Below, piece by piece: positions 1 to 54,933 of a DNA stretch of 54,933 nt (positions are counted from its first letter, which is position 1; every line of letters begins with the position of its first letter). The translations under genes and the position numbers were made by a program. Source of the DNA: a virus (taxonomy: Duplodnaviria > Caudoviricetes); IMG/VR virus record IMGVR_UViG_3300032332_000594, positions 1 through 54,933 of that record. One strand, given 5' to 3'. A model generated the notes under the pieces. That model searched no databases and was not told the origin of the DNA. It saw only the letters and a list, made by a program, of their open reading frames with translations.

Positions 1-2
1 AC

Positions 3-56
3 GATGACTCAGACGATGACGATGACTCAGACGATGACGATGACTCAGACGATGAT
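3..56 (+). repeat. 3 x 18-nt in-frame tandem repeat GATGACTCAGACGATGAY (DDSDDD)
   Basis: Copies at 3-20, 21-38 and 39-56. Confidence 0.9.
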
Positions 57-998
57 GACTCTGACTCTGAGGGTGACGCAAACGGTGCAGGTGACGAAGG
101 CTCTGACTTTGACTCCTACGTTGAGCAAGTCAAAGAGAGTCTAGATAACCTTCTTGATGATGTCTTTGATACAGTTCGCAATGAGGTCGAAGACTTGATT
201 CGTCAAGCCAACGGTGAGGAAGGCCTGTCCACTACTGACGAGAAACAGCCTGAGAAGTTGGTTGAGTCCAAGGGTGACTTTGTTCTCAAGAATGCTGACC
301 AAGCGACTGTGGCTATGGCTCGTGCGTTTGGTCATGAGTTGGAACGCTTGCGTGCTGACTCTGACCCCGGCTGGGACAAGGGTGTGTCGTCCGGCCGTCT
401 CAACCCACTAGCCGTTGTGCGTGGTGATGACTGGGACAGCATTTACGACCGCTGGTCTGAAGGCAAGGTTGACAGCACTGACATTGAGTGTGTCATTGCT
501 CTAGACAACAGTGGTTCTATGGAAGGCGTAAATGCTGACTTCGCTTACCGAGCGATGTGGGCAATCAAGCGTTCACTAGATGTTGTCGAAGCACGCACCA
601 CTGTGCTGACCTTCAACTCAGTCTGTAATACGTTGTACGACGCTACCGAGCGTGCGACCAATCGTATTAAAGATGCAGGTGCTGGTGGTGGTACTGCGCC
701 ACACCGCGCTCTGAACTACGCACAGCGTGTGTTCAGTGAAAGTGACCGAGCAATCAAGTTGTTGTTCGTAATCACTGACGGTGACTGGGGCGGAAGTGTT
801 TCAGGTATCGAACCTGATGACATCATTAAGAAGTTGCGTAACGCTAATGTCTTGACAGCGCTCGCACAGATTGGTGGCTACGGTATCAATGCCCACAACT
901 GTGAAGTCACCTACAAAATCGGCAGTGCCGAATCTCTCACCAAACTTGGGCGTGAAGTAGTGCGTCTAGGTATCGAACGTCAAGTATCCAATTACTAA
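3..998 (+). CDS. vWA (MIDAS) domain protein with acidic linker, CobT-like; 5'-truncated by window
   Basis: Frame is open from nt 3; DNSGSM (DxSxS), GGT and VITDG MIDAS motifs; SGRLN motif; Asp-rich linker upstream. Confidence 0.85.
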   Translation, partial: DDSDDDDDSDDDDDSDDDDSDSEGDANGAGDEGSDFDSYVEQVKESLDNLLDDVFDTVRNEVEDLIRQANGEEGLSTTDEKQPEKLVESKGDFVLKNADQATVAMARAFGHELERLRADSDPGWDKGVSSGRLNPLAVVRGDDWDSIYDRWSEGKVDSTDIECVIALDNSGSMEGVNADFAYRAMWAIKRSLDVVEARTTVLTFNSVCNTLYDATERATNRIKDAGAGGGTAPHRALNYAQRVFSESDRAIKLLFVITDGDWGGSVSGIEPDDIIKKLRNANVLTALAQIGGYGINAHNCEVTYKIGSAESLTKLGREVVRLGIERQVSNY

Positions 999-1012
999 GG
1001 AGTAAACCACCT

Positions 1013-1612
1013 ATGAAGAGTGCAGAACTAGTAGCCAATCGTGTCTACGGATACGTATCACCAAGCGCATACAAGTCACGAGATGCTCGTGACCCCATAA
1101 AGTCCCGTCGTCAAGACCTGATACAGGGTACGCTTGTAGACCTCAAGCAGTACCCATACAACAAGGACTACACATCGCAGTACAGTGCGTCAGGATTACC
1201 AGCACCTGTGTCTCCGGGCCATAAGGGTACGTGGGGCGTCCTGTTACAGCGTGCAAACGGTAACTTTGACATTGTTCGTCCGGTCGACATTGTCGGTGAG
1301 TGGTCTGGTCTTGATGCTCGCTGGACCAAAGCAGAAGCCGAAGCCAAAGCCTTAGCGGAGGCGCAAGCAATCGTCGATAAGATGAACGCAGAGAAAGATG
1401 CTGAGGAACGCCGGTTACTAGAGAAGCGTTCTGAGTACGTCACGTCTCAAGTCAAGAACCTTACGACCGAGACAATCGATCTTCAGTTCGAAGTGCAGGG
1501 TGCTAATGACTATCGCAACCGTACACGTAGAGTAAGGTCTTTGGTTACCTTGTCGCTTGATGACTTTAACCATCTGATTGAGCGTATGTTCGAAGAGATT
1601 GAGAGTAGGTAG
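1013..1612 (+). CDS. hypothetical protein with coiled-coil segment
   Basis: 199-aa ORF, AAGGAG RBS. Confidence 0.8.
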   Translation: MKSAELVANRVYGYVSPSAYKSRDARDPIKSRRQDLIQGTLVDLKQYPYNKDYTSQYSASGLPAPVSPGHKGTWGVLLQRANGNFDIVRPVDIVGEWSGLDARWTKAEAEAKALAEAQAIVDKMNAEKDAEERRLLEKRSEYVTSQVKNLTTETIDLQFEVQGANDYRNRTRRVRSLVTLSLDDFNHLIERMFEEIESR

Positions 1613-1614
1613 GT

Positions 1615-1896
1615 ATGTCTGAACCATTGCTTAGGGACTTGCTAGGCGGTGCGCTCAAGCATCAGCGCCTTGTTAAAGATAAGACTCTTAGGGGTGTGTC
1701 TTTCAGGGCGAAGGTGTCGCTTGGGTATCTCAGCGAGATTGAGCGAGGTATGAAAGAGCCTTCATCAGAGGTCCTGCGCAGGGTGTGTTTTGCGCTTAAC
1801 CTTCCGCTCGCTGACCTACTGCGTACCTTAGCCGATGACCTTGACTTAATAACAGGTAGGGAGAGTGTTACAAGTGGCACGCAAGTCCAGCGGTAA
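1615..1896 (+). CDS. clgR: XRE-family HTH regulator, ClgR-like
   Basis: LLRDLLGGAL...TLRGVS..AKVSLGYLSEIERGMKEPSSEVL..VC.AL closely follows the actinobacterial ClgR pattern. Confidence 0.8.
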   Translation: MSEPLLRDLLGGALKHQRLVKDKTLRGVSFRAKVSLGYLSEIERGMKEPSSEVLRRVCFALNLPLADLLRTLADDLDLITGRESVTSGTQVQR

Positions 1897-2014
1897 GTAC
1901 GTCACAGGGTGGTGTGGGGGACAACCTCACGAACAGGCGCACGACAAGTGCCCCCACATCACCACGTCAAACGTTGTGTGTGAGTGTAAATGTCATAAGG
2001 AGGATGTAAAGTGA
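1874..2014 (+). CDS. 46-aa Cys/His-rich protein (not in ORF track)
   Basis: GTG start after GGGAGAG; MARKSSGKYVTGWCGG...CECKCHKEDVK; stop overlaps next start (GTGA). Confidence 0.65.
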   Translation: MARKSSGKYVTGWCGGQPHEQAHDKCPHITTSNVVCECKCHKEDVK

Positions 2015-2274
2015 GTAATCCAATGTATGAGTACATCGCACGCAAGTTACGAGAGGCATCGTTTGGGTGGCCGGAAGAGGATGACGAGTTCTATGACCTT
2101 GTGCGCTTCTGCTTTGACAAAGCAAAAGAGTATGAGCGTCTTAATACACAGTCTAAGAAACCTATTTACGACACTAAGACTAACCCATACATGAAAGAAG
2201 AGTGGAATCACCACTCAGGTATGAACCCCAACCACTACTACAACAAACCATGGAAAGATAAGGACACGAAATGA
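2011..2274 (+). CDS. hypothetical protein
   Basis: AAGGAGG RBS; overlaps with both neighbours. Confidence 0.75.
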   Translation: MSNPMYEYIARKLREASFGWPEEDDEFYDLVRFCFDKAKEYERLNTQSKKPIYDTKTNPYMKEEWNHHSGMNPNHYYNKPWKDKDTK

Positions 2275-2534
2275 ACCAAGAAGAAATCACAAACAAAATC
2301 GAACAACTAAAAGGAGAGCGAACAGCCTTGATTGACAACGCTATTACCGAAGCCTACACATCCGGACGTTTGTATGAACGTGCCATCATCTCTCAGGCTG
2401 TAGCAAACATCTTCTACAGCGTATTGCGTCACCCTGCGCATGCACAGAGCGACATTGAGAACATTCTTAAGAGTGTTGCTACAGCAATCCGCACAGGTGC
2501 TCATGCAATCTCATTGGAGGAAGATGATGAGTGA
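2271..2534 (+). CDS. hypothetical protein
   Basis: ATGA overlap, AAGGA RBS. Confidence 0.75.
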   Translation: MNQEEITNKIEQLKGERTALIDNAITEAYTSGRLYERAIISQAVANIFYSVLRHPAHAQSDIENILKSVATAIRTGAHAISLEEDDE

Positions 2535-2775
2535 CTACGATAAAGTATTAAAGAAACATCTTAAGGTAGCAAAGGAGCAAGGCTTTGCTATTAAGCGAGC
2601 ACAGGGAGGGCACATCTCAATAGTTAATACAGTAACTAATCATAAGATTAACGTGCCCTCCACTATCTCTAGTAAGACAACAATGCTCAATGCAGTTACT
2701 AGAATGAAACGTATCGGATACCTTGACCTAGTGAGTCAAGCCAAAGGTAAGAAGAAGGTGAGCGACCATGCATGA
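2527..2775 (+). CDS. HicA-like toxin (dsRBD-fold RNase)
   Basis: QGF.I....GGH and PST.S....N....KRIG pattern of actinophage HicA-like proteins; start re-called after GGAGG. Confidence 0.65.
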   Translation: MSDYDKVLKKHLKVAKEQGFAIKRAQGGHISIVNTVTNHKINVPSTISSKTTMLNAVTRMKRIGYLDLVSQAKGKKKVSDHA

Positions 2776-2953
2776 TTGGTTGGACACGCGAGACATCGCA
2801 CAAGAGGTAGGGCTCAAGCAAGAGACCCTAAAGAAGTACAGACTACGAGGTGCCATGCCTAAACCGGACAGGTACTTTGGCAAGACGCCAGTGTGGTCAA
2901 GGGAAACAATTACGCAGTGGCACGAGTCACGCGTCCGTCACAAGCAACACTAA
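2768..2953 (+). CDS. AlpA/excisionase-like winged-HTH protein
   Basis: WLDTRDIA...GLKQETL..YR.RG.MPKPD..FG.TPVW. Confidence 0.8.
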   Translation: MHDWLDTRDIAQEVGLKQETLKKYRLRGAMPKPDRYFGKTPVWSRETITQWHESRVRHKQH

Positions 2954-2959
2954 GTCAAT

Positions 2960-2989
2960 TTGCAGAGTGTCCACGCTGTGTGGTACATT
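2960..2989 (+). promoter_or_regulatory. sigmaA-like promoter TTGCAG-N18-TACATT with extended TGn
   Basis: Intergenic, upstream of the AAGGAG RBS of the 3022 ORF. Confidence 0.55.
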
Positions 2990-3021
2990 CTTACTAACCA
3001 ACTAACAAGGAGCAATACACA

Positions 3022-3141
3022 ATGAGTAACACCGACAAAATCAAGAAGGCTCTCGAAATCCGTATCAAGAACACACCGAACGTGCGTGGCTACAACAAGC
3101 CGGGTTCGATGAATAAGAAGAAGACCGGCTACGCTAAGTAG
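3022..3141 (+). CDS. 39-aa basic peptide (not in ORF track)
   Basis: AAGGAG RBS; MSNTDKIKKALEIRIKNTPNVRGYNKPGSMNKKKTGYAK; followed by a terminator. Confidence 0.75.
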   Translation: MSNTDKIKKALEIRIKNTPNVRGYNKPGSMNKKKTGYAK

Positions 3142-3150
3142 TCGTTAAAT

Positions 3151-3185
3151 AAAGAAGGCCCCCCAATCGGGGGGCTTTCTTTTTT
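3151..3185. terminator. bidirectional intrinsic terminator
   Basis: GCCCCCC-AATC-GGGGGGC stem flanked by A-rich and T-rich tracts at the strand convergence point. Confidence 0.9.
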
Positions 3186-3597
3186 ATTTAGGCCGACATA
3201 GCGGACACGTCTTATTCGGTGGGTGAGACTCGTGTGCTCGCTGTAATTGTTTGGCTTTCTGATCTTTCTTATTACGATTAGTCTGGGTCTTGCTACGGAT
3301 AGACTCTGTAGCCTGAGCCTTCTCCTTAGCCTGAATCTGCTCAGGGGTTACGCCCGGCTCATTACGCCAGACAGTAATGACTCCAGTCCTATCTTTATCA
3401 GTAACAACAGAGATAGTATGGCCTTCATTAGAGTGCATGTCCGGCCCTGTGTGAACTACAGATTCCTCATTAGTCCTACTAGGCATACGGCTAGTAGCGT
3501 GGCGGTAAGCATGACGTACCTGTGGCCAAGAGATGTCACGACTCCAAGAGCGTTGGTCAGCATGGCCAAAAGGCATCGGGGGCTCTAAAAAACTCAT
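3184..3597 (-). CDS. hypothetical protein, basic C-terminus ending in a CxxC motif
   Basis: 137-aa ORF between two terminators; ATG lies 6 nt after GATAAT. Confidence 0.7.
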   Translation of the reverse strand: MSFLEPPMPFGHADQRSWSRDISWPQVRHAYRHATSRMPSRTNEESVVHTGPDMHSNEGHTISVVTDKDRTGVITVWRNEPGVTPEQIQAKEKAQATESIRSKTQTNRNKKDQKAKQLQRAHESHPPNKTCPLCRPK

Positions 3598-3603
3598 GCT
3601 TTA

Positions 3604-3632
3604 ATTATCCTTTAATACTTCTTTAATTTCTA
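3604..3632 (-). promoter_or_regulatory. candidate promoter TAGAAA-N17-GATAAT, leaderless
   Basis: Same spacing as the recurring motif; no RBS before the ATG. Confidence 0.45.
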
Positions 3633-3635
3633 TTT

Positions 3636-3670
3636 AAAAAGGCCCCCCGCCTTGTGAGCAGGGGGCCTTC
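3636..3670 (-). terminator. intrinsic terminator downstream of nrdJ
   Basis: AAGGCCCCC...GGGGGCCTT stem followed by a T-tract on the - strand. Confidence 0.85.
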
Positions 3671-3699
3671 GTATTACCCTCAGGTGAGAAGGGTAAGCC

Positions 3700-5733
3700 T
3701 TATTGAGTAATCCACTTAACTTCGCAAGCATCGGTGGTGCAGTACATCTCACCGATAGCATCTGCGCCCATACCTTGATACACAGGCGTGAAATCAATGG
3801 GCATTAACCTTGCAACATACTGTTCGTAGTCGTCTTCAGTAATCTTCGTGTAAGGCATTTGAGGGTACGTGTCGTTGCCCTGTGGCAAGAACGACACAGT
3901 CTTCAACTGTCCGTCGTACATGTGAAGAACTCGGCCCACAGCGTCTGACTCAGTCTCTGTATTAAAAGAAATAGTTACAGATACAGAATTATCTGACCAG
4001 TACCGCTGTGCGTGTGCTGCAAGAGCCATCTTCTCATAGATAGATACATCAGTGTCAGCACGTTCAGCATCCGACTTAATAGGGAAGAACACCACGTTAG
4101 TAGTATCAGGAGATTCGCTGGCTGCTTCAATGATGTACCCTGCTGCATTAAACAATGGAAGCATTGGGTCATCAATACCAAAGCGAATAGCACGCAAGAA
4201 GTACTTACCGCCCGGAGTCCAGTGAACGCCCGGAGACTCACCAGCCACGATAGAGACAGTGCCTGAAGGCTTAACAGTGGTCATCTTAATAGACTCACGA
4301 ATACCCAACCACTCGCTGTAAGTGGTGTCGTAGTACTTGATGGTCTTGTAACCATCGTCCATCCAGTCACGAAGAACAGGCAAGCCATTCTTATCAGTAA
4401 AGTTAGCAATGCCTGACATAGATGTACCAATGCGACGGTTACGTTGCATGATGGCGTTGGTCTCTTCCCAATGCGTTGGAAGCAAAGTCACAGACTTGGC
4501 GTACAGGTAAGCAAACTTAAGCGTACGCTTGTAGTCCTCAAGAGACTCATGGCGATTCAAGTAAGTCTCAACCAAAGTACAGCACTCATAAGATTCAAGA
4601 CTCTGCTCTGCACAAGGGTTGTAACCTGCTACACGCCAATCCTTGTTGTTCTCAGGGTCAATCAAACGACCATACTTGCGAGAAGTGTCAAGCCAGATAA
4701 CTCCGGGCTCACCGTTAAGGGCGATGTTCTTAACAAGGTGTGAAAGGTCTTCACCTACGTTAACGCCTACAGAGTTGTTAGACATCCAACCCCATCCCGG
4801 AGCCTTCTGAGAGTAAGAGTTACGCTCAGGGAAAGCCTTTGAGTTCTTAAGGTTAAGGAAGTCTTCATCAGTTGCGCTTCCAATAAGAAGTTCAGCAGAG
4901 CGTCGAACGTTGCCACTAACTACACAAACACCAATGAGGTTACCAATGTCAGCAAGGTCTACTCCCGTAAGAAGTGAGCCCTTGCGACCTTCAAATAACT
5001 TTCGGATTGCTTTATGCAACTTCTTAAGAGGTGCTGGACCAGAAGCAGTGCCCCCAAAAGTATTAATAGGAGTACCTTCAGGGCGCACCTGTGAGTAGTC
5101 AAATTCATACGTAGGCTGGTCAGCCTTCAAGAAAGAGTTAATCAAATCAATAGTAGAGTTAGCCCAGCCTTCGCGAGTATCTGGAATAGCGTAAGCAACT
5201 ACATCTTGCTTAGGTTCGTAAATAACAAACTCTTTATCAGCACCCTTGTTATCAAAGCCAACTCCCACACCAAGCATGGACGCTTCCATGAGGAAGCCAA
5301 AAGGCTTTCCGGGGTTGTGTTTAGTCATCTCATTGGTAGACACAAAAGCACAGTTCTGCAATGCCGCGGAGTTCTTGTGCTCATTAACTAGTGGTGTGCC
5401 CATAACCCAAAGACCTCGTCCGGGCGGAGTCCACTTAAGGTTAAAGAGACGGTCAAAGGCTTCCTTAGCAGATGCTTGAGCCTTGTGCTCATTCCATGGA
5501 AGACGGCTGGACTTGCAGTGGTCCTTCTGCAAAGAATACATGCCATTAATGACACGCTCACAAACCTCTACCCAAGTCTCCTTGGTGCCGTCAGCCTTCT
5601 TGCGTGAGTACGTGCGGAGGAAAGTAACTTCTCCAACACTATTGCCCCCAGCATCTCGGTATCCGAATGGGGCTTTCTTATCTTTATAACTTGCTACGTA
5701 TTCTTCATTCAATTTAAATGAAAGAAAAGTCAC
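3700..5733 (-). CDS. nrdJ: class II adenosylcobalamin-dependent ribonucleotide reductase (monomeric RTPR type)
   Basis: TFLRTYSR, PPGRGLW, NCAF, VRRSAE, NPCAEQ, TTVKPSGT and C-terminal CTTDAC motifs; AGGAG RBS. Confidence 0.97.
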   Translation of the reverse strand: MTFLSFKLNEEYVASYKDKKAPFGYRDAGGNSVGEVTFLRTYSRKKADGTKETWVEVCERVINGMYSLQKDHCKSSRLPWNEHKAQASAKEAFDRLFNLKWTPPGRGLWVMGTPLVNEHKNSAALQNCAFVSTNEMTKHNPGKPFGFLMEASMLGVGVGFDNKGADKEFVIYEPKQDVVAYAIPDTREGWANSTIDLINSFLKADQPTYEFDYSQVRPEGTPINTFGGTASGPAPLKKLHKAIRKLFEGRKGSLLTGVDLADIGNLIGVCVVSGNVRRSAELLIGSATDEDFLNLKNSKAFPERNSYSQKAPGWGWMSNNSVGVNVGEDLSHLVKNIALNGEPGVIWLDTSRKYGRLIDPENNKDWRVAGYNPCAEQSLESYECCTLVETYLNRHESLEDYKRTLKFAYLYAKSVTLLPTHWEETNAIMQRNRRIGTSMSGIANFTDKNGLPVLRDWMDDGYKTIKYYDTTYSEWLGIRESIKMTTVKPSGTVSIVAGESPGVHWTPGGKYFLRAIRFGIDDPMLPLFNAAGYIIEAASESPDTTNVVFFPIKSDAERADTDVSIYEKMALAAHAQRYWSDNSVSVTISFNTETESDAVGRVLHMYDGQLKTVSFLPQGNDTYPQMPYTKITEDDYEQYVARLMPIDFTPVYQGMGADAIGEMYCTTDACEVKWITQ

Positions 5734-5778
5734 CTGTAATCTCCTAAATTAATGCACTAAAAGTATGTGCGGGGTTCA

Positions 5779-5807
5779 ACATTACACACCAAGAGTTAGG
5801 TGCGCAA
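5779..5807 (-). promoter_or_regulatory. sigmaA-like promoter TTGCGC-N17-TAATGT for nrdJ
   Basis: Canonical spacing in the intergenic region. Confidence 0.6.
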
Positions 5808-5860
5808 CCAGTAAAGTAGGGTAGATACCCTTCCAAGGGAAACTTTACGCTGTTATCAGA

Positions 5861-7417
5861 TCAGTCTTCAATAGACTGTTGAATGATTCTTGTGGTCTGA
5901 TTCTCGTCATAACCACCGTTATCAAGGTCGCGCAAAGCCTGTGCTCGGTCTCCAAAAATGGCGGACAAAACGCCTCCTGAAGACTGTCGTTCCATAGTCA
6001 ATCGGAACGTTTCTTTAGTGTCATCTAATTCTTTAACAGTCTTAACTAACTTGAATAAACGGTCAATCTCTTGCCCTGTATTTGGGTCAGGGTATCCGCC
6101 GTTCAATTCCTCGCCAAACCTTGCAAATGCTACTCTTTGGCCTTGCATTTCAATAATAGAGTTAAGTAAACCAGTGAGTTGGTCACGCGTCTTAATCTCA
6201 ATAGGCATGTTAAATGCGCAGGTGTTATCTGGCTTAAATGCTGGGCAATTTGATGCTACAAAACAGGTGTTGCACTGCCTCAAAGAAGCCCCTGAAGACT
6301 GTACGACAGGCACCTCTCGGAGCACGTCTCTACCCTCATCATCAGTGTCTACGATGGTCTTCATTTGGTACCCAAAAACAGGTAAATTGATGGTCTCAGA
6401 AGGGTCTCTAGCCACTAAACTTTGCTGCACCATTTGACCCTTGTTATCAGAAGGGGTGGTATCTAAATCGGTCAAACCTGTGTAGAGAGTATCATCGGTG
6501 TTATCAGATAGCATCCCAATAAATTCTTTAATAGGGTCTAGGTCCGAGGGTTCTTGAGGAGAATTGCCCATACCGCCTTCAATAACTTGGAACGGTCGTT
6601 CAGGCTTCTTCTTATCCATGGATTCTTCCAATCTTTGGTAAGACCACACTGCCATCTTGGTGGTCTCTACGTTATCCCCTGCTAAGAACTTACCAACATC
6701 TAGCCCTGCTTTCAGTGCTTGCGTCCGGTATCTTGGCAAGGCTTGCTGGCGCATCTTCTTAGGGTAACGAGATAACTTACCGCCGTCCCATGCGATTACT
6801 TCTCCACGACGCATAGGAGAGAGCCAAGACAATGTAGAGGCTGTAGTGAAAGGTACTTGGCGCAAGTTATCTGGCTTTGCGGTGGCTAACGCGTGAAAGT
6901 TAGTTCCATTACTTCTGCGTAGGCTCTGAGTTAACGATGCTAGGTTAGTCGTAGCCTCTATGGACTCATGAGGTATTGCTATGTTATTAAAGGACTGAGA
7001 TAAAGATACTAAAGTCCCCGGGCCTTGTTCGGCATGCCAGACTGGCCAAAACTTATCTTCAGCATCCATCATTGCTATGCGCTGATTGTTAATCCATGTA
7101 GTGCCCATAGAAAGAGCGTCAAACTCAGTGAACGCGCTAATACGGTCAAAGTTCTCAACAATAAACTCTTCGTACCTAACAGCAAAGTCATTGAGTTCTT
7201 GCTTAGATAGCCCAGCCTTCTCGGCTTGGTAAGCCCCTGACTCTACGATTACTTTCATACTTGGATCAAAACGCTCAGAGATAAGCCAAGACTTTGTCTT
7301 AGGCATCCCACGTTTTACTATTCCCCAGAATGAGATACCAACAACCTCAGCGTTCATTGACTCTAATAAAGTTCTATTAGAACCTATCTCGGCTCCCATA
7401 AAGATAATCTTAGGCAT
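5861..7417 (-). CDS. TGT/DpdA-like TIM-barrel protein with degenerate motifs and a C-terminal 4-Cys domain
   Basis: VESGAY, FTEFD, WPVWH, FHALA and STLSW....RG occur in the same order as DSGAF, D, PVFH, HxLG and DSSSW; CxxC-x5-C-x8-C near the C-terminus. Confidence 0.55.
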   Translation of the reverse strand: MPKIIFMGAEIGSNRTLLESMNAEVVGISFWGIVKRGMPKTKSWLISERFDPSMKVIVESGAYQAEKAGLSKQELNDFAVRYEEFIVENFDRISAFTEFDALSMGTTWINNQRIAMMDAEDKFWPVWHAEQGPGTLVSLSQSFNNIAIPHESIEATTNLASLTQSLRRSNGTNFHALATAKPDNLRQVPFTTASTLSWLSPMRRGEVIAWDGGKLSRYPKKMRQQALPRYRTQALKAGLDVGKFLAGDNVETTKMAVWSYQRLEESMDKKKPERPFQVIEGGMGNSPQEPSDLDPIKEFIGMLSDNTDDTLYTGLTDLDTTPSDNKGQMVQQSLVARDPSETINLPVFGYQMKTIVDTDDEGRDVLREVPVVQSSGASLRQCNTCFVASNCPAFKPDNTCAFNMPIEIKTRDQLTGLLNSIIEMQGQRVAFARFGEELNGGYPDPNTGQEIDRLFKLVKTVKELDDTKETFRLTMERQSSGGVLSAIFGDRAQALRDLDNGGYDENQTTRIIQQSIED

Positions 7418-7420
7418 TGG

Positions 7421-7891
7421 CTACTCCCATCGATTATCTAAGTCATACCCTACTTCGTGCAGTACGCGATTCTTAATAGACTCTTCAATGTCAGTCCACG
7501 CCCGAACCTTCTTAGGGGCGTCTGGACGCCACTCAGGGCGCGATACTCCGGGGTGGGCAAATAAATACACCACAATCCCTTGGTCGAATGCCCACGCTGC
7601 CAGTGAGGGGTCAGCGGTAACCAAGGCATCCACAGGCTTTTGTGTACGTTGTAGAGTGATTTGTCGGCGAGTTAAGTCCTCACCATGAAGTCCTTGCTTG
7701 TTATCAATCAATTCATCTACCAGCGGTGAGTATCGATTCTCTGCAAGCCATCTGTTAGCAGACTCAGCAGAGTCTGCTGTAAGGATGATAAGTTCATTAA
7801 AAGGTTTAAGACCTTGCAGTAGACGAGCACCTTCAACAATAGGGTTGTTACCCCGTTGCAGTACCCCTTCTAATGTGACAAGTATTCTCAT
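7421..7891 (-). CDS. HAD-fold protein with degenerate motif I
   Basis: ILVTLEGVL in place of hhhDxDGVL; ILTA (motif II) followed by W-L. Confidence 0.6.
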   Translation of the reverse strand: MRILVTLEGVLQRGNNPIVEGARLLQGLKPFNELIILTADSAESANRWLAENRYSPLVDELIDNKQGLHGEDLTRRQITLQRTQKPVDALVTADPSLAAWAFDQGIVVYLFAHPGVSRPEWRPDAPKKVRAWTDIEESIKNRVLHEVGYDLDNRWE

Positions 7892-7893
7892 AA

Positions 7894-8814
7894 TTAACCT
7901 TGTGCACGATAAGTCGCTGCACGACGGATCAAAGTGTCAGTATCAGGTAGTTCAATACCGTAAGTTTGTTTATTAATATTTTCTTTACTAGTTGTTTGAT
8001 ACTCTTTCAACGTCTTTAATGCAGGCACCGTTCCTAGCCGTTTACCTGATTGCCAACGATAATTGTGAAAGTCTGAGTACCCTTCACCAGTGGTACTAAA
8101 GGCTCTGCGACGCCCTTCGTGAATCTCATCAAATAAAGCAGACCCCATGTCTACAGCCATGTGCAGACGAGTCTCTGCGTTACGACGAGCGGCATCATTA
8201 GGCGCATTACGTAAATCTGTCAGTGCTTGCGAGTAACGTGTAACAGTCTCTAATGCATGTTTGTGGTCTCTGTTAACTGCTTCTGACCATGCTGAGTTGG
8301 CGGGGGCATGAGCACCTTTATCTGGGAACACCGTCCAGTCATCGTGAGTGAGGTCGTAGGCTGCGTAAGGGTTAATCACCCGAATGTCTGTTGCTCCCGG
8401 ATTAACATAAAACGTAAGTTCGTAACCTTCCCAGTCTGCGGTGTGTGGCATGACGTCTGTTCTAAACTCTTCGTTTAGTTGCTTACTAATCTCAACGTCG
8501 CTTAAACCTACGTACGCAGGATTGGCTTTACGAAACTCAACGTAGTCAACCCCAAGTAAGCAGTCTAAGTCTCCGGGGTGGCGCGAGGCTGACCACTGAT
8601 ACGAAACCCCCGAACCTGCTAACCATGCATGTACCCAGTATTCAGAATGCATGTACTTCTCAGAGAGGTAGTTTAATAGGATTGAGTTAATAGCATTACG
8701 AACCCATGACTTTAGTTGAATGCCTTCGAACAATGAAGGGTCTAAGGAACCTTCGGGTGCACTAAAGTAAGAGGTCTCTGACCCCGAAACATTCACAGAA
8801 TCAGATGTGTCCAT
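7894..8814 (-). CDS. Pol-beta superfamily nucleotidyltransferase
   Basis: LAGSGVSYQW...GDLDCL (hGS...DxD) with a third acidic residue in YELTFYV. Confidence 0.75.
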   Translation of the reverse strand: MDTSDSVNVSGSETSYFSAPEGSLDPSLFEGIQLKSWVRNAINSILLNYLSEKYMHSEYWVHAWLAGSGVSYQWSASRHPGDLDCLLGVDYVEFRKANPAYVGLSDVEISKQLNEEFRTDVMPHTADWEGYELTFYVNPGATDIRVINPYAAYDLTHDDWTVFPDKGAHAPANSAWSEAVNRDHKHALETVTRYSQALTDLRNAPNDAARRNAETRLHMAVDMGSALFDEIHEGRRRAFSTTGEGYSDFHNYRWQSGKRLGTVPALKTLKEYQTTSKENINKQTYGIELPDTDTLIRRAATYRAQG

Positions 8815-9042
8815 TTATTCATCTTCCTCAGATGGTTCGGGTAAATCCAGTTTATTATCTGGTTTCTTTAAAAACTTATTCTTAATCTCTGGCTCTTCGT
8901 AGTCGGTTACGATGCTGGTCACAAAGCCACAAGGCACATGTGCGTTTGCAAATCTGTGAACCAGCATCCATACCGCTGACTCTTCTTCACTACTAAGTGA
9001 GAGGGAACCTTCACAGTACCCACAAGTCATGTCTACGTGCAT
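8815..9042 (-). CDS. small Cys/His protein
   Basis: CGYC...H...AH..C; tightly packed in operon. Confidence 0.7.
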   Translation of the reverse strand: MHVDMTCGYCEGSLSLSSEEESAVWMLVHRFANAHVPCGFVTSIVTDYEEPEIKNKFLKKPDNKLDLPEPSEEDE

Positions 9043-9047
9043 GGGTG

Positions 9048-9371
9048 TTACTCTGTCTTATCCAAAGAAACACCGCGGTCTGCAAGGGCATCACGAACCT
9101 GCTCTGCGCTTGTTGCTTCTTCCTTAGGAAGGATAGAAGTCAGAACGTCTGCGATGCTACGCACCTGAATTTCGGCTGAAATGTCCAAGCAAGCGCGACG
9201 TACATCTACGATGTTTGCCTCACGCTCTGCCACTACGGCCTCTTCAGGCATGCGAGTAAGAAGGACAGGTGTACCTGCCTTATCAATTACAACAAGGAAA
9301 AACGTCTGAACCTCAATTGGTTCCTTGGTCGTTTCTTCAACGGTTGTTTCTTCTGGTGCTGTTTCAGTCAT
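9048..9371 (-). CDS. hypothetical acidic protein
   Basis: Overlaps the upstream gene; 107 aa. Confidence 0.75.
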   Translation of the reverse strand: MTETAPEETTVEETTKEPIEVQTFFLVVIDKAGTPVLLTRMPEEAVVAEREANIVDVRRACLDISAEIQVRSIADVLTSILPKEEATSAEQVRDALADRGVSLDKTE

Positions 9372-9927
9372 TGTACATTCCTAATAGTTTTCTTTTACGA
9401 GTTGTTACGGTGCTATGCACAGGGCAGAAGTGACATAGGTACACTTTTGGTCCCGGCATACTTGCTGCTGATGGCAACCCTAGTTCCTTACGGTCTGCTT
9501 TTGTAGACTCAGGCACTAGACGTTTATCATCCCGCTCATAATCCCCACAACCATTTTGTGGGCGATTATGTGCAGAAAAACATTTTAATGCATCTTCGGA
9601 GAAGGTACTCTTTGAATCATAATAAGTGTTATCGATTTCACCAAGGCCTTTTGAACCTCCACCACGAATCTGCTCAATGATTGCTTTACGCTTCTTTTCA
9701 TCGATCCATTCCTTGACAGGCATGATAAACAAACGGCCCTTATGAGGGTCGCCCGAGGGAAACACATGCTTCTCACATGAGATAGTGAGTGTCACGTCAT
9801 TCTCTGGCTTACCCTCAAAGGGGGGCAACTCCTCAAGAGTGTTGCATACCAGACAGTACAGCAGTCTAAATACAGGTCCCATGTCCTGTTTAGCGTTACC
9901 GGGCTTGATTAAAGGGATGTCTCCCAT
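9364..9927 (-). CDS. putative zinc-binding protein
   Basis: CLVC, CEKH, C...H, CHFC motifs; AGGAG RBS. Confidence 0.75.
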   Translation of the reverse strand: MGDIPLIKPGNAKQDMGPVFRLLYCLVCNTLEELPPFEGKPENDVTLTISCEKHVFPSGDPHKGRLFIMPVKEWIDEKKRKAIIEQIRGGGSKGLGEIDNTYYDSKSTFSEDALKCFSAHNRPQNGCGDYERDDKRLVPESTKADRKELGLPSAASMPGPKVYLCHFCPVHSTVTTRKRKLLGMYND

Positions 9928-9955
9928 GTTGTGCTCCTATGTATTCTTAGTTAAT

Positions 9956-9984
9956 AAGATACTACATTAGTACTTTATTAACAA
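9956..9984 (-). promoter_or_regulatory. sigmaA-like promoter TTGTTA-N17-TATCTT
   Basis: AT-rich intergenic region heading the 9927-5861 gene run. Confidence 0.55.
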
Positions 9985-9995
9985 ATTAGTATGTA

Positions 9996-11234
9996 TTAAC
10001 GAGGCTGACGAGGAGGTTGTTTTGCTTCACGAATTGGGCGTTCTGGAAGGTCTGTACGTTCCCTACGTGGTACTGTCCCTTCAATTACACGACCGCCCGT
10101 AACGAGTGCCGAAGTGTCTCCTACAATTCTTGACAAAGCGTCTGTACTCAATACGCCCTTATTTTGCTCACCCATTACTCCTGCTTGAGTAGCAATGGTC
10201 TTTTTAATTAAAGAAATGCCTTGACGAATGTTTCTCTTATGCGTTTGAATTTGAGCCAAACGTTCAGGGGTTGCGCTAGAAGGGTCACGTTGGTGCTTTG
10301 CAATCATGTTGGTCATAAACTGATGGGACATTGCAACGCCATTAACTAAATCTGCAACCTTAGGGGCTACACGAGTTAAACGTGCATGCGCTTCTTGATA
10401 AGAAGAGTGTGCTTTCGCGTATTCTTCTGATGCTGGGTTGAATGTACTACGAGTTTGAGCATGCTCAATGGCTTGGTCTGCTAATTGCTGTACTGAGTTA
10501 GGGGTAGCACCTAATCCTCGTACCTCTGCTTGAGTCCTTGGAACAGCGCCTGCGTCCAACCCAACTGCCATAGCGCCAACGCCTGAAGGCAAACCTGCTG
10601 GAAGTACCCCTTGCAAGTCATGAGGAGTGCGGGAGGCTGTGCGAACACTTAATTCTGCTTCAGAACCAAGTAGGCCTCGCATCTGTTCTTCAGTGACATT
10701 ACTAGTTTCTGGCTTTGGCTGACTTGCTATGCGCTCTTGACGCTCTTGGTGTGCTGCACCAATCGTTTTAATGTCAGAACCAAGAGTTGCACAATCTCTA
10801 CAGACTGCAGTGGTCTTGTTACTACGAGGGCCGTTCTTTACAGACACCATACGTGCTGGAACAGCCTCTTTACGACATGTTGGGCACGGATTACTTACAG
10901 CAGTTGTCTCAGTAATAGGCGAGCCTGCAGTTGCTGACTCATCAACAGTCCTAGGGCTAGAGTCTCCTCCACGCAAACGTGTGAAAGGTGAAGTAGAGTC
11001 TTTTACATCTGACTCAAGTACTTCACTCTTAACAACTTTATCATGAGACTTTTGCTGAACGTCTAACTTGGCTCTTGCAGTTTCACGCTTTTTTACAATA
11101 CGGTCTAAAGCAGGGCCAGTAACACCCGCTTCTCGTGCATCATGGTGGGCTGCTACGGCAGCATCATGCTCGGCTCGTACTTTTTCTAATGCGGCAAGAG
11201 ACTTTTGTACAGGGGTTGCTGCTCTACGTGCCAT
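9996..11234 (-). CDS. hypothetical Ala-rich protein with two CxxC motifs
   Basis: 412-aa ORF; CPTC...CRDC. Confidence 0.8.
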   Translation of the reverse strand: MARRAATPVQKSLAALEKVRAEHDAAVAAHHDAREAGVTGPALDRIVKKRETARAKLDVQQKSHDKVVKSEVLESDVKDSTSPFTRLRGGDSSPRTVDESATAGSPITETTAVSNPCPTCRKEAVPARMVSVKNGPRSNKTTAVCRDCATLGSDIKTIGAAHQERQERIASQPKPETSNVTEEQMRGLLGSEAELSVRTASRTPHDLQGVLPAGLPSGVGAMAVGLDAGAVPRTQAEVRGLGATPNSVQQLADQAIEHAQTRSTFNPASEEYAKAHSSYQEAHARLTRVAPKVADLVNGVAMSHQFMTNMIAKHQRDPSSATPERLAQIQTHKRNIRQGISLIKKTIATQAGVMGEQNKGVLSTDALSRIVGDTSALVTGGRVIEGTVPRRERTDLPERPIREAKQPPRQPR

Positions 11235-11236
11235 GC

Positions 11237-11443
11237 TTACTTACCCGGATTAATCTTTGCTGGGAATTCCTGATTGATGAACCCATAACCTGCGAATGAG
11301 TGAAGGCTCTGGCGATTAGCAAGCGTCTTTTCATTGCCTTGACCGGGGGTCACTTCGGTATTTGGGCGTGCTTTACGGTACTTACCATCTGTAGCACCAT
11401 CATTTAGTGATACGTTCATGGAACGACTTGTGTTTACGGCCAT
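11237..11443 (-). CDS. small hypothetical protein (start re-called at MAVNTS)
   Basis: ATG at 11443 avoids overlap with the upstream gene. Confidence 0.7.
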   Translation of the reverse strand: MAVNTSRSMNVSLNDGATDGKYRKARPNTEVTPGQGNEKTLANRQSLHSFAGYGFINQEFPAKINPGK

Positions 11444-11468
11444 TAGTTGGCACCCACTTTCTTGGTCA

Positions 11469-11669
11469 TTACACCATCCGATTCTTAATTCTATCGTTAT
11501 GTTGCCTTGTTGTGCAGTTAATACACAAACCATTACTATTAATAACTTGTGTTGGGTTAAGGATTACCCCGCACATAGGGCAAGGGTGAGAACCGTTGTA
11601 AACAGTCGCATTATGAGCAATCTGCGCTGCCTGTAGTTCCATTGTGAAGGCGCCATCACCGTCGTCCAT
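11469..11669 (-). CDS. small zinc-ribbon protein
   Basis: CPMC...CINC; TAATG overlap. Confidence 0.75.
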   Translation of the reverse strand: MDDGDGAFTMELQAAQIAHNATVYNGSHPCPMCGVILNPTQVINSNGLCINCTTRQHNDRIKNRMV

Positions 11670-12028
11670 TAAACACCACCCAAATCATTTCGAGAAGTAC
11701 CTGAGTACCCTGCTGGACCACCTGAAAACCACGACACTCGTGGCTCCATGTAATGACGGTCTAAGTCAATGATGTCGCGAATTCCTCGCACTGTGTTGTC
11801 ATACCCAAAACGATCTGGAAACAACTGAATCTGAGGCATAGGTGGTCGCACCATCTTTTGAATGACGTCACTTGGCATTGTGGCAACCATGAGGGCTTGC
11901 TGTGTCAACCGTTCTTCATTAGACGCAAATGGGCCTGTGTATTGCCAACGTGGCATAACACCATCCGGCTTAAGCGGAGGGCGCCATGGCTTGGTGCGGT
12001 CATACACACCATCTGGAGTGTTAGCCAT
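11669..12028 (-). CDS. Pro/Gly-rich hypothetical protein
   Basis: GGAGG RBS, 119 aa. Confidence 0.8.
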   Translation of the reverse strand: MANTPDGVYDRTKPWRPPLKPDGVMPRWQYTGPFASNEERLTQQALMVATMPSDVIQKMVRPPMPQIQLFPDRFGYDNTVRGIRDIIDLDRHYMEPRVSWFSGGPAGYSGTSRNDLGGV

Positions 12029-12967
12029 TTACTGACCTCCTGCTCCCAAATCAAAATGAGACCTTCTTGAAGGAGCAGTAATAACTTGACTAACCCCACC
12101 CACATTAACAGTAATAGGAGGCAATCCTTTTGCTGATGGGTCAAGGTGAGGACTTCTAGTCAAATAGTTTTGTAATTTAGTTACGTTAGTTTTTTGTGTT
12201 CTGCCAGAGTTTTCATTTGTAAGTGCTTTGTTATTAAGATGATGAACCCAATGCATGGCTTGATAATCGGCAAGTGAAGTATCTTTTGGAATTAATCCTT
12301 TTTCTAAGGATACTTGATGCGCTTGCGCGTATGCATTTTGAATAAAGTGATAAACATTGGGCTTTTTCATATGCTCATTACCTGTTCCATACGGAACTTG
12401 GTAACTATCTAGTGCAGCATCATAAGCGTGTGTATCGATAGGGGCAGCAGTAGTCTTTCCGCCTGTGCTAACTGCTGTAGCAAAATCAGGGGTTTTTTGA
12501 GAAATGTTAGCCCTTGCTTTAAAAATAGACATAGGGTCTTCAGCCTCGCCACTTTTGACACTTAAGGCTGCTGCTATCTCTTTGGTTCCTTGAGGCTTCA
12601 AAGGAGTGCCTGTTAAGTTTGCCCTATCCATAAGGCTTGCTCTTTTATCAGAATCTTTTTCTGTAGATGCCCGAGTAATTAAACTAGCCTGTCGGTCGTT
12701 TAGATGAAGGATTTGTTGACCCATCAAACGATTGGCGCCCCAAAAAGTCTTTGAAGATAACTTTGATAAAATGGCACCACCAGCCGTGGTATCCCGACCA
12801 ATGTCTGAACCAATTGATTCAGCGTCAAGTTTAGCCTCTGGGTACCATGACCCTCCGGCTTTTACAGACTCTGGTGTAAATGCTTTAGTTCTTTTAACAA
12901 GATTCTTTACCATCTGCTTATGAACATCAGGAGTTAACTCAAATTTACCGGGTTCTATTGCAACCAT
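12029..12967 (-). CDS. HhH-GPD glycosylase-like fold protein
   Basis: WYPEA, QKTPDF...PIDTHAY and YQAMHW motifs; the K...D pair resembles Nth (RKTA...VDTH). Confidence 0.5.
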   Translation of the reverse strand: MVAIEPGKFELTPDVHKQMVKNLVKRTKAFTPESVKAGGSWYPEAKLDAESIGSDIGRDTTAGGAILSKLSSKTFWGANRLMGQQILHLNDRQASLITRASTEKDSDKRASLMDRANLTGTPLKPQGTKEIAAALSVKSGEAEDPMSIFKARANISQKTPDFATAVSTGGKTTAAPIDTHAYDAALDSYQVPYGTGNEHMKKPNVYHFIQNAYAQAHQVSLEKGLIPKDTSLADYQAMHWVHHLNNKALTNENSGRTQKTNVTKLQNYLTRSPHLDPSAKGLPPITVNVGGVSQVITAPSRRSHFDLGAGGQ

Positions 12968-12970
12968 TGT

Positions 12971-13495
12971 TTATCTCCAACTTGGTTTCATGCGGTCGAA
13001 CTGGCGTGCTCGTCGCTCGTTAATTTCACCGGGTTCATTTGCACGATGGTCTGCTTTACCATCATTAACTAGGTGAGGTCCGGGAACTAAAATTGGGTTA
13101 GGGGCAAACCTTGGCGCCATTAATACATTGCCAACTTGCTTTGCCATCGCCTCTCGGCGTAGTCCTGCGTCTGGCTGGAAAGTATCTGGCCAAAGGTAGT
13201 TGCTAACATCAATCTTTTCACCCTTGTGCACACCACGCTGGTAAGACTTATCGCCAACGCGTGTCTTAATAGAGTCAAGAAGGCGGTCATCACGACGAGA
13301 ACGAATTGTTCCTAGGTAACCATCAGGGTATTCAGCAGACGGAGTACGGGCAGTACCCATACGCTTGAAGTCCATGTCTGAACGTGCAACAGGGAGACCG
13401 CCACCACCGTAGTTGGTGTAAGTACCACTAAACCCACTACCGCCAGTATTCTGCCAGTTTTGTTGTGGTGTCCAGTTATTAGGACCAGTTGCCAT
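12971..13495 (-). CDS. Gly/Pro/Arg-rich hypothetical protein
   Basis: TAATG overlap, AAGGGG RBS. Confidence 0.8.
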   Translation of the reverse strand: MATGPNNWTPQQNWQNTGGSGFSGTYTNYGGGGLPVARSDMDFKRMGTARTPSAEYPDGYLGTIRSRRDDRLLDSIKTRVGDKSYQRGVHKGEKIDVSNYLWPDTFQPDAGLRREAMAKQVGNVLMAPRFAPNPILVPGPHLVNDGKADHRANEPGEINERRARQFDRMKPSWR

Positions 13496-14133
13496 TACTT
13501 GGCCCCTTTGCGTAGTCTTTCTGTACGACCTCGGTTAATGGTTCGAAGAACATCGCCATAACTGACAGACTCTGTTACAACTTTTCCATTTTTATCCGTA
13601 ACAATTTCACCCTTTTTGTTACGCGCAGGTTTGCGTCCTGCTTGTCTTTCCCACTCAGGGTTGTCGTATTCATTCTTTGAGAATTTACGCTTACCCGGTC
13701 TAAACTCTGGGTTTGGATCCCCTTCTCCAAGGTCTCCTGTGTGCATGAGTACTTCCGTACCGTAAGGGCCGGGGGATTCTGCTCCTGCGCCCAAGTTTGT
13801 TTTAGGTAATGCCCACACCGACTCTTGGCGCTCTCCCACACCCATTGATTTAGCCTTCTTAATCGAAGGGACTTTAGTAACAACATCTAGGGTCTGGCCC
13901 CAAACTCCATGGACCGCAGGGTTAACTGATTCTGCTAAGTCTTGGTGTGTTTCTTTATGTGCCTCAATGTCAGCGGCTGTAACAGGCCCGTCTGTAGTGT
14001 GTTCTCCACCTTCTACAGCAACCATGTACCCTTTACCGCCTACAGGGCGCCCAGTATTCCAATGAAAACTACCGCCACCACTTTTAGCGACGTGTTCGGC
14101 CATTTGCTCAGAAGACAGGTTTCGTGTACTCAT
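13495..14133 (-). CDS. hypothetical protein
   Basis: 212 aa; first gene after a terminator; no RBS (probably leaderless). Confidence 0.8.
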   Translation of the reverse strand: MSTRNLSSEQMAEHVAKSGGGSFHWNTGRPVGGKGYMVAVEGGEHTTDGPVTAADIEAHKETHQDLAESVNPAVHGVWGQTLDVVTKVPSIKKAKSMGVGERQESVWALPKTNLGAGAESPGPYGTEVLMHTGDLGEGDPNPEFRPGKRKFSKNEYDNPEWERQAGRKPARNKKGEIVTDKNGKVVTESVSYGDVLRTINRGRTERLRKGAK

Positions 14134-14139
14134 ACATCA

Positions 14140-14169
14140 ATAATCGTTGATTATTGGGTAAATGTCTCA
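14140..14169 (-). promoter_or_regulatory. candidate promoter TGAGAC-N18-GATTAT, leaderless
   Basis: ATG lies 6 nt after the -10 hexamer; same spacing as the GCWGAC motif. Confidence 0.55.
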
Positions 14170-14171
14170 CT

Positions 14172-14208
14172 AAAAGAAAAACCGCCCTTGCATGCAGAGG
14201 GGCGGTTC
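14172..14208 (-). terminator. intrinsic terminator
   Basis: AACCGCCC...GGGCGGTT stem followed by TTTCTTTT. Confidence 0.88.
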
Positions 14209-14225
14209 TAGACTTATTTAGTGTA

Positions 14226-15413
14226 TCACACTTGAGCGACAAACTCTTGACCTTTGTACAAGGTCTTCCCATCATCAATGTGAACGAGGTCTACGTGGAA
14301 CGAGCCTTCGTCTTTGTATTTAACAACGGCAATACCTTGTTGCCAGTTCTCCCAATACTGGATTGGACGCCCATTAGCATCCACAGAACCTTTAACACTC
14401 GGCACTGCCCCATCTACTCGGCAGAGGCATCCGGGGCTAATTGCCATGGACTTAATCTTGCCTTCACGGTCAAATGTAGTCTTGGACTGAATCTCTTGAC
14501 GATGAATGTGCCCGAAAATAGTAGAGATGTGAGGCATCTCATTGGTGTACTTCATAGAAGTGTTACCTGATGAGTTGACCTTGTCACCATGGATTGCACG
14601 CAACTTGTCATTAATCCACCACATCGCAGCAGGGTAACCGTCCATGTACTCAACATCTAGTTCTTCTAAACGCAATAGGTACGGTAGTGACATCACAGGC
14701 CATGATGACGGAATGTTGGCACGTTTTAAACCAAACGCAGAGAGTGCATTGGCTTGTACGAACTTCTGCATACGACGGTCGTGATTACCTTCAATAATAA
14801 CAATCTTAGCGTCAGGGGCTGCTGCACGTTGGCGAGCAGCGAACAAATGCCCGTAATCAATGGCATGCTGAGTAGTGAACGCAAAAGAGGCTTCTTGTTC
14901 GTACTTGCCCTGCGCAGGAAGGTCGATGTAATCCCCTAAATTGATTACTTGGTCAACTCCATTCTCATGCTGTTCAGCACTGAGAATTTGTAGGGCTACA
15001 TCAATTGCCTTCTCATCATGGAAAGGGTCAAGACCTGTGTCTTCAAACTGACGGTAACCAATCTGAGGGTCTGGAAGAATAACTGCTGTCTTCCAACCTC
15101 CAACTACGGCTGGAGTTTTCTTAGGTTTTGCGGGCTGCTTTATTACTGTTGGGGCAGCCTGCTGAACTACTGGCCACTCCGGACCTGACTCCCATGACGG
15201 GGACAGAACCAAAGAAACGGCTTCAAGGTCATGGATGATGGCTTCTCCATCAGCATCTTTAGTAAGAGACTGATAGTTAGATACTTTAACCTTAGAGATT
15301 TTTCCAATGTCTTCTGGATTAAGCCCATTGTTCTTTATAAAGTTTTCAATGGCATTTGCTTTAATCGTCTCTTCTAGGTTATTCCTAGTGTCTTTTATCG
15401 ATGACATAAGCAT
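14226..15413 (-). CDS. calcineurin-like metallophosphoesterase
   Basis: DPQ, GDYID, GNHD, HGD and GHIH motifs. Confidence 0.9.
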   Translation of the reverse strand: MLMSSIKDTRNNLEETIKANAIENFIKNNGLNPEDIGKISKVKVSNYQSLTKDADGEAIIHDLEAVSLVLSPSWESGPEWPVVQQAAPTVIKQPAKPKKTPAVVGGWKTAVILPDPQIGYRQFEDTGLDPFHDEKAIDVALQILSAEQHENGVDQVINLGDYIDLPAQGKYEQEASFAFTTQHAIDYGHLFAARQRAAAPDAKIVIIEGNHDRRMQKFVQANALSAFGLKRANIPSSWPVMSLPYLLRLEELDVEYMDGYPAAMWWINDKLRAIHGDKVNSSGNTSMKYTNEMPHISTIFGHIHRQEIQSKTTFDREGKIKSMAISPGCLCRVDGAVPSVKGSVDANGRPIQYWENWQQGIAVVKYKDEGSFHVDLVHIDDGKTLYKGQEFVAQV

Positions 15414-15625
15414 TTGCCCCTTTTGTGTGACCGTACAACATCCCTACTAATAGGAAGGAAGTTATTTAATACAGTAGTTAGTCGGTTTTCTGTTAAATCA
15501 AGGTTGATGATTGCGTGCACATCTTCTTGGTCTTCGGTGGGCAAAGAGTCAACCCAACGACCTAGTTTGCATTTATTGTGCGTGTTTTTCTGGAGATCTT
15601 CCAGAACGGTTTTATAGATAGACAT
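15395..15625 (-). CDS. small Cys/His hypothetical protein
   Basis: GAGGAAGG RBS; C...H..GKCLC. Confidence 0.75.
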   Translation of the reverse strand: MSIYKTVLEDLQKNTHNKCKLGRWVDSLPTEDQEDVHAIINLDLTENRLTTVLNNFLPISRDVVRSHKRGKCLCHR

Positions 15626-15656
15626 TTACAAGCCTTCCTCATAAGAACTACAACGT

Positions 15657-15685
15657 AGCCTACAGAAGGTTCAAGTAAATTACAA
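15657..15685 (-). promoter_or_regulatory. sigmaA-like promoter TTGTAA-N17-TAGGCT
   Basis: Intergenic, canonical spacing. Confidence 0.5.
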
Positions 15686-15686
15686 C

Positions 15687-15962
15687 CTAATCTTCAAACT
15701 TAAACACACTTCCAGCAGTTTTGTTGGAAAAGGCCAGAGGAACACCGCCACCGCGAGGGACTGACCATGCTGTAGTTCTACCAAAAGAGGAGTTAGTGTC
15801 TGATCGGTGCGGTAAAAAAGTCCGTTGCCCTTGGTATCGGGGATGCGCAAGACCTGTGGTATGCCCTTGAGTGAAGTTACCTTCACCAATCGAAGGCGTA
15901 GCATGCCCGAAGTAAGTTTCACTTCCTGCAAACTGATGCCCGGAGACAGACCCAATAGACAT
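15687..15962 (-). CDS. Gly-rich hypothetical protein
   Basis: Starts 2 nt after the upstream stop codon. Confidence 0.65.
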   Translation of the reverse strand: MSIGSVSGHQFAGSETYFGHATPSIGEGNFTQGHTTGLAHPRYQGQRTFLPHRSDTNSSFGRTTAWSVPRGGGVPLAFSNKTAGSVFKFED

Positions 15963-15964
15963 GG

Positions 15965-16324
15965 TTATCGCTTAGTTGCAGATGGAACAATCTGTCCGTC
16001 AGCCTGTGTAGGGCCGTTCTCATGCATGTGAGGAGCAGGTGTGCTGACGTCAATTGCGTAACGAGCACCTAGACGTTCCTGCATAACGTTTACACGGTTA
16101 GCCTTACCACCAGCGGTAGGGTCTGCAGACTGAGTGTTCTTGCGAGGAATTAGAGTACCGCGCTCTGGCTGTGCAACACCGATAGGAAGGCGGGGGCTGC
16201 CTGCAGAGGCTGCCGATTCTACTGCCTCGTGGTGCGTAGCAAATGAGCGAGTAGGTGTGTTTGATGCTTCGTACATGTTGCTAGATTCTCCAGCGCGGTT
16301 ACGCATTGCATGACCCTTAGCCAT
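15965..16324 (-). CDS. hypothetical protein (start re-called at MAKGH)
   Basis: GGAAGGA RBS before ATG 16324. Confidence 0.75.
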   Translation of the reverse strand: MAKGHAMRNRAGESSNMYEASNTPTRSFATHHEAVESAASAGSPRLPIGVAQPERGTLIPRKNTQSADPTAGGKANRVNVMQERLGARYAIDVSTPAPHMHENGPTQADGQIVPSATKR

Positions 16325-16354
16325 AGTGGTTCCTTCCAAATAAGCCTTAAGACA

Positions 16355-16384
16355 AAGGTAGGAAATTAAACGACGATTGTCAGC
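16355..16384 (-). promoter_or_regulatory. recurring promoter GCTGAC-N18-TACCTT
   Basis: One of four exactly spaced GCWGAC-N18-TAnnnT copies. Confidence 0.65.
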
Positions 16385-16385
16385 A

Positions 16386-16676
16386 TTAACTAGCAGAAAT
16401 CACAAAAACAATTGCGGAGATTTCGCCGTCTCGGCTTTCAATAGTAGTAAATCCGGGCTTGCAAGTAAGGTCTAGACCTCTTGGAGCCACGTACCCACGA
16501 GCAATAGCCAATGCTTTTACTGCCTGATTCACAGCACCTGCGCCTACAGCCCGCAAGCGGACCTCGCGCTTATCGTACAGAGCGTGAGCGATAGCGCTTG
16601 CTACTGACTGGGGGTTACTTCCCGCACTTACTCGCAAGAATGGTTCTTCAACATTCTTTACTTCTTCGTTATTCAC
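16386..16676 (-). CDS. spoVS: SpoVS family (Alba-like fold) nucleic-acid-binding protein
   Basis: LRVSA.SNP.SVA.AIA and AVGAGAVNQAVKALAIARGYVAP.G.DL...PGF signatures. Confidence 0.95.
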   Translation of the reverse strand: MNNEEVKNVEEPFLRVSAGSNPQSVASAIAHALYDKREVRLRAVGAGAVNQAVKALAIARGYVAPRGLDLTCKPGFTTIESRDGEISAIVFVISAS

Positions 16677-16723
16677 CGTTTGTCATCCTTATAGATTCGT
16701 TTTGTAGCCGTTCCTCCCTATTA

Positions 16724-16753
16724 ACGGTAGAAAACAAATGCTATTTAGTCTGC
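16724..16753 (-). promoter_or_regulatory. recurring promoter GCAGAC-N18-TACCGT
   Basis: Upstream of spoVS; same spacing as the other copies. Confidence 0.65.
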
Positions 16754-17317
16754 TTAAACAAAAGGTTGATCTCTAAACTTTAAATCTTTTAATTTATTAA
16801 TAATTTCTTTTTCATAAGCGGTTTCATTCCTACCACTTACGATACGAGCAATACCATATGAGTCTGCTGCGTTATCATCATCAAACTCTACGTCCCACTT
16901 TTTGTAAACCTGCAGTAGCATTTGGTTCTTTTGAACCCCCGTACCTTTACCTGTCACGTACTTCTTAACTATGGTGGGAGGTACTTGCAACGGATACTGG
17001 CCTAGTTCACGTTTGATAGTCAAACGTACAGCGCCAAACAATTCGCCTGACAGCAAGGCAGAGTGAGACATCTTGACTGGGGCTTCTAATGCGGAATCAA
17101 TGATATTGTAGTTAATAAATAAAGAGGCTAACCAACCTTGGATGTTTATTACTCTATCGATACCTGACCCCGGAGCCTTGTAAACAAAGGTCTCGTAGTT
17201 AGGAGTACCCTGCGCTGATAAGAATGTAACGGCAAACCCTGAATACGATTGGTCTATGCCCATTACAACGGTGGCCCCCTTCTGGAGACCACCGCCATAA
17301 TGCTTTATTGACTTCAT
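16754..17317 (-). CDS. ruvC: RuvC-like Holliday junction resolvase
   Basis: MGIDQS, ALE, VKKYVTGKG and DNAADS motifs. Confidence 0.88.
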   Translation of the reverse strand: MKSIKHYGGGLQKGATVVMGIDQSYSGFAVTFLSAQGTPNYETFVYKAPGSGIDRVINIQGWLASLFINYNIIDSALEAPVKMSHSALLSGELFGAVRLTIKRELGQYPLQVPPTIVKKYVTGKGTGVQKNQMLLQVYKKWDVEFDDDNAADSYGIARIVSGRNETAYEKEIINKLKDLKFRDQPFV

Positions 17318-17754
17318 GGCTTTAATACGCCTAATACAATGTCCAAAACATCTTGAGGAGTATTAAGAGGAACGTCGGCATGACGCACTGCTAAAGAGAC
17401 TTCTTCAGCAAGACGGTTACGCAACTTGTCTTCATTAGATACGTAAGGAGAAGTACTACGAGCAAGAACGTATGCTGGAACAACGTAGATACTTTGTTCC
17501 TCACGTTCTTCAGTTAACCGAACTAATTTACCTGCTTTATGCAAAACAGAAAGCGTACCTGAACAAGTCCCATGATGAGATACATTCTTGTAGAGGGTGC
17601 GCAGTTCTCCAATAGTGATGCCCCTAGCCTTTGCGTCCTTAGCAAACATCAACACTTCTTCTTGAAAAGAATCGGTTTTACCTGACTTTGCTCGGCGTTC
17701 TGAACGACGCTTAGAAGCGGCCGTTCCTGAGAAAGGGTCTACAAGAGTAGTCAT
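17314..17754 (-). CDS. putative winged-helix DNA-binding protein
   Basis: GITIGEL...HHGT.SG.LSVLHKAGKL.RL pattern. Confidence 0.6.
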   Translation of the reverse strand: MTTLVDPFSGTAASKRRSERRAKSGKTDSFQEEVLMFAKDAKARGITIGELRTLYKNVSHHGTCSGTLSVLHKAGKLVRLTEEREEQSIYVVPAYVLARSTSPYVSNEDKLRNRLAEEVSLAVRHADVPLNTPQDVLDIVLGVLKP

Positions 17755-18185
17755 TACTTACCTCGGTTTTCTAAGTGTTCTGCAACAATGTCAAGCAGAA
17801 TGTACCCTGCTAGGTCTGGGCGAGGGTCTTCCTTATCATCGGAAGAAGTACCCTCTCCATGTACCATGCGATTAATCTTGTCGTCCATACGAACGGCTAG
17901 ACGCTGCCTAGGGGTAAGGTTCTTTGCAAATACTTCGATAGGGTGTGTAGCACTATTGCCGTAACGACGATTCTTATGCAGAAGCAAACAAGTTAACATT
18001 ACTCCGTAGAACGCAATCAGTTCTTTAGTATCGTTATCGGCAAGTACTCTGTTGTCTAGAAGTTCTTCAATCTCTTTAAGACCTTCACGCCATGTCCATC
18101 CATGTGGAAGTCCTTCCCATGACTGGGGAGCGTTTGGGTCAATGTAAGGTGTTGGGTCAAACAGTTCATATTGATTTGGATTCAT
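17754..18185 (-). CDS. DUF1599-like (nucleotide-modification-associated, all-alpha) protein
   Basis: KNRRYGNS, VRMDDKINR and DLAGY motifs. Confidence 0.7.
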   Translation of the reverse strand: MNPNQYELFDPTPYIDPNAPQSWEGLPHGWTWREGLKEIEELLDNRVLADNDTKELIAFYGVMLTCLLLHKNRRYGNSATHPIEVFAKNLTPRQRLAVRMDDKINRMVHGEGTSSDDKEDPRPDLAGYILLDIVAEHLENRGK

Positions 18186-18682
18186 TAGAGGGTGTACCTA
18201 CTCTTATTGCGAGCAACATTGTTTGAAGAAGTACGACGAGTAAGTTCTCGGCTTACAAGATTAGTATCTCTATCAAGGTTTTCAGCAACGCTTTCAATCA
18301 TCTTACGATAAGCGTAGGCTTCCTCTAACTTGCTTTCCATAGCCATAACCTTTGAGTCACAAGCAATCGCTGCTTTAAGAATAGTAATTCTATCGCCACG
18401 ACTACTGTTATTAGACGCTTGTACTAGCAGGCTATTCTCCAAGAAAGACAACTTCTTTTGGTAAGCACGCTCATCTACTTGGGCTGCTGATACTTGCCCG
18501 TTGATGTGGTCAGCCCAAGAAGTTAATGCTGAGAATAACAACATCAAAGAGTCATCATCTAACGCAGTTAGATCTTTAGGGATGTATGGAATCTCGTGCT
18601 TAGGCTTTGACCACAACTCAATACCTTGGTCGCTAAGAAAACGTACCGCTTCTGCTGAAGCGGCTCCTAGTTTTAGTGCCAT
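18185..18682 (-). CDS. helical protein, possible UvsY-like recombination mediator
   Basis: Coiled-coil composition ending SRELTRR; located near RecA and Cas4-like genes. Confidence 0.45.
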   Translation of the reverse strand: MALKLGAASAEAVRFLSDQGIELWSKPKHEIPYIPKDLTALDDDSLMLLFSALTSWADHINGQVSAAQVDERAYQKKLSFLENSLLVQASNNSSRGDRITILKAAIACDSKVMAMESKLEEAYAYRKMIESVAENLDRDTNLVSRELTRRTSSNNVARNKSRYTL

Positions 18683-19537
18683 TTAATCCTCCTCATAAGG
18701 GGCACAGGACTTGCATCCCTTTTTACTTACATTACAGGGAAGCGGAGTGCCCGCTTCAACTGCGTCTACAATTTGCTTTGCGGCATCAAAGATGTGCTCC
18801 ACAAGATCATAGGACGCTTTTACAGAAAACTCTTTGTAAGACTGGTCTGCTTTGAGTTCGTACAAAAACACAATCTCAGTAGGGTAACTGTCTACAAGAC
18901 CTTTGGCGTGCATGCGCTTGAGCAACTCTAAGTAAATGTTACCTTGCATCAAGTGAGTCTTAAATGGACGGCGAATGTTGCGCCAACCTTCTAGCAAGTC
19001 TCCACCAGCCATTAATGCAGGGGCTTCCATCCGGATAGTTCCTGCACCAATTGATTTAATTTCAATAAGACATTCGTCATTAATACCTTTAATCCAACCA
19101 TCTGCGTGGCCCGCAATGCGCAAGTCATCGTCTTTCAAAGAAATTTCATCGTATTTAAAACGATAACTCCTGCACAACTTACAGGTTGTAGGACTCGTAA
19201 CATGTGTTACGTTCCAACAGTTTTGGCATACCCATTTACCATAAAGCACACCCATTTCGGCAAACCAGTTTTGCCATTTGTGATGAATAGCGTGGCCTTC
19301 ATCAAAGATCGATTGTAGACGGAGATTTGGTCGTTCTTCTTTCTTCTCTGCCCCATTGAGCAAGAAGTAGGATGCACGATGGCACCATGTGTCTTTAGCC
19401 ATTTCGCTAGGATGTAGTACATCTGTGCGCCTGTCTCCTACAGGGCGAGCCATCAAGTGACGTTCAATCTCACCGATTAAACGTGAACTAGGTCGCTTGG
19501 CATCTAAAAACTTTTTAAGGTCTCCGTCTGGTTTCAT
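18683..19537 (-). CDS. Cas4-like PD-(D/E)xK exonuclease
   Basis: HPSE...C, G.AIH, GHADG, EIKS, Q..IY and C-terminal Cys cluster. Confidence 0.85.
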   Translation of the reverse strand: MKPDGDLKKFLDAKRPSSRLIGEIERHLMARPVGDRRTDVLHPSEMAKDTWCHRASYFLLNGAEKKEERPNLRLQSIFDEGHAIHHKWQNWFAEMGVLYGKWVCQNCWNVTHVTSPTTCKLCRSYRFKYDEISLKDDDLRIAGHADGWIKGINDECLIEIKSIGAGTIRMEAPALMAGGDLLEGWRNIRRPFKTHLMQGNIYLELLKRMHAKGLVDSYPTEIVFLYELKADQSYKEFSVKASYDLVEHIFDAAKQIVDAVEAGTPLPCNVSKKGCKSCAPYEED

Positions 19538-19851
19538 TAAGGTGCACCCTTTTCTATAAACTCTTGTAGCGTCATCTTAGCAGTGTTCTTGTTCCATTTG
19601 CGAATCAGAGCATTTCGCTCTCTGTGAGACAGACCTCCCCAAATACCATGAGGTTCATCTGTCTTTAACGCAGTCATTAAACAGGCTACTCTTACTGGGC
19701 ATGGCATTCGTCCGTCATGCCCTAAGCAAATTCCTTTTGCTTTAGTAGCGATTGCTTTGTATTTATTTTTGTCCCTTGGCGGATAAAACATATCCGTGTC
19801 CTCCCCAGCACATTTGGCTTCATACCGCCATGCGTACTCGGGTTCTTGCAT
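19537..19851 (-). CDS. whiB: WhiB-family Fe-S transcription factor
   Basis: Four Cys, CPVR..CL..AL and GIWGGLS..ER. Confidence 0.93.
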   Translation of the reverse strand: MQEPEYAWRYEAKCAGEDTDMFYPPRDKNKYKAIATKAKGICLGHDGRMPCPVRVACLMTALKTDEPHGIWGGLSHRERNALIRKWNKNTAKMTLQEFIEKGAP

Positions 19852-19854
19852 TCA

Positions 19855-20169
19855 TTACTCCTCTAGTTTGTTATGCATTTCAAAGAAGTCCGTCTCTAAC
19901 ATAATGACGTAATCCTCTCCATCCAAATGGACTCCTAAAATAGGCGTGCGCCCATCAAGGATTGCTTCCGTTGTTATTTTCTTTAGAACGTCTGACTTTA
20001 AACTAAAGGACTTCTTACCAGTCCACTTGTGCTCAATTAACAAAGCGCTATTCCTTACATCGCCTTTTCTAGACCAAAAGGCCCCAGATGCAGCAGTACG
20101 AGAACCGCCGACTAATTTAGCCAGACGGTCCTCGTGTGCTCTAGACTGTTTCTGTCCTTCAGACTTCAT
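19855..20169 (-). CDS. Hjc-like PD-(D/E)xK resolvase/nuclease
   Basis: HE...SGA....KGDV...IEHK motifs. Confidence 0.75.
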   Translation of the reverse strand: MKSEGQKQSRAHEDRLAKLVGGSRTAASGAFWSRKGDVRNSALLIEHKWTGKKSFSLKSDVLKKITTEAILDGRTPILGVHLDGEDYVIMLETDFFEMHNKLEE

Positions 20170-20401
20170 CAGTAAGTTCGACTTTTCCTTCTAGATACGC
20201 CTTAATAATGCGAGGCGTTACATACACTAGAATCTCTCTAAACTCACAGGTGTTACATGCACAGTAAGGCATGCCACTTTCAGTTTCAAAAGGCTCTTCA
20301 TCTGACTCATCATAGATAGAATCTAATAACAGATCCATGTACGTTGATAGGTTCTTCTGAAGGTCTTCTGCCCACTCGGTATCGTTAATTACAAAACTCA
20401 T
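20159..20401 (-). CDS. acidic hypothetical protein with CxCxxC
   Basis: Overlaps both neighbours. Confidence 0.75.
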   Translation of the reverse strand: MSFVINDTEWAEDLQKNLSTYMDLLLDSIYDESDEEPFETESGMPYCACNTCEFREILVYVTPRIIKAYLEGKVELTDEV

Positions 20402-21438
20402 TGTTCCACCGCCATTGGTAAGTCACTCTGCAACACCAGTTGTTGCAGTTCTTCTTTAAGGTCAATCTCTTCGCGCAAGGATGTAATCAAAGACTCAATA
20501 CCTTGCCACTTACGTTCTCCATAGTAAATCCAACCGCCACGTCGGTCAACTACCTCTTTAATAATAGCCATAGACGCAATTTCTTTGGCAAAGTCATAGT
20601 TGCCCGGGTCTACTGGACCACCGTTAGCAAAGTAGTAGTCAAAGTAGGCCACGCGCTGTGGAGGGGCTGTCTTGTTCTTAATGGTGCGCACACGAATACG
20701 CTGTCCAATACGAACCTTATTAGATGTTGGACCGATGTCAATCCATTCATCACGCTTTACTTCACACCGTGTAAAGAACGCGTAGTCCTTACCCTGCCCA
20801 CCGGGAGTAGTACGAGGGTCGCCATGCATGACGCCAATCTTCATACGCCATTGATTAATAACAATTCCAAGTACTGGGCGCTCGTCTTCAATAAGGCTGC
20901 GCTTCATGGCTTGGCCAATCTTACGAAAGAACTTATTAGTAATCATTGCGCCACGACCAACTGTGAACTCATCCATGTTCTTCTCAATCTCAGGAGATGG
21001 AGAAAGCGCAGGGAGTGAGTCAATCACGATGGCATCAACAGCCTTGGACTCTGCGAAAGCAATTGCAGCGTCGTAGGCTTCTTCCATAACCGTTGTCTCT
21101 ACAACAATCACACGGCTCGTATCTACCCCGCACATCTCAGCGTACTGAGGCACCCACTGCTCTGCAGCAATCCATACCGTAGTGAAGTCTGGGTCAAGGG
21201 CTTGATTTGCAGAAATAGTCTTAAGTGCTACGCCGGTCTTACCATGACTTGATTCACCAATAAGTTCATTCCACTGATTAGCAGGCCAACCCCCGCCAAG
21301 AGCATAGTCAAGAGTTACAGACCCCGTAGTCATACGAGGAATCAACTCTTGAGTAATGTCTTTACCTACTACTACAGTGCCTTCGCCAAACTTCTTGTTA
21401 AGACCTGCAACTACTTTTAAAGCGTCTGGACTAATCAT
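20398..21438 (-). CDS. recA: RecA/UvsX recombinase
   Basis: TGSVTLDYALGGG, GESSHGKT, VIDS, INQWR.KIG, TPGG and KNK motifs. Confidence 0.95.
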   Translation of the reverse strand: MISPDALKVVAGLNKKFGEGTVVVGKDITQELIPRMTTGSVTLDYALGGGWPANQWNELIGESSHGKTGVALKTISANQALDPDFTTVWIAAEQWVPQYAEMCGVDTSRVIVVETTVMEEAYDAAIAFAESKAVDAIVIDSLPALSPSPEIEKNMDEFTVGRGAMITNKFFRKIGQAMKRSLIEDERPVLGIVINQWRMKIGVMHGDPRTTPGGQGKDYAFFTRCEVKRDEWIDIGPTSNKVRIGQRIRVRTIKNKTAPPQRVAYFDYYFANGGPVDPGNYDFAKEIASMAIIKEVVDRRGGWIYYGERKWQGIESLITSLREEIDLKEELQQLVLQSDLPMAVEQ

Positions 21439-21724
21439 TAATATTTTCCTCTACAAAAGGAAGGTTTGTAGCGGCTTCAAATAGCCATGCTTTAAATTGT
21501 CCTACTGCGTGGTTGTGCCCACGGCTAAAAGCGGACTCAATGTCAGCCTTAACTTCTGGGGTGTGGTACAAGAGTTCATACTTTGCACGCCACTCATCAC
21601 GCTCGGCAGTTACTTCTTTAATGTCTCTTGTAAGAATACCTGCATTGTACTTAAGGCCACTGATTGAAGCCTTTGCATTAAACAACTCTTCTTTAAGGTT
21701 ACGAAGTTTCTTTTTATTAAACAT
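21431..21724 (-). CDS. hypothetical coiled-coil protein
   Basis: Overlaps both neighbours. Confidence 0.7.
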   Translation of the reverse strand: MFNKKKLRNLKEELFNAKASISGLKYNAGILTRDIKEVTAERDEWRAKYELLYHTPEVKADIESAFSRGHNHAVGQFKAWLFEAATNLPFVEENIND

Positions 21725-22104
21725 TAGTCTACTCTTCCAATAATGCCTTGAGGGTTCCAGTTATTGGTGGCATTATTGCCAATAGCGGATTTGGTGTCGC
21801 CTTCTACACGAGCCCCAGTAAGTGTACCTAGATGACTTCCTGATTGGGAAATCGGGTAACCACAGTCGTAACAACGAGGGGCTGCTCCTGCTACTGCCAT
21901 GTAGTTACCTGAGTAACACTCTGGGCAAGAGGAGGTTTGTTGTGCGCTTCTCGCCTGTGAAGGCGCTTGGGCTGGCGGGGTAAACTGCTGAGATACCGGA
22001 GGGTACCCTTGAGTTGGAGGGGTGTACTGCGTAGGTGCTGGTTGATAAGAAGGCTGTTGTGGCGTATTGCCAAACTGCTTATCCCAAAATGAATTACCCA
22101 TCAA
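21724..22104 (-). CDS. zinc-ribbon protein with Pro/Gln-rich N-terminus
   Basis: CPEC...CYDC. Confidence 0.75.
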   Translation of the reverse strand: MMGNSFWDKQFGNTPQQPSYQPAPTQYTPPTQGYPPVSQQFTPPAQAPSQARSAQQTSSCPECYSGNYMAVAGAAPRCYDCGYPISQSGSHLGTLTGARVEGDTKSAIGNNATNNWNPQGIIGRVD

Positions 22105-22540
22105 GTTCTCCGATCTTTACTAACTCAACGTCTACTAATGTAGACATGGTGCTCAATAAAGCAGCCATACAAACTGATTCTAGTCTATGTTGTAGCACTT
22201 CGTAAAATTCATCTGGAAAGTTATCATTACGGTCAGCGATAGACTCAACAATAATCCCTGAGGCTACTAAATTAGATACGGATTGAAACAGAGGGATTAA
22301 CCAAGCAATTTTTTTAATTCGTTTATTAGACTCTTCTTGTTCTTTTACTGCCAACTCATCGCTAATAGGGGGTAACCCTAAAAGAGAAGCAACCTTCAAA
22401 GGGTTCTCAAACTTAGCGTCAAACAAAAGTTCTCTACTAAAGTTGTCCATGATGGGCGTTGGATCTTTTTCAATTTGTTCTATTAAAGCCATAATATCTT
22501 CAGGGATATTGGCTTTTTTCTTTTTAAATGGATTAATCAC
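22094..22540 (-). CDS. hypothetical protein (start re-called at GTG 22540)
   Basis: GTGA overlap with the polA stop; GGGGAG RBS. Confidence 0.7.
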   Translation of the reverse strand: MINPFKKKKANIPEDIMALIEQIEKDPTPIMDNFSRELLFDAKFENPLKVASLLGLPPISDELAVKEQEESNKRIKKIAWLIPLFQSVSNLVASGIIVESIADRNDNFPDEFYEVLQHRLESVCMAALLSTMSTLVDVELVKIGELDG

Positions 22541-24543
22541 TTGGCATCTCCCCAACGGTCTACAATCTTAACGTCTGCAATAAGCGGAATGGTAATCTCT
22601 GGAACAATTACCCCTTCCATGGACTCACGAATGGCTTCAGCAACTTCCTCCGCCATATGCTCTGGTGCAACAGTAACCAACTCATCGTGCACAGTCAAGA
22701 TTACATTTACATCTGGCTCATCTAGGAAGCACGAGTGTGCCCGAACCATTGCCAACTTAATAATGTCAGCAGCACTTCCCTGAATGACTGTATTAAAGGC
22801 TTGGCGCTCTGCACGAGAGAATAGTCCTCGGTCTGAACTAAGCAAGTCTGGGATGTAACGCTTCCTACCAAAGATGGTAGACACAAAAGGTGTAGGGCGG
22901 TGCGCTTTAGCAGTGCGCACTACTCGGGCTTTGTATTTAGAAACATCTTTAAAGCGACTCTCAAAAGTAGTCAAAAGATCTTTTGCTTCTTTTAAGGAGA
23001 TTCCCAAAGAGTCTGCAACCTTATCTGGACCAACTCCGTAAGAAAGAGACAGCACAAGAACTTTACCGCCCTTACGGTCAATTCCTAGAGGCGTAGCAAT
23101 AGCCGTGTAAATGTCCTCCCCGTTACGGTAAGCGTTACACATGACAGGGTCGTTAGAGAAAGAGGCAATAACGCGTGGCTCAATTTGAGAATAATCAGCC
23201 ACAACTAACTTGTATCCCGGAGGAGCCACAAATAGATTGCGAACCATCTTTCCGTATTCACCACTGCTAGGGATGTTCTGCAGGTTAGGGTTGCGACTGC
23301 TAAAGCGCCCTGTCTCAGCACCATACTGCACAAAGTCAGTGTGCACCTTGCCATTAATTAACAGCGCTTCTTTCGTTTCTACTCTGCTCTTACCATTAGT
23401 AGTACGAGTGACATCTCCTCCCAAGTATGGGACTACATAGGTTGTAAGTAGTTTATTTAAGTCTTGGTATTTAAGAATCGTTTCTACTAACTCGTCTTGA
23501 TTCTTGAACACCTGAAGAGCCTCGTTACTTACTGCGTACTCTGAAATAGATAACTCCTTGCCCTCAGATGCCAACTTCTGACCTTTAGGGGTCAGTGAAG
23601 CACGCAAAGACTTAGGTGGACGAAGGCCTCTACCGCCCTCTTTCTTTGGCAAGTACAGTAACTGTTGCTTCTCTGCGATGCTGTTCATATTAAAAGCCCT
23701 ACCCGCAAGACGATAGGCGTCTGCTCGGGTAGCATCAATGTCAGCCTCTACCTTGTCGCGTAGTTCTTCTAGCCCTTTAACATCAAGTGATGCGCCAGAA
23801 AGTTCCATGTCACACAGCACGCTGAGGACACTCATTTCTAACTTCCATACTTTCGTAAGGTTTGCATCTTTGATCTTTTTATCAAGAACCTTGTACAACT
23901 CATAAGTAGCCTGAGCGTCAAGTGCAGCGTATTTTGCTACATCATCAAATGAATGCTTTTCTACTTCCTTACCAATACCCTTGACTACTTCGATACCCAA
24001 CTCTCGTTTAGCGCAGTCATCTAGACCTAAGCCCAAACGGTTACGGTTATCGACAATAAATGATGCTACGAGAGTATCAAAATAAGGTGCGGTAGGGACA
24101 TCCCCACGCCAGTACTTAGCACAAGATTTCAAATCAAACTTAGCGTTATGCGCAATCTTTAACTTATCGCTAAAGAACAATGGGCGTAGCGCTTTAAATA
24201 CTTCGCCCTGTCGTAGTTGTTCTGGTGGGAAAGTAAACTTAGGTGTCCACAACTTCTCGTTCTTAGAAAAGTCTTGAGGGTCACGAACAGGAAGGCCTTT
24301 AGCAAAACGTCGCTCGCCTTCTAAAAGCAAAGGCTTGTCCCACCCAGTGAACTCGCCGTTAGGGTGCCCCATTGGGATTACATCGACGCGACCCTCTGTA
24401 GCAAGAGCCATCCAGAGAACGTCGTTACGAACCGTGTCACCCCTATGAGGTCCCCACGTTTCTACGTCAAAAGCAAAAGAGTCTACTGTTAAGTAATGTT
24501 CAACAACTTCAGTAAGTTGTTCAGTAGTAGTAATAATGTTCAT
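22537..24543 (-). CDS. polA: family A DNA polymerase with 3'-5' exonuclease, no 5' nuclease
   Basis: FDVET, HNAKFD, YAALDA, TGRFSS.NPNLQNIP, DYSQIE, R...K.......YG, QGSAAD and VHDE motifs. Confidence 0.97.
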   Translation of the reverse strand: MNIITTTEQLTEVVEHYLTVDSFAFDVETWGPHRGDTVRNDVLWMALATEGRVDVIPMGHPNGEFTGWDKPLLLEGERRFAKGLPVRDPQDFSKNEKLWTPKFTFPPEQLRQGEVFKALRPLFFSDKLKIAHNAKFDLKSCAKYWRGDVPTAPYFDTLVASFIVDNRNRLGLGLDDCAKRELGIEVVKGIGKEVEKHSFDDVAKYAALDAQATYELYKVLDKKIKDANLTKVWKLEMSVLSVLCDMELSGASLDVKGLEELRDKVEADIDATRADAYRLAGRAFNMNSIAEKQQLLYLPKKEGGRGLRPPKSLRASLTPKGQKLASEGKELSISEYAVSNEALQVFKNQDELVETILKYQDLNKLLTTYVVPYLGGDVTRTTNGKSRVETKEALLINGKVHTDFVQYGAETGRFSSRNPNLQNIPSSGEYGKMVRNLFVAPPGYKLVVADYSQIEPRVIASFSNDPVMCNAYRNGEDIYTAIATPLGIDRKGGKVLVLSLSYGVGPDKVADSLGISLKEAKDLLTTFESRFKDVSKYKARVVRTAKAHRPTPFVSTIFGRKRYIPDLLSSDRGLFSRAERQAFNTVIQGSAADIIKLAMVRAHSCFLDEPDVNVILTVHDELVTVAPEHMAEEVAEAIRESMEGVIVPEITIPLIADVKIVDRWGDAK

Positions 24544-24555
24544 TTAATACTCCTA

Positions 24556-24596
24556 ATAGAGAAGGGGGACTCTAGGAGATGAGACTAGAGTCCCCC
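24556..24596 (-). terminator. 12-bp hairpin with pyrimidine tail just before the polA RBS (terminator or attenuator)
   Basis: GGGGGACTCTAG (24564-24575) pairs with CTAGAGTCCCCC (24585-24596). Confidence 0.7.
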
Positions 24597-24649
24597 ATAA
24601 GCCACTGGCTCAACCACACCAACCAAATGGGAGCCAAGTGGGGCTTAGG

Positions 24650-25336
24650 TTATGCAGAGGCCTTAGCGATTTCGATAAGTTCTGCACGAGGAGTGACGTA
24701 AATGACTTCGTCAGTCAAAGGCTCTACAGTATCAAGAGCCTCTTCTACACTTAGAGGGTCCAAGTCCCACTCTTCGGCAAGGTCGCGTGCGCGAACCATG
24801 TCGATGATGTAGGTAGTCTTTGGACCAGTACCAGTGCGAGACAATGCCCAGTAGTGCTTATTCAGAGGACCCTTGCGAGTGTCTTCGTGAGCAGCCTTCA
24901 ACTGGCGGAACAATGTCGGAGGAGCGGAAAGCATGAATACCTCTGGACCGTTCTCAGAGATAGAGACAACCGTAAAAGCAAACTTGTTACGGGGCTCGTC
25001 ACCTAGCAGGTCGCATAGAGGGCAGTCGTCCTCAAGACATACAAAGGACTTCTTTCCGGGACGTTCAATCCAATGCTGACGGTACACCTTAAATGGACCA
25101 TCACCAAGGAACTTAACGAGAGTGGGTTCTTCTTCAAACTTGAAGTCCTTGACGTACTCGTCAGACTTCTCTGACTTAAGGGCTTCAGTTGCCATGTCCC
25201 AACCAGACTGTACAGTCGTACCAATCTTTGGGGCTTCATCTTCATCTTCACGCTCAAAAACTTGTGAGCGTGCTTTAGTTGGACGAATCTCTTCGTCGTA
25301 GTCATCGGCATTTACTTGTGGACGTGAAATAGCCAT
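24650..25336 (-). CDS. gp32-like single-stranded DNA-binding protein
   Basis: QHW...C....CPLC zinc motif and R.GTGPKTTY; adjacent to polA. Confidence 0.75.
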   Translation of the reverse strand: MAISRPQVNADDYDEEIRPTKARSQVFEREDEDEAPKIGTTVQSGWDMATEALKSEKSDEYVKDFKFEEEPTLVKFLGDGPFKVYRQHWIERPGKKSFVCLEDDCPLCDLLGDEPRNKFAFTVVSISENGPEVFMLSAPPTLFRQLKAAHEDTRKGPLNKHYWALSRTGTGPKTTYIIDMVRARDLAEEWDLDPLSVEEALDTVEPLTDEVIYVTPRAELIEIAKASA

Positions 25337-25375
25337 AATGGCGTATTCTCCTTTTCGGCAGTTCGGATCATGAGG

Positions 25376-25852
25376 CTAATTGCTCTCCTGATTTGTAATC
25401 TCGTTCCATCGCGAGAATATCGCGATAGTGAGATCATTGTGTCGGTTCCACTCTACACGAGCGGTTCCTAACAAGTTCCGCTTCTGGAACTCTTCCATAG
25501 CAGATTCTATCAGAGGTCTAGTGTAGACCCTGTTGCCCCCTACCTTATCCCCATTGAGGACTTTGGCGCGAAGGCGGTAAGGGGAACGTGGGATGTACCC
25601 TTTACGTTCCCACAGTCTAACATTAACGACTGACTTATTTAACGCTTTTGCAAAAGCACCGATAGTAAAAAATTCAACTTCTTTACCATTCATAGTTTTT
25701 ACAGTTGGCGAGGCATCCCAGTCGTTTAAGTCTCTGGCTTTCTTTTGAGGAGCATCTGGGTTATCTTCTTTACGCTTCTTCTTTGAACCCGGAACGTATT
25801 CCAAGCCTTCAAAAGCCTTCAGAATTTCTTCATCGCTTCTCAAACCAGCCAT
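25376..25852 (-). CDS. MerR-like HTH DNA-binding protein
   Basis: FTIGAFAKAL......RLWERKGYIP...R.Y. Confidence 0.7.
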   Translation of the reverse strand: MAGLRSDEEILKAFEGLEYVPGSKKKRKEDNPDAPQKKARDLNDWDASPTVKTMNGKEVEFFTIGAFAKALNKSVVNVRLWERKGYIPRSPYRLRAKVLNGDKVGGNRVYTRPLIESAMEEFQKRNLLGTARVEWNRHNDLTIAIFSRWNEITNQESN

Positions 25853-25862
25853 TGACTTAACC

Positions 25863-26303
25863 TTACTTCTTAGGCGTTGTAAGTGCCCAAGTAACTTTCG
25901 GTGGGAACATACTATCGACTTCGTCCACCGTTAGCAAATCGTCTTGCAATGCTTGCATGACAGCGTCTTGGTCTACGACCTGAACTGTCTTGTAAAGCAC
26001 CTTCTGTAGTTCTTTTTCAGTAATGATTTCTTCTGCAGCAGACTCATCAAGAGAGCGGGATACTCGGCACTGCTTCTGCAAGAAACGTGCGCCAGTAACT
26101 TCTTCTGGAAGGTCTAGCCACAAATTGCCCTTGTCATCTTCTTGACCGGACTCTTCAATAAACTCAAACAACTTCTCTCGCAACTCGGACTGACGCGTCT
26201 TAAGCATGTCCATTGATTCTTTAATCTTGAGGTACTCAGTTGCAAGCGTAGTCAAATCATTGCCTGCAGAAATTTCTCTGGTGGTTCCTGATACACGGGC
26301 CAT
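25863..26303 (-). CDS. hypothetical protein
   Basis: AAGG RBS, 146 aa. Confidence 0.75.
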   Translation of the reverse strand: MARVSGTTREISAGNDLTTLATEYLKIKESMDMLKTRQSELREKLFEFIEESGQEDDKGNLWLDLPEEVTGARFLQKQCRVSRSLDESAAEEIITEKELQKVLYKTVQVVDQDAVMQALQDDLLTVDEVDSMFPPKVTWALTTPKK

Positions 26304-26315
26304 GGTCTTACCTTT

Positions 26316-27902
26316 CTATGGTTGATTGTTCTGTAGGAATCTTAGAAGACTTCCTACCGTTAAGTCAACTCCGCCTTTAGCGTTGACTCCCTTACCGTCA
26401 ATAACCGCATTGGCTACTGCACTTTTCTGTAAAAGAACTTCATGTTGGCGCTCTTCGATAGTTCCCTTAGACAGCATGTCTTGGACAACTACCGATGGCC
26501 ACCTACTAGATGCTCGCCTTATTCTACTGTTCCTCTGTACCGCCGAGCCACTGCTCCATGGGAGGTCGTAATTAATGAGAAGATTAGCCTGAGGAAGGTC
26601 CACCCCATACCCGCCAGCATCAGAACTAATGAGCACACGAACGTTTGGATTAGTTTGGAAATTAGTCTTAGCAATCTCTTTCTCCTTCGCGTTCATTTTT
26701 CCAGTGTAGATTTCAGAGCCGTATGGTACTGAATCTTGGATTAAAGAAACCATGTCTACATACGTAGTAAAGATAACTACTTTAGCCTCAGGGTCGGTAT
26801 CCAAATGGTCTTTTACGTAAGCGCTAAGAGCCGTAAGTTTTGGCGAGCCAATAGTATCTAACTCACTCAATAATGTTTGATCTAAAATGTTTGCCAAGTA
26901 CTGATTACCCCCATTAAGAGAGTTCGCTTTCTTAGCACTTGTGGCTACAAGTTTTGGGTGGTCTGACAACATCCTAAGAGCAGTTACCTTGCTCATGATT
27001 GACCCACGAATAGCATCGGCTGGACCGGCGTAAGTAGAACCATCCCCGTAGTGAGCGGTCAAAGAGAACGCACCCCCTAGTAAATCTTGAGCCTCTATCA
27101 ACTCACCAATTAAGTCTGAGCAAATCTGGCGGTAAAGAGCAGACGCTTTTTTATGCAAAGGAATGATAAGAGGTGGACGATGACACATGTCCGGCAAGTA
27201 AGGAGCGACGTCTGGGTCATTCTGAGACTTTCTAACTGTTGCTTTTTGTAAAGTCCTATTAAGGGAAGGAAGGTTTTTGTAGCGCTCTACTCCCCCAAAA
27301 TGGTTTCTTACAATGTACTCCTCATCAAAGATGTCAAACCTTCCAAGAACCTTGGGGTTAACAAATTGCATGATAGAAAAAATTTCTTCGGGTCGCCCAT
27401 TCTCAATAGGGGTCCCAGTCAGAGCAAACTTAATGTCAATTATTTTTGACAATTCTTTAATCTTTTTTGAACGCTTGGCTTTGAATGATTTAATGGCGGT
27501 AGCCTCATCACAAATCATTGCTGATAGTGGGAGAGACTTAATCTGGTCCCAATCATTAACTACTGCTTCGTAGTTAACAATTACATAGTCAATGTTATTA
27601 AAGGCCCAATTACGAACTAACTCGTACTGTTCGTGGCGCTTTGTCCTATTACCATCAATAACTATTGCGTTTGAGTTAGAGAACTTTTCAATTTCTTTTT
27701 GCCATTGGTATTTAAGGCTGGACAATGCAACCACTAGTACAGGTAACGAGATATCTCCACTGTCCATTAACTTCTCAGAAGCGGCAATAGCCATACAAGT
27801 CTTTCCTAGACCCATCTCATAAGCAACAAGCATCTGCTTAGTAGCAACCATGTCATCTACAGCAGACTCTTGATATGGCTTAAGAGTACCGATAAAAGTC
27901 AT
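26316..27902 (-). CDS. SNF2-family (SF2) helicase/ATPase
   Basis: LKPYQ, EMGLGKT, DEAT, LTGTP, G.GVDL and QRNSRIRR motifs. Confidence 0.93.
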   Translation of the reverse strand: MTFIGTLKPYQESAVDDMVATKQMLVAYEMGLGKTCMAIAASEKLMDSGDISLPVLVVALSSLKYQWQKEIEKFSNSNAIVIDGNRTKRHEQYELVRNWAFNNIDYVIVNYEAVVNDWDQIKSLPLSAMICDEATAIKSFKAKRSKKIKELSKIIDIKFALTGTPIENGRPEEIFSIMQFVNPKVLGRFDIFDEEYIVRNHFGGVERYKNLPSLNRTLQKATVRKSQNDPDVAPYLPDMCHRPPLIIPLHKKASALYRQICSDLIGELIEAQDLLGGAFSLTAHYGDGSTYAGPADAIRGSIMSKVTALRMLSDHPKLVATSAKKANSLNGGNQYLANILDQTLLSELDTIGSPKLTALSAYVKDHLDTDPEAKVVIFTTYVDMVSLIQDSVPYGSEIYTGKMNAKEKEIAKTNFQTNPNVRVLISSDAGGYGVDLPQANLLINYDLPWSSGSAVQRNSRIRRASSRWPSVVVQDMLSKGTIEERQHEVLLQKSAVANAVIDGKGVNAKGGVDLTVGSLLRFLQNNQP

Positions 27903-28003
27903 TCCCAATCCTGAATGTAGTACACACCTGTACGGGTAGCATCTTCACCTTTTTTGACGCCCATTGCCCAACGGTAGATAAGCCCATAAACTTTTTCAAG
28001 CAT
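27899..28003 (-). CDS. 34-aa peptide (not in ORF track)
   Basis: MLEKVYGLIYRWAMGVKKGEDATRTGVYYIQDWE; fills the gap with ATGA coupling. Confidence 0.55.
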   Translation of the reverse strand: MLEKVYGLIYRWAMGVKKGEDATRTGVYYIQDWE

Positions 28004-28178
28004 TCTTTTTTCTTTCTTTTAGTACCTGCTTGTAAACTTCAATTCTTTCTTTAGCCCACTCTTTGTATTCCAAACTAGTAGTGGGGTCTTCTAAAACTTG
28101 TCGAAATAATTTAAGTTCTTTTTTAAGGAATTCGTTAGTAACGAATTGAAATGGGATTTCATTGTTGTAAGAAATCAT
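27996..28178 (-). CDS. hypothetical protein
   Basis: 60-aa ORF in a packed gene run. Confidence 0.6.
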   Translation of the reverse strand: MISYNNEIPFQFVTNEFLKKELKLFRQVLEDPTTSLEYKEWAKERIEVYKQVLKERKKNA

Positions 28179-28350
28179 CGCTTAATCCTTCACTTTCAAT
28201 AAACTCTTTGTAAGAAGCATTCTCTTCTTCTAGTTTATTTACTTTATTAGTAAGACGAGTAATCATTGCGCCCATCTCATGACGAGTCATCAAGCCTTTT
28301 TCTTTGCACTCATCCTCTGTAGGTTCAAACAAATCGTAGTAATTGCCCAT
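28159..28350 (-). CDS. hypothetical protein
   Basis: AGGAG RBS. Confidence 0.7.
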   Translation of the reverse strand: MGNYYDLFEPTEDECKEKGLMTRHEMGAMITRLTNKVNKLEEENASYKEFIESEGLSDDFLQQ

Positions 28351-28352
28351 GG

Positions 28353-28739
28353 TTATTCTCCTAAAGTTACAACTTTAATGATACCTGATGAAGCAATGAG
28401 TTTGGAACACCCTGAGCAAGGCTGGCCTGTGATGTAAATACTTGCCTCTTGCAAGTCATTCCAATCTGCTCGCAGAAGGGCATTGGACTCTGCGTGAGTT
28501 GACCAACACAAGTCATAATCACCTTTAAAATGCTGAGATGAACCATCCAAGGCTCTAGGGCATTGCCCGGTTGAACCGCAAGACCGAGTATCTCCTGCAG
28601 GTGTTCCGTTGTACCCTGTTGAGATAATCTTATGTTCTTTAACTACTACGGCTCCATGCTGGGCACGTACGCAATCCCCACGGGCTGACACGGCTTTAGC
28701 AATTCCTAAGTAATAAGAATCCCAATCAGGACGATTCAT
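28353..28739 (-). CDS. dCMP deaminase
   Basis: RPDWDSY, STGYNG, HAESNA and PCSGC motifs. Confidence 0.93.
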   Translation of the reverse strand: MNRPDWDSYYLGIAKAVSARGDCVRAQHGAVVVKEHKIISTGYNGTPAGDTRSCGSTGQCPRALDGSSQHFKGDYDLCWSTHAESNALLRADWNDLQEASIYITGQPCSGCSKLIASSGIIKVVTLGE

Positions 28740-28845
28740 TTTGTTTAGACTTTCTATTTAACAGATAGTTAAGAACCCCAACGGTGCAGTTAATGCTGAC
28801 ACACAGCAAAATAGCAATTTCCGTTACGCTAGACGCTAGTTTCAT
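28726..28845 (-). CDS. 39-aa putative membrane peptide (not in ORF track)
   Basis: Hydrophobic core with basic tail; fills the intergenic gap. Confidence 0.45.
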   Translation of the reverse strand: MKLASSVTEIAILLCVSINCTVGVLNYLLNRKSKQNESS

Positions 28846-29089
28846 TACTATTCCATTTTTCTAATACTATGACGCTACTTATTGACTGTGCATAAACAAG
28901 GTCTAAGTCAAATACACGAACACCGTCAGTAAAGTGCAAGTAGGTCTGCTCACCCTCTTTGTTCGTAGGAACATGCATGTACCTACCTTCCATTGCGCCT
29001 TTTGCATCTTTATCAGACAGGAACTCAATGCGAATTAAGTCACCATTGTGTAAGTCGTCTAAAATGCTGGACATTTCAGATGCTTTCAT
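28829..29089 (-). CDS. hypothetical protein
   Basis: 86-aa ORF. Confidence 0.7.
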   Translation of the reverse strand: MKASEMSSILDDLHNGDLIRIEFLSDKDAKGAMEGRYMHVPTNKEGEQTYLHFTDGVRVFDLDLVYAQSISSVIVLEKWNSNETSV

Positions 29090-29216
29090 TCCTGCTCACA
29101 CTCTTCACATTCAAAAAACTCAACATCAACAAAGGAACCTGAACCAACAGTTGAGTACCATGCTAGTGGTTTTGAGTCTTTTAGATTTTCTTTTACAACT
29201 GGCTCAATGTTCATCC

Positions 29217-29426
29217 CTACTCACCGTCTAACGCTTTGATAGTTGGACATGGGTAAATGGCTAAACATTCTTCACAAAACTCTGCAATTTCAGTTTCTTG
29301 AATGTGCAACTCACGCACACGTTGGATGGCTTCAGTCTTTTGCTTGTTTAGTTCCATGTACTGAACAGCAGTTGCGTTCCAATTCACTTCACCAACATCA
29401 ATAGTTTCAATTTTGTCACTCATCAC
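29217..29426 (-). CDS. small zinc-binding protein, paralog of 29423-29635
   Basis: RELH...CEEC...YPCPTIKALDGE. Confidence 0.8.
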   Translation of the reverse strand: MMSDKIETIDVGEVNWNATAVQYMELNKQKTEAIQRVRELHIQETEIAEFCEECLAIYPCPTIKALDGE

Positions 29427-29635
29427 TTCTCACCATCTAACGCTTTAATAGTTTCGCATGGCCAATGACCCCATACGCCAAAGTCATTATCGCCATAACA
29501 CTCTTGGCAAAATGTCCCTTCTAGTCCGGGCACTTGTGGCTTGTGCAACTCACGAATGCGCTGGGCTAAGTCGTCTGCGCCCTCTTTCCTAGCAACACCA
29601 CAGCCCCTACATCCACAGCGAATCTCGTCAGCCAT
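29423..29635 (-). CDS. small zinc-binding protein
   Basis: RELH...CQEC...WPCETIKALDGE. Confidence 0.8.
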   Translation of the reverse strand: MADEIRCGCRGCGVARKEGADDLAQRIRELHKPQVPGLEGTFCQECYGDNDFGVWGHWPCETIKALDGEK

Positions 29636-29855
29636 TTAACGCATTCTCTAACTCAATTGAATGGGACAGACAAACGTCGCAAATTTGTCCACGATACTCT
29701 TTGCACTGTTTCATTTCGTCAACAATTTTACGAACAGATTGGATAACTTCTTTAAGTTGATGAACTTGTGCCCATAAATCTTTATCTTCTGGATGAGGTG
29801 ATTGAGGGGCTAGTTCTCTTTGTTTCATTTCTCTATGGTTGATGTAGTCGCACAT
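29628..29855 (-). CDS. small Cys-containing hypothetical protein
   Basis: AAGGAA RBS; CDVC. Confidence 0.7.
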   Translation of the reverse strand: MCDYINHREMKQRELAPQSPHPEDKDLWAQVHQLKEVIQSVRKIVDEMKQCKEYRGQICDVCLSHSIELENALNG

Positions 29856-29867
29856 TTACTGTTCCTT

Positions 29868-30845
29868 TTAACTAATGAAAGCACTCTTACCGTACACCAT
29901 GTGGCGAGCGGTATCAATACTGACATGAATCTGAGAGTCAGTCATACTTCCGATATCTTTATTAGTTGTATCGCCGTAGTTCAAGAAGTACGCTTCGATG
30001 TTGTACTTACGGCACATGTCTAATAAATACTCTGACGCTTTTAACCCAGCAGTATCGTAGTAAGGGTTATCCATAGCAATAATTACCTTCTCTGCTTGGC
30101 GCAAAAGTTTTACTTGCTCCACGCTCACTGAAGCGCCGAATGATGCAACCCCGTTAGGGATACCTGCGGTGTGTAACCTTAGAGCATCTAGCGGAGACTC
30201 CACAAGCACAAGTTGATCTTTCTGTACTTTATCAAAACCAAATAAAGTAAGAGACTTCTTTACACCTGTAGGTCGGTTTTTGAAATACCTGTCTTTCTCA
30301 CCCTTTTCCTGCCAGCCCCACAACTTACCTGTCTCAGGGTTTCGGATAGGGGTAATCCAACAGTTCAATTTGTTGTCCCACTTAACGCCATAATACTCAG
30401 CAGATTCTTCAGACAACCCGCGCTTATCTAAGGCCCATGCTGGGGGAGCGTCATAAACAGCCAGTCGAGCCTCTGACATAGGGATTACATCTACAGACCG
30501 GACATACTCGGGCGCACGCTTTAGCATCAGAGCAAGGTCTTCTACTGACAGTGCGGCGTTAGTAGTTAACCACTCTTTGGCTGCGTCATAGTCGACTACA
30601 TCTGCCACACCCCAAGTTACTCTGAACTTCTTAACATCAGAGACAAGAGTAATGAGGCTACCTTTGTAACCACACGAGAAACAGATGTGAACGCCAGTAT
30701 CTTTATTAATTGACCACGATGGGTTGTTATCTTGCTTCCCAGTACGCTCAACATGCATGGGGCAGTGCGCAAGAATCTCGGAGCCACGCTCTGATAATGA
30801 GGAAATGTTTAAGGCTGCTAATGCCTTTTCTACGTCGGTTACCAT
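29868..30845 (-). CDS. dnaG: DnaG-type primase (CHC2 zinc finger + TOPRIM)
   Basis: CPMH...CFSC; VES..D and MDN....D.AG; adjacent to helicase. Confidence 0.92.
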   Translation of the reverse strand: MVTDVEKALAALNISSLSERGSEILAHCPMHVERTGKQDNNPSWSINKDTGVHICFSCGYKGSLITLVSDVKKFRVTWGVADVVDYDAAKEWLTTNAALSVEDLALMLKRAPEYVRSVDVIPMSEARLAVYDAPPAWALDKRGLSEESAEYYGVKWDNKLNCWITPIRNPETGKLWGWQEKGEKDRYFKNRPTGVKKSLTLFGFDKVQKDQLVLVESPLDALRLHTAGIPNGVASFGASVSVEQVKLLRQAEKVIIAMDNPYYDTAGLKASEYLLDMCRKYNIEAYFLNYGDTTNKDIGSMTDSQIHVSIDTARHMVYGKSAFIS

Positions 30846-32098
30846 GTCGTACCGCTAAATGACGATGAGCATTCCGGACACTTTGCCATAAGCGACTCTT
30901 CGTGGAAGCAACCTGTCTCCCAACGCCATGTCAAGGTAGTCTCTGAAGGACCGCAGTTACGACTTGCAACAATCTTAAGTACGCGAACTTCTTCGTCTTC
31001 TTCAATAGGCTCTAGACCAAAAATAACATCCGAGTCTTGGAAGAAGGAGGATGAGTAACCGATACTATCTGCGGATACCTTCCCACCCTTCATCTTCCAC
31101 AACAACGTCTGTGTAGTAATAACTACTGGAATGTCCATACGTTGAGCAAGGCGCTTCAACCCTCGTGTAATGTTTGTAATCGCTTGAGGGGTGTTCATGT
31201 CTCCAGTTACTTCGTCAAGCATCAGGTACACACCGTCTACAAATACAACATCTGGTTTCAACTGGTCGATCTTTGCTGACAAAGAAGAAACGGTCAAACC
31301 ATTGACAGCGTCTACAAGATGGAACGGTTTTTTAAGAGCCATAGTTGAAAGCATCTTTTTAAACCGACCCTCTTCACTTGTGGTCAACTTTCCACGGCGT
31401 AACCTGTTGTGTGAAATCTTAGAACGCATAGCATCGTGACGCTGTTGCTGTTCGCGGTTGTTCATCTCAAAAGATTGAAACATAACAGTAAAGTCCTGCT
31501 CGTGACAGTTCACTGCCATCTGCAAAGCAATCTGTGACTTACCTGTCTTAGGCGGAGCAATCAGAGTTACCAACTGACCTTTTTGCAAACCAGCAGTTGC
31601 TTCATCCATCTTCTCAAATCCTGTAGGAATTCCAAGGAAGGTGTTACTACCTAGGTCCAAGTAATCTTGGAAACGGTCATCTGGAGAAACGGTCAAGTCT
31701 GTTTCGTTGGTTCCGGGAACGCCCTCGGAGTTAACTACTGAGACCGCCTTCTCCATAGCAATCAAAGCGGCTTCGTGATCGTTGCTTGTCAGGTTAGTAA
31801 GCGCAACCTCAAGACCTTCTCGGGTCTTCATACGACGGCGGAAAGCCACCATCTGGTCAATCAAGTAATCGATTGAATCCTCTACATCGAACAACCGATA
31901 GTTAGGGAAGTTATCTTTAACAGCAACACCTGTAGGCACCTCGCGGTAACGGCTGTAATGCTCACGAATAAACACCCACACAGCACGATTGATTTCATCT
32001 AAGAACCAATCATCACCAATGTTGTGCTGTAAAACAGAAGAGATAGACCTATCCCGAATTACTTTGCTGATTAGCCTTGCTTCGTTATCAACCGCCAT
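30839..32098 (-). CDS. dnaB: DnaB-family replicative helicase
   Basis: GIPTGF..MD, APPKTGKS, SFEM, FVDG, LKRLA and QDSD motifs. Confidence 0.94.
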   Translation of the reverse strand: MAVDNEARLISKVIRDRSISSVLQHNIGDDWFLDEINRAVWVFIREHYSRYREVPTGVAVKDNFPNYRLFDVEDSIDYLIDQMVAFRRRMKTREGLEVALTNLTSNDHEAALIAMEKAVSVVNSEGVPGTNETDLTVSPDDRFQDYLDLGSNTFLGIPTGFEKMDEATAGLQKGQLVTLIAPPKTGKSQIALQMAVNCHEQDFTVMFQSFEMNNREQQQRHDAMRSKISHNRLRRGKLTTSEEGRFKKMLSTMALKKPFHLVDAVNGLTVSSLSAKIDQLKPDVVFVDGVYLMLDEVTGDMNTPQAITNITRGLKRLAQRMDIPVVITTQTLLWKMKGGKVSADSIGYSSSFFQDSDVIFGLEPIEEDEEVRVLKIVASRNCGPSETTLTWRWETGCFHEESLMAKCPECSSSFSGTTW

Positions 32099-32504
32099 TT
32101 AAATACTCCATATCAATTCCCCAAGACCCATAGCGAGCAAGACGTTCAGGGACGTCTACTACTCCGCGTACATCTCGTCTAAAAGGAAGTTCATCTACTA
32201 GTTCTTGCACGTCGCTGTAAGCAACAACATAATTAAAAGGGTTAGTACCCCGGTTAGTCAAACTATCAAACGCATCGTCCATGTAGGCTTGGTCGAATCC
32301 AAAACTTGCCAACTCATAAGTGACCCCGACGTTTTCACTAAAACGCCAAAGAGCAGCCAGCGCACGCATGTCCCACGTAAATGTAGTTTCGCTCTTGCGC
32401 TTTACTCCAAGAACTTTTTTTGTCACGGTCTCTGAAGTACTAACAACGTCAAGCGTCACTACAAAACGTGGCGGGACTTCATTTGAAATGTCCCCGTTTT
32501 TCAT
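32088..32504 (-). CDS. hypothetical protein, possible degenerate HAD fold
   Basis: FVVTLDVV N-terminal strand; VVD near the C-terminus. Confidence 0.5.
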   Translation of the reverse strand: MKNGDISNEVPPRFVVTLDVVSTSETVTKKVLGVKRKSETTFTWDMRALAALWRFSENVGVTYELASFGFDQAYMDDAFDSLTNRGTNPFNYVVAYSDVQELVDELPFRRDVRGVVDVPERLARYGSWGIDMEYLNGG

Positions 32505-32812
32505 AAGACTTCGATGTATCCGTTATGAATTACGAAAGCCCTGAACGTAGCCGAAGACTCATTTGCAAGTTCTACCTCTTCATCAGTTACATCAGAAAGA
32601 ACAGGGATACTGTAATCGCCATCGCCTTCTTCTGTATGTGACTTAACAAACTTAGTGTGCTTACAAGCCTTGCGTGTAACAAAGGTATTGCAGTCACACT
32701 TAAGTTCATTAGTGTCCAAGTTAACCTGAACCTCAGATACTTGATACATAGTTGCTGAAATGAAAAATTGAACAGTGCGCCATTTGGAAGTACTCACTTT
32801 GTTACCTTTCAT
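32501..32812 (-). CDS. SWIM-type zinc-finger protein
   Basis: CDC...F....CKH. Confidence 0.75.
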   Translation of the reverse strand: MKGNKVSTSKWRTVQFFISATMYQVSEVQVNLDTNELKCDCNTFVTRKACKHTKFVKSHTEEGDGDYSIPVLSDVTDEEVELANESSATFRAFVIHNGYIEVL

Positions 32813-33537
32813 TAGAAACCTATCCTTAAATCGTCACCCTTGATTGAAAGTCGAACGAAAGCCTCGTGAGCAAAACTTGCCATTGCTGGGGAGTACTTAG
32901 CGTCCCAATCTTCTAATCGTACATTCGTTGTAATGATAGTTGGAAACCCTTTATCGTAGCGACTTCGCAAGACTTCATCAAACGATGCGTCAGTGTATTT
33001 TGAACCGTATTCCTTACCTAAATCATCTAACACAAGTACCCTTACGTTCAGCCAGTCCTCACGCGATCTTCCGTGTATACCTTCCATCTCGCGAGTAAGG
33101 TTTTTGAGTTCTTCCCCATCTGCCTCAATCAGAGCCTTCTTTCTTGAAAGAAACTCAGAGAAAGTCAGGTAGTAAATTGGACGAACTCCCAACCCAAAGG
33201 TTGTTGCTGAGTACCCTAAAATCTTACGCATCTCTTCTTCATCATCAGGTAGTTCACGTACAAACTCTTGGAGAGTAACTACAGCGTGAGTAGTCTTGCC
33301 TAGTCCGGGGGTTCCGTCAAATAACAGTCCGACCCCTGTAGTACCTAGCCCTCCGACCTTTCGAATAACGCTTCCTTCCATGACTAAATCTAGCCATGAA
33401 GAAACCTGCTTAGGAAAAGAACCTGTATCTTCGATGATGCGCTCCTTACCTACACCGATGAATCGGTTAGGGATGTTAGATGTTCGCATAATCCAATGCT
33501 TCTTGTAGCCGTGCAAAGTGTCTAAATCGTAGTTCAC
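32812..33537 (-). CDS. DnaC/IstB-like AAA+ ATPase (helicase loader)
   Basis: GTPGLGKT, LVLDDLGKE and RY....PTIITTN motifs. Confidence 0.9.
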   Translation of the reverse strand: MNYDLDTLHGYKKHWIMRTSNIPNRFIGVGKERIIEDTGSFPKQVSSWLDLVMEGSVIRKVGGLGTTGVGLLFDGTPGLGKTTHAVVTLQEFVRELPDDEEEMRKILGYSATTFGLGVRPIYYLTFSEFLSRKKALIEADGEELKNLTREMEGIHGRSREDWLNVRVLVLDDLGKEYGSKYTDASFDEVLRSRYDKGFPTIITTNVRLEDWDAKYSPAMASFAHEAFVRLSIKGDDLRIGF

Positions 33538-34517
33538 TACTGCCCCTTGGTTAGTTGTTCCTCGTGCTTCTTCAAGAAAGCACGACCAGCGATGGTGTTA
33601 TCAAACTCAGTTCCGTCTGATGCGGTTAGTACTACAGACTGAACTTCAGATGGAACAGTAGCCGTTACTCCTGCTTTATGCAAACCTAGTTTTTCGTGAG
33701 CGTAATTCAAATGAGTCCTGAACATGCCTAAGTACTTCTTGTACAAGTGCGGAACCTTGTCACCAACGTCGCGGAAAGAATCCTCGTCTGCAAGGAATGC
33801 GTGCAAGATTTCAAGTTCCACCATAGGAGTAATCCCGTACTGCTTGCGTTGCTTGGCTAGAGCCAAAGCAAGATTGCGCTGGTTCACGATTCCCGGAGCC
33901 CACGGAATCTTCTTACCAACCTCATAGGCAAACTCTGCAGCAGTATCTGCTGGGAGCCACTCCTCTTTAGGTCGACGCCAACGAGTCTTAGGGTCTGACT
34001 TCCTAGGTGCTGGCTTACTATCCTCTTTTGGTTCTAGTAAACCGAAACCGCCAATGTCATCTCCGTCGTCGTACTTTACTGCCATAGCATTCCCTACTTC
34101 CTGTTTGTCACCACTTCGGGGGCGCAGCCCCCTATAGTAATACGTAGTATTACTATTCCTGACTAATTTAGTCTTATGACTATAGTCTTGACTATTAGCC
34201 ACAGTAGCCACATAGTCACCTGTTGCTGTGTCACCCATGACACTCTGGCTCTCTACCAGAGTTGCACCAGTGACACCCTGTAATACGTACTTTGAAGGCC
34301 CTTGGTAGCCCCCTGCCAATCTCGTGTGCAGAACTTGGACCAGACCATGTGATTCCAGCCCCCTGAGTGCCCTCAGCACAGTGGAGCGGGACTTGTTACC
34401 TGTCCAGAGACCTAGGTCCTCACAGCGAGCCTCCACGGCCTGCTCAGAGCCTGCTAGGGCCTGTAATGTGTGTAAAAGCCTGAACTCATAGTCCGTAAGG
34501 TTTTGAAATGGAATCAT
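33537..34517 (-). CDS. putative replication initiator with N-terminal winged HTH
   Basis: SRSTVLRALRGLESHGLV; directly upstream of loader, helicase and primase. Confidence 0.7.
   Translation of the reverse strand: MIPFQNLTDYEFRLLHTLQALAGSEQAVEARCEDLGLWTGNKSRSTVLRALRGLESHGLVQVLHTRLAGGYQGPSKYVLQGVTGATLVESQSVMGDTATGDYVATVANSQDYSHKTKLVRNSNTTYYYRGLRPRSGDKQEVGNAMAVKYDDGDDIGGFGLLEPKEDSKPAPRKSDPKTRWRRPKEEWLPADTAAEFAYEVGKKIPWAPGIVNQRNLALALAKQRKQYGITPMVELEILHAFLADEDSFRDVGDKVPHLYKKYLGMFRTHLNYAHEKLGLHKAGVTATVPSEVQSVVLTASDGTEFDNTIAGRAFLKKHEEQLTKGQ
34118..34276. repeat. cluster of inverted and short direct repeats (candidate replication origin)
   Basis: ATAGTAATAC-GTA-GTATTACTAT, GACTA/TAGTC pairs, TAGCCACA x2 and GTGTCA-N4-TGACAC. 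Confidence 0.6.
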
Positions 34518-34529
34518 GTAGTTCTCCAG

Positions 34530-34787
34530 TTAAAGGCGTCGGTTAGGTACTCTTACTGCTCTTGTTTCTAGCACATAGATTGTGGATAGTGCAATAAAGG
34601 CAGAAGCCAAAGAACCTATCACAAGTTTGCTACTGGTGTACCCGAGTAAGTAAATAGAAGGAAGCGCCAAGGCTTCTAGTAACAACCCGCGCCAAACCCC
34701 AATGTCTAATACAAAGTTTTCAAATGCACCGACTACAAAAGAAATAGCCAGTGAAACAACAATAATTGTAATTAATAAATCGCTCAT
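34530..34787 (-). CDS. small multi-pass membrane protein (holin-like topology)
   Basis: Three hydrophobic segments and a basic C-terminus; ATG lies 7 nt after TAGAGT with no RBS. Confidence 0.6.
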   Translation of the reverse strand: MSDLLITIIVVSLAISFVVGAFENFVLDIGVWRGLLLEALALPSIYLLGYTSSKLVIGSLASAFIALSTIYVLETRAVRVPNRRL

Positions 34788-34800
34788 GGCGATTACTCTA

Positions 34801-36807
34801 CTACGAAGATTGACCTACAGGAATCGTGGCGCCTTTTACATAGACTCGCCATTGAATGTTCAAAGGAAATTCATCTGGAAGACGTTTCAAAAGCCTGTCA
34901 AATTTAAGGGTGCTACTAGGGTACGTGTAACTCACAGAGGCCCCAGACGTCCCACTCCAGACACACCCTTCAAGACCTGCTTGAGAACCATCAAAGTAAT
35001 CAAGCAAAGTACTTGTATTCTCAAAAAGTAAAGCGTCAATAAAGAATTTTTCAGTAGACAAAGGACTCTTAATGTAAACATACACCGTTGCGTAAGACGC
35101 ATTAGACGGGGCTACTCCTGTTACAGATAGCCGAGTCCAATTAGACGTTGTGGTTGCGGTTTGAACCCCATCAGTGGACGAGATTAATACGTCCGCAGAA
35201 GTCCACCATTTAATAGATACATACGCGTTTCTAGCAACCGTGTCAGACTTTACATAAGCACTCAAGGTGTAATAATTATTTGGAGTAACTGCTGAGTGGT
35301 CGGATGTTCTTGCGTGTTTATCTGCCGAAGTGTTTGCAGTTAATTGAAGTGACGCTATTCCATATTTGTAAGTAGAAGTTACTCGGGCGATGGCTCCGTC
35401 AGTGACCCACCCTGTAGTTCCTGTGTTTTCAAATGAAGGATTAGTAACTAAGTTTGTACGAACAGGCTGTAGTGTGATGTCTACCGCATTAGGTTCATAG
35501 TACGTTGTAGCGGTTCCTTCATTAAATGAGAAACAATCAAACGTAATTTGTTGAGATGCTGACCCTGTAATTACAACCTCAAATCCAGCAAACAAAGACC
35601 CGTTTGGAGATGTAGCAGTTAGTGTTTTTTGAGCCCAAGACCCTGTTAACGAAAGAGACGCTGATGAAGATACTGATGAAGGGATTTCGTTTCCAAACTT
35701 GTCGTACCAACGGATCTTAAGGACAATGCTGGCAGTTGCCCCTGAGTTGTAACGGGCGTATGTTGAAAACGTGTATTGAGTTGCTTCGTTTACAGGTACC
35801 GCTTTAGTAACAGCGGAGGTTCCTAATGCCATAGTAGCCGGAGAAGTAGTGATTACTAACTTACCTACATAATTATTTGTAATAGCGTTAGTGACAGTTG
35901 GCCGTGCTATGGTTGAATCGGATGTTAGAGTACCGTTTGTAACGGTCCAATTACCGACTGACTTTTCAAAAGATGAGTCTTGTTGATTGAGTATCAAGTT
36001 TTTAGAAAGATTAATTTCAGGTAAGAACCCTGTTAAAGAATAAATAAAGGATGTAAGCCCACCAAGGGTTCCTTTATTTGCGTAATGCAGGATGGCATTC
36101 TTTATTAACTCTTTCCTATTTTTAATAGGAAGGTTAGGCTCAATAGGTAGCCCTAACGATTTTTCTTTTGCTAAAAGAAGTTCTGGTGGGCAGTTTTTTT
36201 CAGAGTAATCCGGTTTGATTAGGTTTGTTAAAGTTAATAGTTCATCATGTGTGAGTCCAAAGCCATACAAGTAATCGTAAAGTGTTGTATCAGTAGATGA
36301 CGGTCCAACACTATCCGCTTCACTTGATGTAAACACCCGAGGTAATAATCCATACAAGGTATCCGCTGACTTTAATGAACTAGGTATAAGAGTGTTTACT
36401 TCTCCAGCAACAAACCACACACCGTTGGTACCTGCGTCAATGCTTTGCAAGAATACTCGGTAATAAGCATGTGCTCCAGCAGTTAACGCTTGGTTATTTG
36501 TCCCTACACCGTCGGTGAGGTTCTCTATACCATCAAGGAAAGTTTGTTTGGTCGGATACACTGATGTGGTGGAACTGAACGCCCCAAACTCTTCGTAGAT
36601 AACTACACCATCATAAGCAGTCTCTGGGTATCCTGATTGATTTCTTACAAGGCGAATTCCACTGTAGGAACCTCCGGGAGTACTCCAAGTTACCCTGACT
36701 ACTCCGTCATCCACTACTGTAGCACTTAAAGGATCTACTCGTAGGTACTGCCCTGACTGGGTACCATAAGTAAACGACTGATAAGTTCCGGAATTGTATT
36801 TAGTCAT
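34801..36807 (-). CDS. baseplate/tail protein, gpI-like wedge domain plus two carbohydrate-binding-like modules
   Basis: LY.LLP...KGT..GL pattern; repeated NL..N.SFE...W jelly-roll modules. Confidence 0.75.
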   Translation of the reverse strand: MTKYNSGTYQSFTYGTQSGQYLRVDPLSATVVDDGVVRVTWSTPGGSYSGIRLVRNQSGYPETAYDGVVIYEEFGAFSSTTSVYPTKQTFLDGIENLTDGVGTNNQALTAGAHAYYRVFLQSIDAGTNGVWFVAGEVNTLIPSSLKSADTLYGLLPRVFTSSEADSVGPSSTDTTLYDYLYGFGLTHDELLTLTNLIKPDYSEKNCPPELLLAKEKSLGLPIEPNLPIKNRKELIKNAILHYANKGTLGGLTSFIYSLTGFLPEINLSKNLILNQQDSSFEKSVGNWTVTNGTLTSDSTIARPTVTNAITNNYVGKLVITTSPATMALGTSAVTKAVPVNEATQYTFSTYARYNSGATASIVLKIRWYDKFGNEIPSSVSSSASLSLTGSWAQKTLTATSPNGSLFAGFEVVITGSASQQITFDCFSFNEGTATTYYEPNAVDITLQPVRTNLVTNPSFENTGTTGWVTDGAIARVTSTYKYGIASLQLTANTSADKHARTSDHSAVTPNNYYTLSAYVKSDTVARNAYVSIKWWTSADVLISSTDGVQTATTTSNWTRLSVTGVAPSNASYATVYVYIKSPLSTEKFFIDALLFENTSTLLDYFDGSQAGLEGCVWSGTSGASVSYTYPSSTLKFDRLLKRLPDEFPLNIQWRVYVKGATIPVGQSS

Positions 36808-36813
36808 TGGCTA

Positions 36814-37296
36814 TTAACACCCAATAAGAAACAAAGGATTAAAAGAAGAACCAGTAGCAACTTTTTCAGTTCCAACATAGAGGTCGCTGTTGCTATCTAC
36901 TTTAATTACTACGTTATTGCTAGAGTCTTTAATCTGAAGCAAGTCTACGGATTGACCGCTGGCTTCTTTAAGAACAAGACCAACGGTGCTGCTAGACGAA
37001 GGTGTAATAGTGCTTCCACCTGCATTTTTTACATACTGGGTGTGAGCGTCTGCTAAAAGTCCTGCTTCAATGTTCTCAATACGAGCACGCAAAGATGACC
37101 AAATGTAAGCCGTGTTCTGCATGTTGGTTTGATTGAATGTAGGGGTAGACGCAGGGCTATGAGTAATTAAAGTGCCCAAAGTATTCTCTAGCAGTACTAC
37201 TTCAGTCTGCAGATCGTTTACGTGAGCAGCCAGAACGTTGTCTGTTAAGTCTTTTTTTATAGTAAAAGTCTTTACTTCTACTGGATAATCAGCCAT
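36814..37296 (-). CDS. minor tail/virion protein
   Basis: A.HVNDLQ.EV..LE..LG motif; located in tail module. Confidence 0.65.
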   Translation of the reverse strand: MADYPVEVKTFTIKKDLTDNVLAAHVNDLQTEVVLLENTLGTLITHSPASTPTFNQTNMQNTAYIWSSLRARIENIEAGLLADAHTQYVKNAGGSTITPSSSSTVGLVLKEASGQSVDLLQIKDSSNNVVIKVDSNSDLYVGTEKVATGSSFNPLFLIGC

Positions 37297-37329
37297 ACAT
37301 CTCTCCTAAACGAGTAACTTCCACTATTG

Positions 37330-37358
37330 ACAATACCTTTATCTACGGCATTTTTCTT
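37330..37358 (-). promoter_or_regulatory. candidate promoter AAGAAA-N17-TATTGT
   Basis: -10 identical to that at 53071 with the same spacing. Confidence 0.45.
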
Positions 37359-37374
37359 AATAAACTACGGGTTC

Positions 37375-38103
37375 CTACAGTTGCTGGGCAGTAACAATGA
37401 CACTAGCCGTCGTAGGTGTGGTAGGGGTTGTCCCTCCAGCATAGGTTTGAAGAGTTACAGCGGTACTGTCTGACTGCCACATGATTTCTATGAATTGACC
37501 TGCAGTTACTTTAATAAAGTAGTTCCAGCCAATTACAGTGTGCCCATGGTCATTTCCGTGCTTACTTGGAACAGATATGAATCCAGTAGACCCGTCTATG
37601 TTTGTATTACTTTTTTTAAGCCAAACTTGAATGTCATGGTCTGAAGTACTTGTGTTTTGAAATTGACCGGACCATTGAAGGTTGTATACCCCCGAGTGGT
37701 CGAATGTAATTTTAGAGTTATCTACGACGCGAACACCATTAGACTCATCAACTATTCCAAGACGCATTGGGTAAGCCGTTGTCGTACTAGTTATTGTTTG
37801 AGTCGTGTTGTCTTGAAAAGCGCCATAGTAACTTGTTTTAAATTGCAACTCAGGGACATCACCAAACGCCCCTGACCACACGGGGTAAGAAGGGTCCCCC
37901 GCTTCAAATTGAATCCACACACCAGAGTTAACCGCAGGTGTGTAAGGGTAACTGTTATCAAACGGATAAACCCAGTTAGTTTCAGCGTCCCCTGTAAGTT
38001 GTGGGACAGTTACTTTAATCCTATTAAGGTTTTCAGGATCAGAGTTAGTAGTCACTACTCCACGATAAATCCCGTAATGGCGTTTAATATCTAACTCAGC
38101 CAT
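37375..38103 (-). CDS. gp5/gpV OB-fold spike protein with C1q/BclA-like C-terminal domain
   Basis: GIYRGVV..N.DP....RIKV.VP and [15 protein letters not shown]; C-terminal ITF..SGVYNL...QF. Confidence 0.85.
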
Positions 38104-38104
38104 A

Positions 38105-39709
38105 CTAGTTTACGCTTAATACATCACTAGAGATTACAAAGATTTCGTTGTTAGCACCTACAAGGTTTGTAACACCAGCACTTCCGCCCACTTTGCTAAT
38201 ATCTGTTACAACAGCGTACTCAACACCTTCTACCCTTTGTGCCTGATACTGAATCTTTTCTTTTGTAATTGTTGAATTAAAGTACTGGTTTTTATAAGAC
38301 AAGTAATCTAGTACTTGAGCCTTAACGGCTGCTTTGACATCAGCCGCTACGTAGTTGTCTAATACGTGCACGGTTAATGTGCAAGTAATGTGAGTATACA
38401 TAGGAGGAAGTACAGTTACTGTTGTTCCAATTAAAGATTGAGAAAGCAAACTGCTTTGTACTGTTTGCATACTGTTGTAAAAATCACTCGTAGGTAAAGC
38501 CGTATTACCATATCCAGTCATTCCCGGGTAAGGGTAGTACGACGAGTCATCGGAAGCCACATATGGAGCGATGTACACAACTACAGAATTAGGTGTTGAA
38601 GCAATTGCTTTTGTTTTTCCAACGTACTCAATACCAAAAGGAATAGTCTCATAATCAGAAAGAGTAACCGCCCTGTTTAAAGCAGAAAGTGACGTAGCAG
38701 CGTTGTACCTAATTGATTCAATGTCTTCTGGGTCGGAGCCACCTAACGATCCCTCATCATTGGTTACTTTTAAAGTTGTTTTTAAAGAAGCCAGAGTTAA
38801 TGAGTCAATACCCGGCATTGATGAAATGCTAGTGATAACTCCTTGAATTATGTTACCTACGGCTCCGCCACCAAGTGTGTACGCTACATAGACTGGAAGA
38901 TTAGTGGTGGGAATAGCACCTGACATTCCATCACCAAACACAATTTTAACTGTTTGATTTTCATCGTCTGTTTCTACAACAAAAACTTTATCTGACGAAC
39001 CGGAGTTTAAAAGGTTAGGTACTTGTTCCCATCTTTCCCAAAGCGTTCCATTCTTAACCGCAACCCCCATCAATCCAGCAACTAAAGGATATGCTGGAAG
39101 AGTTATAACTTGATTAGGTGTTCCATCTGAAATCAGTTGCTGATTACCATAGTTGGAGTCGTCAGGTGTGTCGTAAATTATTGACGAGCCTTCTATCGCG
39201 TACACGCTTGCTGTTCCCGGAGTAGTGCTATTAGTAGCCCATGGAACTACAACTTGTTCTCCTGTTTCAAAAGTTACGGTTACTTCTTTACCGTTGTGTT
39301 TAGTAACGCCTGTTACCCTAGTTCCTTCCGGAACAACCACACCTACACTAGTTCCGTAAGAAGGTAGTGGAGAAGGAACAGTTGCAGTATTGGTAAACTT
39401 TACATCTACCGTAGCCGAAGTGTACCCTCCCGGAAAGTATCCAAATTGTTTTGCTAAATTAGCCACGTTAGTTCGGTTTGTGGCAGTCGCCAACAATGAC
39501 TCATTTGCAACTCTATCGATGTAGTACGACATGGTATCTCCCATGTACGCAAATGCTTCGATAAGCGTAAGACCAAAGTCCGAAGGGTCGGTTCCTGTCC
39601 AGTTAGGTAGCCGAGATTGTACGCGTGCAATAAGTTCATTACGTAGAGCGTAGAAGTCTCTAGAGGTGTAGTCAATCGATGATTGAATTGGTAACGGATC
39701 AGCAGCCAT
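38105..39709 (-). CDS. baseplate wedge protein (gpJ/gp6-like)
   Basis: DYTSRDF, D.G.TLIE.FAY, FGDG..G.IP, GG.DPE and RAVT.SDY motifs. Confidence 0.92.
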
Positions 39710-40107
39710 TAAAACTCCTCGTAAAGTGGACTTGTATTTGAAATGTATGCGATGCCTACCTCCACAGAAGCAGCCAACTCGTTAGGTAGGTCGTAATAAA
39801 TAGTTAGACTAGCAGTAGCCTCATCATATGAAGGGGTTACTTCCAACCCAACAAAAGTTAATAACGGTAAGTGTTTATCAAAGGCTTCCGCAACGGCTTC
39901 TTCAATTCCGCCGTTAATGTCTTCCAATAATTCAAACAAAGAGTAGTTAATATCGCATCCAAAAAGTGGGCGATAAACTCGTACTCCTTTTACTGTGCCA
40001 ATCACGGACAGCACTCGGTCAGCCCACATTTTTTCTTCAGTGGCTGCTAACGATACACTTCCCGATGAGTCGATAGTAAAAGGGAATGAAATTGCAGGGG
40101 TTACCAT
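39709..40107 (-). CDS. gp25/gpW-like sheath initiator
   Basis: FPF...T.KG.RVYRP.FG pattern. Confidence 0.88.
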   Translation of the reverse strand: MVTPAISFPFTIDSSGSVSLAATEEKMWADRVLSVIGTVKGVRVYRPLFGCDINYSLFELLEDINGGIEEAVAEAFDKHLPLLTFVGLEVTPSYDEATASLTIYYDLPNELAASVEVGIAYISNTSPLYEEF

Positions 40108-41429
40108 ACTCTTCCCCTTCTAAGTTTAGGTAGTACCGAACTTTGTTTATTTAGGCTTCCCGCACCGGAAATAGCCTGCCATCTCTCAGGATACCCTTCA
40201 AAACTTGTAGATTTTTCCTTAACAGCAAACCCTTTTGAAACTAATTGAGGAGTACTTAACGTTTGAGAGGTATCAGTAACAGTAAGTTCTTTTAAAGAGT
40301 ACTCCGGAGGAGCGGTGTTCCTACTATCTCCTACACCATCTGTGTGCAGAATTAACTCCATAGTGTATTTAGCACCCGGTTCTAAGATGTGGGTTGCCTC
40401 TTTAATTACCCAGTACCCATCCGTATCTTGGTTAGTTCCTACCACATATACAGGCATGTAAGGTTTTGCTCTAGGATCTCCTTCACACACTGCGCGGGCA
40501 GGTAAAAAGAACCTAGACTTTTCAATGTGAGACTTTACCGCTGTAATAACTTCTTCATCTGTGTGCACAACATGGTTAGTAGATACGTCGTCAAATAACG
40601 TTTTAGTAGCAGTAGTCCTTACTCTTTCAGTAACAGAAACATCTAATTCATCTGCTTTGTTTCTTATTACTGAAGCAGTTGTAGGAGAAACTCCCTGCAC
40701 AGACTTTGTAGCCCAAGCATGTTTAACACCTATTTGATTTGTTCCAAACAACTGTGAGGTATCTAAATGTTCAGCAATTAATGGCTCAAAAGAAATAAGA
40801 GTGCGTGAAAAAATTAAATCTTTTGCAACAGGTTGGTCCATACTAAACACTGGTGCAGCAGTTACGTTCTTTTCAAATAGTTCGGAACGAGGTTTAAAAA
40901 TAATAGTTGTTCCGTCTACTCTAACCCCGTAACCAATCCTCTCGGCTAACTCGCATATGAACTCCCAATCAGAAATACCAGATTGACTAAGTTGAGGAAA
41001 TTTTAAAGGATGGTCAGTAGTTACAACACTAAGGTTGTGCTTTGCGCCAATTTCTTTAACTACATCGGTCGCTGACTTATCCACATAAATAGTTGTTACT
41101 TTATTTTTTAACGGAAAAGACGCACCAATACAAACTATTTTTAAAGGGTTATTAAAGCCCGTGACAGAGGAGGGCGTTATGGAAGATACGTACCCAATGA
41201 ATTCTCCTGAAGCCTTAGGAGCAGTCCAAGTAATTTGTACAGGAGAACCTGTTTTTAAAGCCGGTCCATATTTAACATTTTCTCCACGATAAAACATGAC
41301 GGCTACATCATGTGACGCTTCCGCCATATGTACATGAATAACTGAGGGTTGAAGTTCTAATGAAGGAATCCCTAAGTACTTAACAAGGTACGAGGTTCCT
41401 CGTTTTTGTTGACCTAAGTAATTATTCAT
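40101..41429 (-). CDS. baseplate hub (gp27/gpD-like)
   Basis: Q...SDWEF..LA.RIGY and G.W.I....H motifs; position in module. Confidence 0.85.
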   Translation of the reverse strand: MNNYLGQQKRGTSYLVKYLGIPSLELQPSVIHVHMAEASHDVAVMFYRGENVKYGPALKTGSPVQITWTAPKASGEFIGYVSSITPSSVTGFNNPLKIVCIGASFPLKNKVTTIYVDKSATDVVKEIGAKHNLSVVTTDHPLKFPQLSQSGISDWEFICELAERIGYGVRVDGTTIIFKPRSELFEKNVTAAPVFSMDQPVAKDLIFSRTLISFEPLIAEHLDTSQLFGTNQIGVKHAWATKSVQGVSPTTASVIRNKADELDVSVTERVRTTATKTLFDDVSTNHVVHTDEEVITAVKSHIEKSRFFLPARAVCEGDPRAKPYMPVYVVGTNQDTDGYWVIKEATHILEPGAKYTMELILHTDGVGDSRNTAPPEYSLKELTVTDTSQTLSTPQLVSKGFAVKEKSTSFEGYPERWQAISGAGSLNKQSSVLPKLRRGRVW

Positions 41430-41697
41430 TTGGAATTCTTAATACCGTTCCGGGTTTAATATTTAATGGGTCAGAAATTTCAGGGTTGTAGTCCATGATT
41501 TTGTACCAAAGATTAGGAGTACCATAAAAGTTGTTTGCTACTTGATCTAACCGGTTGCCTTCTACCCATTCGTAAGTATAAAAAGCCCCATACCCCGTGG
41601 GCCATTTACGAAAAGCGGTTAATTGATGTGTTTCTAATCTGGTATCCCACATGTACGTTAGGTCAGACTCTGCGTACCTACTGTCTATATAAATCAT
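41422..41697 (-). CDS. LysM/gpX-like baseplate protein
   Basis: RLD.VA..FYG...LW..I.DYNP......PG.VLRIP. Confidence 0.85.
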   Translation of the reverse strand: MIYIDSRYAESDLTYMWDTRLETHQLTAFRKWPTGYGAFYTYEWVEGNRLDQVANNFYGTPNLWYKIMDYNPEISDPLNIKPGTVLRIPNE

Positions 41698-42941
41698 GGC
41701 AAATCCACCCACGTAGGTAGGTCTTCATTTAAAGGCATAACAAAACTAATTACAGGTACTTTAACTCCTTTAGAGTTTACTTTAATATGCGCATTGTATT
41801 TATATTTTTTTAATTTAAGGTATCTAATGAATCTGTTAATATTTTCATCCAGTATTCCCGCTGCACTTATGTTCAGAGTCTCAGGTTTTCCACTAATTTG
41901 AGCGTACAAGGTTGTCCCGTAAGGCACTACAAAAGTACGTTGAACTGTTTGAGCAGCAATGATTGCTGCGGCTGGTCCGCCATCAACAGCGGCAGGGAGT
42001 GCTTTTCCTGCTAATCTGTTTGTTTTTCCATTAATAGTTTTAGGAGCCCTAACAGTTGCCCCGCCGGTACCTGTGCCACTAGTCCCTGTATTTGTAGTTT
42101 TTTTCTTTTTAGTAGCAGGAGGTGGGTCGTCATTACTAGTAGCGACAGCGTTATCCACATACCGAGTCAGCGTTAAAGAAACGTTAGTCAAAATAGGAAC
42201 CATCCGATGGTCAAACATCGCATGGTCTAATGTTATTCCACTACAGTAAACTGAATACTTCATGTACTCATTAAGTTTCATTAAAAAAGGAGTACCACCA
42301 AGATAACCAAAATCAGCAGTGTTGCCTCTAAATTTAGTTTTAAGTTTGTAACCAGAAATAACAGAAAGTAAATACTCTATGTCATACATGGTTCCCATTT
42401 TTCTAATTTTCTTAGCGGTATCATCGCTAATTTGACGAGGATACGGGTTATGTTTTGATGGAATACCTGTTTTGTCTAAGTACTTCATGTCATCAATACG
42501 GTTAATCATTAAAGAAAATTGAAAAGTACTACCTTGAATAGGTGTCACAAAGTTTGTGGGGTCTTGACCTGAAAGTAGCAGGCTTGGGTCAAACCCATCC
42601 GCAAAGCCATACCCCATAGAAATAGTAGTTGGGTTGTAAAGAAATCTAAACCCATAAATTGTGCGAGTATTATCATTTCCTTCTTCTTGATTGTATTGCT
42701 TTACATACTCTTTATCTGAAATAAACAACCCTTTTTTAAGAGGGCGGTATCCTGAAACACCTAAGATCTCTTGCGCGTCTCGGCGTTCTTGCTGGTTTGT
42801 GTCACGAATCTTCATAGCAGGGTATGCTTCAGAAACCATAGGTGCATTAATGTCTACTTCAGTTGTGACAAATGACCCGCTTTTGTATTTACCTGAAGAG
42901 TAAGAAAACGCGTTTCCTTTAGGGGCTGCTTTATACGCCAT
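41694..42941 (-). CDS. tail tube initiator-like baseplate protein
   Basis: F.FLYNP motif and MFD..MVP; lies between tape measure and LysM genes. Confidence 0.65.
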   Translation of the reverse strand: MAYKAAPKGNAFSYSSGKYKSGSFVTTEVDINAPMVSEAYPAMKIRDTNQQERRDAQEILGVSGYRPLKKGLFISDKEYVKQYNQEEGNDNTRTIYGFRFLYNPTTISMGYGFADGFDPSLLLSGQDPTNFVTPIQGSTFQFSLMINRIDDMKYLDKTGIPSKHNPYPRQISDDTAKKIRKMGTMYDIEYLLSVISGYKLKTKFRGNTADFGYLGGTPFLMKLNEYMKYSVYCSGITLDHAMFDHRMVPILTNVSLTLTRYVDNAVATSNDDPPPATKKKKTTNTGTSGTGTGGATVRAPKTINGKTNRLAGKALPAAVDGGPAAAIIAAQTVQRTFVVPYGTTLYAQISGKPETLNISAAGILDENINRFIRYLKLKKYKYNAHIKVNSKGVKVPVISFVMPLNEDLPTWVDLP

Positions 42942-42942
42942 G

Positions 42943-45465
42943 TTACTTACTCCTTAAAGTACTAATGTGGTTATCGTTTTCCCACAACTTTTTAACTTGT
43001 TTAGCAAACTTCATGGCTTCTTCGTCACTTGCTTTTTCAATCTTTAAAGTAACGTTAACGGTTTTACCGCCACCTTGTCCGGCTAACGACTCACGCATAG
43101 CATTACGAAGGACCTCAGCAGTGCCCGCAGGAATAATCATCTCTCCAGCATGTACGTTTGCAGTATGATCTTTTGAAAGATTCCAAGCGCCTTGTGAGTA
43201 TCCGGGAAGCCCAGCGTTCCCAGCGGCTCTAGTAAACCCATAAAGGTTTTGCATAACATCTCCGGCGTTGCCTAGAGACCCTGACAAACTAAACAAAGAT
43301 CCTGATACACCTGCTGCTTCAGATGTCGAAAGAGGACCCTCTCCAAACAACGACGGAGGAGCAAACAAGTACTTACTAAACCCTGTTCTACCGTCCAAAG
43401 CAGACCTAGAGGAAGATGAGCGAGAAGCAGGATGGCTAGAGACTCCCGTAGACACACTTGCGGCAATAGGCGCAGCATTTTTATTTAGAGGGTGCCCTTT
43501 AGCAGGGTCCACCCAACCGCGATAAGGTTTTCCCCACGCTCTTGTTAAATGGTCAATAGTTGTAACGTCGGGTTTGCCTCTTCGCAGAATGTCGGTAGAG
43601 ATAATTTTACCGCCACCTAAAGAGAGTGCTACGTGACCGTAGGTTCCTCCACCCCAAATAACCATTGCTCCGGGAGGTGCATCTTTACCTGTATGAGCGC
43701 GACCTTCACGTACAGCCACAGCCCAATGTTCGTGAGGATGATCGTAACGGTAGCGTCTACCGTAAGCGGCTTCCACAAACGTTTCACAACGCTCAAACCA
43801 GTTCTCACTACTATTTTGAACTTCTTTTAATGCCCACGAGACGGCTTGTCCTACGGTACGTGGAAGACCAGTGCCTGTTGAACTATGTCCTTTAGTCTTA
43901 GGAGTATTAGAGTCTCCTTTAGCACCTAGTCCTCGCTTACCGAACAGGTACCCTCCACCATAAGAAAGGCCTCCTACAATACCGCCCGCTAAAGCGCCCC
44001 AAGGACCACCCATAAAAGTACCAGAAATAGCACCTGCACCTACTGACCCGCCAAAGTTTTTCCAACTCCAGTCGTCATCTTGGTACCCTGTTTTAATTGC
44101 GTCTCCAATTGTTATTGCAGCGCCTACTCCGGGAAGTAGTCGTCCTCCAAATTTGGCAAACTTACCACCTTTAGCAAACAACCCTCCAAGTCTAGAAAGA
44201 ATGTTTGCTCCTCTTCCAAGAAGGCTTGCTTTAGGAGCGGCATGGCGTCCTTTTGATGCGCCCCCTCCAAGGATATTTTTTGCAGTATTAAAGAGACCCC
44301 TACCTACAAGGTATCCTCCAGCAGTTCCTAAAAGGCTACTTACAGCACCAACTGCAGCGTCTCCTCCTTGAAGTCCCTTCATACCTTGTATAAAACCTTT
44401 CGCCTCAAGTAACGCTCCAAATTTAGAAACATTACGAGCAAACGCTTCATTAGCAGCCACGTACACTTTTACGGCTTTAGTAAATCCTGCAATAAGTTTG
44501 TCAGTAGCAGCGTCAATAGCGTCTGCACGAGCCGCATTAGCCTCGCCTAAAAGTGCATAAGGACTTTGATTGCCCTGTGCTTTTGAACGGCCAAGGGCAG
44601 CGTTCACACCTCCGGGCTTGGAGTAGTTAATCGGTTTGCCACCAGCACGCTGTTGGAACATGTCCAACATCATCATTTGAGTGTTTTCATCAAACCCCAA
44701 AGCATTTAATTGCTGACCAAGAATACCACCTTGGTAAGAGCGCAGGATTTGGTCGGAAGTGACTTTTTTACCGCCATAAAAACGACCGTACAATTGGTTG
44801 GCAACATTTGTGAGGCTATTAGTCTGCCCTGTACGGCTACTAGAAACATTGATACCGACTCGGTACAACTGAGACGCCATAGGGCCTCGGTAAATGCTTG
44901 AGATAGATTGAGCAGCCGCTTCATTTTGAATGCCCAAACGAGCATACGCGGATGTGGACTCAGCAATAGCGTTAGTAAATCCAGTGCGAGTTAACGCAGT
45001 ATTTCCATAAGCAATTCCTTGCATGGACAACAAAGCAGAAGTACTAGCCATGCTAGTAGGGCTGCTAATACCTAGGCGGTTAGCCGAACCCATAGTTATT
45101 GCAGCGAGTCTATTTTGAGACAGTCCTGAATTGCCACGTATGTTGGCGTCGTAATACCCCGAGGTTCTTTGAAGGGCATCTCCTAAATTAGGGATTGCAT
45201 TCATAACCCCTTTACCAAGGTTAAAAGCACCTGTCGCTATAGCGCCTCTGCCTGAAAATGCACCTAGGCTGTTAGCCATAGAGTTACCAGCGCCACCAGC
45301 GCCAAGCCCCATAGCGCCTGCGCCAATAGACGCACGAATAGCATCTCGGACTCCTGAACTAGAGCCCGAGATGCTCTTCATTTTTGCTTCAACTTGAGTT
45401 AGTTGTGTAAGGATTTTTGCAAGACTGTCACTTACACCGTCCATGCTACTAGACAGATCTGCCAT
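42943..45465 (-). CDS. tape measure protein with CHAP/NlpC-P60-like domain
   Basis: Long Ala/Gly-rich helical protein; CETFV...GHVALS catalytic Cys/His; H.GEMIIP motif. Confidence 0.85.
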   Translation of the reverse strand: MADLSSSMDGVSDSLAKILTQLTQVEAKMKSISGSSSGVRDAIRASIGAGAMGLGAGGAGNSMANSLGAFSGRGAIATGAFNLGKGVMNAIPNLGDALQRTSGYYDANIRGNSGLSQNRLAAITMGSANRLGISSPTSMASTSALLSMQGIAYGNTALTRTGFTNAIAESTSAYARLGIQNEAAAQSISSIYRGPMASQLYRVGINVSSSRTGQTNSLTNVANQLYGRFYGGKKVTSDQILRSYQGGILGQQLNALGFDENTQMMMLDMFQQRAGGKPINYSKPGGVNAALGRSKAQGNQSPYALLGEANAARADAIDAATDKLIAGFTKAVKVYVAANEAFARNVSKFGALLEAKGFIQGMKGLQGGDAAVGAVSSLLGTAGGYLVGRGLFNTAKNILGGGASKGRHAAPKASLLGRGANILSRLGGLFAKGGKFAKFGGRLLPGVGAAITIGDAIKTGYQDDDWSWKNFGGSVGAGAISGTFMGGPWGALAGGIVGGLSYGGGYLFGKRGLGAKGDSNTPKTKGHSSTGTGLPRTVGQAVSWALKEVQNSSENWFERCETFVEAAYGRRYRYDHPHEHWAVAVREGRAHTGKDAPPGAMVIWGGGTYGHVALSLGGGKIISTDILRRGKPDVTTIDHLTRAWGKPYRGWVDPAKGHPLNKNAAPIAASVSTGVSSHPASRSSSSRSALDGRTGFSKYLFAPPSLFGEGPLSTSEAAGVSGSLFSLSGSLGNAGDVMQNLYGFTRAAGNAGLPGYSQGAWNLSKDHTANVHAGEMIIPAGTAEVLRNAMRESLAGQGGGKTVNVTLKIEKASDEEAMKFAKQVKKLWENDNHISTLRSK

Positions 45466-45625
45466 TTGCTATCCTTTCTAACTTCATTCTGGCCATCTCT
45501 AGCCAGTTCTTTCTTTCACGAGGACTTAATTCTTTTACTTCAGTTAAAGTCCACCCTGTGTAGACGCTACAAATAGCGTCCCACTCGTACACTAGTTTGG
45601 TGTAACTAGAGGTACTAGAAGCGAA
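45449..45625 (-). CDS. tail assembly chaperone C-terminal extension in the +1 frame (or separate ORF from GTG 45592)
   Basis: Open frame FASSTSSYTKLVYEWDAICSVYTGWTLTEVKELSPRERKNWLEMA...; GWT..E...L...ER..W is typical of such extensions. Confidence 0.75.
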   Translation of the reverse strand, partial: FASSTSSYTKLVYEWDAICSVYTGWTLTEVKELSPRERKNWLEMARMKLERIANGRSV

Positions 45626-46424
45626 ATAAGGATCCGAAATTAATCGAAACCTTTACCTCACTCCCACAGTCAGGGCATTCAACTGTAAGGTCATCCATCT
45701 GTGGTCCGGGATTAATTTCGCCAATCTTGTCACCAATTGCTCGGCGGTCTGCAATTCCAAGATTCTGAATCTGAGCCCGACCAAAGACTGGTCGACCGTC
45801 AATTGAGGTGACCGTATTCTGAAGAAGGATGGTAGTCATTTCTGCTACCGTCTTATCTGTACTTAAGAACAACTCTTTTTGAGTAACACCTGTAGGTAGA
45901 ACCACTGTGTACTCATTTGACTTACCTTCAACGGTGAATGACCGAGTAAAAGGGTCATCCAACTTCCTAGTCTTAATGTCATCATTAACATTAATCTCAA
46001 CAGTCTTAACGTCATCGCAGCCGTCACAATAGGCTGGAAGTTCAGCGGTATCCCCAAAAGTTGCTTTGTAGATGCCAAGAAGGAGAGCGTCACGGTCACC
46101 TGAAAGAAGTTCATCAAGAACTTTTTCAGTAGCCTTTTGGTCTCCTACGGACACTACTCCACGAGAAAGGATAAGCATTAGCGCACGGCCAATGTTGCTC
46201 ATTTTAGAGATGGCTTCTTCATCCTTTCCTGTGAGTTCACGCACTTCTGCGTAGGTGTGAACCTCCCCGTCAAGCGTCAAATACCCGCCGGGGAGAGTCA
46301 CAACGTTTTCATTTGCCAATTCGATACTTGCTTCAACAACCTCTGGTTTTTCTTCAACAATCTGACTAATCAAATCGTTGGCTAAATCAGGGTTACTTGC
46401 CGCACTAAATGTTGTAGTTTCCAT
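45615..46424 (-). CDS. tail assembly chaperone (T4 gp26-like, zinc-binding)
   Basis: RELTG.DEE, GDRD.LL and two CxxC motifs; between tube and tape measure. Confidence 0.8.
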   Translation of the reverse strand: METTTFSAASNPDLANDLISQIVEEKPEVVEASIELANENVVTLPGGYLTLDGEVHTYAEVRELTGKDEEAISKMSNIGRALMLILSRGVVSVGDQKATEKVLDELLSGDRDALLLGIYKATFGDTAELPAYCDGCDDVKTVEINVNDDIKTRKLDDPFTRSFTVEGKSNEYTVVLPTGVTQKELFLSTDKTVAEMTTILLQNTVTSIDGRPVFGRAQIQNLGIADRRAIGDKIGEINPGPQMDDLTVECPDCGSEVKVSINFGSLFRF

Positions 46425-46444
46425 TTTTTATTCCTTATGTATTA

Positions 46445-47116
46445 TTAGTTTTTGTTAGAACCGTAAGCGTCAAAGTCAGCAGCAGTAGTGGTTAGGTTTT
46501 CAGCCCAGTTAAGGTCAAAACCTTCATGTACCAAAGTCATCTGCTCTACGAGCAAAGCGTTGTCACCAGCGTTTAGGTCTGAGTAAGCAATGCTTGTTGG
46601 CCATGCGTTGTACACCTGAAAACGCATTGCAACATGGTCATCATACGCAGTGGCAGCACTATTTTGTAGCCCTGTAACATTAGGAGAAAAACCTCCCTGC
46701 AAGTCTGTTGCCCCACCCGAAATAGGGTGAGACAAAACCGCAATCTCAATGTCACATCTAAAATCAGTAGACTGAGTAGTAGCGTTGTTAGCGCCTGTTC
46801 CACTTACTGTGCGGAATAGTTGACGCATCCAATCCCAGTGCTGCTTAGAGCCCAACATTACTCCTCGCTGAAGAGTAATTGGTGAGAACTGAGTCTGCCC
46901 CGGCAACTGATGAACAGTGGTGTTGTAACCACCTTCACGGTAAGGGATAGAGTCAGTAGTGAGCGCCAAGCCAGACACAGATGTAAATCCCATCGTGGCT
47001 TGGAACTCAACCGCATTCTTTAACCCATCTGAATGAGGTTTGAAAGTAACCAAAAACCTAAAGTTTCTGATTGGATCTGTTGTTAAGTTAGAACGGTTAT
47101 TAACAATCTGAGCCAT
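46445..47116 (-). CDS. tail tube protein (T4 gp19/Afp1-like)
   Basis: DP.RNFRF, GF..VSGL, YREGG, ITL.RG and AWP...DLNA motifs. Confidence 0.93.
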   Translation of the reverse strand: MAQIVNNRSNLTTDPIRNFRFLVTFKPHSDGLKNAVEFQATMGFTSVSGLALTTDSIPYREGGYNTTVHQLPGQTQFSPITLQRGVMLGSKQHWDWMRQLFRTVSGTGANNATTQSTDFRCDIEIAVLSHPISGGATDLQGGFSPNVTGLQNSAATAYDDHVAMRFQVYNAWPTSIAYSDLNAGDNALLVEQMTLVHEGFDLNWAENLTTTAADFDAYGSNKN

Positions 47117-47135
47117 TAGTTAACCTGTCCCTTTC

Positions 47136-48644
47136 CTAGTTAGTAGTCTTTTGACTAAGGTTAATGACAATAAACTCTGCTGGGTACTGCAAAGCCACGC
47201 CAACTTCAATGTGAACTTCTCCATTTTGAATTGTAGTTGGGGTGTTATTTTCTGCATCTACCTTGATGTAGAACGCATCGCCCAAGGTATTGCCAGCCAA
47301 GCCACCTTGGTTGTAGTACTGGGTAAGGAATACTGCAACCTGTGTGCGAATCTGTGCCCACAAACGTGAGTCATTGTTTTCAAACAAAGCAAAAGACGTC
47401 AAGTCTTTTAGAGAGTTGTTCAAGTAATTAAGTGAACGGCGAATGTTCACGTAACGGTTTGCTGAACCATCCTGCTTAGTTGTGCGAGCACCCATGATTA
47501 CAAGTCCTGCGCCCGGGATAGAGCGAAGGGCATTCAGAGGCTTAGAGGCAGCAGCAAACGTATCAAGATCAGAACTTGATACAGCAGTTTCAAGAGCAAT
47601 GGCTCCACTGATTTTTGCTTTCAAACCAGCAGGTGCCTTGAAGACTCCTGCATTAGCATCCGTGTCTAGGTAGGTACCTGCTACTGCGCCTGAAGGACCA
47701 ATAAGACGTGTAGAAGATGTGCCACGACCAATTGGGTCTGAAATGTAAATGTGAGGGTAGTATGCAGCAGAGAAGTATGAGGAACCTAAAGAGTCAGCCC
47801 AACCTTGCGCTGTAGGTGTGCTTGTGGATGTAAGACCGGCGTCAGTTTCTACAATGACAAACCCATTGTTTGACTCTGCAAAGGTTACAGCAGCCGAGTA
47901 AGCGGTGCGTGCATCACTGTCAGTTGAAAGCGTCGTGTTTACTCCCGGCAAGAAAATAACCAACGGACGAGTAATAGACCCAAACGCAGATGAGAATACG
48001 TTGTAATCAGCGGCTGCAATTGAACCACCGTCATTACCGTTGGTAAACGGTACAACGGTTGACACAGGAGTTCCGTTAGTACCCACAGTCACGCTAAACC
48101 TAGACGAGACAGTATTGATGACTGTTGCAATGTAGTCTGAAGAGGTTGTAGGAGTAAAGACTACATTGTCATAAGTTTCACGAATAATATCATCACCGTA
48201 GTTGCTAGGACCTGAGATACCAGCCTCTTCGGTAAGCACTACCTTCCAAGTGTTTGCGGCACTTCCTGCAGTTACCTGCACGCGCAAGTTGTTTCCATCG
48301 GTACCTTTGCTCTTTGAAGTAGCGGTGAATACGGTTACCGCACCACTGGTCTGCACTACGGCACTAGCAGCAACAGCGCCTGAACCAAGGATGCGCTTCA
48401 CGTAAAGTTCGCGCCCACCGTTCTGGAAGAAAGATGCTACCTGAAAAGTTGCGGGGTATGAAGAATTGTAAGTACCAAAGTTCTGAACGAACTGATACCA
48501 AGATGTAACTAGAGTAGTTGTTTCCGGTCCTTTTGGAAGCGGAGCAACGATTGCAGCAGCGGCGTCAGACGTCGCAGCATTCGTGATTGGGGCTGGAAGG
48601 GTACTCTCTGAGATGTACACTCCCGGGCGGGTGTAACCAGCCAT
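47136..48644 (-). CDS. contractile tail sheath protein
   Basis: RPGVYI.E, FF.NGG, KAPA, GART, YVNIRR, FE.N and PAEFI motifs. Confidence 0.96.
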   Translation of the reverse strand: MAGYTRPGVYISESTLPAPITNAATSDAAAAIVAPLPKGPETTTLVTSWYQFVQNFGTYNSSYPATFQVASFFQNGGRELYVKRILGSGAVAASAVVQTSGAVTVFTATSKSKGTDGNNLRVQVTAGSAANTWKVVLTEEAGISGPSNYGDDIIRETYDNVVFTPTTSSDYIATVINTVSSRFSVTVGTNGTPVSTVVPFTNGNDGGSIAAADYNVFSSAFGSITRPLVIFLPGVNTTLSTDSDARTAYSAAVTFAESNNGFVIVETDAGLTSTSTPTAQGWADSLGSSYFSAAYYPHIYISDPIGRGTSSTRLIGPSGAVAGTYLDTDANAGVFKAPAGLKAKISGAIALETAVSSSDLDTFAAASKPLNALRSIPGAGLVIMGARTTKQDGSANRYVNIRRSLNYLNNSLKDLTSFALFENNDSRLWAQIRTQVAVFLTQYYNQGGLAGNTLGDAFYIKVDAENNTPTTIQNGEVHIEVGVALQYPAEFIVINLSQKTTN

Positions 48645-48687
48645 GTGGGTTTCTCCTAACTGAGGGGTTTACTGAGGGGGGTCCGAA

Positions 48688-49314
48688 TTATCCTGTTATT
48701 GTGAATGTTTCTTCGTATTTATTTCGCGCAGCCTCCGTAGTGGCAATCTGCGTGACATTAACCGAAAGCACCTTGTAGAGTTCCTTCAAGTTTTGTACAG
48801 GTAGTTCACTTGATACCCGTACAGTTATTGAATTGACAAAGAGGCGTTTACCATTCTCTGTCGCATCTCGCTTCGCAACGTCTAGGACGTCCAGTCGGCG
48901 TACCGTTCCATCATCTGGCTCAAGTGTGCCAAAACGTAACGGAAGTTTAAGCCCAAGTACTTGACCAAGAATCTCTCGGTCATGACGAGGTTGTCGTGAG
49001 TAAGTGCTAACTTGGTAGTCCAAATTAACTGGGATTGGAATGTCAATCTCCCAGCCTTTGTCTTCATCCAAGTTAGCAGGGGCTAAGTAGTCTGGGGCTG
49101 CCTTGCCGCGCATGGCACGTTGACGGTCTTCAGATACATCAATCAAATCAACAGTCACATAGGGGTAAGACTGATTTCTAATCTCTAGGTCAGGCTGACC
49201 AAACCACACACCGACAGGGCGAGTAGTCGTTGTAGAGCCTGCCTTTTGGTCAGTAACTGTCATACCTAGCAACTTATTGCGCAAGGCTAAGTCTTCAGAA
49301 AGAATAAAGGTCAT
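48688..49314 (-). CDS. tail terminator/neck protein
   Basis: YP.VT.DL.D and P.PVNLDYQV motifs; immediately upstream of sheath; ATGA coupling. Confidence 0.7.
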   Translation of the reverse strand: MTFILSEDLALRNKLLGMTVTDQKAGSTTTTRPVGVWFGQPDLEIRNQSYPYVTVDLIDVSEDRQRAMRGKAAPDYLAPANLDEDKGWEIDIPIPVNLDYQVSTYSRQPRHDREILGQVLGLKLPLRFGTLEPDDGTVRRLDVLDVAKRDATENGKRLFVNSITVRVSSELPVQNLKELYKVLSVNVTQIATTEAARNKYEETFTITG

Positions 49315-49640
49315 AGTGACTTCCCGAGGGTATGCCACACATACCCTGTGAAGTACTTCTCAGCGTCTTGTGTGCGGTTACCTACACGGCGAATAACGGC
49401 GGAAGGTCGGGTTGTTTCAGTACCGTATTCTAAACGGTCTACGTTATCCTGCTCGTCTTCAGGAACCTCTACAGCAAAGCCTTTACCGGTAAACTTAACT
49501 TGAGCAGCAGTCGCTGAGTTACCCCACTCGTTTTTCTGGGCTTCAGCATGAATCTGAGCCGTTAAAAACTCAGCAGTAGCGTTAGCAGACGCATGTACTG
49601 CTTGAATATACTTGGTTAAACCTGTTGCTTTGTCAATCAT
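49311..49640 (-). CDS. putative tail completion/neck protein
   Basis: LEYGT....P motif; position in module. Confidence 0.55.
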   Translation of the reverse strand: MIDKATGLTKYIQAVHASANATAEFLTAQIHAEAQKNEWGNSATAAQVKFTGKGFAVEVPEDEQDNVDRLEYGTETTRPSAVIRRVGNRTQDAEKYFTGYVWHTLGKSL

Positions 49641-49813
49641 TTACGAGGGTCCTTAGAGAGGATCTTTGCACCCAAGTAACCTGTAACTAGCCCTACCGTA
49701 AACGGTTTGCTTTTAGAAGGTTTAGTGGAAAAAAAGACTCCCTGAAGGAACTCATCACGCTCTTCGGCTGAATCCATCTCAGCCAAACGCTGGTACCAAC
49801 GCTTATACGCCAT
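49637..49813 (-). CDS. small hypothetical protein
   Basis: AAGGA RBS; ATGA coupling. Confidence 0.65.
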   Translation of the reverse strand: MAYKRWYQRLAEMDSAEERDEFLQGVFFSTKPSKSKPFTVGLVTGYLGAKILSKDPRK

Positions 49814-49878
49814 GGCACACATCCTTACGCAAATAAAATCAACTAGCAGCAGAGAGTCCGAAAACCCGTGTCTATTGA

Positions 49879-49908
49879 AGAGTAAACAATAAAAGGCTGT
49901 GTGTCAGC
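49879..49908 (-). promoter_or_regulatory. recurring promoter GCTGAC-N18-TACTCT heading the tail operon
   Basis: Directly after a terminator; same spacing as the other copies. Confidence 0.7.
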
Positions 49909-49910
49909 AT

Positions 49911-49944
49911 AAAAAGAAAAAGCCCCCAAAAAGGGGGCTTCTTC
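49911..49944 (-). terminator. intrinsic terminator
   Basis: AAGCCCCC-TTTTT-GGGGGCTT followed by a T-tract. Confidence 0.9.
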
Positions 49945-49956
49945 ATTATTAAGTTA

Positions 49957-50238
49957 TTAGTTCTTGCGAGGAGCAGCCTTCTTGGCTGGTGCCTTGGTTG
50001 CTGCTGCCTTCTTGGCAGGAGCCTTCTTTGCTGGTGGAGTTACCTTTTCACTTAGAGTGTATGCAAAAGTAGCAACCTCATTAACAGCATCTGTAATCTG
50101 ACTGAAAGACTCTTCAAGGTCAGTATTAAGGTACTTACGGTAATCCGCGATACTTGACTTGTGCTTCAAGTGACTCACGTACACAAGCGCTAGACCAGCG
50201 TATGAGAGGAGTGTTCCAATAACGAGTAGTTTATCCAA
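49957..50238 (-). CDS. membrane-anchored protein with PAKKA (histone H1-like) tail; start re-called at TTG 50238
   Basis: N-terminal hydrophobic helix; PAKKAPAKKAAATKAPAKKAAPRKN. Confidence 0.7.
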   Translation of the reverse strand: MDKLLVIGTLLSYAGLALVYVSHLKHKSSIADYRKYLNTDLEESFSQITDAVNEVATFAYTLSEKVTPPAKKAPAKKAAATKAPAKKAAPRKN

Positions 50239-50239
50239 C

Positions 50240-50347
50240 TTACTTGCCCTTCTTCTTTGAAGCCGCCTTCTTTGGTGCGTACTTCCCTGTTTTGCAAATG
50301 CCTTTACAATTAGGCTTCTTGCAACTACATCCACATGATGTACACAT
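50240..50347 (-). CDS. 35-aa Cys/Lys-rich peptide (not in ORF track)
   Basis: MCTSCGCSCKKPNCKGICKTGKYAPKKAASKKKGK; GGAG upstream. Confidence 0.7.
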   Translation of the reverse strand: MCTSCGCSCKKPNCKGICKTGKYAPKKAASKKKGK

Positions 50348-50382
50348 AACTATATTCTCCGTTTCTTCTGTATGTCAAGTTA

Positions 50383-50916
50383 CTACTGGGCGTAACTTTG
50401 AAATTGAGGGTCATTGACCATTTCTTCAGGGTTAACCTGATTACAGTCAACAGTAACTACTGCAAAGTCTAGCCCCAGATGCCCGCGTGGGTACACCTTA
50501 ATAGGGATAAAAACTTCATTTCTAAATACAATACGGTCTTTAATATGACTATCTGGGCGTACTGTTAAGTCAGGAAGTAACGGCATAATGTCACCGACGT
50601 TCAGTACAATACGCAAAGTATCAGTATTGTAGAAACCACGCTCATTTTGAACAATCTGTCCTTGAAACAACTGAGCGGTGATAGCAGGTACTGAGAGTTT
50701 ATCTTTCCAACGACGCCCTTTTCCCGGGGTAGGATTAGAAGTATCGTAGATATCATCAACTACATCGGTTGTATGTGCGGCTAAGTAAGCGGCATCCCAG
50801 ACATACCAATCCAAAGCAACGCCTACAGGGTCACGAAGTTCGTCAGTCATACCCTCATACATGGAATCCCGCTCATATGGGATGGTAAACCTACCTTGGA
50901 TTTTTGTACCACGCAT
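50383..50916 (-). CDS. putative head closure/head-tail joining protein
   Basis: D.IYD and DRIVFRNEVF pattern; located in neck region. Confidence 0.55.
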   Translation of the reverse strand: MRGTKIQGRFTIPYERDSMYEGMTDELRDPVGVALDWYVWDAAYLAAHTTDVVDDIYDTSNPTPGKGRRWKDKLSVPAITAQLFQGQIVQNERGFYNTDTLRIVLNVGDIMPLLPDLTVRPDSHIKDRIVFRNEVFIPIKVYPRGHLGLDFAVVTVDCNQVNPEEMVNDPQFQSYAQ

Positions 50917-52715
50917 TAGGAAACCCAGTACGTTCCTTGAACGACCAAGATGTCAGTAGATGTCCAAGTAAATGGTACGGAATTAGTTAATGGGTTATCG
51001 TAACCATTGTTTACAAGGTCAGGGAACCTTACTTGAATGCCTGATGAGTTAATTCGGGCAGTGCCTCCCTTAGTACCTGTCCCTGTATCAATGGCTAGTG
51101 CGGGACCTACGAACTCTCCATTAGGGGTAGAAGGAAGGGAGATCGTTGCAGCGTTAGTGCCAAAAGTGCCTGTTCCTCTAAGAATGCTTACATATACGTT
51201 AACCATTTTACCTACTTGCTGGTAAAAGGCTCCAATAGACATTCCTGTCTGATTAACACTTGTGCCTGTCACAGTGACTGTTGAAGAGTAATCTGTCCAT
51301 GAAGTTGGGGTAGTGTACTTCGCATCAAGTTTTGCTTGTAGCCCTGCTACGGCAGAGACATCGGAAGAAGTAACGGTACCAAGGTTTGTTGTGATAGACC
51401 CTGTACTTCCTAGGGCAAGTACACCGTTGGCATCAATAGTTACTGTTTTACTAGATGCTCCGATGTTTCCGTAGAAAGTTCCAGCGTACACATTGCTAGA
51501 AGCATCACGAGCCACGATAGTGCTGGCGTTGCTAGATGAGTCGACACCAAGACCTGCGCCCAAAACTCCTGTAGAAGAGACCTGCGCAACACGGGTACCT
51601 GTACCAGTAAGAGGTGTGGTCACTGTTCCAGTAAACGTTGGGCTTGCCTTAATAGCGTAGGTAGCAGAGATGTCTGGGATATCATTTGGTACCAGTGTGG
51701 TACCAGCAGTTACTCGCCCTTTAGCATCTACAGTTACCTTTGGGTAAGTACCTGCGGTTACCGCTGTATTAGACAAGGTCAAGTTAGTAGTAGAACCAAG
51801 CGTTCCAGTTACATCTCCAGTCACAGTCCCTGAAGGGACAGCCGTAATAGTTACTGAGTTGCCCAAAGCAACTGATGACTCGTTAATAGTAATGCTTGAG
51901 TACTGCAACTTAGCGTTAGTTACATTGCCGTCAAGGATAGACGCGGTGACTACAGAATTTGTTTTTGGGTTACGAGTGTCTGTAAGACGAGAGTCTGTTC
52001 CATAAACTACTTGAGTAACAGAAGCATCGCCAGTTGCTGGGATGTTCTTAGTAGCCGCCGTACCAAGGTCAGAAATCTTACTTGCAGTAAGAGTAGGAAT
52101 GTCACTGGCTGAAAGAGTCGTGCCAGAGGTTACGCGACCTTTAGAGTCTGTCGTTACCTTTGTGTACGTACCCGCAGTACCGACCGCAGCCAACGTAGGG
52201 TTAGGGTAAGACCCTGTTAAGTCACCCGCTGTAATGGTTCCTGAAGGGGACGCTGAAATAGTGATGCCTGTCGGGTCACCTAGCGTTACATCAGTGCTAT
52301 TAATACGCACATAAGAGTATTGAAGTTTGGCATTGGTAATGGCACCGTCTGCAACCTTACCTGTTGTCACTGACAAATCGGTTGGCGTACGAGTATCGGA
52401 CAATCGGGAGTCAGTAGTAATTACCGCCGTGCCCGTAATCTTTGATGGGCTCAACCCACCAGTTGCAATGGTGGAGTCTGTTACAGACCCTGCAGATGGT
52501 GTGCGGGTATTTGATAGCCGACTATCTGTAGTGATTACTGCTGTACCAGAAATCTTGGCTGGATCAATAGCAGCCCCTGTTGCAATGTCTACATCTACAA
52601 TAGTGCCATCAGCAATCTTACCTGAAGTAACTGCACCATCTGCAATTTTAGAATTAGTTACAGCATTATCGGCAATTCCATTTGTTTTAGGAACGCCATT
52701 AATGGAGATAGCCAT
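50916..52715 (-). CDS. tail fibre/virion appendage protein with internal repeats
   Basis: IADGAVT..K, TDSRL..TR.P x3, D.KGRVT.G x2 and TNAKLQYS x2. Confidence 0.8.
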   Translation of the reverse strand: MAISINGVPKTNGIADNAVTNSKIADGAVTSGKIADGTIVDVDIATGAAIDPAKISGTAVITTDSRLSNTRTPSAGSVTDSTIATGGLSPSKITGTAVITTDSRLSDTRTPTDLSVTTGKVADGAITNAKLQYSYVRINSTDVTLGDPTGITISASPSGTITAGDLTGSYPNPTLAAVGTAGTYTKVTTDSKGRVTSGTTLSASDIPTLTASKISDLGTAATKNIPATGDASVTQVVYGTDSRLTDTRNPKTNSVVTASILDGNVTNAKLQYSSITINESSVALGNSVTITAVPSGTVTGDVTGTLGSTTNLTLSNTAVTAGTYPKVTVDAKGRVTAGTTLVPNDIPDISATYAIKASPTFTGTVTTPLTGTGTRVAQVSSTGVLGAGLGVDSSSNASTIVARDASSNVYAGTFYGNIGASSKTVTIDANGVLALGSTGSITTNLGTVTSSDVSAVAGLQAKLDAKYTTPTSWTDYSSTVTVTGTSVNQTGMSIGAFYQQVGKMVNVYVSILRGTGTFGTNAATISLPSTPNGEFVGPALAIDTGTGTKGGTARINSSGIQVRFPDLVNNGYDNPLTNSVPFTWTSTDILVVQGTYWVS

Positions 52716-53041
52716 TAGACAATCTCCGATCCAAACACGTTAAAACTAAAGTCAGCGCTTGAAGCGTACACGTAAACTTTGTAACCCGCGTCCAGTGTCA
52801 TACCTAGGGTGTAGGCTACAGTGCTCTTTGCGTCTAGCGATGAGTCATACACAACGTAACTTGCATTACCAACGGTAGTGTTAGTAACGGCAATTCGGTA
52901 AGTTCCTGCTGTAGACGCGTTTCGGTTACACACGGTAATCGTAGAAACCACAGCCGATGTGCTAGTAGGAACTGTGTAAACTAGTGTAGATGTAGTGGCT
53001 GCTGGAGCGCTCTGAGCCAATACCTTATAGTTAGTTGCCAT
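52715..53041 (-). CDS. small beta-rich virion protein
   Basis: YTVP....VV.TITVCN...FGSEI pattern; coupled to the fibre gene. Confidence 0.65.
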   Translation of the reverse strand: MATNYKVLAQSAPAATTSTLVYTVPTSTSAVVSTITVCNRNASTAGTYRIAVTNTTVGNASYVVYDSSLDAKSTVAYTLGMTLDAGYKVYVYASSADFSFNVFGSEIV

Positions 53042-53070
53042 AATCGGCCTTTCAAATAGGGTCTAAATAG

Positions 53071-53100
53071 ACAATACTTGTTTATTAGGGATTAGTCAGC
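53071..53100 (-). promoter_or_regulatory. recurring promoter GCTGAC-N18-TATTGT
   Basis: Intergenic; same spacing as the other copies. Confidence 0.7.
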
Positions 53101-53102
53101 CT

Positions 53103-53222
53103 TTAAGGGCGCAAACTAGTCTTGTCGATACCAACGTTGGCATCCTGTAGGCACTCCCAGTAAGACTCGTGGTCTTGGGTAGGGCATCCTGATCGACATT
53201 TTGATGGTTCATTAGTTGCCAT
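53103..53222 (-). CDS. 39-aa Cys/His peptide (not in ORF track)
   Basis: AAGGAG RBS; MATNEPSKCRSGCPTQDHESYWECLQDANVGIDKTSLRP. Confidence 0.8.
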   Translation of the reverse strand: MATNEPSKCRSGCPTQDHESYWECLQDANVGIDKTSLRP

Positions 53223-53223
53223 G

Positions 53224-53961
53224 TTATTCTCCTTGTAAGGGGGCTCTTACGTCCCGTAGCGAGTATGTTGAGTCTACGTTAGATGGGTTGCATTGTCCTG
53301 AATAAAGAGGAGAAGGAGCATACACATTAAAGATGTCTTCTTGTTTAAAAAAGAACCAATCTGCAGGCAAAGAAAGTTCTTTTTCTACAAGGTCGATGGC
53401 TTTTTTAGCGCCTTGTTTTGTTAATAAATAACAACCCAAAGAGCATAATTGATAGGCTTTACATACTGAGACCGCCCCTACATCGTGCGCGGGCGTGTGC
53501 GCTCCAAGTTCTCCAAGAGGAACATGAGCAGTAAACATATCCCAACCAGCAGGTAAGTCACCAAGATAGACGTCTAATGCTTCTAAAAAGTTGCTGTAAA
53601 CAAACAGGTCATCTTCTGCAAGAAGCACTACATCAGCATCAGATTCCATAAAGTTTTTCCACGCCAAGTAGTTACTTGCTAGAATTCCAACTTCCCCAAA
53701 AAGCCAACCAGTAGCGCCGCTAGGGTCGGTATAACCATCAAGGTTTAATTTGAACTTTGGGTTTTCAGATAAAAAACTGGATACTTCTTCTTGATTAGAA
53801 ATACGAATAGTAGGAGTTTCTAATTTAATAAACTTTGTAGATAAAACAGCATCAAGAGCGTCGTATGTCTTTTGTCTATTAATAGACTCTTCCAAATGAA
53901 AGATGTTGTAAACAATCTTTGAGTTAATAATGATAAACCTCTTTACGCGGAGAATCGCCAA
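53224..53961 (-). CDS. glycosyltransferase family 25-like protein (start uncertain)
   Basis: GEVG..AS...AW, LLAEDD, YLLT..GAKK and PADW motifs. Confidence 0.8.
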   Translation of the reverse strand: MAILRVKRFIIINSKIVYNIFHLEESINRQKTYDALDAVLSTKFIKLETPTIRISNQEEVSSFLSENPKFKLNLDGYTDPSGATGWLFGEVGILASNYLAWKNFMESDADVVLLAEDDLFVYSNFLEALDVYLGDLPAGWDMFTAHVPLGELGAHTPAHDVGAVSVCKAYQLCSLGCYLLTKQGAKKAIDLVEKELSLPADWFFFKQEDIFNVYAPSPLYSGQCNPSNVDSTYSLRDVRAPLQGE

Positions 53962-54104
53962 ATGACTTTAATTGGAGCAACGTTGTCAGAGTTATACGTA
54001 AAGGTTGGAGGAGTAGTAACAAAGTCACTTGTAACTCCCGATGCACGGTACGTATTATTTCCAAGGAAGTCTGCGGACAGTAGGTTGTTGAAGTCGATTG
54101 CCAT
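53943..54104 (-). CDS. 53-aa hypothetical protein (not in ORF track)
   Basis: AAGGA RBS; MAIDFNNLLSADFLGNNTYRASG...IKVIWRFSA. Confidence 0.7.
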   Translation of the reverse strand: MAIDFNNLLSADFLGNNTYRASGVTSDFVTTPPTFTYNSDNVAPIKVIWRFSA

Positions 54105-54114
54105 TTGTTTTTCC

Positions 54115-54933
54115 TTATGCTGGAGCGATTGTTGTTACGGTTCCTGACGAACCACGATATTTGAGTGCGCCAGCCTCAACGTAGAGAACACCGCCACCTG
54201 TTACTGTTCCAGTTGGAACAGTTGTGGCGTTGGCAATAGTCAATACACCATTGCCATTTTGTGTTACTGCAACAGAACTTCCAATATGCACTTGCCTGTT
54301 AGCAACAACTTTGAGAGAAGTTTGGAAGTTGGTACGGTCTGCAAAATCTGTGATAAAAGCACCGGAAGCATTAACGTAACCAGTAGAACTTATGTTGGCT
54401 AGAGTTGTACCAGTTCCATCTTGCCAGCGTTGCAAGTCAGCCTGTCCAGACGTAGCACCACGAACAATCAATCCAACAGTTCCAGCACTACGAGCAGTGA
54501 TTGAAGCCTGTGCAGGAGTAAATACAGTACCTGTAGCAGAACCACCACCAGAACCAGTACCAAAAGCATTAGCGTAATCAACCCGAGTAGCATCAAAAAC
54601 TGTCACTACTGCGCCAGTAGTTTGTAAACCTGTCGGTGTGGCAGTAGGGATAACAATAATGTCACCAGTGGACAAGTTATGGTTAGCGGCAAAAGTTAAT
54701 CTTACAATTCCAACAGTACCAGAACCGTAAGTCGAAAGAGTTCCAACAGATGACGTTATGGGTGTGGTTGATCCTGTAAAGATTTGGGCAACAGAGTTGC
54801 GACCACCGAGGACGGTTGAAGATGAAGATTGGAACTGAAGAAGGTCAGCGGTTCCGCCAAGATTTTTTGTAATAAGCGGTATGACGGCAGAGTTTTGAAA
54901 TGTTGTGGTGTAATTAAATACAGAGTTACCTGA
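54115..54933 (-). CDS. tail fibre/virion protein, 5'-truncated by window
   Basis: Frame is open to the window end; Thr/Gly-rich; ends GGGVLYVEAGALKYRGSSGTVTTIAPA. Confidence 0.8.
   Translation of the reverse strand, partial: SGNSVFNYTTTFQNSAVIPLITKNLGGTADLLQFQSSSSTVLGGRNSVAQIFTGSTTPITSSVGTLSTYGSGTVGIVRLTFAANHNLSTGDIIVIPTATPTGLQTTGAVVTVFDATRVDYANAFGTGSGGGSATGTVFTPAQASITARSAGTVGLIVRGATSGQADLQRWQDGTGTTLANISSTGYVNASGAFITDFADRTNFQTSLKVVANRQVHIGSSVAVTQNGNGVLTIANATTVPTGTVTGGGVLYVEAGALKYRGSSGTVTTIAPA

What the first reader, a model, noticed from the sequence alone, without database searches (positions are those of the whole stretch)
5861..9927. Candidate undescribed system: TGT/DpdA-like + pseudo-HAD + nucleotidyltransferase + zinc-protein operon
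Seen: six tightly packed genes behind one promoter. They are a multi-Cys/His protein, two small proteins, an NTase with intact GS/DxD, a HAD fold with Thr replacing the nucleophilic Asp, and a TGT-like barrel (ESGAY for DSGAF, STLSW for DSSSW) fused to a 4-Cys helical domain. No folE/queC/queD/queE is present in this window. Known: TGT/DpdA enzymes exchange guanine for 7-deazaguanines using catalytic aspartates. Inference: not a standard dpd system. It may be a complex in which inactive TGT and HAD folds bind or sense nucleotides, tRNA or DNA while the NTase is catalytic (tRNA repair, signal synthesis, protein nucleotidylation or counter-defence).
Basis: partly seen in the sequence, partly recalled or inferred. 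Interest (0 to 1): 0.8.

Follow-up and report, generated by a model that had tools for sequence, protein, structure and literature searches.

The report
Phage DpdA-like gene lacking catalytic aspartate
A widespread group of phages of actinobacteria carries a copy of the enzyme that normally swaps guanine in DNA for 7-deazaguanine, but it has lost the residue that does the chemistry and comes without the genes that make the replacement base, so it probably does another job.

Summary

- **The 518-aa protein** is a divergent member of the phage DpdA1 family (phrog_887 E 2e-55; hhalign to the validated CAjan DpdA 97.4%). Its barrel matches TGT, DpdA and Cap10 structures (Z 15-16.5). An acidic linker and a Cys4 C-terminal domain follow.
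- **The nucleophile is gone.** The Asp is Ser194 here. It is never Asp in 80 of 80 close relatives and is Asp in only 1 of 133 distant ones. Seven DpdAs that sit beside preQ0 genes all keep it.
- **No deazaguanine pathway.** QueC and QueD are absent from five complete relatives and from phages BRock and GiJojo.
- **The neighbours:** a HAD-fold protein that never has its nucleophilic Asp (0 of 61), a Pol-beta-type nucleotidyltransferase with intact motifs, and a Cys6His2 protein.

The genes travel together, but only within one collinear actinophage lineage, so a single functional system is not shown. Most likely this is a repurposed or dead DpdA (confidence 0.6), not an ordinary dpd module. I rate it a new variant of a known kind, with moderate interest.

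The parts
9364..9927 (-). 187-aa Cys/His-rich protein (g187). Invariant C25, C28, H54, C116, C127, C165 and C168, with H62 in 57 of 59; likely two zinc sites. No known family.
   Evidence: ORF. Conservation in 59 sequences. Codons checked. No Pfam, PHROG, NCBIfam or PADLOC hit. ESM Atlas uninformative. Present upstream of the DpdA-like gene in 52 of 52 IMG/VR loci with at least 2800 nt of flank and in 8 of 8 actinobacterial loci with flank.
9048..9371 (-). 107-aa acidic small protein (g107), poorly conserved.
   Evidence: ORF. pI 4.3. tblastn finds it in only 4 of the fetched loci. Weak match to BRock gp41.
8815..9042 (-). 75-aa acidic small protein (g75) with conserved Cys and His (CxxC ... 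H ... H..C); a variable member of the cluster.
   Evidence: ORF. Detected in 12 of the fetched loci, with the conservation pattern.
7894..8814 (-). 306-aa Pol-beta-superfamily nucleotidyltransferase (g306). NTase domain about residues 40-155 with G67-S68, D82-x-D84 and E132; helical bundle about residues 172-290; conserved N-terminal motif at residues 14-31.
   Evidence: AF2 model pLDDT 85. Foldseek PDB hits are weak (best E 8e-3, ANT(6)-Ib; also AadA, Tam41, CdnE/CdnD, CCA enzymes). VIA gives 1ylq Z 6.5 on residues 40-155. BFVD relatives at E about 1e-9 to 1e-10 include a protein named 'Polymerase, nucleotidyl transferase domain containing protein'. The motifs are invariant in 18 of 18 relatives and in BRock, GiJojo and Nonomuraea homologues.
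7421..7891 (-). 156-aa HAD-fold protein (g156) without the motif I nucleophilic Asp (T6 here).
   Evidence: ESM Atlas structural neighbours are HAD_PNKP (TM 0.61-0.65), NIF (0.59; feature score 0.90) and HAD_2. Position 6 is S41/A9/V5/N4/T1/E1 of 61 sequences, never D. Position 8 is D42/E15/N4. Annotated 'phosphatase' or 'hydrolase' in Streptomyces phages.
6608..7417 (-). N-terminal DpdA/TGT-type TIM barrel of the 518-aa protein (residues 1-270). E59-S60-G61, D100, H128 and H175 are kept; S194 stands in place of the nucleophilic Asp.
   Evidence: phrog_887 E 2e-55. AF2 pLDDT 76-93. Foldseek top 50 are all TGT, E 3e-5. VIA: 1iq8 Z 16.5, 7ui4 (DpdA) Z 15.9, 3unt Z 15.7, 9ntn_B (Cap10) Z 15.1, 6fv5 (QTRT2) Z 14.6. 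hhalign to CAjan DpdA 97.4%. Residue table.
6383..6607 (-). Acidic, low-confidence linker (residues 271-345).
   Evidence: pLDDT 26-35. Net charge -9, pI 4.1. Length varies in alignments A1 and A2.
5861..6382 (-). C-terminal Cys4 plus helical domain (residues 346-518) with C382-x2-C385-x5-C391-x8-C400. It is fused to the barrel in Bacillus phage BCD7 and is a separate neighbouring gene in Bacteroides phage BS162P1.
   Evidence: The four Cys are present in 133, 133, 133 and 132 of 133 representatives. hhalign to BS162P1 gene 88 is 99.5%. Covered by phrog_887 positions 353-487. The domain is acidic, pI 4.7. The AF2 model is poor here.
9928..9995 (-). AT-rich intergenic gap upstream of the cluster, with a ribosome-binding site (TAGGAG) before the first ATG. 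A promoter is possible but not shown.
   Evidence: Sequence. No consensus promoter here.

Best explanation
The 518-aa gene encodes a DpdA1-derived protein that no longer works as a 7-deazaguanine DNA transglycosylase.

Shown:
- It has a TGT/DpdA TIM barrel that keeps the residues which in DpdA and TGT read the guanine-like base (E59/S60/G61, D100, H128, H175).
- It has Ser where DpdA and TGT have the Asp that forms the covalent ribosyl-enzyme intermediate.
- That position is free to be S, T, A, G, M or I across the family.
- A Cys4 C-terminal domain follows. Elsewhere this domain accompanies Asp-bearing DpdAs beside preQ0 genes.
- The lineage carries no preQ0 genes.

Inferred:
- The basic barrel (pI 9.0) still binds nucleic acid or a guanine-like ligand without exchanging the base.
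- The protein therefore acts as a non-catalytic or repurposed factor, expressed within the leftward block of replication, recombination and nucleotide-metabolism genes.
- The adjacent HAD-fold protein is likewise a non-phosphatase binder.
- The Pol-beta-type NTase is the only neighbour with an intact catalytic set.

These genes, together with the Cys6His2 protein, are inherited as a block in one actinophage lineage. Whether they act together is open.
For: Family and fold:
- phrog_887 E 2e-55 over both domains. The same PHROG takes CAjan DpdA at 8e-96 and BCD7 at 2e-151.
- Foldseek top 50 hits are all TGT.
- VIA Z 15-16.5 for arcTGT, DpdA 7ui4, TGT, Cap10 and QTRT2, against 13 or less for generic TIM barrels.

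Catalytic map:
- hhalign of the family to the validated CAjan DpdA gives 97.4%, E 1e-11, and places D of 'DSG' on E59 and D of 'DSSSW' on S194.
- The same columns hold D in 7 of 7 DpdAs that sit beside preQ0 genes, and S, A and S in BRock, GiJojo and the window.
- E. coli Tgt D264, CAjan's Asp and window S194 all lie 11 residues before the conserved Gly.
- In Salmonella DpdA the three Asp are called invariant in both families, and D95A or D256A abolishes exchange (PMC10164549, passages read).

Family-wide loss:
- Position 194 is S in 67 and T in 13 of 80 IMG/VR relatives.
- It is D in 1 of 133 full-length representatives.

No pathway:
- QueC and QueD are absent from 5 of 5 complete (terminal-repeat) relatives of 95-100 kb.
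- FolE is absent from 3 of 3 of those tested and from BRock. BCD7 is positive in every control.
- Of 5 actinobacterial genomes that carry the module, only 2 have a full QueC and none has TGT.

Selection: 561 IMG/VR relatives and 799 clusters at 50% identity, with invariant W198 and Cys4.
Against: - No residue-level structural superposition could be made, so the catalytic map rests on profile alignment and anchor spacing.
- Glu59 could still serve as general acid.
- An acidic residue at 206 (E or D in 127 of 133 representatives; E in 80 of 80 close relatives) is absent from six canonical DpdA1 proteins. It could be a relocated nucleophile.
- The base-reading residues are strictly kept in the close clade, which fits an active pocket as well as a binding one.
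- Two of five host genomes carrying the module do have QueC, so host supply of a deazaguanine is not excluded everywhere.
- The hosts of the window's own clade are unknown.
- DNA binding was not tested.
- The C-terminal domain is acidic and unmodelled.
Confidence: 0.6

Rival explanations
1. The protein is still an active DNA (or RNA) base-exchange enzyme that uses a different nucleophile, for example the acidic residue at 206. It would insert a base supplied by the host, or made with help from the neighbouring NTase and HAD-like proteins. The phage DNA would then be modified after all.
For: - E or D at 206 in 127 of 133 representatives and in 80 of 80 close relatives, against S/T/S/M/G/T in six canonical DpdA1 proteins.
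- BCD7 has both D194 and E206, a possible intermediate.
- Pocket residues E/D59, S60, G61, D100, H128 and H175 are kept in the close clade.
- Phages that encode only DpdA are already thought to use host precursors (PMC6884629, passages read).
- 2 of 5 host genomes have QueC.
Against: - E206, E98, W127 and E251 are shared with Asp-bearing BCD7. They therefore look like subfamily signatures that predate the loss of D194.
- 3 of 5 host genomes lack a full QueC and 0 of 5 have TGT.
- In the wider family position 59 is not acidic in 31 of 133, plus 3 gaps, and position 100 is not D in 29 of 133. That is unusual for an essential active site.
- D256A abolishes activity in Salmonella DpdA.
Confidence: 0.2
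2. The six genes form one system in which the Asp-less DpdA and HAD folds are sensor or adaptor subunits and the NTase is the catalytic part. It would nucleotidylate a protein or nucleic acid, or make a signal. This is compatible with the best explanation for the 518-aa protein.
For: - Tight coupling of the ORFs.
- g156 is found in 76 of 76, g306 in 64 of 64 and g187 in 52 of 52 IMG/VR loci with enough flank.
- Among 50,697 isolated phage records, g306 and g187 occur only in the 5 Streptomyces phages (6 records) that also hold the Asp-less DpdA-like gene.
- No homologue of them was found next to the Asp-bearing DpdAs of BCD7 and BS162P1.
- Precedent: the TGT-like Cap10 binds a CD-NTase in type IV CBASS (bioRxiv 10.1101/2025.04.06.647259, passages read), and Cap10 is among the top structural matches.
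Against: - Flanking genes with no evident link (RNR 66 of 66, g98 48 of 48, g119 46 of 46, g174 43 of 43) co-occur just as perfectly. The pattern is lineage collinearity.
- BRock-like phages have an endolysin and a 388-aa gene inserted inside the cluster.
- g306 is detected in only 2 of 8 actinobacterial loci, and g156 in 4 of 8.
- All carriers belong to one broad phage lineage.
Confidence: 0.25
3. The protein is a counter-defence decoy. The Asp-less barrel keeps a 7-deazaguanine/guanine pocket and sequesters deazaguanylated host immune proteins (type IV CBASS, QatABCD) or a purine-based signal.
For: - Structural similarity to Cap10 (Z 15.1).
- Pocket residues are kept while the nucleophile is lost.
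- QueC-family deazaguanylation is used in defence.
Against: - Cap10 itself keeps its catalytic Asp (D248).
- There is no PADLOC hit.
- No evidence was found that the hosts carry such systems.
- The similarity to Cap10 is no greater than to ordinary TGT or DpdA.
- The idea rests on analogy alone.
Confidence: 0.06
4. The gene is a decaying relic of a former DpdA with no function of its own.
For: Loss of the nucleophile and of the preQ0 genes.
Against: - Full-length open frames in 80 of 80 loci, with invariant D100, H128, W198, G205, E206 and Cys4.
- 799 clusters at 50% identity.
- Retained across relatives that share about 30% identity.
Confidence: 0.03

Closest known systems
Phage DpdA1 (DNA preQ0 transglycosylase), e.g. 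Escherichia phage CAjan gp35
   Same: Same PHROG (phrog_887). Profile alignment 97.4% over 209 columns. Shared D/E-S-G, D100, H128, H175, W198 and G205.
   Different: CAjan is 306 aa with no linker or Cys4 domain. It has Asp at both catalytic positions and sits among FolE, QueD, QueC and QueE. The window protein has E59 and S194, and its lineage has no preQ0 genes.
Bacillus phage BCD7 gp21 (fused) and Bacteroides phage BS162P1 genes 87+88 (split): DpdA with the Cys4 domain
   Same: Same two-domain make-up. BCD7 hhalign is 99.7%; BS_87 matches the barrel at 98.5% and BS_88 the C-domain at 99.5%. BCD7 also shares E98, W127, E206 and E251.
   Different: Both keep D59 and D194 and lie next to preQ0 genes: FolE, QueC, QueE and QueD in BCD7, and a QueC-like gene in BS162P1. 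No g306, g156 or g187 homologue was found beside them.
Singleton DpdA of phages without preQ0 genes, e.g. Mycobacterium phage Orion gp20 (phrog_1279)
   Same: An actinophage DpdA homologue with no pathway genes. Orion DNA showed no 7-deazaguanine, and the authors asked whether this subset has diverged in function (PMC6884629, passages read).
   Different: Orion gp20 is 258 aa, belongs to a different PHROG, has no Cys4 domain, and keeps both Asp ('DSGG', 'ADSMAW'). The present family is the one that has lost the nucleophile.
Non-catalytic or repurposed TGT-fold proteins: QTRT2, and Cap10 of type IV CBASS
   Same: TGT barrel used for binding rather than, or besides, base exchange. Both are among the top five structural matches (Z 14.6 and 15.1). 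Cap10 pairs with a nucleotidyltransferase.
   Different: No detectable sequence relationship beyond the fold. Cap10 keeps a catalytic Asp-His pair and needs a QueC-like Cap9 and a Gly2 N-terminus on its CD-NTase. None of these is present here.
HAD phosphatases of the PNKP and NIF types
   Same: Predicted fold (TM 0.59-0.65). Motif I has the shape hhhh-x-L-[DE]-G-V-L.
   Different: The nucleophilic Asp is absent from 61 of 61 sequences, so phosphatase chemistry through an aspartyl-phosphate is not expected.
Pol-beta-superfamily NTases with a helical C-domain (ANT(6)/AadA, CD-NTases, CCA-adding enzymes)
   Same: hG[GS] and DxD motifs plus a third carboxylate. An N-terminal alpha/beta domain followed by a helical bundle.
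   Different: PDB matches are weak only (best E 8e-3). The substrate is unknown. The nearest relatives are uncharacterised phage proteins.

Membership tests
TGT/DpdA superfamily | TGT-type (beta/alpha)8 barrel fold | tested here: met
   Foldseek top 50 hits are all TGT, E 3e-5, prob 1.0. VIA: 1iq8 Z 16.5 (rmsd 3.6, 259 aligned), 7ui4 Z 15.9 (rmsd 3.7, 260 aligned), against generic TIM barrels at 13 or less.
Phage DpdA1 | Sequence homology to validated DpdA1 | tested here: met
   phrog_887 E 2e-55. hhalign to CAjan gp35 97.4%, E 1.2e-11.
Catalytically competent DpdA/TGT | Nucleophilic Asp (SmDpdA D256, E. coli Tgt D264) | tested here: not met
   S194 in the window. S in 67 and T in 13 of 80 close relatives. 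D in 1 of 133 representatives. D in 7 of 7 pathway-linked DpdAs.
Catalytically competent DpdA/TGT | General acid/base Asp (SmDpdA D95) | tested here: inconclusive
   Glu59 in the window. E in 65 and D in 15 of 80 close relatives. D81/E18 and other residues in 31 of 133, plus 3 gaps. Whether Glu can substitute was not tested.
Catalytically competent DpdA/TGT | Base-recognising Asp and His (SmDpdA D130, H181) | tested here: met
   D100 and H128 are present in 80 of 80 close relatives and align with D and H of canonical DpdA1. Equivalence to SmDpdA rests on order and spacing, not on a superposition.
Catalytically competent DpdA/TGT | Structural zinc site of TGT | tested here: inconclusive
   A different Cys4 motif (C-x2-C-x5-C-x8-C) lies in a separate C-terminal domain. 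That part of the model is poor, and the metal is unknown.
Phage 7-deazaguanine DNA modification system | preQ0 synthesis genes (FolE, QueD, QueE, QueC) in the phage or a host supply | tested here: not met
   QueC and QueD are absent from 5 of 5 complete relatives. FolE is absent from 3 of 3 tested. BRock and GiJojo are negative, and BCD7 is positive. Full QueC occurs in 2 of 5 carrier genomes. QueE was not searched by its own model; no radical-SAM hit appeared in the window.
HAD phosphatase superfamily | Rossmannoid HAD fold | tested here: met
   ESM Atlas model neighbours are HAD_PNKP, NIF and HAD_2, TM 0.59-0.65. This is lead-level evidence from predicted models.
HAD phosphatase superfamily | Motif I nucleophilic Asp (DxD) | tested here: not met
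   T6 in the window. S41/A9/V5/N4/T1/E1 of 61 sequences, never D.
Pol-beta nucleotidyltransferase superfamily | hG[GS] ... DxD motif plus a third carboxylate on the NTase fold | tested here: met
   G67, S68, D82, D84 and E132 are invariant in 18 of 18 relatives and in 3 distant homologues. Fold hits are weak in the PDB and at E about 1e-9 to 1e-10 in BFVD, including a named NTase-domain protein.
Type IV CBASS (Cap9-Cap10-CD-NTase) | QueC-like Cap9, a CD-NTase with an N-terminal Gly2, and an effector | tested here: not met
   No QueC-like gene was found. g306 begins M-D-T-S. There is no PADLOC hit.

The most novel reading that the evidence does not exclude
The Asp-less DpdA barrel is the ligand-holding or target-holding subunit of a previously undescribed phage system. 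It would act in one of two ways: as a base-exchange enzyme with a relocated carboxylate that installs a non-deazapurine modification, or as a Cap10-like adaptor that presents a guanine-like moiety or nucleic acid to the neighbouring nucleotidyltransferase. The HAD-fold and Cys6His2 proteins would be non-catalytic partners. If so, 'DpdA' would no longer be a safe signature of 7-deazaguanine DNA.
Probability: 0.15. Interest if true: 0.8.

Novelty: new variant of a known kind. Interest (0 to 1): 0.55.

Why it matters
DpdA has been proposed as a signature protein for 7-deazaguanine DNA modification (PMC10516641, passages read). This family is filed under the DpdA1 PHROG and is annotated 'queuine tRNA-ribosyltransferase' or 'dpdA-like' in isolated Streptomyces phages.

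A large environmental clade lacks both the nucleophile and any pathway: 561 IMG/VR relatives and 799 clusters at 50% identity. Predictions of modified DNA from this gene are therefore probably wrong for these phages.

It also gives the open question of the 'singleton DpdAs' (PMC6884629) a concrete, testable case in culturable phages (BRock, GiJojo). Two neighbouring enzyme folds have each lost their nucleophile beside one intact nucleotidyltransferase.

Tried and rejected
Searches that found nothing useful:
- Pfam, NCBIfam and PADLOC found nothing meaningful for any of the six proteins.
- blastn of the region against phage records gave no match.
- HMMER against PDB sequences gave nothing useful with the 518-aa protein, profile A2, the BCD7 barrel, CAjan DpdA or profile A3.
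- The ESM Atlas gave nothing for the 187-aa protein.
- Literature searches for an inactive or Asp-less DpdA found none. 'Streptomyces' and 'BCD7' do not occur in the main texts of the two Hutinet papers. Their supplementary lists were closed and may name these phages.

Alignments that were not significant:
- hhalign of the family against single E. coli Tgt (prob 0.4%) introduced a 3-residue gap that put D264 on T191. I did not use it. I relied on the significant CAjan alignment and on the shared 11-residue spacing to the conserved Gly.
- hhalign of the family against Orion gp20 was also not significant. Orion's Asp residues were read from a MAFFT alignment with canonical DpdA1 proteins.

Other attempts:
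- Complex prediction on the barrel (residues 1-275) with the NTase returned 'no answer' (score 0.05, controls not run). It says nothing either way.
- VIA on the NTase model was dominated by helical-bundle matches of no meaning.
- tRNA repair: there is no tRNA gene in the window and the HAD nucleophile is absent, so I did not adopt this reading. The window is incomplete.
- Type IV CBASS-like module: rejected as membership (see the membership tests).
- Promoter scan: 3 sites found against 12.3 expected by chance, none upstream of the cluster.

Full report
**What the window is.** The window is an IMG/VR virus record of 54,933 bp that CheckV estimates at 57% complete. It codes almost wholly on the minus strand. 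Its genes are those of a contractile-tailed phage: sheath, tube and baseplate, a family A DNA polymerase, primase, DnaB-like helicase and RecA/UvsX, plus WhiB and SpoVS homologues. One homologue of the 306-aa protein is labelled as coming from an Actinobacteria MAG. The isolated relatives infect Streptomyces. I therefore read it as an actinophage.

**The observation.** All six ORFs are present exactly as described. They overlap by 8 nt or are separated by 0 to 5 nt. The block lies between a 68-nt AT-rich gap and a 127-nt gap. A class II ribonucleotide reductase follows downstream. The consensus scan gave no promoter upstream, so 'one promoter' is not shown. No tRNA gene lies in the window.

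**The 518-aa protein: family and fold.**
- Pfam and NCBIfam are silent. PHROGs places the protein in phrog_887 at E 2e-55 over nearly its whole length.
- The same PHROG takes the experimentally validated CAjan DpdA at 8e-96 and BCD7 gp21 at 2e-151.
- An AlphaFold model built on 18 relatives is confident for residues 1-270 (pLDDT 76-93) and poor beyond.
- The top 50 Foldseek hits are all bacterial or archaeal TGT (E from 3e-5).
- The independent VIA search puts archaeosine TGT (Z 16.5), the DNA preQ0 insertase DpdA 7UI4 (15.9), bacterial TGT (15.7), Cap10 of type IV CBASS (15.1) and QTRT2 (14.6) above all generic TIM barrels, which score 13 or less.

**Catalytic residues.**
- A profile of 107 family barrels aligns to CAjan DpdA with 97.4% probability. 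It places CAjan's D-S-G on E59-S60-G61 and CAjan's D-S-S-S-W on S194-T-L-S-W198.
- I repeated this for seven DpdAs that lie next to preQ0 genes: CAjan, PaP002, Bipper, RHEph04, R31B, BS162P1 gene 87 and BCD7. All seven have Asp at both positions.
- BRock, GiJojo and the window have S, A and S at 194 (contexts).
- E. coli Tgt has Asp at 89, 143 and 264. The numbering is recalled from the literature, and the residues were checked. D264, CAjan's Asp and window S194 each lie 11 residues before the conserved Gly.
- For Salmonella DpdA the authors state that D256 is the nucleophile, D95 the general acid/base, and D130 and H181 bind the base. They state that the three Asp are invariant in both families and that D95A and D256A abolish exchange (PMC10164549, passages read).

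**How general the loss is.**
- Among 80 IMG/VR relatives (56-60% identity) position 194 is S in 67 and T in 13. Position 59 is E in 65 and D in 15. D100, H128, W198, G205, E206 and the four Cys are present in 80 of 80.
- An exhaustive search found 799 clusters at 50% identity. Of the 133 full-length proteins among the best 150, one has Asp at 194. The rest have S58, A18, G16, T15 and assorted hydrophobic residues.
- A position that accepts Ala, Gly, Met and Ile is not catalytic.
- Position 59 is D or E in 99 of 133, and D100 is kept in 104 of 133. The most invariant features are W198 and the Cys4 motif.

**The C-terminal domain.**
- The motif C-x2-C-x5-C-x8-C and the following helices are universal in the family.
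- In Bacillus phage BCD7 the domain is fused to an Asp-bearing barrel that sits directly beside FolE, QueC, QueE and QueD.
- In Bacteroides phage BS162P1 the barrel and the domain are separate neighbouring genes (hhalign 98.5% and 99.5%). A QueC-like gene lies just upstream.
- The domain is therefore an accessory of real DpdA systems and was inherited by the Asp-less clade.
- It is acidic (pI 4.7), while the barrel is basic (pI 9.0). Its fold and metal are unknown.

**Is there a pathway elsewhere?**
- The window is incomplete, so I searched complete relatives.
- Five IMG/VR genomes of 95-100 kb with terminal repeats and 100% estimated completeness have no QueC and no QueD. Three of them were tested for FolE and have none.
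- BRock (112.5 kb) lacks QueC, QueD and FolE. GiJojo (115 kb) lacks QueC and QueD. BCD7 scored positive each time.
- Ten actinobacterial assemblies hold relatives at 29-37% identity in prophage-like contexts. Of five searched whole, two have a full QueC and none has a TGT.
- The second refutation test, 'a pathway elsewhere makes it an ordinary DpdA', also fails.

**The neighbours.**
- **The 156-aa protein.** Its structural neighbours in the ESM Atlas are PNKP-type, NIF-type and HAD_2 phosphatases (TM 0.59-0.65). This is lead-level evidence. In 61 sequences the nucleophile position of motif I is never Asp.
- **The 306-aa protein.** It models well (pLDDT 85). PDB matches are weak but consistently nucleotidyltransferases with a helical C-domain. 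Viral predicted structures match at E about 1e-9 to 1e-10 and include a named NTase-domain protein. G67, S68, D82, D84 and E132 are invariant, also in the BRock, GiJojo and Nonomuraea homologues.
- **The 187-aa protein.** It has seven invariant Cys or His and one nearly invariant His. No relative of known function was found.
- **The two small proteins.** Both are variable.

**Do the genes belong together?**
- They co-occur wherever there is enough flank: 76 of 76, 64 of 64 and 52 of 52 loci.
- Among 50,697 isolated phage records, the NTase and the Cys/His protein occur only in the five Streptomyces phages that also have the Asp-less DpdA-like gene. The HAD-like protein is detected in three of those five phages.
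- No homologue lies beside the Asp-bearing DpdAs of BCD7 or BS162P1.
- Against this, the RNR and three upstream genes co-occur just as perfectly.
- BRock-like phages have an endolysin and another gene inserted in the cluster.
- Only 2 of 8 actinobacterial loci show the NTase, and only 4 of 8 show the HAD-like gene.
- All carriers are one collinear lineage. The third refutation test, 'genes do not co-occur', is not met, but co-occurrence here does not prove a system.

**Comparison with what is known.**
- Hutinet et al. 2019 described 76 phages with DpdA but no pathway. They found no 7-deazaguanine in Mycobacterium phage Orion and asked whether such singleton DpdAs had diverged (PMC6884629, passages read).
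- Orion gp20, however, keeps both Asp, belongs to another PHROG and has no Cys4 domain.
- My searches found no report of a DpdA clade without the nucleophile. I could not see the supplementary tables.
- Repurposed TGT folds are known: QTRT2, and Cap10, which holds the deazaguanylated N-terminus of a CD-NTase. The defining parts of type IV CBASS are absent here.

**Verdict.** The claim 'not a standard dpd system' is supported. The six-gene complex remains a hypothesis. I give 0.6 to a DpdA-derived protein that no longer exchanges bases. I give 0.2 to an active enzyme with a relocated carboxylate; E/D206 is the candidate, though BCD7 has it together with D194. I give 0.25, not exclusive of the others, to a joint system with the NTase. 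Interest is moderate: a real, very widespread and testable variant that undercuts DpdA as a marker of modified DNA.

Noticed in passing
window 11237-11533, 11669-12028, 12971-13495 (minus strand): Three small genes of unknown function (98, 119 and 174 aa) travel with the cluster in every lineage examined: 48 of 48, 46 of 46 and 43 of 43 IMG/VR loci, BRock and GiJojo, and (for g119 and g174) 8 of 8 actinobacterial loci. The 174-aa protein is the best conserved, at up to 57% identity to Nonomuraea. They may belong to the same module or may simply mark the collinear block.
   Followed up: partly
L099 (Bacteroides phage BS162P1) 3049-5480: A split form of the DpdA architecture. A QueC-like gene, a 275-aa Asp-bearing barrel and a 251-aa Cys4-domain protein are three adjacent genes, all annotated 'hypothetical'.
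   Followed up: yes
window 16386-16676 and 19537-19851 (minus strand): The phage encodes a SpoVS homologue (PF04232, E 1.7e-29) and a WhiB homologue (PF02467, E 1.7e-18). SpoVS is also annotated in BRock and BCD7.
   Followed up: no
window 29217-29426 and 29423-29635 (minus strand): Two adjacent, overlapping small genes (69 and 70 aa) both hit the same PHROG of unknown function (phrog_23623). This looks like a tandem duplication.
   Followed up: no
window 3151-3182: A strong bidirectional terminator-like hairpin (14-bp stem with 8 G-C pairs, flanked by T-runs on both strands) lies where transcription changes from the plus-strand genes at 195-2953 to the long minus-strand block.
   Followed up: no
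window 9996-11234 (minus strand): The 412-aa protein just upstream of the cluster has a weak Lar-like zinc-ribbon match (PF14354, E 1.3e-3, below the cut-off). It is not detected in any of the 80 related loci.
   Followed up: no
window 53224-53961 (minus strand): A 245-aa protein has a family 25 glycosyltransferase match (PF01755, E 1.9e-6) next to tail-fibre genes.
   Followed up: no
window 5861-7417; protein P0001: The protein database records the identical 518-aa protein on a contig of 95,225 bp.
   Followed up: no
L087 9332-11488 (Nonomuraea typhae): In this assembly the longest open frame over the DpdA-like gene runs to 718 aa, with the phrog_887 match starting at residue 226. This may be an N-terminal extension or an artefact of ORF calling in high-GC DNA.
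   Followed up: no
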